A stretch of 64,000 nt of DNA from Thermoplasmatota archaeon. GTDB lineage: Archaea > Thermoplasmatota > Penumbrarchaeia > Penumbrarchaeales > Penumbrarchaeaceae. Under the pieces are notes generated by a model, which was not told the DNA's origin, searched no databases, and saw nothing but the letters and a program-made list of their open reading frames with translations. Positions 1 to 64,000 of this stretch are shown here, piece by piece (positions within the stretch are counted from its first letter, which is position 1; every line of letters begins with the position of its first letter). Both the position numbers and the translations under genes were made by a program. The DNA lies in the NCBI GenBank assembly GCA_029762535.1, contig JARVGK010000009.1, positions 32,001-96,000 on the forward strand, in the 5' to 3' direction.

Positions 1-1
1 T

Positions 2-127
2 GGACATTGCAATGATTTCGCCAGACCGATCGTGACGGAGATCGCCCCCGCCGGCCCCTTCTACAGGGCCGAAGAGTATCACCAGAGGTACCTGGCGAAA
101 AATGGGATGGCCCATTGCAGGATATGA
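2..127 (+). CDS. msrA: Peptide methionine sulfoxide reductase A, C-terminal fragment (truncated by window start)
   Basis: My translation of frame 2 reads ...[34 protein letters not shown], containing the MsrA FYxAEEYHQxY motif and a resolving Cys. Confidence 0.9.
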
Positions 128-166
128 TGGCGAACAGTTATCTCTCCGACGGGATATCAACGTTCG

Positions 167-1732
167 ATGAGCAAGAGGTCGGTGGACATAGTCCTCATCA
201 CAGGCGAATACCACGATGACCACCCGCTGTCTCCCTCCGGGATGATAAGCCGTGTGCTCCTTGACGCGGGTTATTCGGTAGGGATCGTCGAGAAACCGAC
301 GCAAGACCCGGATTATAAGACGTTCGGAGAACCAAAGCTATTCTTCGGGGTCACCTCCGGGTCCATCGACAGCATGCTGTCGAACTACACACCCATGAAG
401 AGGAGGCGGTTCCCCGAGGGGCATCCTCTACTGATGCCGGACAGAGCCGTGATCCGTTACTGCAACGACCTGAGGAGGCTGTTCAAGGGATGCAGGATCG
501 TTATAGGGGGCATAGAAGCGTCCCTGCGCAGGTTCGCTCATTACGATTACTGGGATAACGATCTCAGAAGGAGCATCCTTCTGGATTCGAAGGCGGACCT
601 TCTCGTTTACGGCAACGGTGAGAAGCAGGTCATCGAAGCTGCTGGGAGGGCGGGATCTGATGATGGCTTCGAGGGTATCGAGGGGACATGTATTAGATCT
701 GCCGAGAAACCCCCGGGTTTTTCGGAGGTCCCATCGTTCGAGGATGTGAGCGCGGACAACGCCGCGTTCTGTTCGATGCAGAGGGAATTCAGCAACGATA
801 AGGACCTCGCGCAGTTCACCGGCGGGACATACGTGCTGCAATACAGATACCCCAGATACTCGCCATCGGACCTGGACCGCTACTTTTCGCTTCCTTTTTC
901 AAGACGCCTCAACCCCCGTTCGGCCCTTTCCATGGCGCGGTTCTCGGTCGTGACCCACAGGGGCTGCTTCGGCGGATGCGGTTTCTGCTCCATCGCACTT
1001 CATCAGGGGCCGAGGGTCATATCCCGGTCGGAGGATTCGATAATAGCGGAGATCGGATCGCTTACCAGGCATCCGGACTTCAAGGGATACATCGACGATC
1101 TCGGCGGCCCTTCCGCGAACATGTATGGAATGGACCGGGAGGAGGGATATGGTTGTCCGGGTTCGATCAAGAAATTGGACCATTCCCGCGCCATATCGCT
1201 GCTCAGACGGGCAAGGGAGGTACCGGGCGTCAAGAAGGTCTTCGTACGGAGCGGAATAAGGTACGACATCGCTTTGAGCTCGGAGGAATACATCAGGGAG
1301 ATCTCGACTCATCATATATCCGGGACGCTCAAGATAGCCCCTGAGCACATCGACCCAGAGGTCCTTTCCCTGATGCGAAAGCCTGGCTCGAAGTTCAGAG
1401 AGTTCGTTGATCTTTTCAACAGGTTGAACGAGGGGACGGGACAGACCCTGAGATACTATCTCATGATAGGGCATCCCGGCGACGATGTTCAAAAGGTTCG
1501 TAAGCTCTCATATGAGGCCGACCGGCTCGGGAACATAGAGCAGTTCCAGCTGTTCACTCCAACGCCCATGTCATTATCCTCATGCATATACTGGACCGGG
1601 CTCGATCCCATCACAATGAAGGGGGTCATGGTCGTAAGGGACTACCGCACAAAGAAGGAGATGAAGGAGGAAATGCTCCGCTCGATAGGGAGGTCCCGCA
1701 GAACCGGGCGATCTCGCGGCACCTCTTCCTGA
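167..1732 (+). CDS. ygiQ: YgiQ/UPF0313 family radical SAM protein
   Basis: CFGGCGFC radical SAM motif; GGIEASLRRFAHYDYW, DLGGPSANMYG and LKIAPEH family motifs. Confidence 0.9.
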   Translation: MSKRSVDIVLITGEYHDDHPLSPSGMISRVLLDAGYSVGIVEKPTQDPDYKTFGEPKLFFGVTSGSIDSMLSNYTPMKRRRFPEGHPLLMPDRAVIRYCNDLRRLFKGCRIVIGGIEASLRRFAHYDYWDNDLRRSILLDSKADLLVYGNGEKQVIEAAGRAGSDDGFEGIEGTCIRSAEKPPGFSEVPSFEDVSADNAAFCSMQREFSNDKDLAQFTGGTYVLQYRYPRYSPSDLDRYFSLPFSRRLNPRSALSMARFSVVTHRGCFGGCGFCSIALHQGPRVISRSEDSIIAEIGSLTRHPDFKGYIDDLGGPSANMYGMDREEGYGCPGSIKKLDHSRAISLLRRAREVPGVKKVFVRSGIRYDIALSSEEYIREISTHHISGTLKIAPEHIDPEVLSLMRKPGSKFREFVDLFNRLNEGTGQTLRYYLMIGHPGDDVQKVRKLSYEADRLGNIEQFQLFTPTPMSLSSCIYWTGLDPITMKGVMVVRDYRTKKEMKEEMLRSIGRSRRTGRSRGTSS

Positions 1733-2552
1733 TGGTGACCTGGGTAATTCCGGTGTATTCCTCGACCTCGGACTGGGTCCTTGTCTGTCCGGTCAGGCCC
1801 GAGGCCAGATATATGGCCGCGGCGGCGAGCCCTGAGGGGTCCTTTCCGGCGAAGTTCTTTTCAGCGTCGGCATCTTCGATTATGAGCATCGCCCGCCTGG
1901 AGGTTTCGACCGATAGCTGTAGCCTGGAGCAGAACCGGTCCACGAATTCCGCCGGCCCCACAGGTGGCAGCTGCAATGAAAGCTCCCTGATAAGGCGCAT
2001 CTCCATTCGTCCCAGCTGCCTTCGGTCGAGACCGGTCGCCGAGGCGATCTCGTTAAGCGTCCTGGGCTGTCGGCATATCCTGCAGGAGCAGTAGATTATA
2101 GCGGCCGAAAGCAGGTCCATCGACCTGCCAAGAGTGAAACCCTTATCGAGGGCATCGATGTAGAGATCGTGTCCCGTATCCTTCACGGTCGATGTGAGGT
2201 CCATCACCTGGCATATCCTATCGATCTCGCCCAGGGCCGAGCGCATGTTCCTGTGGGGGGACCTATATCCCGACATCCTCCTCTGCCATTTGCGTATCCT
2301 GAACATCTGGGACCTGGTCGCCAAGGAGACGGGCCTGCCATAATGGTCGCGGTCCCCGGGCGATATCTCGGTATGAAGGCGTTCGGCCCCTCTCCCCCTC
2401 TCGAGGATGGTGGGGCCTAATGAGGAGATCCCAGAATCGGAAAGGACCATGCCACAGTCCTCGCATACGACCTCTCCCCGGATCTGGTCCTCCCTGATGT
2501 TCTCGGACCTGCATTCGGGGCATGTTCCGGACCCCATGTTCGATACCGGCAT
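1626..2552 (-). CDS. tfb: Transcription initiation factor IIB (divergent paralog)
   Basis: Zn ribbon CPEC...CEDC, two cyclin folds, C-terminal HTH TQSEVEEYTGITQVTIRKR; start chosen at MPVSNMG. Confidence 0.88.
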   Translation of the reverse strand: MPVSNMGSGTCPECRSENIREDQIRGEVVCEDCGMVLSDSGISSLGPTILERGRGAERLHTEISPGDRDHYGRPVSLATRSQMFRIRKWQRRMSGYRSPHRNMRSALGEIDRICQVMDLTSTVKDTGHDLYIDALDKGFTLGRSMDLLSAAIIYCSCRICRQPRTLNEIASATGLDRRQLGRMEMRLIRELSLQLPPVGPAEFVDRFCSRLQLSVETSRRAMLIIEDADAEKNFAGKDPSGLAAAAIYLASGLTGQTRTQSEVEEYTGITQVTIRKRCREIARFCGTSLSSGAFPPSSPSLCGSPLRP

Positions 2553-2745
2553 TCCAAAGCCTCCCGTATGTATAGAGCCCGAGCTAACCCTTCGGCCGGG
2601 CCGCCAACCACACATCGGATAGGATCGGCCCACCTAAGAGTAGGCTGACCTTCCTGCCCGATATCGCATCCGCTAGGGGGATATAAAAGCGTTTTGCGTC
2701 CATGTGAAGGAAACCGCCTTGGGCAACGTTCTAGGAAGGATACGA

Positions 2746-3915
2746 TCATTGTTGGTCCGTCGCTTCCGTCAGCAGGGTTACGTTCGACCTGGTGAAAAAA
2801 CCGTCGAAGTCCCCGTACCTGTGTATGTATTCGTTGACCAGGAGCGTGTTCTTCGAAGGGACGGTGAAGGTCTGTTTGAGCCCTTCCTTGGGCGATCCGA
2901 TGAGGTCTATGAGGAATCCCTGTGCTCTTTCCTTGAGTTCGATGAAGGCATCCTCGATATTAGGCGTGTCGAACGCTATATGGTGCACCCTCTTGCCGTA
3001 ATTGTATACGAACTTCTCGGTGGGTCCGGAGGAGGAGAGGTCCCTGAAGGGGGAGATCCCCGATGTGAAGACCTGAGCATACCTGCCGCCAGATATCCTG
3101 GCGACGTTCGTGATGGAGTTCATCATCTTGACGTAGATGGCGAAATCGAAGTCGTATTCCGTGAGCTCCATGAACTCTATTATGGCCGGGTCCCGGTGTT
3201 CGGCATGTACCCTGGTCGCGGCATGGTCCAGTCCACCCACCTTCCTTATGGCCGGTAGGTCGGGCTCGTCAAAGGACCACTCGAGGGCCGTATCGTCCGA
3301 GGAAATGTAATCGCCTCTATTCTGATGCCATTGTATGAACCCGATCGAATTGCCCGTGTAGCTCGAAGGCACAGTCTGGATGAAGGAGTAATTGTCCTTG
3401 CGTACGATATCCTCCGTCATGAAATGGACACCTCTTCCATTCTGTATCTCAAAGTACCTGTCGATATCTTTCACGCCGAACACGAACGTCTCCAGCCTCG
3501 TGTTTGGAAGGTGCTGGCTTTTAGGATGGATGTTGTTAGGGAGGAACGGGTTCCCGCCTCCTTTTCTGCTCCTTATAATGAAATCGGCGGATCCCTGCCT
3601 TCTCATGACCGCAGTCCTGTGATCCGGCTCAACGAAGGATCCGCAAAGGCTTAGCCCTGTATTCCCCATCAGTTCGGAAATGGCAGGCTTTTGCCTTTCC
3701 TCCTCAGTATTTATTATAACGCATTCGAGATCGCCTACGAGCCCCGTCAGTCCAGTTTGCTTTCGGGATTCCTTTATGATGCCCATGACGCGTCTGAGGG
3801 CCTCATCGGTGTTCTGGAAAACGACATTGTCGATATTCTTTTTCTGAAGGATCTCGTCGATGTCGCATGAGATGATGTGGTCCTCCATGAGATCGTCGCA
3901 GATCGAACGCTCCAT
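2746..3915 (-). CDS. VOC-superfamily protein, 4-hydroxyphenylpyruvate dioxygenase-like
   Basis: His/His/Glu triad in LDHAA, VHHIAF and NEYIHR; C-terminal LKQTFT...GFF..SN resembles HPPD LLQIFT...GFG.GN. Confidence 0.65.
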   Translation of the reverse strand: MERSICDDLMEDHIISCDIDEILQKKNIDNVVFQNTDEALRRVMGIIKESRKQTGLTGLVGDLECVIINTEEERQKPAISELMGNTGLSLCGSFVEPDHRTAVMRRQGSADFIIRSRKGGGNPFLPNNIHPKSQHLPNTRLETFVFGVKDIDRYFEIQNGRGVHFMTEDIVRKDNYSFIQTVPSSYTGNSIGFIQWHQNRGDYISSDDTALEWSFDEPDLPAIRKVGGLDHAATRVHAEHRDPAIIEFMELTEYDFDFAIYVKMMNSITNVARISGGRYAQVFTSGISPFRDLSSSGPTEKFVYNYGKRVHHIAFDTPNIEDAFIELKERAQGFLIDLIGSPKEGLKQTFTVPSKNTLLVNEYIHRYGDFDGFFTRSNVTLLTEATDQQ

Positions 3916-3987
3916 TTTATCACCGCTTCCCCCCCTTAAATGTGGGGTTCGTATTAAGATTTGGCTGAAAAATGGATGCGCGAACTC

Positions 3988-4530
3988 TCAGCGGTGTAAC
4001 TCCTCGAACGTGGAGAGGAACCCGTCAACGACGGATGCATGTTCGAGCTTTCCCCTCATCATCAGCCACATGATCTCTTTGGGATCGGACAGCCTGAAGC
4101 CCTTGCCGCCCTCGTCCCTGTATCTCATCACGATGCCGGAGACCCTCAATCTGGCAAGGTGATAAGACAGGGTGGACCCGCTCACATCGAGCTCCTCCAG
4201 TAGCTGCTTGTGGCTCATCATCTCCTTTTCCAGCAGCAGTGAGACGATCCTTACAGGGACCACCTGCCGCAGCAGATGGAGCATGCCCCTGTGCCTGGAT
4301 GAGAACGCCGTCATCCCTTCACCCGGCCCGTCGGCCGGAAAGAACCTCCTGTATCCGTCCTGCCGGACCTCAACGATGAGGCCCTTGTCGAGGAGGGCCC
4401 TTGCATGGTATTCGACCAGAGAGGCCTTCAGGGATAGCCTCCTCGATATCTCCCTCAGATGCAGCCCGGGATTGGCGGTTATGGCCTCGAATATGGCCCT
4501 CCTCGTCTCCACATCGAGAACGCCGCTCAT
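3988..4530 (-). CDS. Tandem winged-HTH transcriptional regulator
   Basis: RRAIFEAITANPGLHLREISRRL...EYH and second HTH SHKQLLEELDVSGSTLSYHL. Confidence 0.85.
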   Translation of the reverse strand: MSGVLDVETRRAIFEAITANPGLHLREISRRLSLKASLVEYHARALLDKGLIVEVRQDGYRRFFPADGPGEGMTAFSSRHRGMLHLLRQVVPVRIVSLLLEKEMMSHKQLLEELDVSGSTLSYHLARLRVSGIVMRYRDEGGKGFRLSDPKEIMWLMMRGKLEHASVVDGFLSTFEELHR

Positions 4531-4797
4531 CTAGACCCTCAAAGTGGAGGCGTAAAGGAGCATCAGCGCGATAGTGTCGATGGCGGTCCCCGCGAGGAGC
4601 AGCTCGAGCATGCCCATAAGGTCTAGAAACAGCACGAGGGTAAGGAGCGCCCCTTTGACGAAGAATAGCAGGAAGGCCCCGGTCAAGATCAGGACCTTCG
4701 AGCTCCTGCTCCTTCTGTAGGCCAGGATGGCTACGAGCAGCAGGACGAAGGACAAAGCGGTGTATGCTGAAAAGAGCAGGTTCTCGATCCCAATCAT
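4531..4797 (-). CDS. Small three-TM membrane protein coupled to the HTH gene
   Basis: Three hydrophobic segments with AYRRSRS loop; abuts the regulator start codon. Confidence 0.75.
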   Translation of the reverse strand: MIGIENLLFSAYTALSFVLLLVAILAYRRSRSSKVLILTGAFLLFFVKGALLTLVLFLDLMGMLELLLAGTAIDTIALMLLYASTLRV

Positions 4798-4828
4798 GTC
4801 TTCACCTCGCGCCGGGCGACGATCTTCA

Positions 4829-6343
4829 TTATCGCACGCTGAACGCCTTTCGCCTCCAGGTGGCGGCGATCAGCAGCGCAACAGCTATGAAAGACATTAA
4901 ATAGATTGCGGGCTCGCCGACGAGACCTCGTTCCGGCTCGGGGAGTTGGATCCCCGGATATAGGGCGTTGTCCTCTATCTCTATGAACCCAAGCTTCGGG
5001 TCGTGGACGATGCTCCTCGCTCGTGGGTAGGAGAAGAGAACCCCTCTGTTCTGGGTGCTCTTTCCTCCATTTTCGTCCCAGTAGCTTCCGTAAACGGAGT
5101 TGAGGACCCTGGCCTTGACCGGGTGGATATCCCCGTCGGCGTAGGAGTGGTTCACCCATGAGAAGAATCCCGAGAAGTTCCCAGTTGTGACGCGGACCTC
5201 CTCCTCGTCCGAGGCCAGTCCGTTGGATTGGTCCCAGGAGGAGTCCATCCTTTTGAAGTCTATGTTCCCGGAATAACTGACATGGGACCCCATGTCCATG
5301 AGGAGGGCGAGCTTCGTCCCCCTTCCGACGAAAGGATACCCGTCTATTAGTATGTCGATCTTCATCGAGGACGGGGATAGATATCCGTTCTCTATCTCGA
5401 TCATATCGCTGGATATCGTGCACCTTATCCCGAAGATATTGTTGTTGTCCCGGACCTCGATGACCATGTCGGGAGCCGAATCGCCGTTAGCCTTCCGGTA
5501 TATCTTCAGGGGCCTGTACCTGGGGGCCGGGTTGGATACTTTGGATCGATCCGGACCCTCTTCGGGATTGATAGGGCCCTCTCCCCTCGTACGATCGGGA
5601 GCGGTCTCATCGTAGGCCGCCTCGTATCCTCGGTAGAAGCCCGAAGCGAAGGCCCTTGCAGCGGCCTCCCTCAGCCAATCCTGGGTCTCAGAGGGGTATG
5701 CTGTGTCGTTGAGCCATTGGGTGAATTGATCTATGTTCCTCTTCATTTCTTCTCGCCCAAGCCTCCGCTCGGCATAGGGATTGTGGTCCGCGCCCTCGTC
5801 GAGGTCCTTGGAGCCAATGCGCTGGCCCAGGGTCCATCCGGCCCCAAAGGCCCTATCGTACATTCTTGCATAATCGATGTCCCAGCTGCCGTTCTCGATG
5901 ATCCTCGCGGAAGGGTCCCATTTGACCCGGTTCCAGTCGTTCGCCTTCCTGAGGTAGTCGCTCTTTAAGGCGGAGGCCGATAGCGGGTAGAACGAGACCA
6001 CCCGGTCCTCGTCCTCATCGTACATGTCGTTCGATCCCGCATCGTTGTATTCTATGAGTGCCAGGAACCTCACGCCCATCCCGAAGCCGTCCCTCTCCTC
6101 GGAGTTGAAGCCGTAGGCGGCCCGGACCTCGAGGTCGTTCAAGGAATTCATCTGGAATTTGAACCAGGGAGCTCCCTCGGTCCTCGAGAAAGAGTTGACG
6201 GAAGCATAGTAGGTGTCCCTTTCCAGATAGAGGGTCCTGGGTGGTGAGGGTTCATCCCTTTGGGCGAGGCCCTCTCCAGTTATCAGGGGGATCCCCGCTA
6301 ACAAGAGGAGGCAGGCGAGTGCCATCAGCGTCTTGGGCGACAT
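4829..6343 (-). CDS. Secreted, C-terminally membrane-anchored protein of unknown function
   Basis: Signal peptide, YP...IVHDP motif before the C-terminal TM and basic tail; GGTGA RBS before ATG 6343. Confidence 0.75.
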   Translation of the reverse strand: MSPKTLMALACLLLLAGIPLITGEGLAQRDEPSPPRTLYLERDTYYASVNSFSRTEGAPWFKFQMNSLNDLEVRAAYGFNSEERDGFGMGVRFLALIEYNDAGSNDMYDEDEDRVVSFYPLSASALKSDYLRKANDWNRVKWDPSARIIENGSWDIDYARMYDRAFGAGWTLGQRIGSKDLDEGADHNPYAERRLGREEMKRNIDQFTQWLNDTAYPSETQDWLREAAARAFASGFYRGYEAAYDETAPDRTRGEGPINPEEGPDRSKVSNPAPRYRPLKIYRKANGDSAPDMVIEVRDNNNIFGIRCTISSDMIEIENGYLSPSSMKIDILIDGYPFVGRGTKLALLMDMGSHVSYSGNIDFKRMDSSWDQSNGLASDEEEVRVTTGNFSGFFSWVNHSYADGDIHPVKARVLNSVYGSYWDENGGKSTQNRGVLFSYPRARSIVHDPKLGFIEIEDNALYPGIQLPEPERGLVGEPAIYLMSFIAVALLIAATWRRKAFSVR

Positions 6344-6373
6344 TCTCTCACCGTTCAAGTCTTTCTATCTTCA

Positions 6374-7597
6374 TCAGTCGTTGATTTTCCTGTAAGTCGC
6401 GAAGGATGCGATCCCCAGAAGGACGGCGATCAATATTAGCGCCGCAATGGCGGTCATGGTGGCCGTTGTGAGCCCCGAGGACCCCTTTTCCTGTGCGGGG
6501 GTATCGACCTCATCGAGGGTCATTTCTTCCTCGACCAATTCCGCTTCGGGCTCGTAGGTCACATCATCGTTGCCGATTTCTGGGCGGGGATCCGGCCTCT
6601 TCTCTGGAGGGGCCTCCCTCTCGGGCCTGGCGTTATCCCCCCCCTCATTGTCATCCTTCATTCCATCGCGATCCCCGGAAGCGTTCCCCCTTATATATTT
6701 GGCGACGAGCGTCATTGCATAAGCGAACTCCCTTCTTGAGAGCTGCCCGTCCCCGTCCTTATCTGCAGCGTTGAAGATCCTCTTGACGACATCAGTGTCG
6801 TCGATCTTCTTCTCAATGAATGCGTTGAACTCCCTGAGGGAGATCGATCCGTCCCCGTCCTTATCGGGTCCGCAGTCCTTATCCTCTTTCTGTGACCTTA
6901 TATATTTGGCGACGAGCGTCATTGCGTAAGCGAACTCCCTTCTTGAGAGCTGTCCATCTCCATCTTTGTCCGCTGCATTGAAGATCCTCTTGACGACATC
7001 CGTGTCGTCGATCTTCTTCTCAATGAATGCGTTGAACTCCCTGAGGGAGATCGATCCGTCCCCGTCCTTATCGGGTCCGCAGTCCTTATCCTCTTTCTGT
7101 GACCTTATATATTTGGCGACAAGTGTCATGGCGTAAGCGAACTCCCTTCTTGAGAGCTGTCCGTCCCCGTCCTTGTCTGCAACGTTGAAGATCCTCTTGA
7201 CGACATCCGTATCGTCGATCTTCTTCTCAATGAATGCGTTGAACTCCCTGAGGGAGATCGATCCGTCCCCGTCCTTATCCGGTCCGTTATTCTCTTTCTG
7301 GTTCTGGGACCTTATATATTTGGCGACAAGCGTCATAGCGTAAGCGAACTCCCTTCTTGAGAGCTGTCCGTCCCCGTCCTTGTCTGCAACGTTGAAGATC
7401 CTCTTTACCGCCTCATCATCCATTCTTCCGTTTATGAACGCATGGAATTCTCTAAGGGAGAGGCCTCTGTCGTCGTTCTCTTCAGGTTCGTCGGTCTCCA
7501 CCGGTTCCCGATCAGTGGTGGCAAGGGCCACCGGCAGCGCTGCGAGGAACATCAGGACCGTCACGATCCCGAACATGGTCATGAGTTTCGTTTTCAC
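6374..7597 (-). CDS. Membrane-anchored extracellular EF-hand repeat protein
   Basis: Signal peptide; seven canonical EF-hand loops (4x DKDGDGQLSRRE, 3x DKDGDGSISLRE); C-terminal TM; GGTGA RBS before GTG 7597. Confidence 0.85.
   Translation of the reverse strand: MKTKLMTMFGIVTVLMFLAALPVALATTDREPVETDEPEENDDRGLSLREFHAFINGRMDDEAVKRIFNVADKDGDGQLSRREFAYAMTLVAKYIRSQNQKENNGPDKDGDGSISLREFNAFIEKKIDDTDVVKRIFNVADKDGDGQLSRREFAYAMTLVAKYIRSQKEDKDCGPDKDGDGSISLREFNAFIEKKIDDTDVVKRIFNAADKDGDGQLSRREFAYAMTLVAKYIRSQKEDKDCGPDKDGDGSISLREFNAFIEKKIDDTDVVKRIFNAADKDGDGQLSRREFAYAMTLVAKYIRGNASGDRDGMKDDNEGGDNARPEREAPPEKRPDPRPEIGNDDVTYEPEAELVEEEMTLDEVDTPAQEKGSSGLTTATMTAIAALILIAVLLGIASFATYRKIND
6689..7465 (-). repeat. Intragenic tandem repeat, 207-bp (69-aa) unit, about 3.7 copies
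   Basis: ccttatatatttggcgac recurs at 6689, 6896, 7103 and 7310. Confidence 0.95.
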
Positions 7598-7687
7598 AAG
7601 ATCACCTTGAGTGGTCATCGGACATGTGCATATATATCAGTTATTGGACGGCCTTCGAAGGATTTAACAGCTTTCGAACAAAAATGA

Positions 7688-8344
7688 TCAGTGTCCAACT
7701 ATGAATATCCGTATCATGAGGAAGAAGACCGCCTGTGCTGCGAGGTAGTGTATCAGAAGGTCGTTCTTCGTTCTCAGCTTGAGAAGGCCGAAGGACAGGG
7801 CCATTACAGAGGCTATGACGAACCATGCGATGTAGTTCTGCAGGGGGATATAGCCCACGTCCCATGTCCAGTAATCAAAGTGGATCGCGACCGGCTCCAA
7901 AATGTAATCGAACAGGAAGGCGACCGCTCCCGAAAGAAGCGACACGAGGATCAATTTCTTGGTCAGAAGGTTGGAGGCCTTCAAGCTGCCGAGTATGACC
8001 AGGGTCCAATTGAACCCGATCACGACGGGAACGGCGAAGAGCGAGAGGCCCAGCGTCGGACCGTATTCGTAGGCCCCGAACACGGCTCCCGTCTCCACTC
8101 CCAGCACCTCGAGGGAGAAGGTTATCGCATAGATAATGAGAGCCCAGATAAGTACCTTCCAGTTCCTCTCGCGGATGGTGGGTATAAGAACGAATATGCC
8201 CATGAGGAAAAGGAACGGAGGCGTAATCGTTAGCATGAGGTCCCTGGTAGCCTCCAAGAGGTGCCCTAGGAAGCCCACTGAGAACATAATGTATATTATG
8301 TAGGGGGCGACCTTTTCGAACGTTAGGTCCTTGACATCGATCAT
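7688..8344 (-). CDS. cruF: Carotenoid 1,2-hydratase, CruF family
   Basis: Multi-TM; EVLGVETGAVFGAYEYG, FDYILEPVA and IPLQNYIAW motifs; lies within the crt cluster. Confidence 0.85.
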   Translation of the reverse strand: MIDVKDLTFEKVAPYIIYIMFSVGFLGHLLEATRDLMLTITPPFLFLMGIFVLIPTIRERNWKVLIWALIIYAITFSLEVLGVETGAVFGAYEYGPTLGLSLFAVPVVIGFNWTLVILGSLKASNLLTKKLILVSLLSGAVAFLFDYILEPVAIHFDYWTWDVGYIPLQNYIAWFVIASVMALSFGLLKLRTKNDLLIHYLAAQAVFFLMIRIFIVGH

Positions 8345-9169
8345 TTAAAGCACCACGTGTTTCCTTGCCACGTTGAGGAATATCCTCGCCTTTGAGGGTT
8401 TCACCTTCTTCTTGTAAACGATGAAGGGATCCCTTCTAATAATATCCGCCGTCCAGTTGTACATGTCGGAGGCCGATGATATGGGTATGAGGTACATCTT
8501 TGGGATCGCGGAATATCCCTCTTCGGCATGCAGCTGCCACTTCCTGTAGCGGTCCACCTGGGCCTGCATGAACTCGAGGAACCCCCTCCTGTTAGAATAG
8601 GCGCTGTCCTTGGAGAGGTCGCTAAGGCCATGCTCCTCCAATTCATGGAACGGGAAGTATATACGACCCAGCTTGTCGTCCTCGTTGATATCGCGTATGA
8701 AATTGATGTACTGCATGGCCTTACCCAGGGACCTCGCATGGGAATCGAAGGATCGGTCCAGATCGAGTATCCTCGACATCATCAATCCGATGACCTCGGC
8801 CGATCCGTATATGTAAATCATGGTCTGGCCTATGTCCTCGTACCTGTTCTTCGTCAGGTCCATGGACATGGATTCCAGGAAGCCGTCTATCCAGCTCTTC
8901 TCGAACCCCTTTCTATGAGCGAGTTCGGTGAAATGATCGATGGTCACGTCCCCGGTATTCTCCCCATTGTAAGACCTTTCGTAGCGGTCGCAGAAGGATT
9001 TGAACTCCGCGCCCTTCTGCGGTATGGAGTCCACCAGGTTGTCCGCCTGCCTTACGAAGGAATAGAGAGAGAACACATCCCTTTTAACAGGCCTTGGAAA
9101 GAATATCGAGTTGTAGAAATAGGTCTTTGAACCGCGTTTGAACGTCTCGTATATCTCCTTCTCGATCAT
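8345..9169 (-). CDS. crtB: Phytoene synthase
   Basis: GSKTY, LYSFVRQADNLVD, YIYGSAEVIGLM and NFIRDINED..LGRIY motifs. Confidence 0.93.
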   Translation of the reverse strand: MIEKEIYETFKRGSKTYFYNSIFFPRPVKRDVFSLYSFVRQADNLVDSIPQKGAEFKSFCDRYERSYNGENTGDVTIDHFTELAHRKGFEKSWIDGFLESMSMDLTKNRYEDIGQTMIYIYGSAEVIGLMMSRILDLDRSFDSHARSLGKAMQYINFIRDINEDDKLGRIYFPFHELEEHGLSDLSKDSAYSNRRGFLEFMQAQVDRYRKWQLHAEEGYSAIPKMYLIPISSASDMYNWTADIIRRDPFIVYKKKVKPSKARIFLNVARKHVVL

Positions 9170-10635
9170 CCTTTCGCTATCTCCTCTGCCAGTATCTCCG
9201 AGCTTATGACCACCATTGGCACGCCGATCCCCGGGTGGGTGTAGTGGCCCGTGTAATAGAGGCCTTTGACCTTCTTGCTGTAATGGGACGGCCTGAAAAC
9301 GGCCGTCTGCATCAGGGTGTGGGCAAGGCCCAATGCCGTTCCCTTGTAGGCGTTGTACTCGGATGTGAAGTCCGAGTGGGCGAAAATACGCTTGACGATG
9401 ACGTGCTCGCGTATTCTCTCGCCTGTCAGCTTTTCAAGATGAGTGAGGATTTTGTCATAATACTTGTCCCTTATCTGTTCATCATCGGCCAATCCGGGGG
9501 CTACGGGCACTAGGAAGAACAGGTTCTCGCAGCCCTCGGGGGCGACGCTAGGATCGGTCTTGGAGGGACAGCATACATAATAAGAGGGATCGTCCGGCCA
9601 TCGCGGCCTCTTGAAAATAGTGTCGAAATGTTCGTCCCAGTTCGAGGAGAGGAAGAGATTGTGATGGTTCAATCCCTCCATCCGCTTGTCCAGGCCAATG
9701 TACATCAGCAAACATGAAGGAGCGATGGCCTTCTTCTTCCAGTATCTCTCGTTGTACGTCCTGGAGTTCTCGTCCAGAAGATTCATTTCCGCCCATGCGT
9801 AATCGGCGTTGACTACGACGGAATCGGCTCTGTAGTTACGCCCTTTGGCCCTCACTCCGGATGCCTTCCCGTTCTCGACCAGTATCCTTTCGGCCGGGGC
9901 ATCGAAGACGAACTTCACCCCGGCGTCCTTGGCGACGTTCATGAAGGCTCTGGCCAGTTCGCCGAAGCCGCCCATAGGGTACCACACCCCCAGATTGAAA
10001 TCCACATGGGACATCAGCGCGTAGAGGGCTGGGGAATCATTCGGCGTCCCTCCGAGGAACACTATATTGTACTCGAGGATCTTCCTGAGGTCCTTGTCCT
10101 TGATGAAGCGTTTGGCGTACCTGTCCAGGCTCTCGAAGATGTGGAGTTTCGTCCCCTCGAAGACGAGCTTCCTGTTCATGAAGTCGAATATCGTCCTGTA
10201 CTCCTTGTATATGAACTGCTCCATGGCCACCTTGTACTGGTAGCTGGCGGACTCAAGGTATCTCTTCAAACCGTCAGAGCCGCCCTTCTCCATGCTCTCG
10301 AAGAGTTTGTAATTGTCCTTTAGGTCCGAGAGCACGTCCATTTTCTTCCCCGAGCCGAAGAACACCCGATAATGCGGATCGAGCCTCTGAAGTGTGTACA
10401 ACTCCTCCGGCTTTCTTCCGAAGTGCGAGAAGAACCTCTCGAACACCTCCGGCATAAGATACCACGAGGGACCCATATCGTATAGGAAACCGTCCTTTTT
10501 CCAAACCTGGCCTCTGCCCCCGGGCTGCGAGTTCTTCTCAAGGACCGTTACATCGAAACCTTTCCTTGCAAGCAGCCCGGCCGCTGCCATCCCTCCGAAG
10601 CCCGCTCCGATCACGACGACCTCTTTACCTGCCAT
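9166..10635 (-). CDS. crtI: Phytoene desaturase
   Basis: GAGFGG FAD motif, DMGPSWYLMP, GTALGLAHTLMQTAVFRP and HPGIGVPM. Confidence 0.92.
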   Translation of the reverse strand: MAGKEVVVIGAGFGGMAAAGLLARKGFDVTVLEKNSQPGGRGQVWKKDGFLYDMGPSWYLMPEVFERFFSHFGRKPEELYTLQRLDPHYRVFFGSGKKMDVLSDLKDNYKLFESMEKGGSDGLKRYLESASYQYKVAMEQFIYKEYRTIFDFMNRKLVFEGTKLHIFESLDRYAKRFIKDKDLRKILEYNIVFLGGTPNDSPALYALMSHVDFNLGVWYPMGGFGELARAFMNVAKDAGVKFVFDAPAERILVENGKASGVRAKGRNYRADSVVVNADYAWAEMNLLDENSRTYNERYWKKKAIAPSCLLMYIGLDKRMEGLNHHNLFLSSNWDEHFDTIFKRPRWPDDPSYYVCCPSKTDPSVAPEGCENLFFLVPVAPGLADDEQIRDKYYDKILTHLEKLTGERIREHVIVKRIFAHSDFTSEYNAYKGTALGLAHTLMQTAVFRPSHYSKKVKGLYYTGHYTHPGIGVPMVVISSEILAEEIAKG

Positions 10636-10676
10636 AATAATCCCCTTGATGCCTGGAATGTATTATCAAATAATAA

Positions 10677-12158
10677 TTATTTTTCTCTTTTAATGATCGA
10701 GCGGGCGGCGATCATCCCGGAGGATATGACCAGCGGCATACCCCCGCCCGGATGTGCGGATCCCCCGGCGAAATAGAGATGTTCGTAGCCCCTCGCTCTC
10801 GAACCTTGGCGCAGGAACGCCGCGTTCCTGTCGTTCGAGGACACCCCGTATATGCTGCCCTTGTTCGTTAGATAACGCTTTTGGATCCCGGACGGATCGA
10901 GGGTCCCAACGACCTCGACCTCTTTGGTAAGGTCGCATCCTAGCGCTTTCCCGACCCGCTCGATGACGGAAGAACGCGTCCTTTCCATCTCCGACCTCCA
11001 GTCCTGTCCCGAGTCCCAGGGGGCGTTCACCAACACGAACCAGTTCTCACAGCCCCGCGGAGCGTCCTCCGGGTCGACCTTGGAGGTGATGTTCACATAT
11101 ACCGTGGGATCGGAGGGACAGCGCCTCCTTTCGAATATGTCCTTGAACTCCCTTTCGTAGTCCGGGGAGAAGAATATGTTGTTGACGAGCAGATCGTCGA
11201 ACGCCTTTCGGATCCCGATATAGAAGACGGCCCCGGACACGGAAGGCTCCATTCTCGCATACCTTCTTGCGGTCCTGGAGGATCCATCATCGAGCAGCTT
11301 GTCGTAGGTGTGGACCACGTCTGAATTCGAGAGGACGATGTCGAATCGCTCATGTTTTGAGCCGGTGATGACGCCTCTCGCCCTGCCCCTCTCCACGAGG
11401 ATACTCTCCACCTCCTCACCGAAGCGGAAATTCGCCCCCTTCTCCTCGGAGAGCCTGTGCAGCGCCTTGGGGATCGCGAAGATCCCGCCTTTGACCGCGT
11501 AGCTGCCCAGATCGTATTCGACGTGCTGTATCATGTTGAAGATCCCGGATATGCGGTAGGGATCGGACCCGTTGTAGGTGGCATACCTGTCGAAGAGCTG
11601 CACCAGCCTCTTCTCCTTGAGCCTTGCATCGTTCACCTGATGCATGGTCCTGAACAGGTCCAGCCTCCAGGAGTTCAGGACACCCCATAACGCCTTGAGG
11701 CTGAAGAGGGACCGGCCAAGGTCCTCGAAGAGGAAGAGGTCCCCCGCAAGAGAGTATATCTCCGAGCATCTCCTCAGATATGCGCGGACCCTGTCCCCGG
11801 GCACGTCCAGCTTCTCCTGCACCTCTGCGGAGAACCTTTCCGGGTCGGCGAAAGCGTCGAGAGCGGTCCCGTCCGGGAAGAAGTATCGGGTTATCGGATC
11901 GAGCCTCACGAACTCCAGATGGTCCCCCCTACTCTCTCCGACAGAGTCGAACAGCCTGTCGATGACGAAGGGCATCGTAAGGATGGAGGGCCCGGTATCG
12001 AATCGGTAACCCCCTATTTCCAAATTGCCCGCCTTGCCCCCGGGATGGAGGTTCCTCTCGAACACCGTGACATCATAGCCGTTGTGTGTGAGGACAAGGG
12101 TGGCGGACAGACCGCCCAATCCAGTCCCTATAACTGCGACCCTCTTCAGAGGCCCCAC
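10677..12158 (-). CDS. crtD: Second CrtI-family desaturase, probably 1-hydroxycarotenoid 3,4-desaturase
   Basis: GTGLGG, FDTGPS, LFDRYATYNGSDPY, GSIYGVSSN..AAFLR and HPGGGMPL; start codon approximate. Confidence 0.75.
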   Translation of the reverse strand: MGPLKRVAVIGTGLGGLSATLVLTHNGYDVTVFERNLHPGGKAGNLEIGGYRFDTGPSILTMPFVIDRLFDSVGESRGDHLEFVRLDPITRYFFPDGTALDAFADPERFSAEVQEKLDVPGDRVRAYLRRCSEIYSLAGDLFLFEDLGRSLFSLKALWGVLNSWRLDLFRTMHQVNDARLKEKRLVQLFDRYATYNGSDPYRISGIFNMIQHVEYDLGSYAVKGGIFAIPKALHRLSEEKGANFRFGEEVESILVERGRARGVITGSKHERFDIVLSNSDVVHTYDKLLDDGSSRTARRYARMEPSVSGAVFYIGIRKAFDDLLVNNIFFSPDYEREFKDIFERRRCPSDPTVYVNITSKVDPEDAPRGCENWFVLVNAPWDSGQDWRSEMERTRSSVIERVGKALGCDLTKEVEVVGTLDPSGIQKRYLTNKGSIYGVSSNDRNAAFLRQGSRARGYEHLYFAGGSAHPGGGMPLVISSGMIAARSIIKREK

Positions 12159-12841
12159 CTGTCCCTGAAGCGGTGATAGACGGCAAGGTATCCTGTGAGC
12201 ATGGCGATATTGTAAATGAAGTCCTCGTAAGGGATCGTTATGAATCGCCCCTGCCATGCTCCGTCATCGCCCCATATCGCCTCGTGCCAGTACCATACGA
12301 TCGGGATCGAGGTCAGGATGTAATTGACCGCTATGAAGAGCCCCATGGTGATGGCGATGAATATCAGGAAGCTGCTCGTGGAGAGCATGTTCTTGGAAAG
12401 AAGCGGAGCCCCTATTAGGACGATCCCAAGCGACACGAACGCCGACATGGTGTAGGCCTGATCCCAGAATACCGCCGCAAGGACGAAGGATAACAGGCCC
12501 AGGAGGATGTAGGGCGCGGGATGGAAGGGGATCCTCTTTGAGGGGATATATGCCACTATGCACTCGTAGGTGAATATGCAGGCGTACGGGACCGTCACGA
12601 AGAACAGCGCCTCCTCCAGGGGGATCGAGAGAATATGTATCCCCAGGATGTAATCCTCGCTGAAGCCCCAGTGCCCCTCCTTGGTCATGATCATATCCCA
12701 CAGCACAAAGGGGATCCCCACCGCTATATAGGCGAAGGGCAGCGCCTTCCACTTCTTGTAGAATGCCACCTTCTTGTCGAAGGAGAGCAGGAACGGGAAG
12801 AGTATTACGAGGAAATTGATCAGAAGGTAGAGATAGTTCAT
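12146..12841 (-). CDS. crtY: Membrane-type lycopene cyclase (fused CrtYc/Yd domains)
   Basis: Two halves with IPLEEALFF and IPYEDFIY motifs; start at MNYLYLL overlaps the photolyase stop. Confidence 0.87.
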   Translation of the reverse strand: MNYLYLLINFLVILFPFLLSFDKKVAFYKKWKALPFAYIAVGIPFVLWDMIMTKEGHWGFSEDYILGIHILSIPLEEALFFVTVPYACIFTYECIVAYIPSKRIPFHPAPYILLGLLSFVLAAVFWDQAYTMSAFVSLGIVLIGAPLLSKNMLSTSSFLIFIAITMGLFIAVNYILTSIPIVWYWHEAIWGDDGAWQGRFITIPYEDFIYNIAMLTGYLAVYHRFRDRWGL

Positions 12842-14199
12842 TTGTTGCCCCCTGACACCCTTGATATATATGCTTCCATATCGAACTTTCGCCTCAGACC
12901 CTTGTCGTTCATGTATCGGACCTTGCCGAAGATCGGCCTTTCGGACCATGGGTGATCGTGCTTCCCGAAGCACCAGGCGACCCCGGTGTAGCCGTTGGGA
13001 TCCCTTCCGTCGAGGAAATATCTGTTGTTGAGGATGAGCGCCGTTCGGTGCGCCTCCTGCGGGGTGGGGGTCCATTCGAGTATCTTCTTGGCCCAGTACA
13101 TCCTCATGTATCCGTGCATCTTCCCTGTCCGGACCATCTCCGTCTGGGCGGCGTTCCAGTAGGGATCGTGGGTGTTGGCCCTTTCCAGTTCGCAGATGGA
13201 GTAGAGGTATTCCCTCATGTCAACAGCGTGTTCCTCGAGCGAATCTTTTGCCCATTGCGGGATGGAAGAGTAGCTGTCGTATCCGTCGTTGTAATGGGCG
13301 AAGTTGAGGGAGAGTTCCCGGCGAACTATCAACTGCTCCAGGAACCGCTCCGAACCCTCTCCGCCGCGGTCCATCGCCCTCAGTGCGATGTAAAGAGGGG
13401 AGATCTGGCCGAAGTGGAGGTAGGGGCCAAGGCCCGACTGAACGTCAAGGGCGGGATCGTTCGAGAGATCCCCGTATCGGTCGATATTGAGATCCAGGAA
13501 CCGCTCAAGCCTCTTCATGGCCTCCTGCGTTCCGCCCCTGATACCCTCCACCGGGGCGACCGAATCATCGGCGCCCTTCAGGAGTTCGGGGTCCGACGGG
13601 TCCAAAGTATCAGCATTAATCCGTTTTAATTTGTTCTTCAACCTCCTCTCTTCGAGGGGGATCAGGTATTCGTAGAGCTTTTTATGAATACGTGGGCGGA
13701 TCGTGTAGGCTGCGTGCTGTTCGGAGTCGGAGGCCGCCTCCACAGGGACGACGGCGTCGGATTCGACCTGGACCACCTTCAGTTCGGCCTTGCGCGCAAG
13801 GGATCGCCTCCATTCCCTCTGCATCCTGAGATAGCCCATGTCGCATACGATCATGGAGGCGTCGCTCGAGAGCTCGAGGGCGACATCCGGGGGGGATCCT
13901 CTCCGGATGATGAGGGGGATCCCCCGCTTTTTAAGAGAGGACCTGACCGCTTCAAGGCCTTCGACCATGAATTTGAGATGTCTCAGATTCGCCTCGGGGA
14001 AATCCACCATCAGCCCGAAGCAGACGACCAGGGGCAGGTTCGAACGGTTCGCCTCGATCGCGGAATATTCCAGGGCATGGTTCCAGTGCGCTCTCTGCGA
14101 GGCCTGCATCCAGTAGAGGACATGATCGCCCTCTCTTTCGGGACGATCGTTGAGAGCCCTTATCCTGCCTTCGGGTATCATGTCATTTTTCTTCATCAT
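12838..14199 (-). CDS. phr: Class II CPD DNA photolyase
   Basis: YWMQASQRAHWNHAL, LGPYLHFGQIS, MHGYMRMYWAKKILEW, DGRDPNGY and ERPIFGKVRYM. Confidence 0.93.
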   Translation of the reverse strand: MMKKNDMIPEGRIRALNDRPEREGDHVLYWMQASQRAHWNHALEYSAIEANRSNLPLVVCFGLMVDFPEANLRHLKFMVEGLEAVRSSLKKRGIPLIIRRGSPPDVALELSSDASMIVCDMGYLRMQREWRRSLARKAELKVVQVESDAVVPVEAASDSEQHAAYTIRPRIHKKLYEYLIPLEERRLKNKLKRINADTLDPSDPELLKGADDSVAPVEGIRGGTQEAMKRLERFLDLNIDRYGDLSNDPALDVQSGLGPYLHFGQISPLYIALRAMDRGGEGSERFLEQLIVRRELSLNFAHYNDGYDSYSSIPQWAKDSLEEHAVDMREYLYSICELERANTHDPYWNAAQTEMVRTGKMHGYMRMYWAKKILEWTPTPQEAHRTALILNNRYFLDGRDPNGYTGVAWCFGKHDHPWSERPIFGKVRYMNDKGLRRKFDMEAYISRVSGGNK

Positions 14200-14287
14200 C
14201 CGATGGGAGGGACCCCTCTGCTTGGTAATAATACTTGTCCGGGACCCTCTTCCGGAACAGTTATCTTCATGCGGGAGGATTTCGGGG

Positions 14288-15043
14288 ATGATGAGCTTCA
14301 AGCTGAGGCATCCCAGGGAGCGATCCGATCTGTTCATCGCCGTCATTGCTGCGGGGGTGATGTTCCTCATGCTCAGCGCTCTGACATGGGGCGTATGCTG
14401 TCTATGGGGCGGCATCGGGCTTCTTTTCGTCGCGTTCATGGTCGCTGTCGAGAACTCCCATCTCAGGAACACCGCCAGGCCCTTGGAGGAGGATCCCGTT
14501 CTCGATCGGATGCTGAAGGAGGCGTCCGGGAAGCTGGGGATCGATCCCCCGAAAGCCTACATATCAGGATCGAAAGAGGTGAACGCCTATACCCGGGGTG
14601 TGATCTCGCCCGTGCTCGTTCTGAACCGGGGCTTGATAGACACCATGGACGAGGGCGAGATATCGTTCGTGATGGGACATGAGCTTGGGCATATAAAGCT
14701 GCGGCATTTCGCCATAAGGACGATCCTTGATGCCCGGGTCAGGGTCCCGATCCTGGTCTATCTTCCGCTTCTGCTGTTCCGAATGCTCTTCCTTCGCGGA
14801 AGGCTCTCGAGATCGATGGAGTACTCCGCCGACAGGGCGGGGTTAGCTGCCTGCGGCAGCCTCGAGAAGGCGATATCGACGATGATCAAGCTCGGGACCG
14901 GGAGATCCGTGACCCCGGACCAGGTCCGGGGTGCGATCGACGGTAGCTTTCGGATCGACGGGGAGAAGGGGATCGTGGGAAGGCTCCTGTCGTCGCATCC
15001 CGATCTCGACGATAGGGTGCGGGAGCTGGTGAGATCCCCTTAG
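14288..15043 (+). CDS. M48 family zinc metallopeptidase (HtpX-like)
   Basis: Two N-terminal TMs, NAY, HELGH, EYSAD and SHP motifs. Confidence 0.88.
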   Translation: MMSFKLRHPRERSDLFIAVIAAGVMFLMLSALTWGVCCLWGGIGLLFVAFMVAVENSHLRNTARPLEEDPVLDRMLKEASGKLGIDPPKAYISGSKEVNAYTRGVISPVLVLNRGLIDTMDEGEISFVMGHELGHIKLRHFAIRTILDARVRVPILVYLPLLLFRMLFLRGRLSRSMEYSADRAGLAACGSLEKAISTMIKLGTGRSVTPDQVRGAIDGSFRIDGEKGIVGRLLSSHPDLDDRVRELVRSP

Positions 15044-15074
15044 GAGGGGGATCCCCACGTCGGATCCGAATGAG
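14992..15074 (+). repeat. Direct repeat copy 1 (3' end of M48 gene plus AGGAGGGGGATCCCC..GGATCCGAATGAG core)
   Basis: 79 of 83 nt identical to 22358-22440 by hand alignment. Confidence 0.92.
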
Positions 15075-15923
15075 TCACAATCCGTCCATGAATTCTTTCA
15101 TCGTGATATATACTTGGGCAATGGCCCTTTCCCTAGCGATCGTATCGAAAGGTTCGATGAAGTTCCCCACCCAATTCGTACCTGCCGCTCTCATGGACCC
15201 GAACCTCTTCCGGATCATATCGACGCTGTCCCTCACCATGGGATCCGTCAAATGTCCTCTTACAAGCCCTGCCACAGCTTTTGGACTATCCATGCAATCC
15301 GCTACCACCGTATAGATGTCGTAAGCATCCTTTTCCTTGTATCGCTCTCCAAGCAGACGGCCCTTCATCCCAAGGCAGCCGGTGATATCCAGCATCCTGA
15401 TCTCCGTCTCTATCTCACCATCGCCGGGAAGGATTCCCTCGATGTTCTTGAAATAATTATACTTGAAGGCAAGGGCACATTCCGGTATCATCCTGGCCCG
15501 CAGGTCCCTGTCGACGACCCTCGTTCTATGCCCTTCTCTGTCGGGATCCATGGTGGTCAGAAAATCGACCTGTATCTCGTATTCTTTTTCTCCTGAGGTA
15601 AGATCTCTGATGAAGCTCGACGGGATCGGTTCTCCGGTCCTGCCCCTCTTCATCCTGTATCCCCTCGACTCGATGATGTCCACGATGTTATGATACAGGT
15701 CTGGATCGCTGCCCGGTTCCACTGCCAGGTCGATGTCGATGGATCCGACATGTTTTATGGTACCCCTGCCATGGTCCTCTAAAAGGAAGTATGGGGCCCA
15801 GCCACCAACGAGAACGATCCTGTCCCTGAAGGAACGCAAGGAGAGAGATAGTTCGACCAGAGCGGACATCGACGCGTTAACCAATTCCAATTCATAATGC
15901 GAAGATGTCCTCATCATGTTCAA
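15075..15923 (-). CDS. AbiEii-like nucleotidyltransferase (type IV TA toxin)
   Basis: VLVGGWA, GSIDIDL and KEKDAYDIY motifs; coupled to the upstream AbiEi-like gene. Confidence 0.75.
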   Translation of the reverse strand: MNMMRTSSHYELELVNASMSALVELSLSLRSFRDRIVLVGGWAPYFLLEDHGRGTIKHVGSIDIDLAVEPGSDPDLYHNIVDIIESRGYRMKRGRTGEPIPSSFIRDLTSGEKEYEIQVDFLTTMDPDREGHRTRVVDRDLRARMIPECALAFKYNYFKNIEGILPGDGEIETEIRMLDITGCLGMKGRLLGERYKEKDAYDIYTVVADCMDSPKAVAGLVRGHLTDPMVRDSVDMIRKRFGSMRAAGTNWVGNFIEPFDTIARERAIAQVYITMKEFMDGL

Positions 15924-16933
15924 TACCTCAGGAATCTTTCCCTGACCGCTTTCGATTGTTCCCGGCCTCTCATCGGGTACTGGTATAGGTCCATATATAA
16001 TTGGACGTATGAGACGACCGATATCCCTTCGATCGATACTGTGTCGTAAAGTGCTCCCTCATCATAAGGTATGATCAGATTCACGTTTCCCCCGAATTCC
16101 ACTTTTTGCATCTCCAGTACCTTTATGAGTTTTTCAGGATAGTAGGTGTATATATTGAAATCGCTCGATCTGACCATGGGAGCCACAAGGGCCGCAGCGC
16201 ATCCCAATGTCAAGGCGTAATCCGTTTCCGGGATCCCCTTTAACCTATCGTAGATATCCTGAACATCTGTGATCGGGCAGAAGTAACCGATCACATTCTC
16301 ACTTTCGATCCTGTAGATACTCGACCATGCATCGAGGAGTTCGGCCGGTCTGACAAGACGTATGGACGATCTGCTCGCCTCTACGTATCCTTCCTCGGCA
16401 AGTCGCCCGATCTCGTTCGAAGCCAACCCCAAGCTCACGTTCGCCTCTTTTGAAATATCCTCCAATCTCCAGGTCCTATCAGGGTCCGATAGCAGTTTCC
16501 TTACGATCCTGGATGCCTTCCTTGAGAAGATGTTCTTCAGAGTCCTTCTCCGTATTCTCCGGCAACTATCCGTCCTCTTATCTATAATAACGTTCTCGAA
16601 TGAAATGAAAGCGTTCCCGTACATGTCCATATAGCCGAATCCCGCTTCCTTGATCATTTTGGATGCCATCTCGCTGATCATTGGGGCGACGATCACGGCA
16701 TGGTCGTAGTTATCCGTTCCGGTGTTCGTGAGGTCGAAGAGCATTGATTTTATTCTTTGAAGTTGTGATGTCTTAATGATCTTCAACAGTATCCTTTTTT
16801 CAAGGTCCGCTATCTTCAGTACCAACTCAGCGTCGGCACTCCTGCCGCCGATGAGGGCGAATGATGCGATCCGGATGTTGGATATCCCTTTGAATAGATC
16901 GTCCAACCGCTTAATGACATCTTCGTTTCTCAT
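15920..16933 (-). CDS. AbiEi-like antitoxin/transcriptional regulator
   Basis: IVAPMIS...GYMDMYGN domain, central wHTH, PAELLDAW and VSYVQLYMDL...RGREQ. Confidence 0.75.
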   Translation of the reverse strand: MRNEDVIKRLDDLFKGISNIRIASFALIGGRSADAELVLKIADLEKRILLKIIKTSQLQRIKSMLFDLTNTGTDNYDHAVIVAPMISEMASKMIKEAGFGYMDMYGNAFISFENVIIDKRTDSCRRIRRRTLKNIFSRKASRIVRKLLSDPDRTWRLEDISKEANVSLGLASNEIGRLAEEGYVEASRSSIRLVRPAELLDAWSSIYRIESENVIGYFCPITDVQDIYDRLKGIPETDYALTLGCAAALVAPMVRSSDFNIYTYYPEKLIKVLEMQKVEFGGNVNLIIPYDEGALYDTVSIEGISVVSYVQLYMDLYQYPMRGREQSKAVRERFLRY

Positions 16934-16935
16934 TT

Positions 16936-16953
16936 TTTCAACAGTTGTTGAAA
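16936..16953. promoter_or_regulatory. Inverted-repeat operator TTTCAACA-GT-TGTTGAAA, copy 1
   Basis: Perfect 8-bp arms lying between a minus-strand TTTAATAA box and the abiEi ATG. Confidence 0.7.
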
Positions 16954-16996
16954 TTGCTTCCTATTATTAAAACTATCCATATCAAGTGGATATACC

Positions 16997-17016
16997 GGGT
17001 CCGAATGAGATCCCGG
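16997..17016 (+). repeat. Direct repeat core copy 2 (GGgTCCGAATGAGATCCCGG)
   Basis: 19 of 20 nt match to 23701-23720. Confidence 0.8.
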
Positions 17017-17050
17017 GACAATGGTAATGATCCCTTCGGGATCCGTGTTA

Positions 17051-17068
17051 TTTCAACAGTTGTTGAAA
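17051..17068. promoter_or_regulatory. Inverted-repeat operator copy 2
   Basis: Identical 18-mer, 115 bp from copy 1. Confidence 0.7.
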
Positions 17069-17200
17069 ATGGCCAATTCAAATATGGCCATCCAAGATAC
17101 TGATGGATTTCTTCTTGGTCCGCCGGGAATGAAGGTACGTTCAAACAATGCTTCGAATATCTTTTAATATGTGTAAACACATGTAATACTAGGTAATGAC

Positions 17201-17428
17201 ATGGCCAATATGACGATCACCATTCCGAAGGAAATGAAGAACGACCTTGACCTTTTTCCCGAGATCAACTGGTCCGAGGTCGCCAGACAGGCATTCAGGG
17301 AAAAGATCGAGGATCTGAAATTCCTGTTGGAATACAAGAAGAACAGCAGGATGACCGAAGAGGATGCCTTGAGGCTTGGCAAAGAGGTCAACAGATCGCT
17401 TCATAAGCGTTATTCGGAGATGCGGTGA
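17201..17428 (+). CDS. Ribbon-helix-helix antitoxin (VapB-like)
   Basis: NMTITIP...EINWSEVARQAF; overlaps the PIN gene. Confidence 0.8.
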   Translation: MANMTITIPKEMKNDLDLFPEINWSEVARQAFREKIEDLKFLLEYKKNSRMTEEDALRLGKEVNRSLHKRYSEMR

Positions 17429-17859
17429 TGGACCTTGTATTGGATGCGAATGTCCTGTTCGCGGCCCTGATAAAGGATAATGTCACCGCCGAACTCATGT
17501 TCAAGGATACGATCCATCTATTCGCACCTGAATATCTCCTCGATGAATTTGCCGAGCATAAGGAGGAGATCATCGATAAAACAGATAGGAAAAGAGAGGA
17601 TTTCGACAGGTTCATCGAGATCCTTAAAAAAAGAATAACCTTTCACCCATACGATGATTTCAGTAAATGCCTGGACACGGCATTGAGGATCACTCCGGAT
17701 CCCGATGATGCCGAATATATCGCCCTGGCATTGAGCATCAAAGCGGATATCTGGTCGAATGACAGATCTCTTAAAATTATCAAGGAACTTAAAGTCTATT
17801 CCACTCGGGATATCATCAACATCTTACATGAGTTCGATAAGGGGGGAAATGATCATTGA
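17425..17859 (+). CDS. PIN-domain toxin (VapC-like)
   Basis: VLDANVL, E, DPDDAEYIALA and IWSND acidic active-site motifs. Confidence 0.88.
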   Translation: MMDLVLDANVLFAALIKDNVTAELMFKDTIHLFAPEYLLDEFAEHKEEIIDKTDRKREDFDRFIEILKKRITFHPYDDFSKCLDTALRITPDPDDAEYIALALSIKADIWSNDRSLKIIKELKVYSTRDIINILHEFDKGGNDH

Positions 17860-17915
17860 CCCGTTCATCACAAGGGACGGCAACGTTTTTATGAGGGCTC
17901 TACATTGATTTCGTT

Positions 17916-20900
17916 ATGGGACAGGCGAGGTCATTGCATGTGGGGATCGTTCTCCTACTTGTCATGAACATGCCTGTATTCGGATCGGGGGATCCCGATC
18001 CCGAAATCACCCGGGAGATCCCCCTACCGATCCCTGGAGACATCTCATCCGCTTTACACTCTTTAGCATCGGATCCCTTCATCGAGAACGGGGGCCAATG
18101 GGATCCCGAGATACTCTTTGTTACATCGACCGATGTGGGTAAAGTTGCTCTATGCAGAGGGGGGATCATCCAACGTGTCATGATTCAAGAGAGGTCTCGA
18201 CCCTCTCCCCAGCTCGACCGACCTCGAAGCACTGTGGCAGATTCGTGCGATATTGGGATCATGTTCGAGGGAGGATCCCCTTCCTTTGTAGTGGGGGAGG
18301 GCCGTGTAGATACCATTTACAATTATTATCTGGGCAATGACTCGTCAAGGTGGGCTACGGATTTGAATGGATACCGAAGCGTCCTCTATGCTGAGGTTTG
18401 GCCTGGTATTGACATTGTCTATCATCAAAGGGGAGGTCGGCTCAAGTATGACATAATTCTCTCCCCCGGAGCTGATCCCGACGAGGTAAAGTTGAAAATC
18501 GATGGAGCGAGATCGGTCCATATCTCAGAAGGATCATTGGTCATCTCTACACCGATTGGGGTGGACCTGATCGATTCGGAACCGATCGCAAATTACGATT
18601 CCGGAGAAAGCGTGGGGGTGGCTCTATCCCTCGATGAGAACGTTTACAGTTTCAATCTCGCTCCCTACGATTATTCCCGATCCGTCGTGATCGATCCGGA
18701 ATATAACGTGAATGCACTGAACTTCTCAACATATATTGGAGGGCGACAAGATGATCAACCTACGAGGATGGATACGGATCGATCAGGGGACATATACATC
18801 GTAGGTGATACTGGTTCTCAAGATTTTCCGCTCAAATATGCTTATCAAAATAGTCTCTTTGGAATTGATGCTTTTATTTTAAAATTGGATAAAGATGGAC
18901 CGGGAATCAAGTATTCCACCTTTATCGGCGGTTCGAGTTACGATATTGCAACCGATATAAAAATAGATTCAAGCGGATGCGCGTTCATCACAGGGAAGAC
19001 GGGTTCTAAAGATTTCCCGGTAACAGCTGGGGCTTACGATAATACTCTTGATTATTATGATCTATTCATCTTGAAATTGAACAATATCGGAAACGGACTA
19101 TTATATTCGACTTACCTGGGTGGATCAGGGGTTGAAGGCTATGGTGCGCGTCCGATCCTTTATTTGGATGAAGGAGATAGGATTTACATTGCATCAAATA
19201 CGAATTCTGACAATTTTCCCGTAACATCCGATGCCTTTCAAGCATCCTTGTCAAGTCCGTTGCAACATGATATGATAATCGTGAAGATGGATCTGTCATC
19301 TATGACCTTGCTCTATTCCACCTATCTTGGGGGAACGGACATGGATTATCCATCTTCCATTGTCGTTGCCAACGGTTACGCGTATATCGGGGGAACGACC
19401 TATTCAAATGATTTCAATGTAACGAGCGGCGCTTATCTGACGAGCAACAGCGGAGGTTCGACGGGTTTCATCCTGAAGTTCGATATGAAGCAGAGATCGC
19501 TCGTTTACTGCACTTATTTTGGGGGATCCGGCGATGATAAATTGAACGACATTGCAGTCGATGTCCAAGGCAATGTGTATGCATGCGGTAACACCGGATC
19601 GATCGATTTACCGGTCCCTTTTACTGCGCTCGGCACCACACTGAATGGGACCAGCGACGGTTTTGTGATGTGCTTGGATCCCAAAGGTAGTGCCCTTTTG
19701 TTCTCCTCTTTCATCGGAGGTAGCGGGGAAGAAGTGTTGAACGCTCTTTTCGTGGACCCCGATTCAAATATCCATCTGATAGGCTATGAGAAGGATCCGG
19801 ATGAAGACGGATTCGATTTCCCCACGATGGCAGGTGTGGTCCAGGAACAGGCAAGAGGGGGCGAAGAAGAGGTTGTTTATGTCAAGCTTGACAGCAATGC
19901 GAGCCATTATCTTTATTCCACGTTCCTCGGTGGAAATGGCGATGATAAGGGATTGGACATATTCGTTGATCCCTCAAGCGGAGAACCTGTCATACTTGGA
20001 TATACTTCATCAAGCAACTTCCCCGTCAAACCAGGGTCATTCGATACATCTTACACTTTTTATGAAATCTTTGTAACGAAGTTCGTCCTGACCTTTCCTC
20101 CGTCCAAGCCCCGGAATTTGGAGTCCAGGTCGGGGGATTCATTTGTCGAACTGAGATGGGATCCCCCTTCCGACGACGGAGGGGCACCGATCATAAAATA
20201 TTCAGTGTGGAGGGGATCACAGGGCGGGAACCTTAGCATGAGATTGGATAATGTCACGTGTCTCACCTATAACGACACGAGTGTGGAGAACGGGCATGTC
20301 TATTATTACGGCGTGAGGGCTCTGAACCGAGCGTGGGAGGGTCCGTTTTCGGACGAGGTTTCATCCTATCCCGTGTCGATTCCGACATCTCCCCGCAACC
20401 TCAGGGTCACTTCTTGGGGAGACGAGGTCCTTGAACTATCATGGATGTATCCGAATTATACCGGAGGGGAGGGCATCCCCATCCGTGGTTACAATCTCTA
20501 CAGGATCGCCGCAGGCGAGCCCGAGCCACTGAAGATATCGATCGATGGTTCATTGCTGCACTATTCCGATGAGAATGTAATGAACGGTGTGAACTACAGT
20601 TACCGTGCTACCGCCTTTAACGATCACGGTGAATCCCCTCCGAGCGATCCCGTGCATGCCGTTCCCATGACGATCCCGACGGGCGTGACTGATCCGTATG
20701 TCTTGTGCGGTAGTCGATTCGCACACCTGTTCTGGGGTCCGCCCGATGACGACGGTGGGAGCCCGATACTGGATTACATGATCTTGAGGGAAGAGGGGCT
20801 CGATAAGAAGCTCATAACGCTGGATGGTAACCATACGGAATACAACGATACGTCCCTCGTCAACGGAAAGAGCTACAACTACACCATCAAGGCTCGGAAC

Positions 20901-22259
20901 GTGGTCGGTTTCGGACCCCTGTCCGATTTCGCGACCTGCGAGCCAATGGGCCGCCCCTCGTCCCCCCGCAGCGTGATACTGGAAGTCCATCCCGGTTCCA
21001 TAACCCTGTCGTGGTTTCCGCCGTCGGACAATGGCGGGTCAGATATAGAGGAATATCTCATTTATCGCTCCATGGACGGATCGGAATGGACGATGATCAT
21101 GTCAGTTCCTTTCACGGACCTCTCATATACTGATAAATGCCTGATCAACGGAAAGACCTATCATTACACTATCACCGTAAAGAACCATTTTCAGGAATCC
21201 GAACCCTCGATCGCTCTGAACGGTACGCCGTTGGACGTTCCCGGGATGCCACCGATGCTGACCCTGACCGCTGGTGACGGTTACGTTCTCCTCAATTGGG
21301 AGACATCAACGATCGATGGCGGAACCCCTATCCTTGGCTTCTGGATACTCCGGGGAAAGAACGAGTCCTCGATGGTATCCATGATCGAGGTCGGAGCCAA
21401 CGTCCTCATGTTCAACGATACGACCGTTGAGAACGGAAAGGAATATCTCTATCAGGTCAAGGCGTTCAATGCGTTCGGGATGGGACGTGGAACCGGGTTC
21501 ATCTCCGCGATTCCTGCAGGCCTTCCGTCACCTCCCGTAATAGTCGTAGTTACATCGGGCGACAGGTTTGTGGAGATAGAATGGTCGGAGCCCCTTGTGA
21601 ACGGCGGCTTTCCGATCAATACGGTTAGAATCTACAAATGGACGGAGAACTCCTCCGCATCAGTGATCCTCAGGACAGATGATGTACAGGGATCGTTCAA
21701 AGACATATCAGTTGAGAACGGGATCACATACATGTATGCTATGAGTTGCGAAAATGATATCGGAGAGGGGTCCAGATCCTGTGTGTTAAATGCAACTCCA
21801 TTAGGACAACCCTCGGCACCGACGAGATTGTCGATCAACCCCCTATCCCCGACCTCGGTTGAGATAAGCTGGGGATCTCCCCAGGACACCGGAGGATCGC
21901 CGATCGTGAGCTATCACATCTACAGGTCGGAGGATTCCGAATCCTGGCGTAAGATCGCTTTTATAAGCGGTGACGAGCTGAATTACACGGATCCCAACCT
22001 GGACTCTGGCAGGGTTTATTGGTACAGGGTTTCGGCCGAGAACGCTCAGGGAGAAGGTCCGCATGGGGAAGAGATATCCATCGAGTTGAAGGAGAGTGGC
22101 GGGTTCTCGGGCATGTATCTCCTGATTGCCGGGGCGGTGCTGTTCCTGATCATTCTCGGGTCCGCGCTGGGGTTGGCCATATTACGAAGGAAAAAAGGAT
22201 CCTTTGAAAGTCCTGCCCCGGGAGAAGTGGAGGCATCACCATGCGATATGGATACTTGA
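17916..22259 (+). CDS. Large surface protein: SBBP beta-propeller repeats, seven FN3 domains, C-terminal TM
   Basis: FIENGGQWD N-terminal domain; repeated YSTYLGGSxxD...G.T.S.DFP; seven FN3 units; TM followed by RRKK. Confidence 0.9.
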   Translation: MGQARSLHVGIVLLLVMNMPVFGSGDPDPEITREIPLPIPGDISSALHSLASDPFIENGGQWDPEILFVTSTDVGKVALCRGGIIQRVMIQERSRPSPQLDRPRSTVADSCDIGIMFEGGSPSFVVGEGRVDTIYNYYLGNDSSRWATDLNGYRSVLYAEVWPGIDIVYHQRGGRLKYDIILSPGADPDEVKLKIDGARSVHISEGSLVISTPIGVDLIDSEPIANYDSGESVGVALSLDENVYSFNLAPYDYSRSVVIDPEYNVNALNFSTYIGGRQDDQPTRMDTDRSGDIYIVGDTGSQDFPLKYAYQNSLFGIDAFILKLDKDGPGIKYSTFIGGSSYDIATDIKIDSSGCAFITGKTGSKDFPVTAGAYDNTLDYYDLFILKLNNIGNGLLYSTYLGGSGVEGYGARPILYLDEGDRIYIASNTNSDNFPVTSDAFQASLSSPLQHDMIIVKMDLSSMTLLYSTYLGGTDMDYPSSIVVANGYAYIGGTTYSNDFNVTSGAYLTSNSGGSTGFILKFDMKQRSLVYCTYFGGSGDDKLNDIAVDVQGNVYACGNTGSIDLPVPFTALGTTLNGTSDGFVMCLDPKGSALLFSSFIGGSGEEVLNALFVDPDSNIHLIGYEKDPDEDGFDFPTMAGVVQEQARGGEEEVVYVKLDSNASHYLYSTFLGGNGDDKGLDIFVDPSSGEPVILGYTSSSNFPVKPGSFDTSYTFYEIFVTKFVLTFPPSKPRNLESRSGDSFVELRWDPPSDDGGAPIIKYSVWRGSQGGNLSMRLDNVTCLTYNDTSVENGHVYYYGVRALNRAWEGPFSDEVSSYPVSIPTSPRNLRVTSWGDEVLELSWMYPNYTGGEGIPIRGYNLYRIAAGEPEPLKISIDGSLLHYSDENVMNGVNYSYRATAFNDHGESPPSDPVHAVPMTIPTGVTDPYVLCGSRFAHLFWGPPDDDGGSPILDYMILREEGLDKKLITLDGNHTEYNDTSLVNGKSYNYTIKARNVVGFGPLSDFATCEPMGRPSSPRSVILEVHPGSITLSWFPPSDNGGSDIEEYLIYRSMDGSEWTMIMSVPFTDLSYTDKCLINGKTYHYTITVKNHFQESEPSIALNGTPLDVPGMPPMLTLTAGDGYVLLNWETSTIDGGTPILGFWILRGKNESSMVSMIEVGANVLMFNDTTVENGKEYLYQVKAFNAFGMGRGTGFISAIPAGLPSPPVIVVVTSGDRFVEIEWSEPLVNGGFPINTVRIYKWTENSSASVILRTDDVQGSFKDISVENGITYMYAMSCENDIGEGSRSCVLNATPLGQPSAPTRLSINPLSPTSVEISWGSPQDTGGSPIVSYHIYRSEDSESWRKIAFISGDELNYTDPNLDSGRVYWYRVSAENAQGEGPHGEEISIELKESGGFSGMYLLIAGAVLFLIILGSALGLAILRRKKGSFESPAPGEVEASPCDMDT

Positions 22260-22297
22260 ATGAGGTGCCCTGTGCAGAGGGCATCCTTGACCTATGG

Positions 22298-22357
22298 TCC
22301 TTTTCCTTGTTTCGTTCTCTTAGCAGACGCCCCTTCATCCCAAGGAGCCGGTGATAT
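22298..22357 (-). pseudogene. 60-bp remnant of the AbiEii-like gene
   Basis: Aligns with 15328-15388 with a few substitutions and one deletion. Confidence 0.8.
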
Positions 22358-22440
22358 GTCGCATCCCGATCTCGACGATAGAGTGAGGGAGCTGGTGAGA
22401 TCCCCTTAGGAGGGGGATCCCCGCGCCGGATCCGAATGAG
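22358..22440 (+). repeat. Direct repeat copy 3
   Basis: 79 of 83 nt identical to 14992-15074. Confidence 0.92.
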
Positions 22441-22481
22441 ATTCCTTGACCACGGCAACGATCCCTTCGGGATCCGTGTTG

Positions 22482-22499
22482 TTTCAACAGTTGTTGAAA
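22482..22499. promoter_or_regulatory. Orphan copy 3 of the TTTCAACA-GT-TGTTGAAA inverted repeat
   Basis: Identical 18-mer, with no adjacent gene start. Confidence 0.65.
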
Positions 22500-22624
22500 A
22501 TGCTTCCTATTATTAAATCTTACAATAACATGTCGTTTCATACGATCCAAAGTATATCATTGATCCTTCACACTCCAATCAGTAAAGGATCGCTCCTAAT
22601 AGCCAGCTATAATGGGATCCCCCA

Positions 22625-23065
22625 TCATTTCTTTATTGATGCGGCCGTCATCAAATGCTCGATCCTTTCTATGAACGAACTGGCCCTCTCCAAGGCATCC
22701 GATGATTCTTCATCATCGGTCCCGAGGGATTCTACACCGTAGAACCATTGATGTCTCTCAAGACGATACGTATCCAGCCACGATATCATATCCAGTCCCA
22801 GATCATCTTTATGTTTTTCCATGAGATAGAGAACTACACAATAATGATTCTTTTCGACGACCCCCTCACTGAAAAGAAGCGATCTTGCCGCTTGGAACAT
22901 AGCTGCATATGATGCGACCACGGATTCGTCGAAGAACCCGCTCTCATTGAGGTCAGCGGCCCTCTGTATTTTCTGGTTTGCCATCTCCATCGATCTTTCC
23001 GACATGGATATGTTGGGATCGACCTTTCTCAACATACGACCCTTGAAACAATCCTCCAACCTCAT
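22625..23065 (-). CDS. HEPN domain protein
   Basis: SYAAMFQAARSLL...KNH and RHQWFY; coupled to the MNT gene. Confidence 0.87.
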   Translation of the reverse strand: MRLEDCFKGRMLRKVDPNISMSERSMEMANQKIQRAADLNESGFFDESVVASYAAMFQAARSLLFSEGVVEKNHYCVVLYLMEKHKDDLGLDMISWLDTYRLERHQWFYGVESLGTDDEESSDALERASSFIERIEHLMTAASIKK

Positions 23066-23619
23066 AATGCAACCAACCTTTTACCATGGAGCGTGATCCC
23101 ATCCGAAATGACCTCAAGGTAGAAAGCCCTGTTCGTCATTGATTGCTTCTCCCATTCGTCAGGCCTCATCTGAACGATCGAGATCTCCGGTTCGTGGATC
23201 CCTAACGTATCGCGGGCGATCCTCTTCCTTGTCGATGAGATCACAAGCAGATCGATATCGCTTTTCCGATCGTTCTTGCCCGAGGCATAGCTGCCGTAAA
23301 GGACGATAGATATGATCCCTTCGTTCTCTTGGATCAACCTCTGAACGATCCCTCTCTCCTTTACCTTGGCGAGGTTGTATGATATCTTAAGGTACCTCAA
23401 CGTCATGTCATCCAAGTTGGCCCTGAAAAGAGTATGGTTCTTTTCAGCGTACTTGACCACAAGATCGTCCTTTACCAGTATATCGAGGCATCGCTTCACC
23501 GTCATGGGACTCATCTCAAGATTTCTGGCGATCTCCCTGAGGTAGAACCCCTCATAAGGATCTTCGATCAGCCGTGATAGGACCTTGATAGTGTTTATAT
23601 TTTGATACAGTTGTATCAT
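23062..23619 (-). CDS. wHTH plus minimal nucleotidyltransferase (MNT) antitoxin
   Basis: YLREIARNL HTH; GSx10DxD motif GSYASGKNDRKSDIDL; start at MIQLYQ inferred from TATA spacing. Confidence 0.87.
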   Translation of the reverse strand: MIQLYQNINTIKVLSRLIEDPYEGFYLREIARNLEMSPMTVKRCLDILVKDDLVVKYAEKNHTLFRANLDDMTLRYLKISYNLAKVKERGIVQRLIQENEGIISIVLYGSYASGKNDRKSDIDLLVISSTRKRIARDTLGIHEPEISIVQMRPDEWEKQSMTNRAFYLEVISDGITLHGKRLVAL

Positions 23620-23680
23620 AATATGGACATATATGATATGAATAAATATAGTTTTCGTTACCATACTTTCATAAGATCGA

Positions 23681-23720
23681 AGGAGGGGGATCCCCGCGCC
23701 GGATCCGAATGAGATCCCGG
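23681..23720 (+). repeat. Direct repeat core copy 4
   Basis: AGGAGGGGGATCCCCGCGCCGGATCCGAATGAG identical to copy 3, then ATCCCGG as in copy 2. Confidence 0.9.
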
Positions 23721-23800
23721 TAGTTACACGATCATATCCGCCATATGTTTGTTAAAAGAACGGGTTAATGTAATATACCGGCCTTCTTCTTTGTATCGAT

Positions 23801-26800
23801 ATGAGGTGTGTGGTCTCGATCAGCATCGCATTGATCATGCTCCTCCTTGTCATGAACATACCTGTGTTCGGATCGGGGGATCCCGATACAGAGATCACCC
23901 AGGATATTCCCCTCCCGATCCCCGGGGATGTCCTGTCCATTGTCAGCTCCCTTGCATCTGGACCTTTCATAGAGAACAGAGGCCAATGGGATCCCTCGAT
24001 ATTATACATGATCTCCAACGAGTACGGGAAGATGGCCCTTGCCAAAGACGGGATCTACCACTGGGTCCACAAATTCGAAAGAAGGGAAACCGATCCCATT
24101 GAGGATGCCCCAGAGTTCGAAATGATCGACTCTTGTCTTATCAAAGCCCTCTTCGAGGGCGGATCCCCTTCCTCCGTCCAGGGAGAGGATCCCGTCCAGA
24201 CGAGTTACAACTTCTTCCTTGGCAACGACAGCTCAAGGTGGGCGTCGGATGTCAGAGGGTATGGATCCGTCCTCTACGAAGACGTTTGGGACGGGATCGA
24301 CATCCATTACTATCAGAAAGAGGGCAGGGTCAAGTATGATCTCCTCCTCTCCCCCGGGGCAGATCCAGATCTGATAAGGATGAGGATCGAGGGGGCGGGA
24401 TCCATACGAAATGATGGTGGCGACCTGATCATATCCACGCCGATAGGAGTGGATCTCCTCGATTCGGGGCTGGTCTCTTATTATACGACGGGGGAGCATA
24501 TTCCATCCTCATTTCTACTCGAGGGGAACATATACGGCTTTGACATCGGACCGTATGATAGGACGAGATCGATCGTGATCGATCCTCTGGTCGCATCCAC
24601 TTATGCGGGTGGAACGGACCGAGATATCGCTAAGAAGGTGATGAGTGATGATGATGGTAATTGGATAGTTGCTGGAGAAACATTTTCAACCGATCTTCCG
24701 GTAACGACGGGTGTGATCCAGTCCATTCATTCCGGAAAAAGAGATTGTGCGATCCTCAAATTCGATCATAGGATGAAGAATTTGATATTCGCTACATATT
24801 ATGGTGGTTCTGATAATGAATTTTTAAATGACATGTCTTTGATCGGAAATGATATAATTATTGGAGGGTACTCAAATTCTTATGATCTTCCTATTACAAA
24901 CGGTTCTTTATATGAGAGTTATAATGGTAATTGGGACGGTTTTCTCGCCAGAATAGATAGTAAAGGATCCAACTTGACGTTCTCAACATATATCGGGGGT
25001 CCAGAATTTGATTCTGTTGAATCTATTAAAGTGAATAATAATAACATGGATATATACATTACCGGAAGAATTAGTTCAAATAATTACCCCATCACGAATA
25101 ATTCAATGTACAAAGAGAATCTATACTATGGTTTCTTATCGATATTATCATCGGATTGTTCGGAATTTATTTATTCTACATATTTTTCTGCTGGATCTTT
25201 TATTGAATTAATGGATAATGGGTATGTGGTCATTGCTGTTTCAAATTCTATACGTGATTATCCTACCACTCCTGGATCATATGATACTACCCATAATGGT
25301 AATGTTGATATTTATATCGCTTGTTTTGATATACAAAATAATTCTTATATATTCGCTACATATATCGGTGGAGTTGAAAATGATATTGTAGTTTCTATGA
25401 ATATTGATATGAACAATAACATATACATAACAGGTACTACATATTCGAATAATTTTCCCGTTACCTCTGACGCATACAGCAGGAAGAAGGATGATACATT
25501 CGTATCCGTACTGAGTTCTGACGGAAAATATCTGCTGCATTCCACGTTCATCGGCGGCAGCGATATAGAGGTCGTCTCTTCGATAGCTTTGGACGGCCAG
25601 GGTTATCCGTTCATAACCGGCTATACCAGGTCCGGGGACTATCCCACGACATGGGGATCCTATGATAGATCCTACAATCAGGGCATTGATTCTTTCATCA
25701 CATCATTTGACAGGAACCTTTCATACCTGCGCTATTCCACATATTTCGGGGGATCGAGCAACGATTATGCATTAGATATCTATATGGACGAACTCGATCA
25801 GGCCGTGATAGCGGGCGAGACCTATTCCTCCGATCTACCAACGGTCTGGGGCTGTTACGATGTGACCTGGAACGGTCATTACGACATGTTCATATCAGTT
25901 ATCAACATCTCGACTCCACCATCCGAGCCCCTATCCTTATCCGGGGACATATCTGACGGATGCATATCCTTGGAATGGGATCCCCCGCTGTCGAATGGCG
26001 GCGCCAACATCACCGGGTACAATATCTATCGTGGTCGTACCGCGGACAACATGTCCTCGGTAGCAAGGGGGGTCCAAACCCTATCATACGATGACAGGAC
26101 CATCGTCAACGGCCGGTCTTATGTTTATCATGTCACGGCCGTGAACGCGGCAGGCGAATCAAACGCCAGCGATAACGTCACGGTGTTCGATGACATGGTT
26201 CCGATCTTCCTGTCCGATCTGACGCCTGAGTCCGTGAACAATGGAGATATGCTCTTTTTCTCCGTGATCGTATCCGACAACGTCCTTGTCACAGAGGTGT
26301 CCCTATCATTTCGGATCGATGATGGGGATTCTGATAAAGTGGATATGGTTCGGGACGGAATATTCTGGAACCATTCGACGACTGTCCCGAACGAGCATAT
26401 CCGCTTTGTTCATTATCGATTCACCGCAGCGGATCCCTCCGGCAATTCCAATTCCACGAAAGAGAAAAGTATACTGATCATCGACTCGGAACCGCCCTTG
26501 CTCCATTCTTTCAATGTCCCCTCTGTCGTCAAGCCCGAGAGGACCGTGTCCCTGGATCTGGCAACGAGCGACAACGTGGGCGTGTTGAGCGCCGAGGTCG
26601 AGCACTGGTACGATGATGTATCCCCGGTGATCTGCCCCCTGGTCCGTAAGGACGGAATGAAATGGGGCTTGAACCTGAGCGCCCCCCCCGTCCAGACAGT
26701 TTGGAGGATCGTCTTTCACTCACATGACGGCACGAACCGTGCCTCATCGGACCTCTTCAACGTCTCCGTTATCGATTCGGATCCGCCAACGTTCCTGGAC

Positions 26801-28051
26801 GATCTCACCCCCTCCGAGATCGAATGCGGCGCATACCTCGAGTTCAAGGCCGTTGTCCTGGACGACGTATCCGTCGGATCCGTTCTTGTGAATTTCAGTC
26901 ACGACGGGAAATTCTGGCAGATCCGTGAGATGGAGCATCTCGGCTCAGACGTCTATTCGTTCTCCATATATGTTAATCCGTCCTTGGAGAGCATACTCTA
27001 CAGTCTTGAGAGTTCGGACATATACGGAAATTCGGATGCTTCCGATGTGAGGACGGTAAATGTGATCGACATCCTCCCTCCGTTCTTTATCGATGACGTA
27101 TCCGACCGTGTTGCGACGACGGGTGACGAATGCCTTCTATCGGTCCGCGCCGTGGACAACATGGGTATATCCAAGCTCAGTGTGTTCTACTGGTATTCTT
27201 TCTCCGAAGTCTTCAGGAAGGACATCACCTCAAGCTTGGTCGATGACCGTTATTCTATGAATATCCGGATCCCGTCAGATTCCGATCGCCCCCTCAACTA
27301 CTACTTCGAGGCAGTTGACCTATCCGGGAACGTCAACAGGACCCCGGATCGGGTCGTCCCGGTCCTGGACGACGATCCCCCTACCATATTCGACCTGAAA
27401 TTCAACGAGACCGCCGGAACGGGCGAATCGTACATGATAACTGCATCTTTCCGGGATAATATAAGGATCGATAGTTATTCTCTTTCAGCATCGATGGGAG
27501 GATCTCCTCTTTCGAACAGGAGCATATCCGGCATGCCGGGTGAGGTCCTCTTCCTTGTGGACATTCCCGTGTACGAAGTGGGCAATCTCACGCTCTTGAT
27601 CGATGTCAGTGACAGGGCCGGTAATGTGAATTCCACCGGTATCATATCTATCCCCGTTCTTGACACGATCCCTCCCCGGATCCCTCTTATGAATTCTTTT
27701 AAGATCAGAAGCGGCGAGACCTTCGAAATATTCGTCAATGCCACAGATAATATCGGGATCGCGAGGATCGAGTGGCAGGGTCTTCCCGAGGAATTCGAGG
27801 GGGATCGCTATCGCGGATCCATAAGTAAGCCTGGATACTACGGTATAATGGTAACCGCTTATGATGAGGCGGGCAATACCGATCTGGTCATTTTCACGAT
27901 AAGGGTCGTCGATGAGGATGTTAATATCAGATTAATCATAATCGGGTTCTCAGCATTCATAGTACTTTCGATCCTAATATATCTCTTCTTTTTCTTCAAA
28001 TTCAGTAAAAGACCGGATAGAAAGAATGATGAGGCCCCTCCTTCTGAGTGA
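23801..28051 (+). CDS. Paralogous surface protein: SBBP repeats, one FN3, DxxPP Ig-like repeats, C-terminal TM
   Basis: N-terminus closely similar to the 17916 gene at DNA level; different stalk. Confidence 0.9.
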   Translation: MRCVVSISIALIMLLLVMNIPVFGSGDPDTEITQDIPLPIPGDVLSIVSSLASGPFIENRGQWDPSILYMISNEYGKMALAKDGIYHWVHKFERRETDPIEDAPEFEMIDSCLIKALFEGGSPSSVQGEDPVQTSYNFFLGNDSSRWASDVRGYGSVLYEDVWDGIDIHYYQKEGRVKYDLLLSPGADPDLIRMRIEGAGSIRNDGGDLIISTPIGVDLLDSGLVSYYTTGEHIPSSFLLEGNIYGFDIGPYDRTRSIVIDPLVASTYAGGTDRDIAKKVMSDDDGNWIVAGETFSTDLPVTTGVIQSIHSGKRDCAILKFDHRMKNLIFATYYGGSDNEFLNDMSLIGNDIIIGGYSNSYDLPITNGSLYESYNGNWDGFLARIDSKGSNLTFSTYIGGPEFDSVESIKVNNNNMDIYITGRISSNNYPITNNSMYKENLYYGFLSILSSDCSEFIYSTYFSAGSFIELMDNGYVVIAVSNSIRDYPTTPGSYDTTHNGNVDIYIACFDIQNNSYIFATYIGGVENDIVVSMNIDMNNNIYITGTTYSNNFPVTSDAYSRKKDDTFVSVLSSDGKYLLHSTFIGGSDIEVVSSIALDGQGYPFITGYTRSGDYPTTWGSYDRSYNQGIDSFITSFDRNLSYLRYSTYFGGSSNDYALDIYMDELDQAVIAGETYSSDLPTVWGCYDVTWNGHYDMFISVINISTPPSEPLSLSGDISDGCISLEWDPPLSNGGANITGYNIYRGRTADNMSSVARGVQTLSYDDRTIVNGRSYVYHVTAVNAAGESNASDNVTVFDDMVPIFLSDLTPESVNNGDMLFFSVIVSDNVLVTEVSLSFRIDDGDSDKVDMVRDGIFWNHSTTVPNEHIRFVHYRFTAADPSGNSNSTKEKSILIIDSEPPLLHSFNVPSVVKPERTVSLDLATSDNVGVLSAEVEHWYDDVSPVICPLVRKDGMKWGLNLSAPPVQTVWRIVFHSHDGTNRASSDLFNVSVIDSDPPTFLDDLTPSEIECGAYLEFKAVVLDDVSVGSVLVNFSHDGKFWQIREMEHLGSDVYSFSIYVNPSLESILYSLESSDIYGNSDASDVRTVNVIDILPPFFIDDVSDRVATTGDECLLSVRAVDNMGISKLSVFYWYSFSEVFRKDITSSLVDDRYSMNIRIPSDSDRPLNYYFEAVDLSGNVNRTPDRVVPVLDDDPPTIFDLKFNETAGTGESYMITASFRDNIRIDSYSLSASMGGSPLSNRSISGMPGEVLFLVDIPVYEVGNLTLLIDVSDRAGNVNSTGIISIPVLDTIPPRIPLMNSFKIRSGETFEIFVNATDNIGIARIEWQGLPEEFEGDRYRGSISKPGYYGIMVTAYDEAGNTDLVIFTIRVVDEDVNIRLIIIGFSAFIVLSILIYLFFFFKFSKRPDRKNDEAPPSE

Positions 28052-28057
28052 ATCGTT

Positions 28058-31000
28058 TCATAAATACAATTGACGCGCTGGTCCATTATCGATATAAATT
28101 ATCGGTGCGGTTTTCCATTCATCAATAGGGGATGGCCATTTCTTGTTCCAAGGACATACAAACATATCAGAATCTTTATTTGCCAAGCATGCACTGGTAA
28201 AATAAGCGGCTTCATTGAATGATATAATATAATCTATCAGGTATTGATCCCATATAATATCCCTATTATTATTTACTGAACTCACACCATCAGCATTTAA
28301 AACATCTCTGCCCCATGGATCTTCCTGTGTTAGGTGATTCCCTCGGTCCTCCCCAAATAATTCATTTTCTATATAATAATTAGCTTCATTTTCTCCTTTA
28401 ATTCTACTATAGAACATTACATTGTATCTGTATGATGTATCTGTTTCTCTCGATGAAGTCATAATGATCGATGATATTTCTTTTAGGTCATTAACAAAAC
28501 CACCTGAATAGCAGAAATCTAAAAGGAGTATCGATTCTTTATATGAAATATTTTCCAATTCTTCTTTCAAATCTGTATCCCACCAAATGTATTTAAAGAT
28601 TTGAAATCTTCCTCCGACAATACTATCATAATCCAAATCATCAGATAATCCCACATAATCAAATTTCCTGAATGGATCATCTTCAACAAATTCATGCGTT
28701 GCAAAACCTTCGTCAATATCAATATAATCATCAAGATCCTCTATGTATGCTAAACTGAACTCTCCTTGTCGATCCCCTTCTGCATGTATATCGTCTTGAT
28801 TCAAATCAACTCCAGTCAAATGTAATATCCTTGATGTTGAATTGTAATCATAACAATAATGCATAGTATTATTCTCATCGATCCATGCTGCTTTAACTTG
28901 CGCATCCCATTGATCATTACCCATTGGATTATATCCGTTTGTGTGATTTACTTCTCTAAATGTTCCGTTAATATATAATCTCCACCACCATTCATTTAGA
29001 TTTTGTACTAAATATATTTCTTCCATAATACTGTCATGGTTTATGTCGAATAACCAACAAAAATTTGGATCACCTTTAATATCAGGAAATTCTATAGGAT
29101 CGTTATTAAGAGGTATACCTGGACCTACTTGTTCTTGTAATGTCGTCCTCATAAAATAATATAATTCAATGGCAAATTCCTGTTCACTAATATCAGCAAA
29201 ATCTTCATGTTCATCATAATGATTTTCATCACCATTTAAGACGGTCCTACATCTACCATTTCTCCATCCAAAATCCCATTCTTCCGAATTTTTATCCCAA
29301 ATCGAATTATCATTTACATCTCCGTTATATCTAGGATCATCTTTGTAACCAACACCATGATTCCTTAATTCTATAAATATAATGTCATTCTCATCCAATT
29401 TTGGTACTATGTGATACTCGTCTATTCGTTCATTTATTTCGACTCCTCCTTCGTGATATGTAGTTTTTTGATGATATATACATGCGGGACCTCCATATTC
29501 CAATGCATCCAAAATATTTTTTAAACAGCCTTTATATGGACAACCATCCAACCAATAAGCTGTATCAGAACCACTATTTTTATATTTGTTATCATCTGTA
29601 TCATAAATCCACTCACCCTGAAATTCTTCAGGTGTTAGGTCAAAATAAAAGGACATGAATAAAACATCTTCGTCTTTCCAACCATTTGAAGATAAATAAT
29701 GTCTCATCATGGTAATATCATAAGTAAATTGAATTTCTTTAGGATGAAATATAGGTGCCATTAAAATCGCAATTCTAGAATTATGAATCATTGAATTATA
29801 TTGGATCGAATTATATGATCTTGATATTTCATAACAATCAGATATTCCGTCAGAATCTCTATCCTCTCTGAAATTCTTATAACCAGATGTTATAATAACT
29901 TCATCCATAAACCCATGAAAAAATGGTGTTTGATAAATATCCCCCCATATATTATCAGGACATCCTCCAATGTAATATTTATTTATTTCAGTTTGTACTA
30001 AATTTTCTTCAAAAATAATAGGATCATTACCTGAATAATAACAAAAATGTTTTGAATCCCAAAAACCGTTAATATACATATTTATAGTATCGTATAAATA
30101 ATGTGGTGAATTTTTTCCTTCTATTGAATATGCAACATGAGTCCAATCATAATTTTTTGATAAAAAGCCTTTTGAATAAATAATACTTTCTGTTGAAGTT
30201 TGAATATATAACCTATATCTGTTACCCATCTGTTCATATTTTAAACCAAATACAACAGGATAATTTTGATAATTCTCTGATGAATAAGGACAGACAGATA
30301 TAATTTGATCATCGTTGGTATCTATTATTTTTATCCATGCTTCAAATGTATGAACCCTAGGAATAAACACGTTGCCTACAAGATAATCGTTATTAGAATT
30401 AAAAAACACACATTTCCCGTATTTACCATTATTATTAATTGTTGGTCCTTCTCCTATCATGCCGATTTCACAATCTTCGCTAAAATATGAACTATCGATT
30501 GTAATTGATCCATCGTCAAATGTGAAGTGTTGTTTTATTATATTAACTTTCAAGGCATAATTATATATTTCAAAGTTATCTAACATTCCATGATAACCAT
30601 ATTCATTACCTCTACTACCAATAAAAATATCTTCTTCAGCAGGATATAGATTGATCACACCAAGATCCTTGCTTTTATCCAATTGACCATTTATGTATAT
30701 ATAACCCATCTGATCTTTTAATATGAACTGAATTTTATACCATTTCTCCATGGTTAAAGTACTATTTGAGGTTATTGATATTATCTTTCCATAATCGATA
30801 TTACCAATATCTTTTACAACATCGATCTTTAATTTATTATTGTTTGTGATCATTGCTTGAAATTGGCCTGCTCGATATTGTGGATCAATATATAATTGAT
30901 CATTAATATTAGAGAAAATAATTCTATCATTAGAAAACGGTTTTATATCAAATTTCATTGTCATTTCAGATTTAATATTGAAGCTATTATTATATGGTAT

Positions 31001-33538
31001 TTTTATATATTGTTTTGTTTCATAATCAACATCATCAAAATCAATACAGTTACCTGAAATGCCGTTATTATCCCAATTTGGATTAAAATTCTGCAAATAA
31101 TAGATTGTTGAATCATCAATGTTATCAGGATATGTATCATTTTCATCGACATAAATATAATATAAATCATTATTTTGATCATATCCCATTCCTTTAACTT
31201 CCTTTTCCATTCCTTGATTCGTACCTCCTATTATAGTGACATGAGCATCATAAAGAGGGAAACCGAACGGATAACATGCATATTTATATATCTTATAATC
31301 ATTATCTGAAGTATCTAATGTATTGGCAGCGCGATACATCAATGATTCTCCGAGATAAGCATTATTATTGAAATTAGTTTGATCTGATGATAATGGACCT
31401 CCACCTTCATTGAAATCAAGTTTCAAAACAGGTAATTCTAAATTTATTGGACGATATTTAGTAATAGGAGATTTATAAGAACACATAGTAAATTCATCCA
31501 AAATACCTCTAAAAAATTCATCACCATCACTTCCCAAATATAAAGAATGATATTGTCCGGGACCGGTGTTATTAAAATAATATAACGGATCACCCTGTAT
31601 AATTGAAGAATCATATAATACTCCATCTAAATATATACCAATCATTGGTTCTTGTATATTATCAAGCTGCATATGCAACCCTATTGTTGACCAAGTGTTT
31701 TCTTTATTTAAGTAAGGAGTACTAACAATATTCTCATATAAATTGCCATTATAGTAACTGTTAAATATTAATTTATATCTAATAACTTTTATGTTAGCAT
31801 CCTTTTCTATGATAAGTTTCCAAGATTCATAAGATATGATTAATGAAGTCGTTTCTACATCCATAAAATAAGGAAATACCATTATTTCAATGTGGATATT
31901 ATTATCGTACATACTATATGGATGATAAATATGATATTCAAAACCATTATTATTAAATTCAAACGCTCTTCCGTAGGGCGTAGTAGAGACAATAGATGGA
32001 GGATTATTTATTACATCGAATTGGTTAACATCAATATTATATAGATTTAAAATTGTAGGAGAACCGGAATCCATATTAAAATTAAAATGTTTATTATAAA
32101 TTTCATGATGAATTTCTATATCCTTATTTTTACCAATTATTATTTCATCTAATATTCCACTATAATATGTTGATATTCCGTCATATCCAAAAAATAAACT
32201 ATCATCAGAGAAACCGATTCCATGAATATATTCACAATCAAGATCAATGATCATATTATTATTTTCATCAAATACATCTAAATACATTATATTATCGTAA
32301 TAACGTGCATATAAATGATACCACTGATTCAATGATAATTGGATATTACTTTGTAATTTACCTTCATATTGAATTGGTCCTATCTTATTGTTAATGGAAA
32401 AAGTTAGCAACTCTTGCATACCCAATGATTCATAATATACTTTGTAACCATTGGAATGCCTACCTTCTTGCTGATTATGAGTTTTCGCTATTAAAGTAGC
32501 ATCCTCATATTCAAATTTATAATACCACAATTCTATATATAGATCTTTTCCATCCGGAACGAGTGATAGATCATTTGAATGTGGTATTTCAACACGGGAT
32601 GACAACTGACTTTGAAATTCCAATGATGATATTCCCTTGGCAGGATTATTTGTAAAAAATGCATTACAGAATGTAGATTTATCCTCATGATTCCAAGTAA
32701 TTCGATCATTTACATAAACAGTACCTGGTCCATAATTTTCATCGAAAGTCCAATAACCAACCGTATTATTCATCCAAGGAAAATCTTCAACGATCTCTGT
32801 CCAATGATAATCATCAAATCTACCAAAAAAAGAATTTTGTTCACCCAATATTAAATCACCGTTATTATCCTTTACTTTCATAGAAGATGATTTTTCAGCA
32901 ACACAACCATCATTGCTGTTTGAAGGATCGATATGGATTCTGTATATTCCACCTTCATATGAAAATCCTATAAAATGCCATAAGTTATCAATAAGATCGG
33001 TTTGTGATCGGTCAAATACAACATCGTCATTCCCAATAATATTAGGGTTTATTTGAAAATAAATAACACCGTTAATAATTTCACATATTAAACCACCATT
33101 ATTTATATCATATTTTGAAAAGATACGAGTATTTGCATTACAATATGTATATATTTTAATATTGAAATATATGCACCATTTGACTGAATTTTCAACATTT
33201 AAATTATTATTATCATTAACATAAGCTGATGAAGGATTAACAAATTCAATAGCAAAGTTAGTATCTCTTCCAGCCACCCAATTAGTTGATATCAAATTCA
33301 TTGTATTTCCATTACCCGAATCATCTCGAGTTGTTGAACCAAAACCTTCGTTAAAATAATATTCGGCTTGAATGGAATTATCAAAGAAAAAATAATTTTG
33401 ATCCAATGTTTCTGGAATTGAACTCACAAAAGGTAATAACATAGTAGATATCCATATAAATATGGCAAAATATATTTGGGCAAACCTTCTCCTTTTGTTC
33501 ACCAATTTATCATACCGGCCTTGGTAAATATTTTTCAT
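28058..33538 (-). CDS. Giant AT-rich secreted protein: multiple LamG/ConA-like domains plus C-terminal clan CD (caspase/C13-like) peptidase
   Basis: Repeated F.E..G...D / W.H / F.G.LDE LamG units; ELRNHG and LLDFCYSGGF dyad motifs; GGTGA RBS before ATG 33538. Confidence 0.8.
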   Translation of the reverse strand: MKNIYQGRYDKLVNKRRRFAQIYFAIFIWISTMLLPFVSSIPETLDQNYFFFDNSIQAEYYFNEGFGSTTRDDSGNGNTMNLISTNWVAGRDTNFAIEFVNPSSAYVNDNNNLNVENSVKWCIYFNIKIYTYCNANTRIFSKYDINNGGLICEIINGVIYFQINPNIIGNDDVVFDRSQTDLIDNLWHFIGFSYEGGIYRIHIDPSNSNDGCVAEKSSSMKVKDNNGDLILGEQNSFFGRFDDYHWTEIVEDFPWMNNTVGYWTFDENYGPGTVYVNDRITWNHEDKSTFCNAFFTNNPAKGISSLEFQSQLSSRVEIPHSNDLSLVPDGKDLYIELWYYKFEYEDATLIAKTHNQQEGRHSNGYKVYYESLGMQELLTFSINNKIGPIQYEGKLQSNIQLSLNQWYHLYARYYDNIMYLDVFDENNNMIIDLDCEYIHGIGFSDDSLFFGYDGISTYYSGILDEIIIGKNKDIEIHHEIYNKHFNFNMDSGSPTILNLYNIDVNQFDVINNPPSIVSTTPYGRAFEFNNNGFEYHIYHPYSMYDNNIHIEIMVFPYFMDVETTSLIISYESWKLIIEKDANIKVIRYKLIFNSYYNGNLYENIVSTPYLNKENTWSTIGLHMQLDNIQEPMIGIYLDGVLYDSSIIQGDPLYYFNNTGPGQYHSLYLGSDGDEFFRGILDEFTMCSYKSPITKYRPINLELPVLKLDFNEGGGPLSSDQTNFNNNAYLGESLMYRAANTLDTSDNDYKIYKYACYPFGFPLYDAHVTIIGGTNQGMEKEVKGMGYDQNNDLYYIYVDENDTYPDNIDDSTIYYLQNFNPNWDNNGISGNCIDFDDVDYETKQYIKIPYNNSFNIKSEMTMKFDIKPFSNDRIIFSNINDQLYIDPQYRAGQFQAMITNNNKLKIDVVKDIGNIDYGKIISITSNSTLTMEKWYKIQFILKDQMGYIYINGQLDKSKDLGVINLYPAEEDIFIGSRGNEYGYHGMLDNFEIYNYALKVNIIKQHFTFDDGSITIDSSYFSEDCEIGMIGEGPTINNNGKYGKCVFFNSNNDYLVGNVFIPRVHTFEAWIKIIDTNDDQIISVCPYSSENYQNYPVVFGLKYEQMGNRYRLYIQTSTESIIYSKGFLSKNYDWTHVAYSIEGKNSPHYLYDTINMYINGFWDSKHFCYYSGNDPIIFEENLVQTEINKYYIGGCPDNIWGDIYQTPFFHGFMDEVIITSGYKNFREDRDSDGISDCYEISRSYNSIQYNSMIHNSRIAILMAPIFHPKEIQFTYDITMMRHYLSSNGWKDEDVLFMSFYFDLTPEEFQGEWIYDTDDNKYKNSGSDTAYWLDGCPYKGCLKNILDALEYGGPACIYHQKTTYHEGGVEINERIDEYHIVPKLDENDIIFIELRNHGVGYKDDPRYNGDVNDNSIWDKNSEEWDFGWRNGRCRTVLNGDENHYDEHEDFADISEQEFAIELYYFMRTTLQEQVGPGIPLNNDPIEFPDIKGDPNFCWLFDINHDSIMEEIYLVQNLNEWWWRLYINGTFREVNHTNGYNPMGNDQWDAQVKAAWIDENNTMHYCYDYNSTSRILHLTGVDLNQDDIHAEGDRQGEFSLAYIEDLDDYIDIDEGFATHEFVEDDPFRKFDYVGLSDDLDYDSIVGGRFQIFKYIWWDTDLKEELENISYKESILLLDFCYSGGFVNDLKEISSIIMTSSRETDTSYRYNVMFYSRIKGENEANYYIENELFGEDRGNHLTQEDPWGRDVLNADGVSSVNNNRDIIWDQYLIDYIISFNEAAYFTSACLANKDSDMFVCPWNKKWPSPIDEWKTAPIIYIDNGPARQLYL

Positions 33539-33542
33539 ATTA

Positions 33543-34049
33543 TCACCTTTCTTCCTCAAATAATATCACCGTATCAATTACGGTACATTCTTTCCTATAA
33601 CTAAATTTGATAAACTCCATTAAATAAATTTCATCAAAACTGTTTACAGTCGAATAATTAAGCATAATGGTGATATCGAATAGATTAGAATTATATTCTA
33701 TGATAGTTACCATAAAAGTGATGTTAGGTATATCATAAGTTATTATATCTTGACAGGAATTATCAAATTCATTACCTCTAGAAATTCCGGTATTTAATGG
33801 GCAATATTCTATACGGTTATCAGAATCTAAATTAACATAGAAAATATGCTCTATAATATCGTAAGATGATTCCATCACTCTGATAATCTGCTCAATATCC
33901 CTCCCGCTTGAGATCTTTCTATGATCAACGTACAGATAATTCATCATAAACTCAGAAGTCCATGGAACATCTTCGTAGTTAGCGAATCCCTTTAATGCCG
34001 GATCGCTTCCCACTGCTTGTTTGCTCGGATCACCCGGGATCCCCCTCAT
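33543..34049 (-). CDS. Hypothetical AT-rich protein
   Basis: Open frame in AT-rich DNA ending at the RBS of the LamG gene; start uncertain. Confidence 0.5.
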   Translation of the reverse strand: MRGIPGDPSKQAVGSDPALKGFANYEDVPWTSEFMMNYLYVDHRKISSGRDIEQIIRVMESSYDIIEHIFYVNLDSDNRIEYCPLNTGISRGNEFDNSCQDIITYDIPNITFMVTIIEYNSNLFDITIMLNYSTVNSFDEIYLMEFIKFSYRKECTVIDTVILFEEER

Positions 34050-34721
34050 ACGGTTCACCTTGATATGTAAGGATGTGACAATATATAAAACCAACGATAA
34101 ATAAATATATATTATATTATATTATATTCTACATAGAATCTATATAGGATATGATGATGGGATCCCCCGAGATCCCCTCCACCTTCTCGGTAATTTTATT
34201 TCCACTACTATCACTCATATCAAGATCGATCAATTGCCCTTGAAAAGATCCTATTTCGAATTTATGATGATGGAGGTCCATCGATCGAATTGATCTATGT
34301 CCATGGGATCGATGATCTTTGGGGATCGGTGTTTTTAGCGATCTATAGAGACAATACCGCAGAGGGGGTCGTAAAATACCGAAATTATTTCCTCGAGCCC
34401 ATCGAGTGGATACGAATTAATATCAGATAATTATAATAAATGAATGATATAAAAAGGGCGATCCTTTAATAGTATAATTAAATTATATCGATCCATTATA
34501 ATAAAACAGGCCCTGGATCTCGCTTATCCCGTCAAACACAGGAGAAAGGTCCCCTTCGAACCTCACCTTGAGGTCGGTCCGGAAATAGCCTCCCTTAACG
34601 CCGAGATATTTCGCCTAGAGAACGAGATGAACAGGTTCATCCTATCGGCCAAGAATTACTCCGACTCAGGGGCGCCTTTTTCAGGATATCGTTATATCAG
34701 AGGTCAAAGAAAAGGCCAGGA

Positions 34722-36005
34722 TCATTCCCTGAAGAAGGATCGTTCCAGTTCCCCCGAGATCTCACGCGCCCTCTCCGAGATGTCGTTCCCATTCCCATCC
34801 TTCCCGTCAAGGTATATCCACTCCCCATGGACCATGGTCCCGCGGACCATGGACCCCGTCGCGGCATAGACCAGGGCGGATGCGAGGTTCTCCCTCCTCA
34901 AGGGGAGGATCCCCGGATCGATATCGAGGAGGGCCAGGTCCGCTATCCTTCCTTCTTCTATCGCGCCTCCGTTGAGGCGCAATATCGAATTGCCCCCGAG
35001 CGTGGCGGCATGGAGGGCGTCCATCGCCCTGCAGGCGGCCGGATCCCAGTACTGCCCCTTCTGGACCAGGGCCATCTCCTTCATCTCCCTGAACATGTCG
35101 AGAGAATTATTGGATGCTGCGGAGTCCGTTCCCAGCCCGATCCGGATCCCCTTGGCCTTCAGGTCCCTGAAGGGGAAGAAGCCTCCCGTTCCAAGCTTGA
35201 GGTTCGACGAGGGGCAGTGTACGACCGAGGATCGGGCCTCCGCGATCCTGTTGAACTCCCAGGACGCGGCCCATCCCAGATGGGCCAGTACAGTGTGCTC
35301 GTGGAGAGCCCCGTTCGCGTCGAGCCTCTCGACCGCGAGCTTGCCGGTAACCTTCCTGCTCGAGAACACCTCCTCCCTCGTCTCCGAGCAGTGAACGTGA
35401 AGGGGGATCCCCAGTTCTTTCGACAGATCGGCGGCCTTGGCCATGGTCTCGTCGTCGTTGGTGTAGATCGAATGCAGGTTGACGACGGGGAGGATATTCT
35501 CATTTCCCCGGTAGAGGTCGTGGAATTCCCTGGTCTGGTCCAGCCTCTCTTCGGGGGGGGCGAACTTCGATATCAGGGCAGGGCCGTTCGCCATCCGGAT
35601 CCCCGCCTTCTCCGCGGCCCGGGCCGCTTCGAAGGCCTCGTACTGGTCCATACACGCCGTCGTCCCGTACCTTGCCATCTCGAGGAAGGCAAGCTCCGAG
35701 GCGAGACGCGCCGCCTCCCCCGTCAGCTTCGGCTCGATCTCCCACATCGACTCAAGCCAATCGTTCAAGGGTGCATCGTCGTTCAGGCCCCGAAGCGCGA
35801 TCATCGACGAGTGGGTATGGGCGTTCACGAGCCCGGGGATCAATATGCATCCCGAGCAATCCATGACCTCATCCCCTCTCTGCTTACCGCCTCCAACGGA
35901 TGCGATCCTCCCGTCCTCGATCCGAACATCGACGTTCTCGAGGATCCCTTTCCCGCCCATGCTCAGGCAGTACCTGACCTTCTCAAGCATCAATGGCTCC
36001 CTCAT
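34722..36005 (-). CDS. Amidohydrolase, MTA/SAH deaminase-like
   Basis: PGLVNAHTH, HVHCSE, HCPSSNLKL and GTD motifs. Confidence 0.88.
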   Translation of the reverse strand: MREPLMLEKVRYCLSMGGKGILENVDVRIEDGRIASVGGGKQRGDEVMDCSGCILIPGLVNAHTHSSMIALRGLNDDAPLNDWLESMWEIEPKLTGEAARLASELAFLEMARYGTTACMDQYEAFEAARAAEKAGIRMANGPALISKFAPPEERLDQTREFHDLYRGNENILPVVNLHSIYTNDDETMAKAADLSKELGIPLHVHCSETREEVFSSRKVTGKLAVERLDANGALHEHTVLAHLGWAASWEFNRIAEARSSVVHCPSSNLKLGTGGFFPFRDLKAKGIRIGLGTDSAASNNSLDMFREMKEMALVQKGQYWDPAACRAMDALHAATLGGNSILRLNGGAIEEGRIADLALLDIDPGILPLRRENLASALVYAATGSMVRGTMVHGEWIYLDGKDGNGNDISERAREISGELERSFFRE

Positions 36006-36673
36006 GCGAGTTTAGCCTCCTCTATGACGAATCTGGCATTGTACTCTCCCTCCACCTCCACCTGGCCTTTGACCTCAAGGCGCTTCGGGAACAAGGGAGC
36101 GGAAAGGATCAACGTCTCCGCCTCACCTCCCTCGAAGGCGGGGTGGGGCCCCCATCTCTTCGAGATGGACATGAACCGCTCGAGCATGGAGTTATCCACC
36201 GGCATCCCCAGGTCCGAGGGCTTGAAACCGGCCGAAGAATATGACAGCAGCATGTAGGAGAAACCCTGCTCCAGCAGCTCCCGCATGTACCTGGCCCCAT
36301 CTTTCCTCCACAGAGGGGTGTACGATATCAATCCCGCATCCATCGCGCACGCCGAGAACTTCATCCTCTGGAAGTCCGAGAGAAGGGCCCCTGAGCATAT
36401 CGCATCAAGGCCGTATCTCGCCTTGAGGTCCTTGAGGACCGATGTGAGATGCTCCGATTCCCCTTCCTCGGGAGCCTCCACGATCTCCGTCGGGATCCCT
36501 GTCATGCCCTGGTAGAGATTGGAGATCTCGATCCCGGGGGAGTGATACAGGTAGGAATCCCGATCCGAGGGTTTCACTACCAGAAGAACGGGGACCTCCA
36601 TCCCTGAGAGGAGGATCCTATGGAGGGCATAGGCCGAATCCTTGCCCCCGCTGAAAAGGCAGCAGACCTTCAT
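36002..36673 (-). CDS. dph6: Diphthine-ammonia ligase
   Basis: PP-loop SGGKDS, GALLSDFQ, PLW and EGGEAET. Confidence 0.85.
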   Translation of the reverse strand: MKVCCLFSGGKDSAYALHRILLSGMEVPVLLVVKPSDRDSYLYHSPGIEISNLYQGMTGIPTEIVEAPEEGESEHLTSVLKDLKARYGLDAICSGALLSDFQRMKFSACAMDAGLISYTPLWRKDGARYMRELLEQGFSYMLLSYSSAGFKPSDLGMPVDNSMLERFMSISKRWGPHPAFEGGEAETLILSAPLFPKRLEVKGQVEVEGEYNARFVIEEAKLA

Positions 36674-36724
36674 CCGAAGGTTATGCGCTCCCGATATATT
36701 GTCCTTTACTGAGCGTGTTATTAG

Positions 36725-36821
36725 TATTGGATAATGAATTTATTTCTCTATCCGATACTAAATTGTGAAGTGACATATTGTGAATATGTATCGGATAAGT
36801 CTAAATAGTATCTATCCGATA
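36725..36821. promoter_or_regulatory. Two spaced inverted repeats TATYGGATA-N15-TATCCGATA upstream of fic
   Basis: Copies at 36725-36757 and 36789-36821 with identical 15-nt spacer length. Confidence 0.65.
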
Positions 36822-36828
36822 TAAATCT

Positions 36829-37740
36829 GTGTACATAGAGACCGATCTTCTCGATCGTATAAGCGATCTTAGGTGCAAACTGGATTCGCTCAGGCCACTG
36901 GACAGATCCATACTTGAAAAGTTGTATCATGAGATCGAGATCGACATGACCTACAACTCCACCGCAATCGAAGGGAACACACTGACCGTGAGCGAGACCA
37001 GACGTGTGCTCGAATACGGGATCACAGTGGGTGGAAAGACATTGAGGGAACATCTTGAGGTGACCAATCACCGATCGGCGATGGGGTTCATCGAATCGCT
37101 GGTCTCAAAGCCCCGGATCGAGGTGCTGGACACGCTCAACCTTCACGCCCTGGTCATCGACAGGATCGATCCCGTCAATGCCGGAACGTTAAGGAGGGGG
37201 CGGGTTTACATCTCGGGGTCGTCTTTCATTCCTCCGAAACCTTCGGCGATACCAGAGTTGATGTCCTGTTTCAGCAAGAGGTTCGATCAGAGACCCGAGA
37301 TCGCAGTGGAGGAGGGGGCTCTACTCCATATGGAGTTCGTGAACATACACCCGTTCGTCGATGGGAACGGAAGGTGCGCGAGGCTCCTGCTTAATCTGTA
37401 TTTGATGAGGAACGGCTATCCACCGATCGTCGTCAAGAAGATCGATCGGAAGAGGTACATCGATACCATCGTATCGTCCCAGGTCCGGGGCGATCATGCG
37501 CCCTTCGTGAACTTCGTCGCCATGAACCTGGCCCAGGCACTGGAGCTATGGATAGACGCCTTCTCCAGCGAACCGAAGGACTACATCTCCCTTTTCGAAG
37601 CGGCAAGGAGGAGTAGATACTCCCAGGAATACCTCTCCCTCCTCGCTAGGACGGGGAGGGTCCCTGCCGTAAAGTTCGGCCGGAACTGGAAGATCGCGAT
37701 AGAGGACCTTGAGAGATATGAGCGCGAACATGGTCGATGA
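36829..37740 (+). CDS. Fic family protein with C-terminal excisionase-like HTH
   Basis: HPFVDGNGRCAR; autoinhibitory STAIEGN; C-terminal ISLFEAA...GRVPAVKFGRNWKI. Confidence 0.92.
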   Translation: MYIETDLLDRISDLRCKLDSLRPLDRSILEKLYHEIEIDMTYNSTAIEGNTLTVSETRRVLEYGITVGGKTLREHLEVTNHRSAMGFIESLVSKPRIEVLDTLNLHALVIDRIDPVNAGTLRRGRVYISGSSFIPPKPSAIPELMSCFSKRFDQRPEIAVEEGALLHMEFVNIHPFVDGNGRCARLLLNLYLMRNGYPPIVVKKIDRKRYIDTIVSSQVRGDHAPFVNFVAMNLAQALELWIDAFSSEPKDYISLFEAARRSRYSQEYLSLLARTGRVPAVKFGRNWKIAIEDLERYEREHGR

Positions 37741-37746
37741 GTGCCT

Positions 37747-38862
37747 TCACATCAGGTTCTCGGGATTCAAGCCCTTCAGCTCATCGAGAACGAAGATCCC
37801 GTCCTTCCTGATGAGGACGTCGTCGAAGTAGATCTCGCCTCCGCCCCAGTCAGGGGACTGGATCAGGACTATGTCCCAGTGCACCTTGGAGCGGTTCCCG
37901 TTGAACGCCATGTCATAGGAGTTCCCCGGAGTGAAGTGGATCGATCCCGCGATCTTCTCGTCGAAAAGGGTATCCAGCATGGGCTTCGTTACGAACGGGT
38001 TCACCCCTATCGCGAACTCGCCCACGTACCTCGCGCCCTCGTCCGTGTCGAAGATCTCATTCATCGCCAGGGTGTTCGAGGAGGTCGCCTCGACGATCTT
38101 CCCGTCCTTGAACCTGAGAGTTATGTTGTCGAAGACCTTGCCCTCGTATAGGGTCTTCGTGTTGTAGCGTATCGTCCCGTTCACGGAGTCCTTCACCGGG
38201 GCGGTGAACACCTCCCCGTCGGGGATGTTCAATTCCCCGTCGCATTTTATCACAGGTATGTCCTTGATGGAGAAGGTCAGATCGGTCCCGGGGGCGACGA
38301 TCCTCACCCTATCGGTCCTCTTCATGAGTTCCACAAGGGGATCCATGGCCCTGCTCATCTTGGTGTAATCGAGAGTGCAAGTGTTAAAGTAGAAGTCCTC
38401 GAACGCCTCCGTTGACATCTCGGCCTGCTGGGCCATCGATGATGTGGGCCATCTCAGGACCACCCATCTGGTCTTCGGGACCCTCCAGTTGATGTGGACC
38501 GGGCCCCACCAATGCTCCTTGTAATGTGCCATCCTATCGGCCGGCACATCGGACGTCTCAGTGATGTTCAATGACCCCCTCAGACCGATGTATGCCTGGG
38601 CGTTCTTCATCTTCGCAAGCTCGATCTCGCCGTAGAGCTTCATCGTTTCCGCATCGGTGTTCATGTAGAGTTTCCGAAGGACCCTGGCGTTCTTCTGTGA
38701 AAGGAGGGGGGTCCCACCCACTGAATACACCTTGTCCACAAGTATCTCGACCATCTCGAGCGGGATATCGAACGTCTCGATGTAAACCACCTCTCCCTTC
38801 TTCAGTTTGGTCGAGTGGTCTATGAGCACCTCTGCAAGCTTCTTCATCCGTGGATCGTACAT
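37747..38862 (-). CDS. M29 family aminopeptidase (AmpS/PepS type)
   Basis: NIPDGEVFTAP, GEFAIG, LFDEKIAGSIH and SKVHWD. Confidence 0.92.
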   Translation of the reverse strand: MYDPRMKKLAEVLIDHSTKLKKGEVVYIETFDIPLEMVEILVDKVYSVGGTPLLSQKNARVLRKLYMNTDAETMKLYGEIELAKMKNAQAYIGLRGSLNITETSDVPADRMAHYKEHWWGPVHINWRVPKTRWVVLRWPTSSMAQQAEMSTEAFEDFYFNTCTLDYTKMSRAMDPLVELMKRTDRVRIVAPGTDLTFSIKDIPVIKCDGELNIPDGEVFTAPVKDSVNGTIRYNTKTLYEGKVFDNITLRFKDGKIVEATSSNTLAMNEIFDTDEGARYVGEFAIGVNPFVTKPMLDTLFDEKIAGSIHFTPGNSYDMAFNGNRSKVHWDIVLIQSPDWGGGEIYFDDVLIRKDGIFVLDELKGLNPENLM

Positions 38863-38933
38863 GATAACTACCCGGGATGTAGAAGGCATATTCTTATAAA
38901 AGGATTTTATAAAAAACCCTCATGAGCCAAGGC

Positions 38934-39055
38934 TCACAACATAGCATGAAGATATCTGTCGGGTTTTTTCGTAAGTCCCTCTCGTCGCTAACACCTCGTT
39001 ACGGGACTTCGAAACCCAGCACAACCATATCGTCGCTTACTCATTACCGTTGTGC
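38934..39055 (+). other. Orphan attC-like long imperfect hairpin
   Basis: Ends CACAAC / GTTGTG; inner arms GATAT/ATATC and GGGTT..TTCGtAAGTCCC / GGGACTT-CGAAACCC. Confidence 0.4.
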
Positions 39056-39108
39056 GGGGGTATGAAGAAAAAACCGCTTCCAAACGTCCTATCTTCATAC
39101 CAATAAGA

Positions 39109-39134
39109 GGGGGCGCCTATCATCGGGCGCCCCC
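39109..39134 (-). terminator. GC-rich hairpin downstream of the small ORF
   Basis: GGGGGCGCC-N8-GGCGCCCCC followed by TCTT on the minus strand. Confidence 0.55.
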
Positions 39135-39146
39135 GGGGATACGGGC

Positions 39147-39332
39147 TCAGCAGTGGGGGAATCTGTATGGATACATGTTGTTGAGCCGGTACCAGACACC
39201 CCATTCTTCCTCGAAGAGGTCGGGTTTCCACGGTTGGACAGCTTCCATCTTCTTCACCTCCTTATCCTTCAAGAGATCCCGGGGATCCTCGGAGGCGTCG
39301 CTAGGTATATATATTACGTATTCCCATACCAT
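39147..39332 (-). CDS. Small hypothetical protein (61 aa, MVWEY...RFPHC)
   Basis: Has its own promoter/leader upstream and a hairpin downstream; no recognised motif. Confidence 0.55.
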   Translation of the reverse strand: MVWEYVIYIPSDASEDPRDLLKDKEVKKMEAVQPWKPDLFEEEWGVWYRLNNMYPYRFPHC

Positions 39333-39335
39333 ACC

Positions 39336-39400
39336 TGAGGATCCAGGACCTTTCCCCGGGGCCGTTACCATTCCGCGGGGGAAGGTCTCCTCGAACTCTC
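39336..39400 (-). ncRNA. Candidate structured leader RNA, copy A
   Basis: Homologous to 40246-40312; hairpin retained despite stem changes; apical AAUGGUAACGGC. Confidence 0.5.
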
Positions 39401-39623
39401 TACTTCTTACATGACCTTACCTACTTATAAGCTATACCCATCAAGTTATAGGTTTTTAGAGGGTTATATATAATTTTTCCATCCTACAAAGGGGAAATAC
39501 CTTTTGCCAGCAAAGTGTAGCGGATCCCTGACCGACGATGATATAGCTTCCTTTCTGTCGGCATGGTCAACGGATCCCCGAAGCGCATAATCCAAAGATG
39601 ATGAGATCATCCCATAGGATCAA

Positions 39624-39661
39624 CAAAAATAAAAAAAAATGGGCCGGAGATATTCCGGCCC
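39624..39661 (-). terminator. Hairpin plus U-tract terminator after the ATP-cone gene
   Basis: GGGCCGGA-N5-TCCGGCCC then a long T run on the minus strand. Confidence 0.7.
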
Positions 39662-39682
39662 GGGGTTTTTAGGGGGGCTATC

Positions 39683-40165
39683 TCATGCTTCGGCCATCTT
39701 CCTAACGGCCACCAACGAAGAGCCGCTGACCTCAAGGAAGCCCAGATCGCTTCTTCCGAGGTATATCGCATTGCTCTTGTAGTGCGGGTCCTCGATCCTG
39801 TAGGCCCTCAGGGCCTTCCTGTTCCATCCGCTGTAGGCCTCAACCACCTGGCCGTTCTTCACGCCGAGCCTATCCATGGTCTCGGGAGACATCAGGCAGT
39901 TCCCGTTGATCCCCGTTACGCTGGGGTCGATCTCCAGGTCCCTGGTCGTGAAGTACCTCCTTGCGAGTTCGGGATCTATCTTCTTCAGAGAGGTTCCGAT
40001 CCTCCTCCTCACATCCCGCGTGGTCATTCCCTTTTTGAAGCCGACAGCCTTCACTACGTTCCTCGCGGTCCCCTTGTCCACGCCGAGAACGATCATCGAC
40101 CTCATCATCTTCGCCCTGCTGTACCTCTCTATGCTGCCGTCCATCTTCCTTATCGTCTTCACCAT
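39683..40165 (-). CDS. ATP-cone protein with C-terminal double-psi-barrel-like domain
   Basis: IRKMDGSIERYSRAKM...TTRDVR; LMSPETMDRLGVKNGQVV; GGTGA RBS before ATG 40165. Confidence 0.72.
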   Translation of the reverse strand: MVKTIRKMDGSIERYSRAKMMRSMIVLGVDKGTARNVVKAVGFKKGMTTRDVRRRIGTSLKKIDPELARRYFTTRDLEIDPSVTGINGNCLMSPETMDRLGVKNGQVVEAYSGWNRKALRAYRIEDPHYKSNAIYLGRSDLGFLEVSGSSLVAVRKMAEA

Positions 40166-40245
40166 TTCCTTCACCTTCCTGAAGGGTCGCGGAGAAGGAA
40201 AAGGCGGAGGCTCCGCTCATCGAGCAAAGCTGGTCATCTCCGCCT

Positions 40246-40312
40246 TGTGAGATCCAGGCCCACTCCCCCGGGCCGTTACCCATTCCGGGGAGAGAGGTCT
40301 CCTCGACCACCT
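40246..40312 (-). ncRNA. Candidate structured leader RNA, copy B
   Basis: Homologous to copy A; same 30-nt distance from a TTATAA box. Confidence 0.5.
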
Positions 40313-40411
40313 CTGAGGATAAGATGGGCCTCAAGGTTATAAAAGCCTTCCCTTCAACTAGTATTTTTTTTTAAGGGGATATATAATATTTTCCATGTCT
40401 TGAACTTCGAT

Positions 40412-41005
40412 CTATTCCCTGCCGAAAAATACCCAATTGAGTACGTACCCCACCTTTTTTAACCGCATCCTCTCCCTATCCACGCTCTCGGATAGTATGC
40501 GGTCCCCAGTGAACAGGGCGCTGACATCGAACGGGTCATCGATCTTTGGTTCTCCGTCGGCCCTGGAAGTATATACGATCAACCTGCCCTTCCCGACAAG
40601 AGCGTCGGCGAAGATGTCGGATCCGGGCCCCCTTAAGAAGATCTTCACGGAGGCACAGGGCATGCCCTCGATGAACCCGGAAATCCTTTCGAGGGGGAGG
40701 TCCCCCTCGTCGAGGAGCATCCTCCCTTCCGCGAATATCGAATCCAGATAGATGATGCATTCATTTAACACACCGGTCCTCATGTGGGAAGCGGATAGCA
40801 CTTTTAGAAGGTTGCTGGGAGTGGGGGGCAGGTCGGAATATTGCATATCCTCCGGAGCGAGCAACGTGATGTCAGAGGGGCCGAGATACCCGTTCGTGGT
40901 CAGGATCTCGAAAAGGCGGGATCCCGATCCCGAGAGCTCGTCGCGTTCCCTTCCGCCGGGGCAATATATCAGAAACGCCGCCTGTTGATAGTTCTCATCC
41001 ATCAT
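40412..41005 (-). CDS. Caspase/C13-fold protein lacking both catalytic residues
   Basis: LFEILTTNGY..SDITLL, PTPSNL, CIIYLDSI (no His), IFLRGPGS (no Cys), RLIVYTSRADGE. Confidence 0.6.
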   Translation of the reverse strand: MMDENYQQAAFLIYCPGGRERDELSGSGSRLFEILTTNGYLGPSDITLLAPEDMQYSDLPPTPSNLLKVLSASHMRTGVLNECIIYLDSIFAEGRMLLDEGDLPLERISGFIEGMPCASVKIFLRGPGSDIFADALVGKGRLIVYTSRADGEPKIDDPFDVSALFTGDRILSESVDRERMRLKKVGYVLNWVFFGRE

Positions 41006-41142
41006 TATCCCATTCCCTTGGCCGCGATCATCGATCTAAATTGAACGAGCTGGAAATGGAGCAAAGCATGCTCCTTTATGAAGCTGATCCGATAAATTAT
41101 ACTCTAATAGAGGGTCTTATAAGGTTTTCCCTCCCGCGCATC

Positions 41143-41751
41143 TCAAGGAGGACAGATCTGAGGGGTCTGTCCGGATCCCTGGAGCCGTAAGCACTCCTTA
41201 TTGTACGCATCTCTCCAGTTAGGAGGGCAGCTATTGAAATGTAACTCCAGGTGGAGATCGTCAGGGTCCTTGGTTTCATTTGAGGACATGGATGTTATCA
41301 CGAACCTGTCATCCTTGCATAACGGTTGCAGGGCCCTCCCGGACTTTTGACCCCGAACGGTAATGCAGCAGTCCGTATACACCATATTGGATGGTTGCAT
41401 CCATTCATATATTTGTGCGTATGTCAGCTCGTAGTTAGGGTCTCCGTTCTTGAAAGTGAATTTTCCATCGGTCATTTGAGAATGATCGTCTATCACGATC
41501 CACATATTATCCGTGGGACCCACAAGGAATCCATGCGGTTGCATCTGGCTGTGATCGAAGCACTTGTCCCTGAGGGTAACAAAGTCACAGTCCCCATCGT
41601 AATACTGACCCAGGAACGGATCGCTTTGAATAGAGATGGGCCCGTATATCTTTATCGGGTCGTAACAATTGTCCTTGAGCGCACCGCTGACACTCTTTTT
41701 AAGATCGGAAATATCCTTCCCATATGCCCATATGAATGCCGCTTTTCCCAT
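41143..41751 (-). CDS. Caspase/C13-fold protein with His retained and Cys replaced by Gln
   Basis: DNMWIVIDDHS, ELTYAQIYEW, ITVRGQKSG, RFVITSMSSNE and C-terminal QTPQI. Confidence 0.62.
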   Translation of the reverse strand: MGKAAFIWAYGKDISDLKKSVSGALKDNCYDPIKIYGPISIQSDPFLGQYYDGDCDFVTLRDKCFDHSQMQPHGFLVGPTDNMWIVIDDHSQMTDGKFTFKNGDPNYELTYAQIYEWMQPSNMVYTDCCITVRGQKSGRALQPLCKDDRFVITSMSSNETKDPDDLHLELHFNSCPPNWRDAYNKECLRLQGSGQTPQICPP

Positions 41752-41755
41752 GATA

Positions 41756-42004
41756 TCACCTCAACAACCTCGCTACGTTATAATACACGTCCGACCTCTC
41801 GAGCACATGCTTGCCCGGAGCCGTCAACGCGTCCTCTATCCTCTTGATCCTCGCCTTCATCTCGAAGAACTCCGATAGAACGAGGACCATCATTTCTTTG
41901 TCCATGTATCCTTCTTTGACCTTGCCCAACATCTCCTCGGCCATTTTCGGATCTATCTCCGGGACCATGTTCTCTTTTCCCTTCCCACTTTCGACTTCAT
42001 CCAT
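41756..42004 (-). CDS. Small helical hypothetical protein
   Basis: GAGGTG RBS upstream; its stop overlaps the GAGGTGA RBS of the next gene. Confidence 0.7.
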   Translation of the reverse strand: MDEVESGKGKENMVPEIDPKMAEEMLGKVKEGYMDKEMMVLVLSEFFEMKARIKRIEDALTAPGKHVLERSDVYYNVARLLR

Positions 42005-42090
42005 TTCAAGCACCTCACACTTCCTGCGAAGGTCGAAAAAAAAGAATGGGATATACCTTTATCGGCTTAAATTATAACTTTTTTAATAGG

Positions 42091-43455
42091 TTATATAATA
42101 TTTTCCACTCCCTCGAAGCCCTTCTCCCTCGCTCTCTTTATGATCTCCTCGCGGAAGATCACCAGCTCCTTCTCGGTAGGGAGGGGAAAGGCCACCTCCT
42201 TGCATTTGGCAAAATGTTCCAGAGCCTTATCGAGATCTCTCATCTCTATGTAGAGAAGGGCGTAGTTGAGTTCAACGATGGCCAGGCCCTCGTAATCGTT
42301 GTACGAGCTGAATATTTCATGGGCCCTCTTGAGGTATCCCTTGGAAAGGTCGAACTTGCCCTTCTTCATGGCAATATCGGCGAGGTTCGGCATTACCTTG
42401 GCCTCGGCGAATTCGCTCCTGGCCTCCCTTGCGTACTTTCTCGCCTTTAACCAGTCGCTCTCTGCCTCATCGTCTCTCTCGAGGATGAAGAACGTGACAC
42501 CTCTCACGTTATAGGCCATGGCAAGGAAGAGGGACAACCCGTGTATGCTGAACGAGCTGATCGCTGAACGTAATAGCTCGGAATACTCCTCTCGGTCTCC
42601 CATGAAGAAAAGGATGACCCCCTTGTTCATCTTTACCAAAGATAAGCATATCCTGTTCTCGACCGTCATGAGCATGTCGTTGAGAATCGAGAGGGCCTCC
42701 TCGTCCCTGTTCTGTTTTCGAAGGAGATGCACCTGGTCTATCTTGATTATGAACCATTGATTGTAGTTAAGGTCCGTCCTGTCCGTTAGAAGGTGGTTAA
42801 GGATCATGGAGCAGTCCTCGAACTTCCCCATCCTCATCTTCGCCTCGGCCAGTATGATAAGGGCATCTATGTCCTCCTTCCTCCAGATGTCCGATGTGAC
42901 TATATCCTTGTCTATCTCGCCGTACAGAGATGCGTTGAAGAACGTCTCGACGAATGACTCATGTCTGGTCCCGCACGGGTTCGCATCGATGTTCGAGAAT
43001 ATGTTCAGAAGCGTCGTGTCCTCTCTCGACACCTTCATCGTGTTGAGGAACATGGGCAGGTCGAAATATTTGTTCTGGGTGTAGAGCGCCAGGAAGAATA
43101 TCCTCTCCATGATGTCGTTGATCTTCCTAAGGATCGTCCTGACCTCTATGCACGAGGGGATGCTGTGCCTCTCCTCGGTCAGGACCATGGAATCGATCAT
43201 GGAATCGATCTGCGTGACCCTTCTCATCCCCTCCCGGGTCAGATCCGTGGTGCCCCTGATATCGGGGGCGAATTTCTTCTTGGTCCTGGTTATGAGCCCA
43301 TCGGACCTCAACCGGGTCATGTACAAATTCAGCGTACTATCCGAGATCCCCAAAGCGTTCGCGAGCTGGTCCTTCCTGTAGTTCTGGTCCGGCTTGCCAT
43401 CCTTCGATATCAGATATATCGAGAATAGCACCAGGTCCTCTTTGCCCAGCTTCAT
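42091..43455 (-). CDS. wHTH plus TPR transcriptional regulator
   Basis: KDQLANALGISDSTLNLYMTRL..DGLI...LTREG; C-terminal TPR helices. Confidence 0.82.
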   Translation of the reverse strand: MKLGKEDLVLFSIYLISKDGKPDQNYRKDQLANALGISDSTLNLYMTRLRSDGLITRTKKKFAPDIRGTTDLTREGMRRVTQIDSMIDSMVLTEERHSIPSCIEVRTILRKINDIMERIFFLALYTQNKYFDLPMFLNTMKVSREDTTLLNIFSNIDANPCGTRHESFVETFFNASLYGEIDKDIVTSDIWRKEDIDALIILAEAKMRMGKFEDCSMILNHLLTDRTDLNYNQWFIIKIDQVHLLRKQNRDEEALSILNDMLMTVENRICLSLVKMNKGVILFFMGDREEYSELLRSAISSFSIHGLSLFLAMAYNVRGVTFFILERDDEAESDWLKARKYAREARSEFAEAKVMPNLADIAMKKGKFDLSKGYLKRAHEIFSSYNDYEGLAIVELNYALLYIEMRDLDKALEHFAKCKEVAFPLPTEKELVIFREEIIKRAREKGFEGVENII

Positions 43456-43614
43456 GGGAACTTCCCCCCATACTCAATGGTCAAATTCATACATATCAAT
43501 AGATGAATTTATACCTTTTCAATTTACATTATTAACACGTTATGACAATATTTATAAGTCAAAACCGGAAATTATATAAAAAAATGATCGATGATCCACT
43601 TTATCTATGAAATA

Positions 43615-43670
43615 TTTTTAAAAAGAAAGTAAAAAGAAAATGATGACCGGCCCCTAATTGGGGCCGGCCC
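43615..43670 (-). terminator. Thermosome terminator
   Basis: CCGGCCCC hairpin followed by T-tracts on the minus strand. Confidence 0.65.
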
Positions 43671-43686
43671 GGGATATGCCTCCCTA

Positions 43687-45348
43687 TCAATAGTCCATGT
43701 CGTCCATTCCGCCGCCCATGCCGCCCATACCTGGAGGCATGCCGCCTGGTCCGCCCCTTCCGCCGCCCTCGGCTCCGCCCTTGGCGGCGATGACGTCATC
43801 GATCCTCAGGATCATGTTCGCGGTCTCGGATGCGGCCTGGATCGCCTGAACGCCGACCCTGAGAGGTTCAAGGACGTTGAGCGCCCTCATGTCCTCTATC
43901 TGTCCGGTATGGACGTTGAGGCCGTGGTACTTCTTACCCGTCGAATGGGCCTTGTTGATGTCAATGATGGTGTTGATCGGGTCCAGCCCGGCGTTCTCGG
44001 CGAGCGTCCTGGGGACGACCTCGAGAGCGGAGGCGAAGGCCTCGATGGCGAACTGCTCCCTACCACCGGTCTTGATGGCGAAAGAGCGCAGCTCCCTTGC
44101 GAGCTCAATGGCGGCCGCTCCGCCGCCCGCGGTCATCTTACCATCCTCTACCACGTCGGCGACGGTGGAGAGAGCGTCATGGACGCCCCGCTCGATCTCG
44201 TCTATGACGTGCTCGGAGGCACCCCTGATCAATATGGATACCGCCTTGGCCTTCTTGCACCCGGTGACGTATGTCATCTGGTCTCCGCCGATCTTCTTCT
44301 CCTCGATCAGCCCGGAGGTCCCCAGGTCTGAAGCGCTGAGGTCGTCCAGGTTAGAGGCGATCTTTGCCCCGGTGGCCTTTGAGAGCTTCTCCATATCGGA
44401 TTTCTTTACCCTTCTGACGGCGTATATGCCCTTTTTGGCCATGAAATGCTGGGCGAGATCGTCGATCCCCTTCTGACAGAACACAGCGTTGGCTCCGCTC
44501 TTCTCGACCTTGTCGACCATCTCCCTGAGTATGTTCTCCTCGTTCTGGAGGAACTTCTGGAACTGAGAGGGGTCCGTTATCTGGATCTTTGCATCGACCT
44601 CTGTCTTCTTCACCTCGAAGGCGGAGTTCACAAGGGCGATCTTGGGGTTCTTGACGTTTTTGGGCATACCATCATGCACCCTCTCTTTGTCTATGATTAT
44701 GCCTTCTATGAGCTCGGTGTCCTTGATGGATCCTCCCTGCTTCTTCTCGACCTTGACGTTGTCCACATCGACCTTCCACTTCTTGCCGTCCTTCTCAGCC
44801 ACGGCCTTGATCGCTTTCACAACTATCTCGGAGAGCATGTCCTTGAGGTCCCCCGCGGACTTTCCTGTCATGGAGGTCTGGGCGATCTTTTTCAGGGTCT
44901 CATCATCGGACATGTCCACATCCATGGAGATGCTGGAGAGCGTCTCGGTGGACCTCTCCGCTGCAAGCCTGAACCCTTCGGTTATCAGAGTCGGGTGTAT
45001 GTTCTTCTCGAGCAGCGTCTCTGCCAGCTTCAAAAGCTCGCCGGCGAAGATCACCGCGGTGGTCGTTCCGTCACCACACTGCTCGTCCTGGGTCTTTGCG
45101 ACCTCGATGATCATCTTCGCCGCGGGGTTGACCACATCTATCTCCTTGAGTATGGTCACGCCATCGTTCGTTATGATCACGTCGCCCATGGAGTCCACGA
45201 GCATCTTGTCCATTCCCTTGGGTCCGAGTGTCGTCCTTACGGCGTCGGCTATCGCCTTCGCCGCCGCGATGTTCTTGCTCTGGGCCCTCTTTCCGCTTTC
45301 CCTTTCTGTCCCTTCCTTGAGGACAAATATCGGAGTTCCGCCAATCAT
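43687..45348 (-). CDS. ths: Thermosome (group II chaperonin) subunit
   Basis: [20 protein letters not shown] and GGM tail. Confidence 0.97.
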
Positions 45349-45611
45349 GCTTTTTCACCTCATTTTTCCTTATCGGGGAAATACCGAAATAAGCGCTTCT
45401 ATAAATAATTTTCCTATAATATAACTTCTATAAAATTATATCTGAACCAATGGTTGTTCTCTATTGGTTTTTTGTTCTCGATCGAAGTGGTATATAGGTA
45501 AATCATATATAATAGCAAAGGGGTCCCGTCCTGTTCGATGTTACAGGAGCAGCGAACGAGGTTATGCAGCATGACCGATGATGAAGGACCCCAACGATCT
45601 TTTATGGATAG

Positions 45612-46901
45612 GTGCAGCCCATGGCATGGAAGGTATCGCCGCGCATACATCTGCGAGGACGCCATCCAGCCCGGGGCCTGTTACGAAAGGTCCGACCGTA
45701 CCTTCATTTGGACAGGACGCTCTTGAGGCAATCGGGCATAGTCCTCTTTCTTTGTGCGATATTCACGATATTTCCGGGACTGTTCTTGGGATCCCTGGAA
45801 AGGTTACTTTTCCTCGTTCCGGGTTTGATAGTGCTCATTCCCCCCACGGTCGGTCTCAGGGGCAATATATTCGGCGCATTGGCCTCCAGAATGGGATCGA
45901 AGCTGCATCTGGGAGTTCTCAACACGAGGATCAGAGGCAACAGAACACTGAACGAGCATCTTTTGGCCTCCCTTGTTCAGTTGATGCTGCTGTCGATACT
46001 GATCCCGGTCCTGGGGATGCTAATCCCCCGGTCATTGGGCATCCAAACGGCGCCGCTGAGCACACTCCTTTTCATATCAGTAATGGGAGGCATTGTTTCC
46101 GGTATATTCATGTTCGCGATATCGGTCGGTGTGACGTTTTTCTCCTTCAACTTGAACTGGGACCCGGACAACGTCAGCACGCCGATAATCGCCACCTCCG
46201 GGGACCTCATGACCATACCTATCATGTTCTTATTCGCCTGGGTGTCACTCAGTATCCCATCATCGATCCTTGTGCCCCTGACCCTCTCCATGATACTCAT
46301 CTTCGTGATAGTGACCGTGGTGGTGCTTCTCAAGAGATCGCACGAGGTCATGGCCGTTCTGCGCTCGGCCATACCTTTCGAGGTCGGGGCGGTGATTATC
46401 TCGACTTTCGCGGGGATCGTTATAGCGCTCGGCCTTGAGCCAGTCTTCGCCGGTTCCATTTTCCTCATATTCATTCCCGTCTTCAACGGACAGGGAGGGT
46501 CCATGGGTTCCGTGATGGGGTCGAGGCTGACATCGGCCGCATATCTTGGGAGCATCAAGCTCACAAAAGGGCCAAACCTATTCGCTGTGAGCACTGCCAT
46601 CACGATGTGGATGATCGCGATGGTCGTGTTCTCTTTCATGTCGATCGCGGCCATGTTCCTCTCCCCTATCGCGGGGATCTCGCCCCCTCCATTCATCCAG
46701 GTTTTGCTGGTCATGGCGCTGGGCGGCACTGTGATCACGCTCATATCATCTGCCGCGGCATATTACATCGCCTATTTCTCGATGAAGTTCGGACTCGACC
46801 CTGACAACGTGGTTATACCCCTCCTAACGGCCTCAATGGACATCATAGGGTCCGGATCCCTGCTCGCGAGTATCATGTTGATGGGGCTTATATTCGGCTG
46901 A
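45612..46901 (+). CDS. MgtE/SLC41-type divalent cation transporter (duplicated membrane domain)
   Basis: GLRGNIFG.LASR and two DPDNV..P motifs. Confidence 0.88.
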   Translation: MQPMAWKVSPRIHLRGRHPARGLLRKVRPYLHLDRTLLRQSGIVLFLCAIFTIFPGLFLGSLERLLFLVPGLIVLIPPTVGLRGNIFGALASRMGSKLHLGVLNTRIRGNRTLNEHLLASLVQLMLLSILIPVLGMLIPRSLGIQTAPLSTLLFISVMGGIVSGIFMFAISVGVTFFSFNLNWDPDNVSTPIIATSGDLMTIPIMFLFAWVSLSIPSSILVPLTLSMILIFVIVTVVVLLKRSHEVMAVLRSAIPFEVGAVIISTFAGIVIALGLEPVFAGSIFLIFIPVFNGQGGSMGSVMGSRLTSAAYLGSIKLTKGPNLFAVSTAITMWMIAMVVFSFMSIAAMFLSPIAGISPPPFIQVLLVMALGGTVITLISSAAAYYIAYFSMKFGLDPDNVVIPLLTASMDIIGSGSLLASIMLMGLIFG

Positions 46902-46950
46902 AGAAGAAACCGTTATCTACGACTTGGTGCTACCCGCAGTTGGTGGTCAA

Positions 46951-48330
46951 TTGTCGGATGACATGTACCAAGGTTACAGGGGCCCGGCCCTATCGGTAAT
47001 GAAGAGGGAGAACGCCTCGGTATGGGACCAGGTGGTGATCACCACTCCGCAGGGCAAGGTAGAGGGCATCATACTTCCCAGATCCGCCGGGGACGACTCC
47101 CACATCGTTCTCAAGATGATCACTGGTTACAACATTGGGATCGCCTCCACCTCCGTTCAATCCCTGGAGGTCGTTGGCAGCAAAAAGGCCAATTACAAGA
47201 TCCCCGAGAAGGATTTCCCTTTCGATCCGGCAAAACCCAATGTTATCATTCTCGGGACGGGCGGTACCATAGCATCCAGGCTCGATTACAGGACCGGCGC
47301 GGTGATACCCGCCTTCACCCCGGGGGAGCTGTTCGGCGCCGTACCGGAGCTGGCGGATATCGCCAACATCACCACGAAAAAGCTCTTCGGGGTCTTCTCC
47401 GAGAATATGGGCCCTCATCAGTGGAAGGTGCTGGCCGAGAACATTGAAAAGGAGATCGAGGGCGGCATTCGCGGGGTCGCAATTGGACATGGGACCGACA
47501 CCATGCACTACACGGGTGCTACGATGTCGTTCATGGTCCAGGGATCCCCGGTCCCGATAGTGATGGTCGGCAGCCAGAGGTCCTCGGACAGGCCTTCCTC
47601 CGATGCCGCAAGGACCCTTATCGGTTCGGTTACCACTGCGGCCTACTCCGATGCGGCCGAGGTGATGGTATGTATGTTCGGGACCACCTCCGATCGCTTC
47701 TGCTATCTACACAGGGGGACCAGGGTCAGAAAGATGCACTCTTCCTATCGCAACACGTTCAAGACCCTGGGGGACATCCCCATAGGAAAGGTGGAGGACG
47801 GCCGATTCACCTATTTCAGGGAGGATTACAAGCGAAGGAGGGAGGACAGGGAGGTCAAGATATACCCGCATTTCGAGGAGAAGGTCGCGATCCTCTATTA
47901 CTACCCCAACATGCACCCGGACATGGTAGAATCCCTCATAGACAAGGGATACAAGGGAATAGTCATCGCAGGTACCGGTTTGGGACACGTCAACAAGCCT
48001 CTCTACGAACCTCTTAAGAGAGCTCATGAGGAGGGCATACACCTCTTCATGACCGTTCAAACCCTTTATGGATACGTTCAAATGTACGTTTACGACACCG
48101 GCAGGGACCTGATGTCCTTCGGGATCGTCCCTCTGGAGAACATGCTACCCGAGGTCGCATACTGCAAGCTCGGATGGACGCTGGGTCAGGTCCAGGATCC
48201 CGAAGCTGTGAGGAAACTGATGCTCACGCCCATTGCCGGGGAGATCACACCCCGTGAGCCCTACGACGGCTTCGTTCAGGGACAGGGCGGGATGGAGACC
48301 GTCGAGAGGTTCCTGGCCGAATACAACTGA
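46951..48330 (+). CDS. gatD: Glu-tRNA(Gln) amidotransferase subunit D
   Basis: GYNIG N-domain, TGGTIAS, HGTDT, GSQRSSDRPSSD and RKMHSS; start approximate. Confidence 0.95.
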   Translation: MSDDMYQGYRGPALSVMKRENASVWDQVVITTPQGKVEGIILPRSAGDDSHIVLKMITGYNIGIASTSVQSLEVVGSKKANYKIPEKDFPFDPAKPNVIILGTGGTIASRLDYRTGAVIPAFTPGELFGAVPELADIANITTKKLFGVFSENMGPHQWKVLAENIEKEIEGGIRGVAIGHGTDTMHYTGATMSFMVQGSPVPIVMVGSQRSSDRPSSDAARTLIGSVTTAAYSDAAEVMVCMFGTTSDRFCYLHRGTRVRKMHSSYRNTFKTLGDIPIGKVEDGRFTYFREDYKRRREDREVKIYPHFEEKVAILYYYPNMHPDMVESLIDKGYKGIVIAGTGLGHVNKPLYEPLKRAHEEGIHLFMTVQTLYGYVQMYVYDTGRDLMSFGIVPLENMLPEVAYCKLGWTLGQVQDPEAVRKLMLTPIAGEITPREPYDGFVQGQGGMETVERFLAEYN

Positions 48331-48422
48331 GCTTCAGCAACCCTTATTAAGACCGGAGCATATGATGAGGGGCGGCCTTTGCTGTGCCGATCGCGCTTTG
48401 GTATAGCGGCAGGTGATCGACG

Positions 48423-51400
48423 ATGGATGATTGTACAAGTTCGATGCTGTGCAGGTATTCTGCATACGTCCTGATCGTGGTCCTGATGGTCCTACCGACA
48501 ATACAGAACATCGGAGGGCTCAAGATCACGGATTCGATGATATCGGAGGGAGTGAACCATCCGGATGGCCCGCTCATCGGCATGATAACCGATATCGACC
48601 AGAGGTTGATGGACGATCTGATCGTATCCTATCCAGACTCTGACCTGAACGGCACCGGCTCTGGAGAGCTGCAGGTGTTCTTCGGGGAGGGGAACCCTTT
48701 GATGGACCTGGAACCGTCCAAGGCCGACATAACCATCATCGGCAGGCAGGGCTGGAGGCTGGGGGCCAGTTTCGCTTCTTGGGATTTCAACAGCAACGGT
48801 TGGAACGATCTTGTGATCGGCTGTCCCGGAGCGGGAAAGGTCCTGATCTTCGATTCTCTTAAGATCGCCATATCGGTCAAGGGAAGGGTCTTCTTGGACT
48901 CCGATGCCGACTGGGTCCTTGAATCGGACGGCACCAACGAATTCGGCACGGCCCTGCACGCAGCGGAGTTCAGTGGGGACAATAAACAGGACCTCATGGT
49001 CCTCTCAACCAGGAACTCAACGGTGTCGCCCACCGTGACCGCATATTTGGGCGGCAGCCTCCCGGAGCGGGGAGTGACCTTTACCCTACCTATCAACTCC
49101 GTCACCTCATCGACGCGCACGACCAGCGTTGACATCGAAGGCAGAGGACACGATGCCCTCGTGTTCTCCGCTCCCGAGCATGCCTCCGTAAAATGGCTGT
49201 ACCTGGACGTCGAGAACAGGGCAATTGTATTACCTGGATCGGACCCGGAAGGGACCGTAAGGTTCGATGGAACGATCGCCTCCTCGGGCAACACCTTTGG
49301 ATGGGATGGGGATGATGACGGATGGGACACTTCACCGGCACACGTATATGACGATAAGTCGGGGACCGCTTCCGTAAGGTACAATCAGGCAACGGGAAAC
49401 GTGGGGGGTTACAACAGGTCCGTCGATAGGGTCAAACAGCTTCAGATAGAGGTCGGAGGGGGCCTTCCGAACGGGGACGACATGTCCGGCGCTTACGGGG
49501 CCACGTTCCACCTCACCCAGGACGATGTCCTGGGGGCGAACGCCGCCATACTCTCCTTCAATTACCTGTACGAGAACTGGGGTTTCGAGAACGATGAGAG
49601 GATCTGGGTCAAGGGAAGGCTGTGGAATTCGAACGGCGACGAAAAATGGTTAGGCAGGCACATGGACTCCAACCCCGAGCCGGACCCCACCGAAGAGATA
49701 TTCACAATGAGGGGTATAAACCAAGGGGGCCAGGGGATCAACACCGCAGGCAGCGGACTTTATTCGGCGGACATGCTCGAACATCTAAGCGGAGCGGGGA
49801 AGTATTATATCGACATGGGTGGAAAGATATCGAGGTGGACCAACAATGTAGAGAGGGCGGCGTTCTGTTTCGATAACGTATCCTTCACCATAGTTCGCAT
49901 CAACGTATCGACCAGGTCGATATCGGGGATGGGGGGACTCGGAAGCGCACTTCACTCCCAGGACGTGGATCTTGACGGTCACAGTGACCTCCTCATCTCG
50001 TCCCCCGCTGATGGGACGGTCAGGATATTCCTAGGGGGCGATCCACACTGGGGGACGCATCAATCCTACAACGCGTTCCAATGCAACACCACCCTCAAAG
50101 GAAAGACCACCCAGGGCTTCGGCGCTTCGATGGCCTACATGCCAAAGACCCCTTTCAGCTTCTACCCATCCCTTCTTGTGTCCGATCCCAACGACCCGGT
50201 CGAAGGCGGCGGATCAGGAGCGCTCTATCATTATCTCTGCCCCCTTCCGGAAGGCGATGTGATGCCCGATGCAGCCAGGGACATATACAACTCCCCTGAT
50301 GGTATGGAGTCCTTCGGTTTCCAGGTCGTATTCGTCGGGGACCGGGACTACGACGATTATCCGGAATGGAGGGCCCTTTCCTGGTCCGAACAGGGGAATC
50401 TTACCGTATCGAACGTGGATCCCTCCCCCAACGCCCCTTACCTGAGATTGGTCCACCCAAGGGCTTTGATGCAGGTGAAGGGCTTGGTGGAGATCAGGGT
50501 GGAGGTGTATGACCGCGACGGCGACTCCGATCCGTACGACCTCAAGGTCTATCGTTCCCTTGACAACAGGACATGGATATACCTCAACGATGTCCACAGG
50601 GTCGAGGACGATGTGGCGATGGTCCTATGGAACACCTCGAGGTTCGAGAACGGAGGGCATTTCCTGAAGTTTTCGCTCCGGGACGCCTTCGGCCTGGAGA
50701 CGGTCATATATTCGAACAGGATCGATGTGATCAACCATCGGCCGCCCCAGCTTACCCTGGCCTATCCTCTCGATGGGGACATCATGTCCGAAGAGGTCTC
50801 CATAACCGCAAGGACGGTAGTATCGAGCTGGGACGTGTTGTCCTCGCCCGTGAGGTTCTTCATGAGCAGGGATGGCGAGAACTTCACATCCCTAACCAGC
50901 CTCAACGTCCCCGATGATGAGCTTCTATCGAGGGAGTTCGTAGTCTATTTCAACACGTTCGAGCACGATGACGGCCCGATATGGTTCATGGTCAACGTCA
51001 CAACGGAATACGGGCTGGGTACCCAGGTAAGGAATTCGATGCCGGCCTTCATAGATAACGACTATCCCCCAAACGTCACGTTCCAATATCCTGCCCCGGG
51101 TTCCACCGTAAAGGGGACCATCAACGTTACCGCCAGGATCGTCGATCGCGACATGGACCACATCCTTCCCCCCGTGCTTAATATCAGAGCGGAGGGAGAG
51201 GATTGGGTAGCGATAGGGGACATGGGGCAGGATGGGGATACGTTCTTCTTCGAATGGGACACCACTACAGTGGAGAATGGGCATCACGATCTAGCGATCG
51301 ATATCTCCGACCTCTCGCTGAACAACGTCTTTGAGCTGCTTGAGGACGGGGTCGTGGTCCACAACCCCTATCCACCCAGCGTCACGTTCGAGGATATCGG

Positions 51401-52556
51401 GTCCGGAGAGATGATAAGGGGAGACCTGAGGATCAGGGCGTTCGTGAACGACAGGGATCTCAACATAGCTCCAGAAGGGATCTCATTCTACTACAAGGCC
51501 CAGGGTTCCAGTTCATGGACGCGCATAGACGGGGCCATCATCAGGGACAGGTATGCGGAAACGGTCTGGTACACGAGGACAGTGCCCAACGGCAGGTACG
51601 ACCTGAGGGTGGACGTCAGGGACCAGGACAACCTCTCAGCGACGGATATCATCGAGGGGGTCACGGTAGACAACGCGTACCCGCCAAATGTCTCACCCCA
51701 CAAGATCCCTTACCCAGGATCGAAGCTTTCCGGCGAGGTCACGCTGATGTTCAACGTTAGCGACGATGAGCCTGTCGATGTGAACGATATCATGATCGAG
51801 GTGTTCACCCTTACGACATGGGAGAAGCTCGAAGGCGTCTCCGTCCATCCGGACAGCCTGGCCTTCGTACCATGGGGCAACATGACCTATTATGTCGTCT
51901 GGGACACCCTCGAGAAAGGGCTGGCAGGGCACAGACGCTTTCCCGATTATCAGGGATATCTTCTGAGGATCAACGTCACGGACGCCGATGGTGAGGTTGC
52001 GTCATGGCAGACCTCGGAGTCATACGAGGTTCTCAATCAAGAGAGCGATCATAGCGGTTTACTCGAAGGGCCCAGCAGGACCTGGTTGATCGCCGCCATC
52101 TTCTTCGGGGTGGTGTTCATCCTCCTCATACTCCTGCTCCTTTTCTTCCTTGTCTTCGCCGAAGGCAGATCTCCGAGGAAGGGGGAGGAGGCGTTCATAC
52201 CCGCGATCACCGCACCGCCTCCCTTGCCTCCGGAGCCGGCCAAGGCTCCGGTAGAACCCAGCGCCGCCGACATCTACGCTCCGGTCACCGGTCTGGGCGA
52301 GCAGGCACAGACACCACCCAGCATCGAGGAACTGGAAGATCACTTCGATGCCATGAACATCGCTCAAGAAGCGAAGGCGCCTCCGGAGCCGATCGAGAGG
52401 ATAAGGTCCGAACCGAGCCCGCCAAGGAAGCGCGGGTTCAGGTACGAGGGCATGGACATCGACTCGATACTGCCATCGAGCGTCCTTCCCAAAAAGCTTC
52501 GAGTCGAAGAGGAAGAGGATTGGGGAGAGGACGAGTTCGAGGATTGGGAGGAATGA
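48423..52556 (+). CDS. Large surface protein with FG-GAP-like repeats, Ig-like repeats, TM and acidic tail
   Basis: DFNSNGWNDLVIGCP, DVDLDGHSDLLISSP; repeated W.T....NG units. Confidence 0.82.
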   Translation: MDDCTSSMLCRYSAYVLIVVLMVLPTIQNIGGLKITDSMISEGVNHPDGPLIGMITDIDQRLMDDLIVSYPDSDLNGTGSGELQVFFGEGNPLMDLEPSKADITIIGRQGWRLGASFASWDFNSNGWNDLVIGCPGAGKVLIFDSLKIAISVKGRVFLDSDADWVLESDGTNEFGTALHAAEFSGDNKQDLMVLSTRNSTVSPTVTAYLGGSLPERGVTFTLPINSVTSSTRTTSVDIEGRGHDALVFSAPEHASVKWLYLDVENRAIVLPGSDPEGTVRFDGTIASSGNTFGWDGDDDGWDTSPAHVYDDKSGTASVRYNQATGNVGGYNRSVDRVKQLQIEVGGGLPNGDDMSGAYGATFHLTQDDVLGANAAILSFNYLYENWGFENDERIWVKGRLWNSNGDEKWLGRHMDSNPEPDPTEEIFTMRGINQGGQGINTAGSGLYSADMLEHLSGAGKYYIDMGGKISRWTNNVERAAFCFDNVSFTIVRINVSTRSISGMGGLGSALHSQDVDLDGHSDLLISSPADGTVRIFLGGDPHWGTHQSYNAFQCNTTLKGKTTQGFGASMAYMPKTPFSFYPSLLVSDPNDPVEGGGSGALYHYLCPLPEGDVMPDAARDIYNSPDGMESFGFQVVFVGDRDYDDYPEWRALSWSEQGNLTVSNVDPSPNAPYLRLVHPRALMQVKGLVEIRVEVYDRDGDSDPYDLKVYRSLDNRTWIYLNDVHRVEDDVAMVLWNTSRFENGGHFLKFSLRDAFGLETVIYSNRIDVINHRPPQLTLAYPLDGDIMSEEVSITARTVVSSWDVLSSPVRFFMSRDGENFTSLTSLNVPDDELLSREFVVYFNTFEHDDGPIWFMVNVTTEYGLGTQVRNSMPAFIDNDYPPNVTFQYPAPGSTVKGTINVTARIVDRDMDHILPPVLNIRAEGEDWVAIGDMGQDGDTFFFEWDTTTVENGHHDLAIDISDLSLNNVFELLEDGVVVHNPYPPSVTFEDIGSGEMIRGDLRIRAFVNDRDLNIAPEGISFYYKAQGSSSWTRIDGAIIRDRYAETVWYTRTVPNGRYDLRVDVRDQDNLSATDIIEGVTVDNAYPPNVSPHKIPYPGSKLSGEVTLMFNVSDDEPVDVNDIMIEVFTLTTWEKLEGVSVHPDSLAFVPWGNMTYYVVWDTLEKGLAGHRRFPDYQGYLLRINVTDADGEVASWQTSESYEVLNQESDHSGLLEGPSRTWLIAAIFFGVVFILLILLLLFFLVFAEGRSPRKGEEAFIPAITAPPPLPPEPAKAPVEPSAADIYAPVTGLGEQAQTPPSIEELEDHFDAMNIAQEAKAPPEPIERIRSEPSPPRKRGFRYEGMDIDSILPSSVLPKKLRVEEEEDWGEDEFEDWEE

Positions 52557-52604
52557 CAGCATAAGGGACATATATCCCCTTCAGTCTACGGTAAGCCGGG
52601 AAGA

Positions 52605-54659
52605 ATGAACAAAGGCACGATCGCTTTGGTTGCGCTACTGATCGCAATGCCCTTTCTGAACAGCGCTCAGGGCCAGGCTGGGATAGTCCTCATCATAGTG
52701 TCGCCCGAGAGGGACAGTGTCATCTCGGGTGAGGCCCCTTTCGGGATCGCCTACGACAATCCGATGGGATCCAACCTGAGCATATCGCTTCTGATATCCG
52801 AGGACCCACTCTCGGAGGATTGGGGTATCATAGGCGCATCGACAACCACCAGCACCTCCGGGACGATCGATATATCCTTCGATACGACAGCGGTCAGGAA
52901 CGGACAGTATCATTTCAGAGCGAGGGCGGATCATTCTACTGGCCACGTCACAAGCGATGTTTACGGCCCTGTAACGGTGTTCAACCCTCAGTATCCATTC
53001 ATAAAATGGATATCCCCTGCAACCGGGAATACCATCACTGGCAATTTCACCCTGAAGGCCAATATCACGGGCGATCACGGAGGGTTCGCGTCCACGCCCA
53101 TGTTCCTATATTCCAGGGATCCTGCCGATGGATGGACCCTCATCGGCCAGGGCTGCCTCGTCGAGAATTCGACCGTGTGGACCTGCATATGGAGGACATG
53201 GGGCATCCCGGATGGTGCCATTTACCTGAAGGCCAATGCCACAAGCGCCCACGGCCTCTATTCCGAGGCGGTCATCGGACCCATCTCACTTGACAACGAA
53301 TACCCTCCATCCGTTGAACTTCTGACGCCCCAGGAGGGCATGACCCTCAGCGGAACGATCACGTTGAAGGCGACGGCATACGATCCCGATGACAATATCG
53401 ACAGAGACGGCGTTGTCTTCTTCTACTCTTCGGAGGGCGATGAGGGATTGAGGAGAATTGGCAACGATGCGGATCCCAAGAACGGAGAATATTCCATAAA
53501 TTGGAACACGAGCAGGGTCCCCAACGGCCGTTATTCGCTTTGGGCCTATGCCAGGGACACTGGAAAGCCGTCCACCGCCTCCTGGCACAGGCACAATGTA
53601 TCGATAATGAACCCACTGACGGTCCTTAGAATACGTTCCATCGGCCGGTCCGAGAATGCCTGGGAGGTGGAGGTCGTTATGCCGGAGGCACATCTGGCTT
53701 ACCCCTTAACGATCAGGATCGAGGTCGATCCCGGCACCGGTTTCAGGTTCTCGAACCGCATCGAGGTGGGATCCGAACCGGTAGAGGCGGGACCCTTCCG
53801 CTTCAGGGCCAAGATCCCCACCAACGGAATGCCGGAGGGCAACATATCGGTGAGGGTCACCGTAATGGACAGGGCAGGGGCCTCCGGTTCGTTCCTCGCC
53901 AGGGACCTGTTCTGGTTCCATCCTCTCATACGTCCTATGGTCAGAGTACTCCGACCCTTGGGAGCTCTGAAGGGCAACGCCTCTATACTGGCCGAGGTGA
54001 CGGATGATGACATTCCGCTCAGCGGTCCCGTATATTTCTCCTACTCCGGCGACAACAGGTCCTGGGCTCTTATCGGAAAGGGGTCCTTCTTCCAGGGAAA
54101 CACTTACAAGGTCATATGGAACACATTTCTCGTCCCCAACGGCACTTATTTCATCAGGGCCAACCACACGGACAGGGACGGGCTCGAGGCGGAGGCGTTC
54201 TTGGGAGGATTCGAGGTGAAGAACGAGATCGGACCTGCCGATGGCCCCCCAGCTGCTGTTGAGAAATGGTACGAGACGCCGAAAGGTATCCTTTACGTGT
54301 TGTCCGCGGCAATACTGGTGTCAGGACTTGCCGCAGCGGTGATCGCTCTGACCGTTGGACTGGTCAAGAAGGACCTGACCCGCAGGGAGAGGAAGAGAAA
54401 GGCCGCTGAGGATCGCAGGAGGCAGGAGAATATGGTCCACAGGGCAAGGGCCAGGGAGAAGGAATTGAGCCGGGTCATGACGATAGGGTCCAAGTTCGAG
54501 GAGCCTGTTAGGAAACCGGCCCCCAGGGGAGCTGTGCCCCTGAAGCCCGCGGAGATGGGGATAAAGAAGAAGGATGACATTCCCCAAGAGACCGCTGCAG
54601 CGCCAAGGATACAGGAGTTCGAGGAGCCCGCCAGCCCACAATACGAGTACATCAAATGA
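52605..54659 (+). CDS. Ig-like repeat surface protein with TM and charged cytoplasmic tail
   Basis: Signal peptide; repeated WNT..VPNG.Y units. Confidence 0.82.
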   Translation: MNKGTIALVALLIAMPFLNSAQGQAGIVLIIVSPERDSVISGEAPFGIAYDNPMGSNLSISLLISEDPLSEDWGIIGASTTTSTSGTIDISFDTTAVRNGQYHFRARADHSTGHVTSDVYGPVTVFNPQYPFIKWISPATGNTITGNFTLKANITGDHGGFASTPMFLYSRDPADGWTLIGQGCLVENSTVWTCIWRTWGIPDGAIYLKANATSAHGLYSEAVIGPISLDNEYPPSVELLTPQEGMTLSGTITLKATAYDPDDNIDRDGVVFFYSSEGDEGLRRIGNDADPKNGEYSINWNTSRVPNGRYSLWAYARDTGKPSTASWHRHNVSIMNPLTVLRIRSIGRSENAWEVEVVMPEAHLAYPLTIRIEVDPGTGFRFSNRIEVGSEPVEAGPFRFRAKIPTNGMPEGNISVRVTVMDRAGASGSFLARDLFWFHPLIRPMVRVLRPLGALKGNASILAEVTDDDIPLSGPVYFSYSGDNRSWALIGKGSFFQGNTYKVIWNTFLVPNGTYFIRANHTDRDGLEAEAFLGGFEVKNEIGPADGPPAAVEKWYETPKGILYVLSAAILVSGLAAAVIALTVGLVKKDLTRRERKRKAAEDRRRQENMVHRARAREKELSRVMTIGSKFEEPVRKPAPRGAVPLKPAEMGIKKKDDIPQETAAAPRIQEFEEPASPQYEYIK

Positions 54660-54719
54660 TGCGCGATGTCCATTCCTTTGTAAAAGGAACGTTCCAATCT
54701 TCTTTATTATTAAAATGCG

Positions 54720-55634
54720 ATGATACCAATGATGTCGATCGGAGCATCTCCGTCAGAGCACAAGGTGCAAGGGGGAAGGAGGGGAGGGCATGGACCTCGA
54801 TCTATGTGGATCGTATCCGCGGCGATCGCGGTCCTCGTCCTCATCCCTTATGCGGCCTCGGCGTTCACGGACGAGGACCAAGACGGCATAGACGACGATT
54901 GGGAGAGGATATACGATCTCGATCCAACGGACCCGACGGACGCCGAGGAGGATCCCGACGGGGACGGTTTCACGAACCTTGAGGAATACAAAAACGGGAC
55001 CGATCCGACGGACCCCTATAGCTATCCGCGCGGACCCAATGACGGAACTGCTGAGGAAAAGGACGCATCGGGAATGGCCTCCTCCATTGGGGTGTGCATG
55101 TTCGTTCTGGGGTCCTCCGTGGTTCTTCTGATCATTTTCGGCATCTACACGAAGATCCGCAAGGAGAGGCTGCTCGATCACGAGACAAGGAAGAGGATCG
55201 TGGAGCATTTAAGGAGGAATCCCGGGGCCCATTACTCGGCGATCCTCGGCGATCTGGGACTGCCCCACGGGGTCCTGACCCATCACCTGAACATGCTCGA
55301 GTCCCAGGAGCTTGTATTCTCGAAGCAGGACAGGCATTACAGGAGATTCTACGTGGACGGCATGTACATGACCGGGCCTCTGATCCTGGGCACACAGAAG
55401 GCGATATTGGACGAGATCAGGAGATCCCCGGGGAGGAGCCAGAGCGAGGTGGCCAGAAAGCTTGGGATCAGCCGGATGGTGGTGTATTACCATATAACGG
55501 AGCTTGAGAAGATGGGGCTTGCCTCCGCGAGAAAGGACGGGAGGTCGACCGGTCTTTATCCCTCCCCGGTTTTACCGGGGGATATGCCGGGATCCGGCCT
55601 TCATAGTAGCAGAACAGGAATCGAGAACGTGTGA
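54720..55634 (+). CDS. Membrane-spanning regulator: extracellular Asp-rich Ca-binding motifs, TM, tandem wHTH
   Basis: DEDQDGIDDDWE, DPDGDGFTNLEEY; TM; RKRIVEHLRRNPG and SQSEVARKLGIS; start uncertain. Confidence 0.83.
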   Translation: MIPMMSIGASPSEHKVQGGRRGGHGPRSMWIVSAAIAVLVLIPYAASAFTDEDQDGIDDDWERIYDLDPTDPTDAEEDPDGDGFTNLEEYKNGTDPTDPYSYPRGPNDGTAEEKDASGMASSIGVCMFVLGSSVVLLIIFGIYTKIRKERLLDHETRKRIVEHLRRNPGAHYSAILGDLGLPHGVLTHHLNMLESQELVFSKQDRHYRRFYVDGMYMTGPLILGTQKAILDEIRRSPGRSQSEVARKLGISRMVVYYHITELEKMGLASARKDGRSTGLYPSPVLPGDMPGSGLHSSRTGIENV

Positions 55635-55794
55635 GAACCGATCTCCCCCTTTCCGGATCGTTCCAATAAAAAACCAAAGATTATATATTCGCCGAAGAGG
55701 AATGGATCCCATCTGTATGTTTGTTAAATCGTTCCCGGATATTCCACATTGGATCTTCCGGGGATCCAAATGAAAGTAAAAAAAAGGTGAGTAT

Positions 55795-58700
55795 ATGGTA
55801 TATAAAAGGATCATCCCGCTATGTTCGATCCTCATCCTGATCTTATCAGCGATCCCCGTCATGCGAAACGAAAACGCAGAAGGCAAGAATGGATCCTTTG
55901 GAGGCGGTTCGGGGACCGTGGCGGATCCGTATATCATTGAAGATGTATGGGATCTACAGGCGATGAAGAACGACACCAAAGCGCATTACGCTCTATCGAA
56001 TGATATAGATGCATCGGACACTGAGAATTGGAATGGAGGTGCTGGATTCGAACCCGTCGGAACAATGCCAGACGTTTTTTCCGGTTCTTTGGAAGGAGGA
56101 GGTTATAGTATCATCTCTTTATTTATCAATAGATCCTCAGCATCGTATATAGGTCTATTCGCATCGACCCAGACAGGCAGCCGAATAGCAAACCTGAGCT
56201 TGATCGATCTGAGAGTATCGGGATGGGATTCCGTTGGGGGTCTTGTGGGTCTCAATAGGGCTTCGATCCGCAACTGTATCCTATCGGGAACAGTTGTGGG
56301 ATCTTCTTATAGGGCAGGTGGATTATCAGGGGTGAACCGAGGAATGATAAATAATTCCTCATTCAGTGGAGATGTCACTGGGAAAGCTTATACTGGAGGG
56401 GTGGTTGGTGATAATTATGAATTGATCGTCGGATGTTATTCTTCGGCTAATGTTAGTGGAACGGATTATGTCGGAGGTCTAGCCGGAGGGGGGGGGGAAA
56501 TACATAATTCTTCAGCCTCATGTATAGTGATGGGCGGATATTCCGTAGGTGGACTTGCCGGTTATGGGCACATTATACATAATTCCTATTCGAAGTCGAA
56601 CGTTTCTGGATCTTCGATGGGCGGTCTGGTCGCTCAAGGCCATATTTCTATCTATAATTCCTACTACAACATTGATAAAGTAACCCTTAATGGCAAGCAC
56701 ATGGTCACGGATTGGGGACTGTTCGATAATCAATATAATGACTGGTTTTCCAATGATCTTTCCCTGAACATCTCTCACTATAACAACAGTATCGTCTTTT
56801 CCGGGGACCATTATACAATTAATTCTTTACAAGGTTTTAAGGACCTATTGGGGTTCAAAAACGAGCCCATACACGTTCGACTTGGCTCGGACATCGATAT
56901 GTCTAATATATCGGGCTTTTACATCCCATCTATGGCTATAAGCACTTTTGATGGTGGGGGGCATAACATATCCAATTTCAAGATAGATCAGGTCGATACC
57001 GGGCCGATGGGATTCATAGGAATATCGACAATTACCCACATTAAAGATTTGAAATTGAAGAACGTGAATATTACTGGAGATAATGATGTTGGAGGAATAG
57101 CTGGATGGTCCCAATCGGTTTTCACCAATGTCACTGTCGAGAACGTGAATATTACTGGAGATACAGATGTTGGAGGAATAGTTGGACGGTCCCAATCGTT
57201 TTTCACCAATGTCACTGTCGAGGGGAGCATCGAAGGATCCTCGCGTGTTGGTGGAGTAACAGGACTGAATTATGGGTCAGTATTGAACTCCTCTGCAAAT
57301 GTCTATATCGAGGGAGAGTACGAGGTAGGGGGGTTGGTTGGATGGAATCAAGGGATGGTGAATAATTCTTTTTCACTATCGAATATTTCAGGGGATTCGA
57401 ACGTTGGGGGACTTGTGGGTATGAATGACGGGACAATAGAAAGATGTTATGCCCAAAGTAGAGTAGAAGGTTCTAATGCAGGCGGTCTGGTCGGCAAAAA
57501 TTATAATGTTATTTCCGAATCGTTTTCGATCGGCAAGGCGACAGGGGAAAAAAACATAGGCGGTCTTGTAGGATATAATGGATATCACATATCGGATTCC
57601 TACTCTTGGGTTGATGTGGAAGGATCCCTTTATATTGGAGGGTTGATCGGATATCATAAGGGTGGAACGATTCAGAATTCATATTCATCAGGCAATGTAA
57701 CGGGCACGATAAGTGTTGGCGGATTGATCGGATACAAACTTAATTCCGATATAAATAACTGTTATTGGGATATGGATTCATCACATCAAACAGATAGCGC
57801 AGGAGGGAAAGGTTTCACTACGAATGACATGATGAAAAAGGATTCATATTACAGATGGGACTTTTTAAATATATGGTGTATCATAGAAACGACAACTTAT
57901 CCATTATTGAGATGGCAGGATAAGAGGCCGCCAATTGCTGATTGCGGTCCTGACATGATCTGCGATGTCGGGATCCCCGTACACTTCGATGGAAGTAGAA
58001 GTTCGGATGATACAGGGATCGCCAACTATACCTGGACGTTCAACGATGGATCGTATGATATCTATCTCTTTGGCATAGCTCCTTCACACAACTTCAGAAA
58101 GATGGGTATTATCAATGTCACACTGACGGTTACGGATCCGGTTGGCTTGTTGGATACGGACACACTGAAAATAACCTTGATAGATACTACAAGACCGATC
58201 GCCAATGCAGGGCCGGACCAGACAGTGGATGAGGATCAAGAAGTATCTTTCGATGGTAGCGCAAGCTCGGATAATTGTGAGATCATCAACTATACCTGGA
58301 CATTTCATGACGGGATCTCGGATAGGACCCTGTTCGGCATCTCTCCTTCACATCGGTTTGACATACCGGGAATATACTTGGTCTCTCTAAATGTGACCGA
58401 TGCGGTTGATCTCTATGATATCGACAACATGACCCTCACTGTCAAAGATTGCATCGATCCCGTTGCAGATGCAGGACCAGACCAAACGGTGAACGAGGGC
58501 GAAGAGGTGTTCTTCGACGGAAGCCGAAGCTCTGATGACGGGGGTATCTCCAATTACACATGGTTATTCACGGACATAACAACACCTGTTACCTTATTCG
58601 GTGTGAATCCCTCGTATACATTCCACACGCCGGGCACATATAACGTGATCTTGAAAGTCATTGATTTTGAACGATTCTGGGACACGGATTCCACGATGGT

Positions 58701-59877
58701 CCATGTAAGGGACATCACACCACCATTGGCCGATGCAGGACCGGACCAGATAATCGATGAAGGTTCCCCCATTTCATTCGACGGGAGCCTCAGCCGAGAT
58801 AACGTTCGAATTGACAACTACACATGGACTTTCACCGATGGATCTTTAACCACACTATATGGGATCGATCCAATATACACTTTCAACAATCCCGGGAACT
58901 ACACTGTAACGTTGAACGTCACGGATGCCGCAGGCAATTGGGCAACGGATACATTGACGGTTAGCGTGAATGATATTACCAAACCGTTCGCCGATGCGGG
59001 ACCGGATAGGATCGTGGATGAGGATACGACGTTCATATTCGATGGCAGTGGATCCTACGACAATGTGGGAATAGTCAACTTTACATGGAGCTTCAAGGAT
59101 GCAAACGATGATATCCAACTTTACGGGATGGATCCAACATACATCTTCAACCAACCCGGAATATATCAAATCTCTTTGAGGGTAACGGATGCTGGCGGAC
59201 TATGGTCCGTGGACACGTTCACCTTGACCGTGCGGGATATCACCTCACCTATTGCGAACGCAGGTTCGGATCGGATCGTCCCGGTCGGGAGTATAGTGGA
59301 ATTGAGCAGCATCGGTTCATCGGACAATTCCATTATTAAATACAAGATCTGGATGTTCATATACGACGACGAGGAGCATCACCTTGAAGGCATCAGTATC
59401 TCCTTCAAATTCGATATTGGGGGGATATATGAAATCTTTCTGAAGGTGATAGACATGTCCGACAATATAGGTGAGGATACTTTGACCATCACGGTCATTG
59501 ATACCGGGATCGTCACGGGAATCGTCCTCTATAGTGATGGAAAACCGGTCGGGGATGCCACCGTCGAGATAATGGACTCGAAAGGAAATGAACATATAAC
59601 ATCCACTCTTGTAAACGGATCCTTCTCGATCGAGATCCACCATGGGGCCTTCAAATGGCATATCATCAAGAAGGGATACGGGCCGATATCGGGGAACTCC
59701 TGCGTGGATCCCATGGAGGAGGTCCTGCTGGACCTCTCCGATCATCCAATGGTCAAGGAGAGGAGGGGAGGAGGAAATCTCCCGATCCTCATCGGGCTTG
59801 GGATCTTACTCCTACTGATACTGATCGGGATCGCCATCTATATGACAAGAAAGCGGGATCGATCCCTCGAGGAATAG
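55795..59877 (+). CDS. Surface protein: GLUG-motif beta-helix, six PKD domains, C-terminal TM
   Basis: Many VGGLVG repeats; six P.A.AG.D...FDGS.S.D...YTW-type units. Confidence 0.9.
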   Translation: MVYKRIIPLCSILILILSAIPVMRNENAEGKNGSFGGGSGTVADPYIIEDVWDLQAMKNDTKAHYALSNDIDASDTENWNGGAGFEPVGTMPDVFSGSLEGGGYSIISLFINRSSASYIGLFASTQTGSRIANLSLIDLRVSGWDSVGGLVGLNRASIRNCILSGTVVGSSYRAGGLSGVNRGMINNSSFSGDVTGKAYTGGVVGDNYELIVGCYSSANVSGTDYVGGLAGGGGEIHNSSASCIVMGGYSVGGLAGYGHIIHNSYSKSNVSGSSMGGLVAQGHISIYNSYYNIDKVTLNGKHMVTDWGLFDNQYNDWFSNDLSLNISHYNNSIVFSGDHYTINSLQGFKDLLGFKNEPIHVRLGSDIDMSNISGFYIPSMAISTFDGGGHNISNFKIDQVDTGPMGFIGISTITHIKDLKLKNVNITGDNDVGGIAGWSQSVFTNVTVENVNITGDTDVGGIVGRSQSFFTNVTVEGSIEGSSRVGGVTGLNYGSVLNSSANVYIEGEYEVGGLVGWNQGMVNNSFSLSNISGDSNVGGLVGMNDGTIERCYAQSRVEGSNAGGLVGKNYNVISESFSIGKATGEKNIGGLVGYNGYHISDSYSWVDVEGSLYIGGLIGYHKGGTIQNSYSSGNVTGTISVGGLIGYKLNSDINNCYWDMDSSHQTDSAGGKGFTTNDMMKKDSYYRWDFLNIWCIIETTTYPLLRWQDKRPPIADCGPDMICDVGIPVHFDGSRSSDDTGIANYTWTFNDGSYDIYLFGIAPSHNFRKMGIINVTLTVTDPVGLLDTDTLKITLIDTTRPIANAGPDQTVDEDQEVSFDGSASSDNCEIINYTWTFHDGISDRTLFGISPSHRFDIPGIYLVSLNVTDAVDLYDIDNMTLTVKDCIDPVADAGPDQTVNEGEEVFFDGSRSSDDGGISNYTWLFTDITTPVTLFGVNPSYTFHTPGTYNVILKVIDFERFWDTDSTMVHVRDITPPLADAGPDQIIDEGSPISFDGSLSRDNVRIDNYTWTFTDGSLTTLYGIDPIYTFNNPGNYTVTLNVTDAAGNWATDTLTVSVNDITKPFADAGPDRIVDEDTTFIFDGSGSYDNVGIVNFTWSFKDANDDIQLYGMDPTYIFNQPGIYQISLRVTDAGGLWSVDTFTLTVRDITSPIANAGSDRIVPVGSIVELSSIGSSDNSIIKYKIWMFIYDDEEHHLEGISISFKFDIGGIYEIFLKVIDMSDNIGEDTLTITVIDTGIVTGIVLYSDGKPVGDATVEIMDSKGNEHITSTLVNGSFSIEIHHGAFKWHIIKKGYGPISGNSCVDPMEEVLLDLSDHPMVKERRGGGNLPILIGLGILLLLILIGIAIYMTRKRDRSLEE
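57061..57222 (+). repeat. 81-bp tandem duplication within the GLUG region
   Basis: NVNITGDxDVGGIxGxSQSxFTNVTVE occurs twice. Confidence 0.9.
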
Positions 59878-59894
59878 ATCCCATCTACGGGATC

Positions 59895-60155
59895 TCATTC
59901 CCTGAAGACCTTTCTCCCCACGGGCCTCCGAATGACAGCGGCCCTACCCCTCGAGAAGACAAGGTCCGCCTTCAGATCCGCGGAGATCCTCTCCATATTG
60001 TTCCTGAAATCCCCCGCTTCGGGAGCTGATCTAAGCATCTTCAGCTTCACGACCCCCTTCTTCTGAAGCTGATCGTCGATCTCTTTCAGGATCCCATCGG
60101 TGATCCCGCCCTTGCCCACCTGTATCGTCAACGGCACATCGTCGTATTCACCCAT
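59895..60155 (-). CDS. yhbY: YhbY/CRM-domain RNA-binding protein
   Basis: IQVGKGGIT..EI..QL....VVKLKML. Confidence 0.87.
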   Translation of the reverse strand: MGEYDDVPLTIQVGKGGITDGILKEIDDQLQKKGVVKLKMLRSAPEAGDFRNNMERISADLKADLVFSRGRAAVIRRPVGRKVFRE

Positions 60156-60480
60156 CCTCTCGCCTCCTGTGAGGGATCCTCCTGCTGTGCCCGCATTCGA
60201 GGCATGTAATGGTCAGGGTTCCGGGCCTCAACCTTACCCTGGAGGTCCTTCCCGGCATAAGGGGCAGCAGGCAGTTTTGGCATGTCATCCGTTTCAGATA
60301 AGTCGGGACCCTAACGGTGTACCTCATCCCGATCTTTTTGGCGAGAGAGGTGTACCTCCTCGCGAGATCGAGATCCCCGCAGCGGGCCATATCGAAGGAC
60401 ATCGTATAAAGCCTGGCTATCCTGTCCTTTGCCACTGCGAGATGCAGCTGGTTCTTCTTCCCCCTGCCGGTCCTGCGCAT
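60148..60480 (-). CDS. rnp4: RNase P protein component 4 (Rpp21)
   Basis: AKDRIARL, LARRY, CQNC...CLECG; adjacent to yhbY. Confidence 0.9.
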   Translation of the reverse strand: MRRTGRGKKNQLHLAVAKDRIARLYTMSFDMARCGDLDLARRYTSLAKKIGMRYTVRVPTYLKRMTCQNCLLPLMPGRTSRVRLRPGTLTITCLECGHSRRIPHRRREDG

Positions 60481-60517
60481 GATGCGGCCTAGCATGTCGA
60501 GGTATTTAAAATATCGA

Positions 60518-63500
60518 CTATTCCTCGGAAGGCGCCCCTTGGGCCGGTACCGAGAGCTCCATGATGTTGCTGGATGCGCCCCTCTGCAGGCTCTCGTATT
60601 CCGAGGTCCCCACGGACTTGGCCGATCCGGAAGCGACGACCCCTGTCGGGTCATAGCTCAGATCTATTGGGGCATCCTCCTCCTCCCTCGGCTCGACCTT
60701 CAGGGCGAATACGCTGTCCCTCTTCCTTTTGATAAGGAATAGTACGATAGCTATCACCACGATCAGGATAATGACCGCGACAACTATTATCCACCATGGG
60801 AAGCCCTTCTCGCCTCCGTTGGGCCTCTCCCCGTTCACCTCCGATCTCTCGACAGTGAGGGTCATCTGGACTATGTTCCATCTGCCGAAATCGTCGGTCA
60901 CGTTGAACCTCAGGACCTTCTCGCCGGGCAAGGTGGTCGAAGCGTTGATCTCGAGCGTTATCTCTGTCTCCTCATCGGCCCCTATCAAGAATGAATCGGC
61001 TCCGGAGATCCTGAGGCCTTGCAGGTTGCCGTTGCCGAAGGTAAGATTGACGGCCACAGGCAGCGTGCTCTTCACAACGAAGGATGCCATGAAGGTCTCG
61101 TTCTGCTTTACCTTGATACCGGTGGGAGCGGTGATCTGAGGGAAGGAGGGGTCGAACATGAATGTCCTGGTCGATGAGGCCGTATCGATGCCTCTAGCGC
61201 TCGCCGTAACCTTCCATGTGTACGCGCCCGGATACGAGGGCGAATACGTGAACGATGTGGAATCGCCCGTGTCGATGACCCTCGTCCCGTTCAACGGATC
61301 GACGATCGTCAACGTATAGGTCAGCTCCGAGGCGTTTATGAAGTTGCCCCTCCAACTCATATCCATTTGGCCTTGGACCATGACATTCTCAGCTGGCGAT
61401 AAGAGCTCGATCGAAGGAACGCCCAAAGAAGAATCCCTGAAGATCGATAGCACCATCGACTCCTCGACCCCGTAACGGGCAACGTCGTTCGCCCTGAACT
61501 GAACGAGGTTCTTCACGCCGTCATGGAGCTCGAGGTCCATCGCTATAGTGTACGTCCCTTGCTCCTCCGAGATCCCTTCATTGAGCTTCTGCCAATCCGA
61601 GAACTGCCTGTCCGCTCCCGTCCTACGGTATTCTATCGAGGCGGGGTTGACACCGCTCAGATCATCGTGAACCTTTATGCTGATAGGGTGTATCGCCTCC
61701 CATACGGTGATCTCATCTGACGGGGAGGGATCGAAGAACCGAGGCTTGTGCATATCGATAATTATCGACACCTCAACATATGGTCCGACCCTGTCCGCAT
61801 TATCGACGGACCAGACGTAGAACGTGTGGTTTCCCTCCGAAAGGCGCATCTTCTTGAACTCGGTCGTCAGGTTCACCGTTCGGGGCCAGAGATTGTCGTT
61901 CTGCGAATAGCATATGCCTTTCATCCCCGCACCACCGTCGAAGACGCTGTCCCAAGCGAGGAATACCTCCTGATCGTTATCGATCCCCCTGATGGGATCG
62001 TCGAAGGAATCCGCCCTGAAGGAAACGTTGACCGGAGGCAAGGGGGGGTCCACATCTAACATGAACCCGAAGATCTGAGAGCTCACCATCGTTCCGAACT
62101 GGTCGGTCACGTTGACATGGTAGTAGGACATCTCACCGTCCTCTCCCGCGATCGGAACGGACATGTTCGCTTCCACATCCGGATCGTAGTCCCATACGCT
62201 CTCCACCCCCTCCTGGTTGGCGAAGGTGACCGTGAAGGCACCGCTCGCGGGCTGGACGTTCGAGTCCGCCAGGAAGCTCAACTGGAAGCCGCTCAGCCAC
62301 AGGTCCGTCCTTCCGAACAGCCACTGCCCGGGCTCGATCAGCGGCTGGAGCTCCGTTCCGAAGGATATCCTGCTCACGGTTATCTTCGAGTTCATCGTGA
62401 AGGAGTTGACGGCCTGCCTCTGCTCTGTGTAGGCCCTGTTGGTCATCGGCAGGAACGTCATTGTCACCGTCACTCCCTCGGGGGCATCGAATGTGAACTC
62501 GATGGGGATCTCGAGCGACCATCTTCCCTTGCCATAGGTGTATAGAACCGGCTCCTTGTCTAAAATGGCCCAGCTGGTGTTGCCCCCAACTATCAAAGGA
62601 TCCCCTTTCATCCATGTGATATTGAGAACATCATCAGGGGTCACGAAGGCTATCTCCATGCCGAGTAGGTCATCGATATGGAGGTCCGAATACCCGGAGA
62701 AGTTGAGAACGTAGTCCTTGTAGGTGGGGAATACTTCGACTATGCGCTGGCCTTCGGGTCCGACGATGGCCCCCTGTTCGCATATCGTCCTGAGCACGGG
62801 GGCATAGGACCAGACCTCGGTCTGATCGGAGGGCCCTTTCCAGATGTACATCATCTTCGTTGCCGGGTCGTAGGCCTGTCCATGGGATTCCCAGTTGGTA
62901 GGAAAGATGTTATCGGTGAGGTGCAGCCACTCCTTCCAACCCGGCCTGTAGATGTAAACGTTCGCATATTCCTGAACGTTCCCACCGAATACGATGACCT
63001 CGTCCGTGTCGATGTTCACGCACATCCCGTGATCGTACCGGGTGGAAGGCGGGTTCTGGGCCCCTGACATCTGCTCCCATCTCCTCAGCCCCGTGTGGAA
63101 GAACCAGAGATCGTTGTATACGTTGGAGCTGTTGTCCCTCCCTCCGAACATGTAGAACCCTTTTAGATCGGGGTTCATGGAGAGCTGGGAATTATAGCGG
63201 GGATATGGCCTTGTTGGAGGATTCAGCTTGGTCCATATCCTGTTCGTCGCGTTGAAGACGGCTATACCATCGGATTGCCCTGAGGGGCTGTGGCCTCCGA
63301 AGAGGTATATCTGCCTGTGTTCTGAGGAATGGTCAACGACCATATTGGCCCTTCCCAATGGCCCGGGCAGGGCATGCTCGTGGACAAGCGACCACTCCCC
63401 GGACTTCAGGTCCAGCATCCACATCGAATCGTAGAAGTAGTAATGGGTCTCCGCTCCCGGCCCCGAACCCACTCTGTAAGACGAGTACCCGCCGTATAGG

Positions 63501-64000
63501 TAGAACGCGTCATCGACATGATCGTAAGCATGGGCCATGCCGGACATGTGAACTGGGAGGTCTTGATAGGAGAGAGGGATGACGTGCCATAGTCCGTCGG
63601 AGAGCGAGTAGTACGTCGCCATCCAGCTCTGGTAGTTCGGACCGTCTCCGATATATTCTGAGCGGTATGTGATCGTGAGGAGCTTGCCTCCATCGTCGGG
63701 ATCGAACGCCGTATAGCTGGTCCCTCCGGAGTTGTACGTCGAAGGGGGGATCCCCCTGACGGCGAGGGACGAGATGTCGATCCTCCAGACGTCCCTCTCG
63801 TTCCTGGACCCTCCGAATATCATTATCTCGCCTCCGGATACGGTCCAGGCCCTGACCGCCCGGGGCCTTATCATGGGATCGAGATAGACCCTCTCGACGG
63901 ACCCGTTCTCGGGATCGATGAGATACGTATGGTTCAGGTACTCGTACCACCCCTGGTATCCGCTGTGATAGTTGTAGCCCATTGCCACCACCAGCTTGTT
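60518..64000 (-). CDS. Kelch-repeat plus Ig-like surface protein (5' end outside the window)
   Basis: Repeated FGG/YGG...W Kelch blades; C-terminal FPWW-TM-KRKR. Confidence 0.85.
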   Translation of the reverse strand, partial: NKLVVAMGYNYHSGYQGWYEYLNHTYLIDPENGSVERVYLDPMIRPRAVRAWTVSGGEIMIFGGSRNERDVWRIDISSLAVRGIPPSTYNSGGTSYTAFDPDDGGKLLTITYRSEYIGDGPNYQSWMATYYSLSDGLWHVIPLSYQDLPVHMSGMAHAYDHVDDAFYLYGGYSSYRVGSGPGAETHYYFYDSMWMLDLKSGEWSLVHEHALPGPLGRANMVVDHSSEHRQIYLFGGHSPSGQSDGIAVFNATNRIWTKLNPPTRPYPRYNSQLSMNPDLKGFYMFGGRDNSSNVYNDLWFFHTGLRRWEQMSGAQNPPSTRYDHGMCVNIDTDEVIVFGGNVQEYANVYIYRPGWKEWLHLTDNIFPTNWESHGQAYDPATKMMYIWKGPSDQTEVWSYAPVLRTICEQGAIVGPEGQRIVEVFPTYKDYVLNFSGYSDLHIDDLLGMEIAFVTPDDVLNITWMKGDPLIVGGNTSWAILDKEPVLYTYGKGRWSLEIPIEFTFDAPEGVTVTMTFLPMTNRAYTEQRQAVNSFTMNSKITVSRISFGTELQPLIEPGQWLFGRTDLWLSGFQLSFLADSNVQPASGAFTVTFANQEGVESVWDYDPDVEANMSVPIAGEDGEMSYYHVNVTDQFGTMVSSQIFGFMLDVDPPLPPVNVSFRADSFDDPIRGIDNDQEVFLAWDSVFDGGAGMKGICYSQNDNLWPRTVNLTTEFKKMRLSEGNHTFYVWSVDNADRVGPYVEVSIIIDMHKPRFFDPSPSDEITVWEAIHPISIKVHDDLSGVNPASIEYRRTGADRQFSDWQKLNEGISEEQGTYTIAMDLELHDGVKNLVQFRANDVARYGVEESMVLSIFRDSSLGVPSIELLSPAENVMVQGQMDMSWRGNFINASELTYTLTIVDPLNGTRVIDTGDSTSFTYSPSYPGAYTWKVTASARGIDTASSTRTFMFDPSFPQITAPTGIKVKQNETFMASFVVKSTLPVAVNLTFGNGNLQGLRISGADSFLIGADEETEITLEINASTTLPGEKVLRFNVTDDFGRWNIVQMTLTVERSEVNGERPNGGEKGFPWWIIVVAVIILIVVIAIVLFLIKRKRDSVFALKVEPREEEDAPIDLSYDPTGVVASGSAKSVGTSEYESLQRGASSNIMELSVPAQGAPSEE

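What the first reader, a model, noticed from the sequence alone, without database searches (positions are those of the whole stretch)
39336..40345. Duplicated structured leader RNA: candidate archaeal riboswitch-like motif
Seen on the minus strand: A = tcgaggagaccttcccccgcggAATGGTAACGGCcccggggaaaggtcctggatcctca; B = tcgaggagacctctctccccggAATGGGTAACGGCccgggggagtgggcctggatctca. Both begin exactly 30 nt after a TTATAA box. The stems differ yet still pair, while the apical region (possible GUAA GNRA tetraloop) and base are conserved. Indels break the reading frame, so the constraint is not protein-level. The copies lead two unrelated genes (a 61-aa ORF and the ATP-cone gene). Established: few riboswitch classes are known in archaea. 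Inference: a cis-regulatory or small RNA; it matches no Rfam family I recognise.
Basis: partly seen in the sequence, partly recalled or inferred. Interest (0 to 1): 0.75.

Follow-up and report, generated by a model that had tools for sequence, protein, structure and literature searches.

The report
Two-state archaeal leader RNA before micropeptide
In one family of sediment archaea, a conserved 150-base stretch at the front of certain messenger RNAs can fold in two ways, one hiding and one exposing the ribosome's landing site, and so probably works as an on/off switch for a tiny undescribed protein; what flips it is not known.

Summary
The two hairpins are real, sit 30 nt after TATA boxes, and match no Rfam family. 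They are only the inner part of a ~150-nt leader RNA. I found 22 copies, all in or beside one Thermoplasmatota family. Eighteen lead a conserved 26-45 aa peptide gene, usually next to a wHTH-TPR regulator gene. Four lead an ATP-cone gene. The leader is under stronger selection than the neighbouring protein gene (147/148 nt versus 80%). Covariation supports two exclusive folds: a local bulged hairpin, and a three-way junction that frees the Shine-Dalgarno sequence. Folding of growing transcripts predicts junction first, blocked state later. That argues against a metabolite aptamer and for a translational switch read by a shared protein or RNA. A kink-turn reading (L7Ae), a cis-antisense RNA and a true riboswitch remain open. 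No RNA data exist, so transcription and switching are inferred. The scan had not noted this on other DNA.

The parts
39249..39400 (-). Leader A, about 150 nt from inferred transcription start to the peptide start codon
   Evidence: Start inferred 30 nt from TATA; homologous layout in 18 peptide leaders
39336..39394 (-).
   Evidence: 57/58 nt identical in ortholog L154
39271..39290 (-). 3' strands of the three-way junction in A: P3 partner (39283-39290 with 39337-39344) and P1 partner (39271-39278 with 39393-39400)
   Evidence: SD-open fold; 54/56 nt identical in L154 over 39249-39304
39304..39317 (.). AT-rich box in leader A: 3' arm of an inner hairpin, and TATA-like on either strand (possible antisense or internal promoter)
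   Evidence: PWM 9.1 bits antisense, 9.6 sense here; weak or absent in most other genera and in B
39254..39261 (-). Shine-Dalgarno sequence of the peptide gene
   Evidence: conserved in alignment A5
39147..39248 (-). 33-aa peptide gene; conserved 13-15 residue C-terminal core, variable N-terminal half
   Evidence: 17 loci in 12 family genomes; 208 synonymous codon differences in the core
39109..39134 (-). Terminator-like hairpin after the peptide gene
   Evidence: hairpin or T-run after most homologs
39425..39473 (-). Double-TATA promoter block of A (proximal 39425-39430, distal about 39464-39473)
   Evidence: both boxes kept in nearly all 22 leaders
40166..40313 (-). Leader B, about 148 nt, ahead of the ATP-cone gene
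   Evidence: 147/148 nt identical in L154 where the CDS is 80% identical; structure kept with changed sequence in L156, L157
40248..40306 (-).
40181..40195 (-). P1 3' strand of B; pairs with the 5' end (40298-40313) or helps form structures over the SD and start codon
40337..40386 (-). Double-TATA promoter block of B
39683..40165 (-). 160-aa protein with weak ATP-cone and double-psi-barrel-like matches
   Evidence: Pfam PF03477 E 0.004, PF01568 E 0.0005, both under cut-off
42091..43455 (-). wHTH-TPR putative regulator, the recurrent neighbour of the peptide genes
   Evidence: within 3 kb of 12 of 14 peptide loci with context

Best explanation
The element is a cis-acting translational switch in a ~150-nt 5' leader. 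SHOWN by comparison and folding: two exclusive structures are conserved. State II is a three-way junction: the 5' end pairs with that same strand (P1), the hairpin's upper stem stays (P2), and the old bulge and lower-helix strand pair with a downstream partner (P3), so the SD is free. INFERRED: during transcription the hairpin forms first, the single-stranded bulge and 5' end act as toeholds, the junction forms just before the SD appears and gives a window for ribosome loading, and the full message then relaxes to the blocked state. INFERRED, weaker: the balance is set by one trans-acting macromolecule (protein or RNA) per genome, which would explain why paralogous leaders share their apical loop. 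The native output is a small soluble peptide that probably modulates the neighbouring wHTH-TPR regulator (from gene context only). One genus copied the leader onto an ATP-cone gene.
For: Selection: B leader 147/148, A hairpin 57/58, A 3' strands 54/56 identical, against 80% for the CDS and 59-72% for flanks; a further contig shows no listed change across A's hairpin amid flanking changes. Long-range P1 of 8 or more pairs in 20/22 leaders, versus 80/550 flank-shuffled and 9/51 other SD-led regions. Cognate strands are the best of 5040 group permutations for P1, P2 and P3. State I lower helix 84.5% paired with double changes; state II helices beat all slid controls. The two states lie within about 10 kcal/mol, mostly under 7. 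Prefix folding: junction dominant before the SD emerges, SD open at emergence in 19/22, SD mostly blocked after the start codon in 14/22. Apex 13-16/18 identical between paralogs in four genomes while arms are as low as 4/10.
Against: No transcript, probing or reporter data. Folding is equilibrium-based, and strand windows were chosen after seeing the folds. SD-blocking pairs show no double changes because the SD is fixed, and are G-U rich. In copy A itself the SD is predicted blocked already at emergence. In the seven g5 leaders alone covariation does not beat shuffles. Loop sharing could be gene conversion. Two peptide genes lack the leader (L226, L231). No trans partner was identified.
Confidence: 0.5

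Rival explanations
1. The conserved base is a kink-turn bound by L7Ae; binding holds state I and represses translation, as in archaeal l7ae leaders.
For: A 3-nt bulge followed by tandem G.A and A.G can be drawn in 21/22 copies, with -1b:-1n = C:G in all and 3n = G. These are the features that favour folding in PMC6298567. Two changes (3b to C in L218/L219, to A in L227) break the Watson-Crick register but keep this one. The genome encodes L7Ae. L7Ae binds k-turns in archaeal mRNA leaders (PMC5539422).
Against: The non-canonical helix is poor: 4b:4n is C.A in 15/22 and usually only 2 of 4 further pairs form. A competing Watson-Crick register gives 5-7 pairs and carries the compensatory change. 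L1 and L2 are pyrimidines, unlike Kt-7 (own knowledge). One copy lacks the motif. It does not explain the shared loops.
Confidence: 0.15
2. The peptide is a toxin or stress peptide controlled by a cis-antisense RNA made from the internal AT box across the hairpin (type I toxin-antitoxin-like, or like the Methanosarcina spRNA/asRNA pairs); the antisense RNA of A also acts on B.
For: Small ORF, long structured leader with anti-SD, own terminator. TATA-like box on the opposite strand at a fixed 20-22 nt from the hairpin, scoring 9.1 and 9.5 bits in A and its ortholog and absent in B. Purine runs at the 5' end would read as T-rich terminators on that strand. The hairpin folds better antisense in 14 of 18 A-type copies but in none of the B-type.
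Against: The box scores near or below zero in all g5, g2 and g7 copies and is also the arm of an inner hairpin. The peptide has no hydrophobic helix (best 19-residue mean hydropathy -0.7 to 1.0). Paralogs share loops, whereas type I pairs usually diverge to stay insulated (own knowledge). Peptide genes exist without the leader.
Confidence: 0.13
3. A metabolite- or ion-sensing riboswitch: ligand binds the three-way junction and stabilises the SD-open state.
For: Topology matches translational ON switches such as the V. vulnificus add riboswitch, where P1 excludes SD-blocking helices (PMC5847336). The invariant bases, including a G.U pair in 20/20 rows, cluster at the junction. One output is an ATP-cone-like protein.
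Against: Only about 8 invariant bases, most pairing in both states; almost no unpaired joining strands; loops not conserved; range limited to one family; no metabolic or transport genes downstream; no Rfam match.
Confidence: 0.12
4. One stable fold (the junction) that protects the short message or serves as a dual-function small RNA, with state I only a folding intermediate.
For: P1 and P3 are the best-supported long-range helices; B-type and g2 leaders stay mostly SD-open at equilibrium.
Against: The lower helix covaries on its own and most A-type messages end SD-blocked.
Confidence: 0.08
5. Decayed mobile repeat or neutral promoter-region duplication.
For: Two copies 911 nt apart; a real dispersed repeat lies nearby.
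Against: Only two copies in the genome, fixed position between TATA and SD in 22 cases, stronger conservation than coding DNA, compensatory changes.
Confidence: 0.02

Closest known systems
Levivirus (MS2) maturation-gene 5' UTR (PMC4615214)
   Same: Long leader with exclusive folds; a transient structure is thought to open the SD before the final blocked state
   Different: Here cellular, archaeal, promoter-driven; the open state is the multi-helix junction, not a small metastable hairpin; no sequence relation tested
V. vulnificus add adenine riboswitch (PMC5847336)
   Same: P1 formed by the 5' end competes with SD-blocking helices; three-way junction in the ON state
   Different: No purine-aptamer joining strands or conserved loop-loop contact; no Rfam hit; no ligand-related gene
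Type I toxin-antitoxin mRNAs (T1TAdb, PMC8594479)
   Same: Small ORF, anti-SD, 5' stem-loops, terminator, several copies per genome
   Different: Peptide not hydrophobic; antisense promoter only in some copies; long-range pairing is 5' end to pre-SD, not to the 3' end; paralogs share loops
L7Ae-regulated k-turn leaders of archaea (PMC5539422, PMC6298567)
   Same: Archaeal leader hairpin in which a k-turn can be drawn; translational control near an SD
   Different: Motif lies about 80 nt from the SD and acts, if at all, through refolding; competing Watson-Crick register; stable rather than weak hairpin
RRNPP receptor-propeptide pairs (PMC10075063), for the peptide and its neighbour
   Same: Small peptide gene beside a 250-500 aa HTH-TPR gene; conserved C-terminal part
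   Different: No basic-hydrophobic export signal; archaeal; often not directly adjacent; binding untested
Methanosarcina spRNA/asRNA pairs (10.1101/2025.10.28.685009)
   Same: Archaeal short transcripts encoding small proteins
   Different: Antisense partner not demonstrated here; no membrane helix

Membership tests
Any Rfam 15 family | Covariance-model match at gathering score | tested here: not met
Metabolite riboswitch | Position in a 5' UTR with an expression platform | tested here: met
   between TATA and SD in 22/22; exclusive folds
Metabolite riboswitch | Conserved unpaired core bases forming a ligand pocket | tested here: inconclusive
   about 8 invariant junction bases, most paired in both states; loops variable
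Metabolite riboswitch | Downstream genes related to one ligand | tested here: not met
   peptide in 18, ATP-cone-like in 4
Metabolite riboswitch | Direct, specific ligand binding that changes structure | not testable with these tools
   needs in-line probing
Standard kink-turn | 3-nt bulge followed by tandem G.A and A.G pairs | tested here: met
   21/22
Standard kink-turn | Paired non-canonical helix in that register | tested here: not met
   mostly 2 of 4 pairs; 3 of 4 only in g2 and g3; Watson-Crick register covaries instead
Standard kink-turn | L7Ae binding | not testable with these tools
   gene present; binding needs EMSA
Type I toxin-antitoxin | Small ORF with SD sequestered by cis elements | tested here: met
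   (prediction only)
Type I toxin-antitoxin | Hydrophobic, membrane-type toxin peptide | tested here: not met
   best hydropathy window at most 0.96
Type I toxin-antitoxin | Cis-antisense RNA with own promoter | tested here: inconclusive
   good TATA score in 5 of 18 A-type copies; no RNA runs
RRNPP system | Peptide of 10-100 aa and TPR receptor of 250-500 aa | tested here: met
   26-45 aa; about 454 aa with TPR
RRNPP system | Export signal on the propeptide | tested here: not met
   acidic or polar N-terminus, no hydrophobic stretch; SignalP not available
RRNPP system | Directly adjacent genes | tested here: inconclusive
   adjacent in about 7 of 14 loci, within 3 kb in 12
Archaeal SECIS | In-frame UGA to recode and a selenocysteine tRNA | tested here: not met
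   peptide stops vary among all three codons; no tRNA-Sec in the aragorn list
Box C/D or H/ACA guide RNA | Consensus boxes and guide geometry | tested here: not met
   no conserved boxes in alignment A6; best Rfam snoR9 score 13 against 90
MITE | Dispersed copies with terminal repeats, no positional rule | tested here: not met

The most novel reading that the evidence does not exclude
A new natural archaeal riboswitch class: a ligand (nucleotide, second messenger or ion) binds the conserved three-way junction and turns on a peptide that regulates a TPR transcription factor, giving an RNA-gated peptide signalling circuit in archaea.
Probability: 0.12. Interest if true: 0.88.

Novelty: new variant of a known kind. 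Interest (0 to 1): 0.58.

Why it matters
Natural cis-regulatory RNA switches are almost unknown in archaea; a 2021 paper lists the fluoride riboswitch as the only one tested (PMC8241225), besides L7Ae k-turn leaders. This is an undescribed family with comparative support for two exclusive folds, a clear mutational test, and an unannotated conserved micropeptide tied to a TPR regulator. It also shows a regulatory leader being copied onto a second gene and kept in step at its loop. The limits: one uncultured family, and no trigger identified.

Tried and rejected
Rfam at two thresholds: nothing. blastn of copy A in 40 relatives: only short chance hits. Exact-pattern scans of genome contigs and metagenome contigs: zero or chance hits without the stem. 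Leaders of distant ATP-cone homologs lack the motif. Three covariance models over the class and 150 phylum genomes, and the peptide profile over 400: nothing credible outside the family among those searched. Search for a separate RNA complementary to the loop: none in three genomes; one partial loop match before an unrelated gene on C58 is treated as chance. Sequencing runs: no RNA holder listed. Complex prediction of TPR domain with peptide: no verdict. One search used a mis-registered structure string and is void; one search replaces it. GNRA tetraloop, SECIS, snoRNA, MITE and the 61/74-aa reading frames were rejected as given in the membership table and observation check. Literature searches found no description of this family.

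Full report
Observation. Both copies are present on the minus strand at 39336-39394 and 40248-40306, each 30 nt after a TATA hexamer. They are the only two copies in the 2.96-Mb genome. Rfam 15 has no match. A same-family genome is labelled Thermoplasmatota, and close relatives come from sediment metagenomes.

Homologs. Close homologs of the ATP-cone-like protein gave four syntenic contigs. In L154 the ATP-cone gene is 80% identical to the window, but leader B is 147/148 identical, the A hairpin 57/58 and A's 3' strands 54/56, while flanks are 59-72%. A covariance model from five copies found seven more in the same family. All seven lead a short ORF homologous to the 33-aa ORF behind A. A profile of that peptide found 17 loci in 12 of 24 family genomes and none elsewhere among 400 phylum genomes. 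Fourteen of these carry the leader, two do not, and one is cut off. With metagenome contigs the set is 22 leaders: 18 before the peptide, 4 before the ATP-cone gene. A full-leader model separates them (65 bits or more) from background (26 bits or less) and finds no new member in the class.

What is conserved. The GNRA loop is lost in L156 and L157, and most genera share only 3-8 of 18 apex bases; one other genus shares 13. Within a genome, however, paralogs share 13-16 of 18 even where their stem arms are 4/10 alike. This holds in four genomes of three genera. Family-wide invariants are about eight bases at the hairpin base.

Two folds. State I is the local hairpin: lower helix, one-sided 3' bulge, upper stem. 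Its lower helix is 84.5% paired with double changes, and the alignment fold pairs the SD with a pyrimidine-rich strand. When the SD is held open, nearly every leader forms the same three-way junction. The 5' end pairs with the pre-SD strand in 8 or more pairs in 20/22 leaders, against 15% of flank-shuffled and 18% of other SD-led regions. Across seven sequence groups the cognate strands are the best of 5040 permutations for P1, P2 and P3. The groups are related and the windows were chosen after inspection, so this is not a clean probability. The two states share strands and cannot coexist. Folding of growing transcripts gives hairpin, then junction, then an open SD at emergence in 19/22, then a mostly blocked SD in 14/22 once the start codon region is made. 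Copy A is an exception, blocked at emergence.

The output. The peptide is real by evolutionary signs: full SD, synonymous variation in its core, all three stop codons. It is not hydrophobic and has no export signal and no Pfam match. Twelve of 14 loci with context lie within 3 kb of a wHTH-TPR gene, of which genomes hold 1-4. About 200-aa neighbours look like C13/caspase-fold proteins. All promoters have two TATA boxes about 41-44 nt apart; P1 ends where a start from the proximal box would lie.

Mechanism. Most likely a translational switch with a kinetic window, tuned by a shared protein or RNA that reads the loop or junction (0.5). The two-state leader itself I put at about 0.8; the trigger is the weak link. 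A k-turn can be drawn in 21/22 copies and L7Ae is encoded, but the competing register carries the covariation (0.15). An antisense TATA scores well in only 5 of 18 A-type copies (0.13). A ligand-binding junction is possible but has few free conserved bases and no ligand-related genes (0.12).

Comparison and novelty. It works like the MS2 maturation leader (PMC4615214), the add riboswitch platform (PMC5847336) and type I toxin leaders (PMC8594479), but fails a defining test for each family that could be tested. I found no description of it. I rate it a new variant of a known kind, interest 0.58. Transcription, switching and peptide function are all untested.

Noticed in passing
window 38920-39110: A ~190-nt hairpin-rich dispersed repeat with at least 8 partial or full copies elsewhere in the genome; absent from ortholog L154, so a MITE-like insertion.
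   Followed up: partly
window 39437-39478, 40350-40391, 41088-41129, 42064-42105: Four related double-TATA promoter blocks; in relatives an A-run and T-run inverted repeat often lies between the boxes, a possible operator for the wHTH-TPR protein.
   Followed up: partly
window 40412-41005 and 41143-41751: Two ~200-aa proteins with no Pfam hit; the 202-aa one resembles C13/caspase-fold clusters. Homologs recur beside wHTH-TPR genes in the family.
   Followed up: partly
L226 (G012) and L231 (G022): Peptide genes without the hairpin: one keeps the 3' half of the leader and has a canonical sense TATA at the internal box; the other has a short leader.
   Followed up: partly
G000 contig C58, about 28575-28625: Short leader before an unrelated membrane-protein gene holds a near copy of the apex of B inside a hairpin next to the SD; possibly chance.
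   Followed up: partly
window 40214-40317 (run X13 record 8): A metagenome contig carries a near-identical B leader behind a different upstream sequence.
   Followed up: no
window 28058-33559: AT-rich 1833-aa ORF, with what look like repeated laminin-G-like domains and a C-terminal His/Cys clan-CD-like motif; composition differs from the flanks.
   Followed up: no
window 36829-37740: Fic-domain gene (ortholog in L154 has PF02661 and a weak HTH_17) convergent with the M29 aminopeptidase gene.
   Followed up: no
L162, about 2780-2840 (minus): Metagenome hit with all three short sequence marks of the window's motif but no stem and no peptide; treated as chance.
   Followed up: partly
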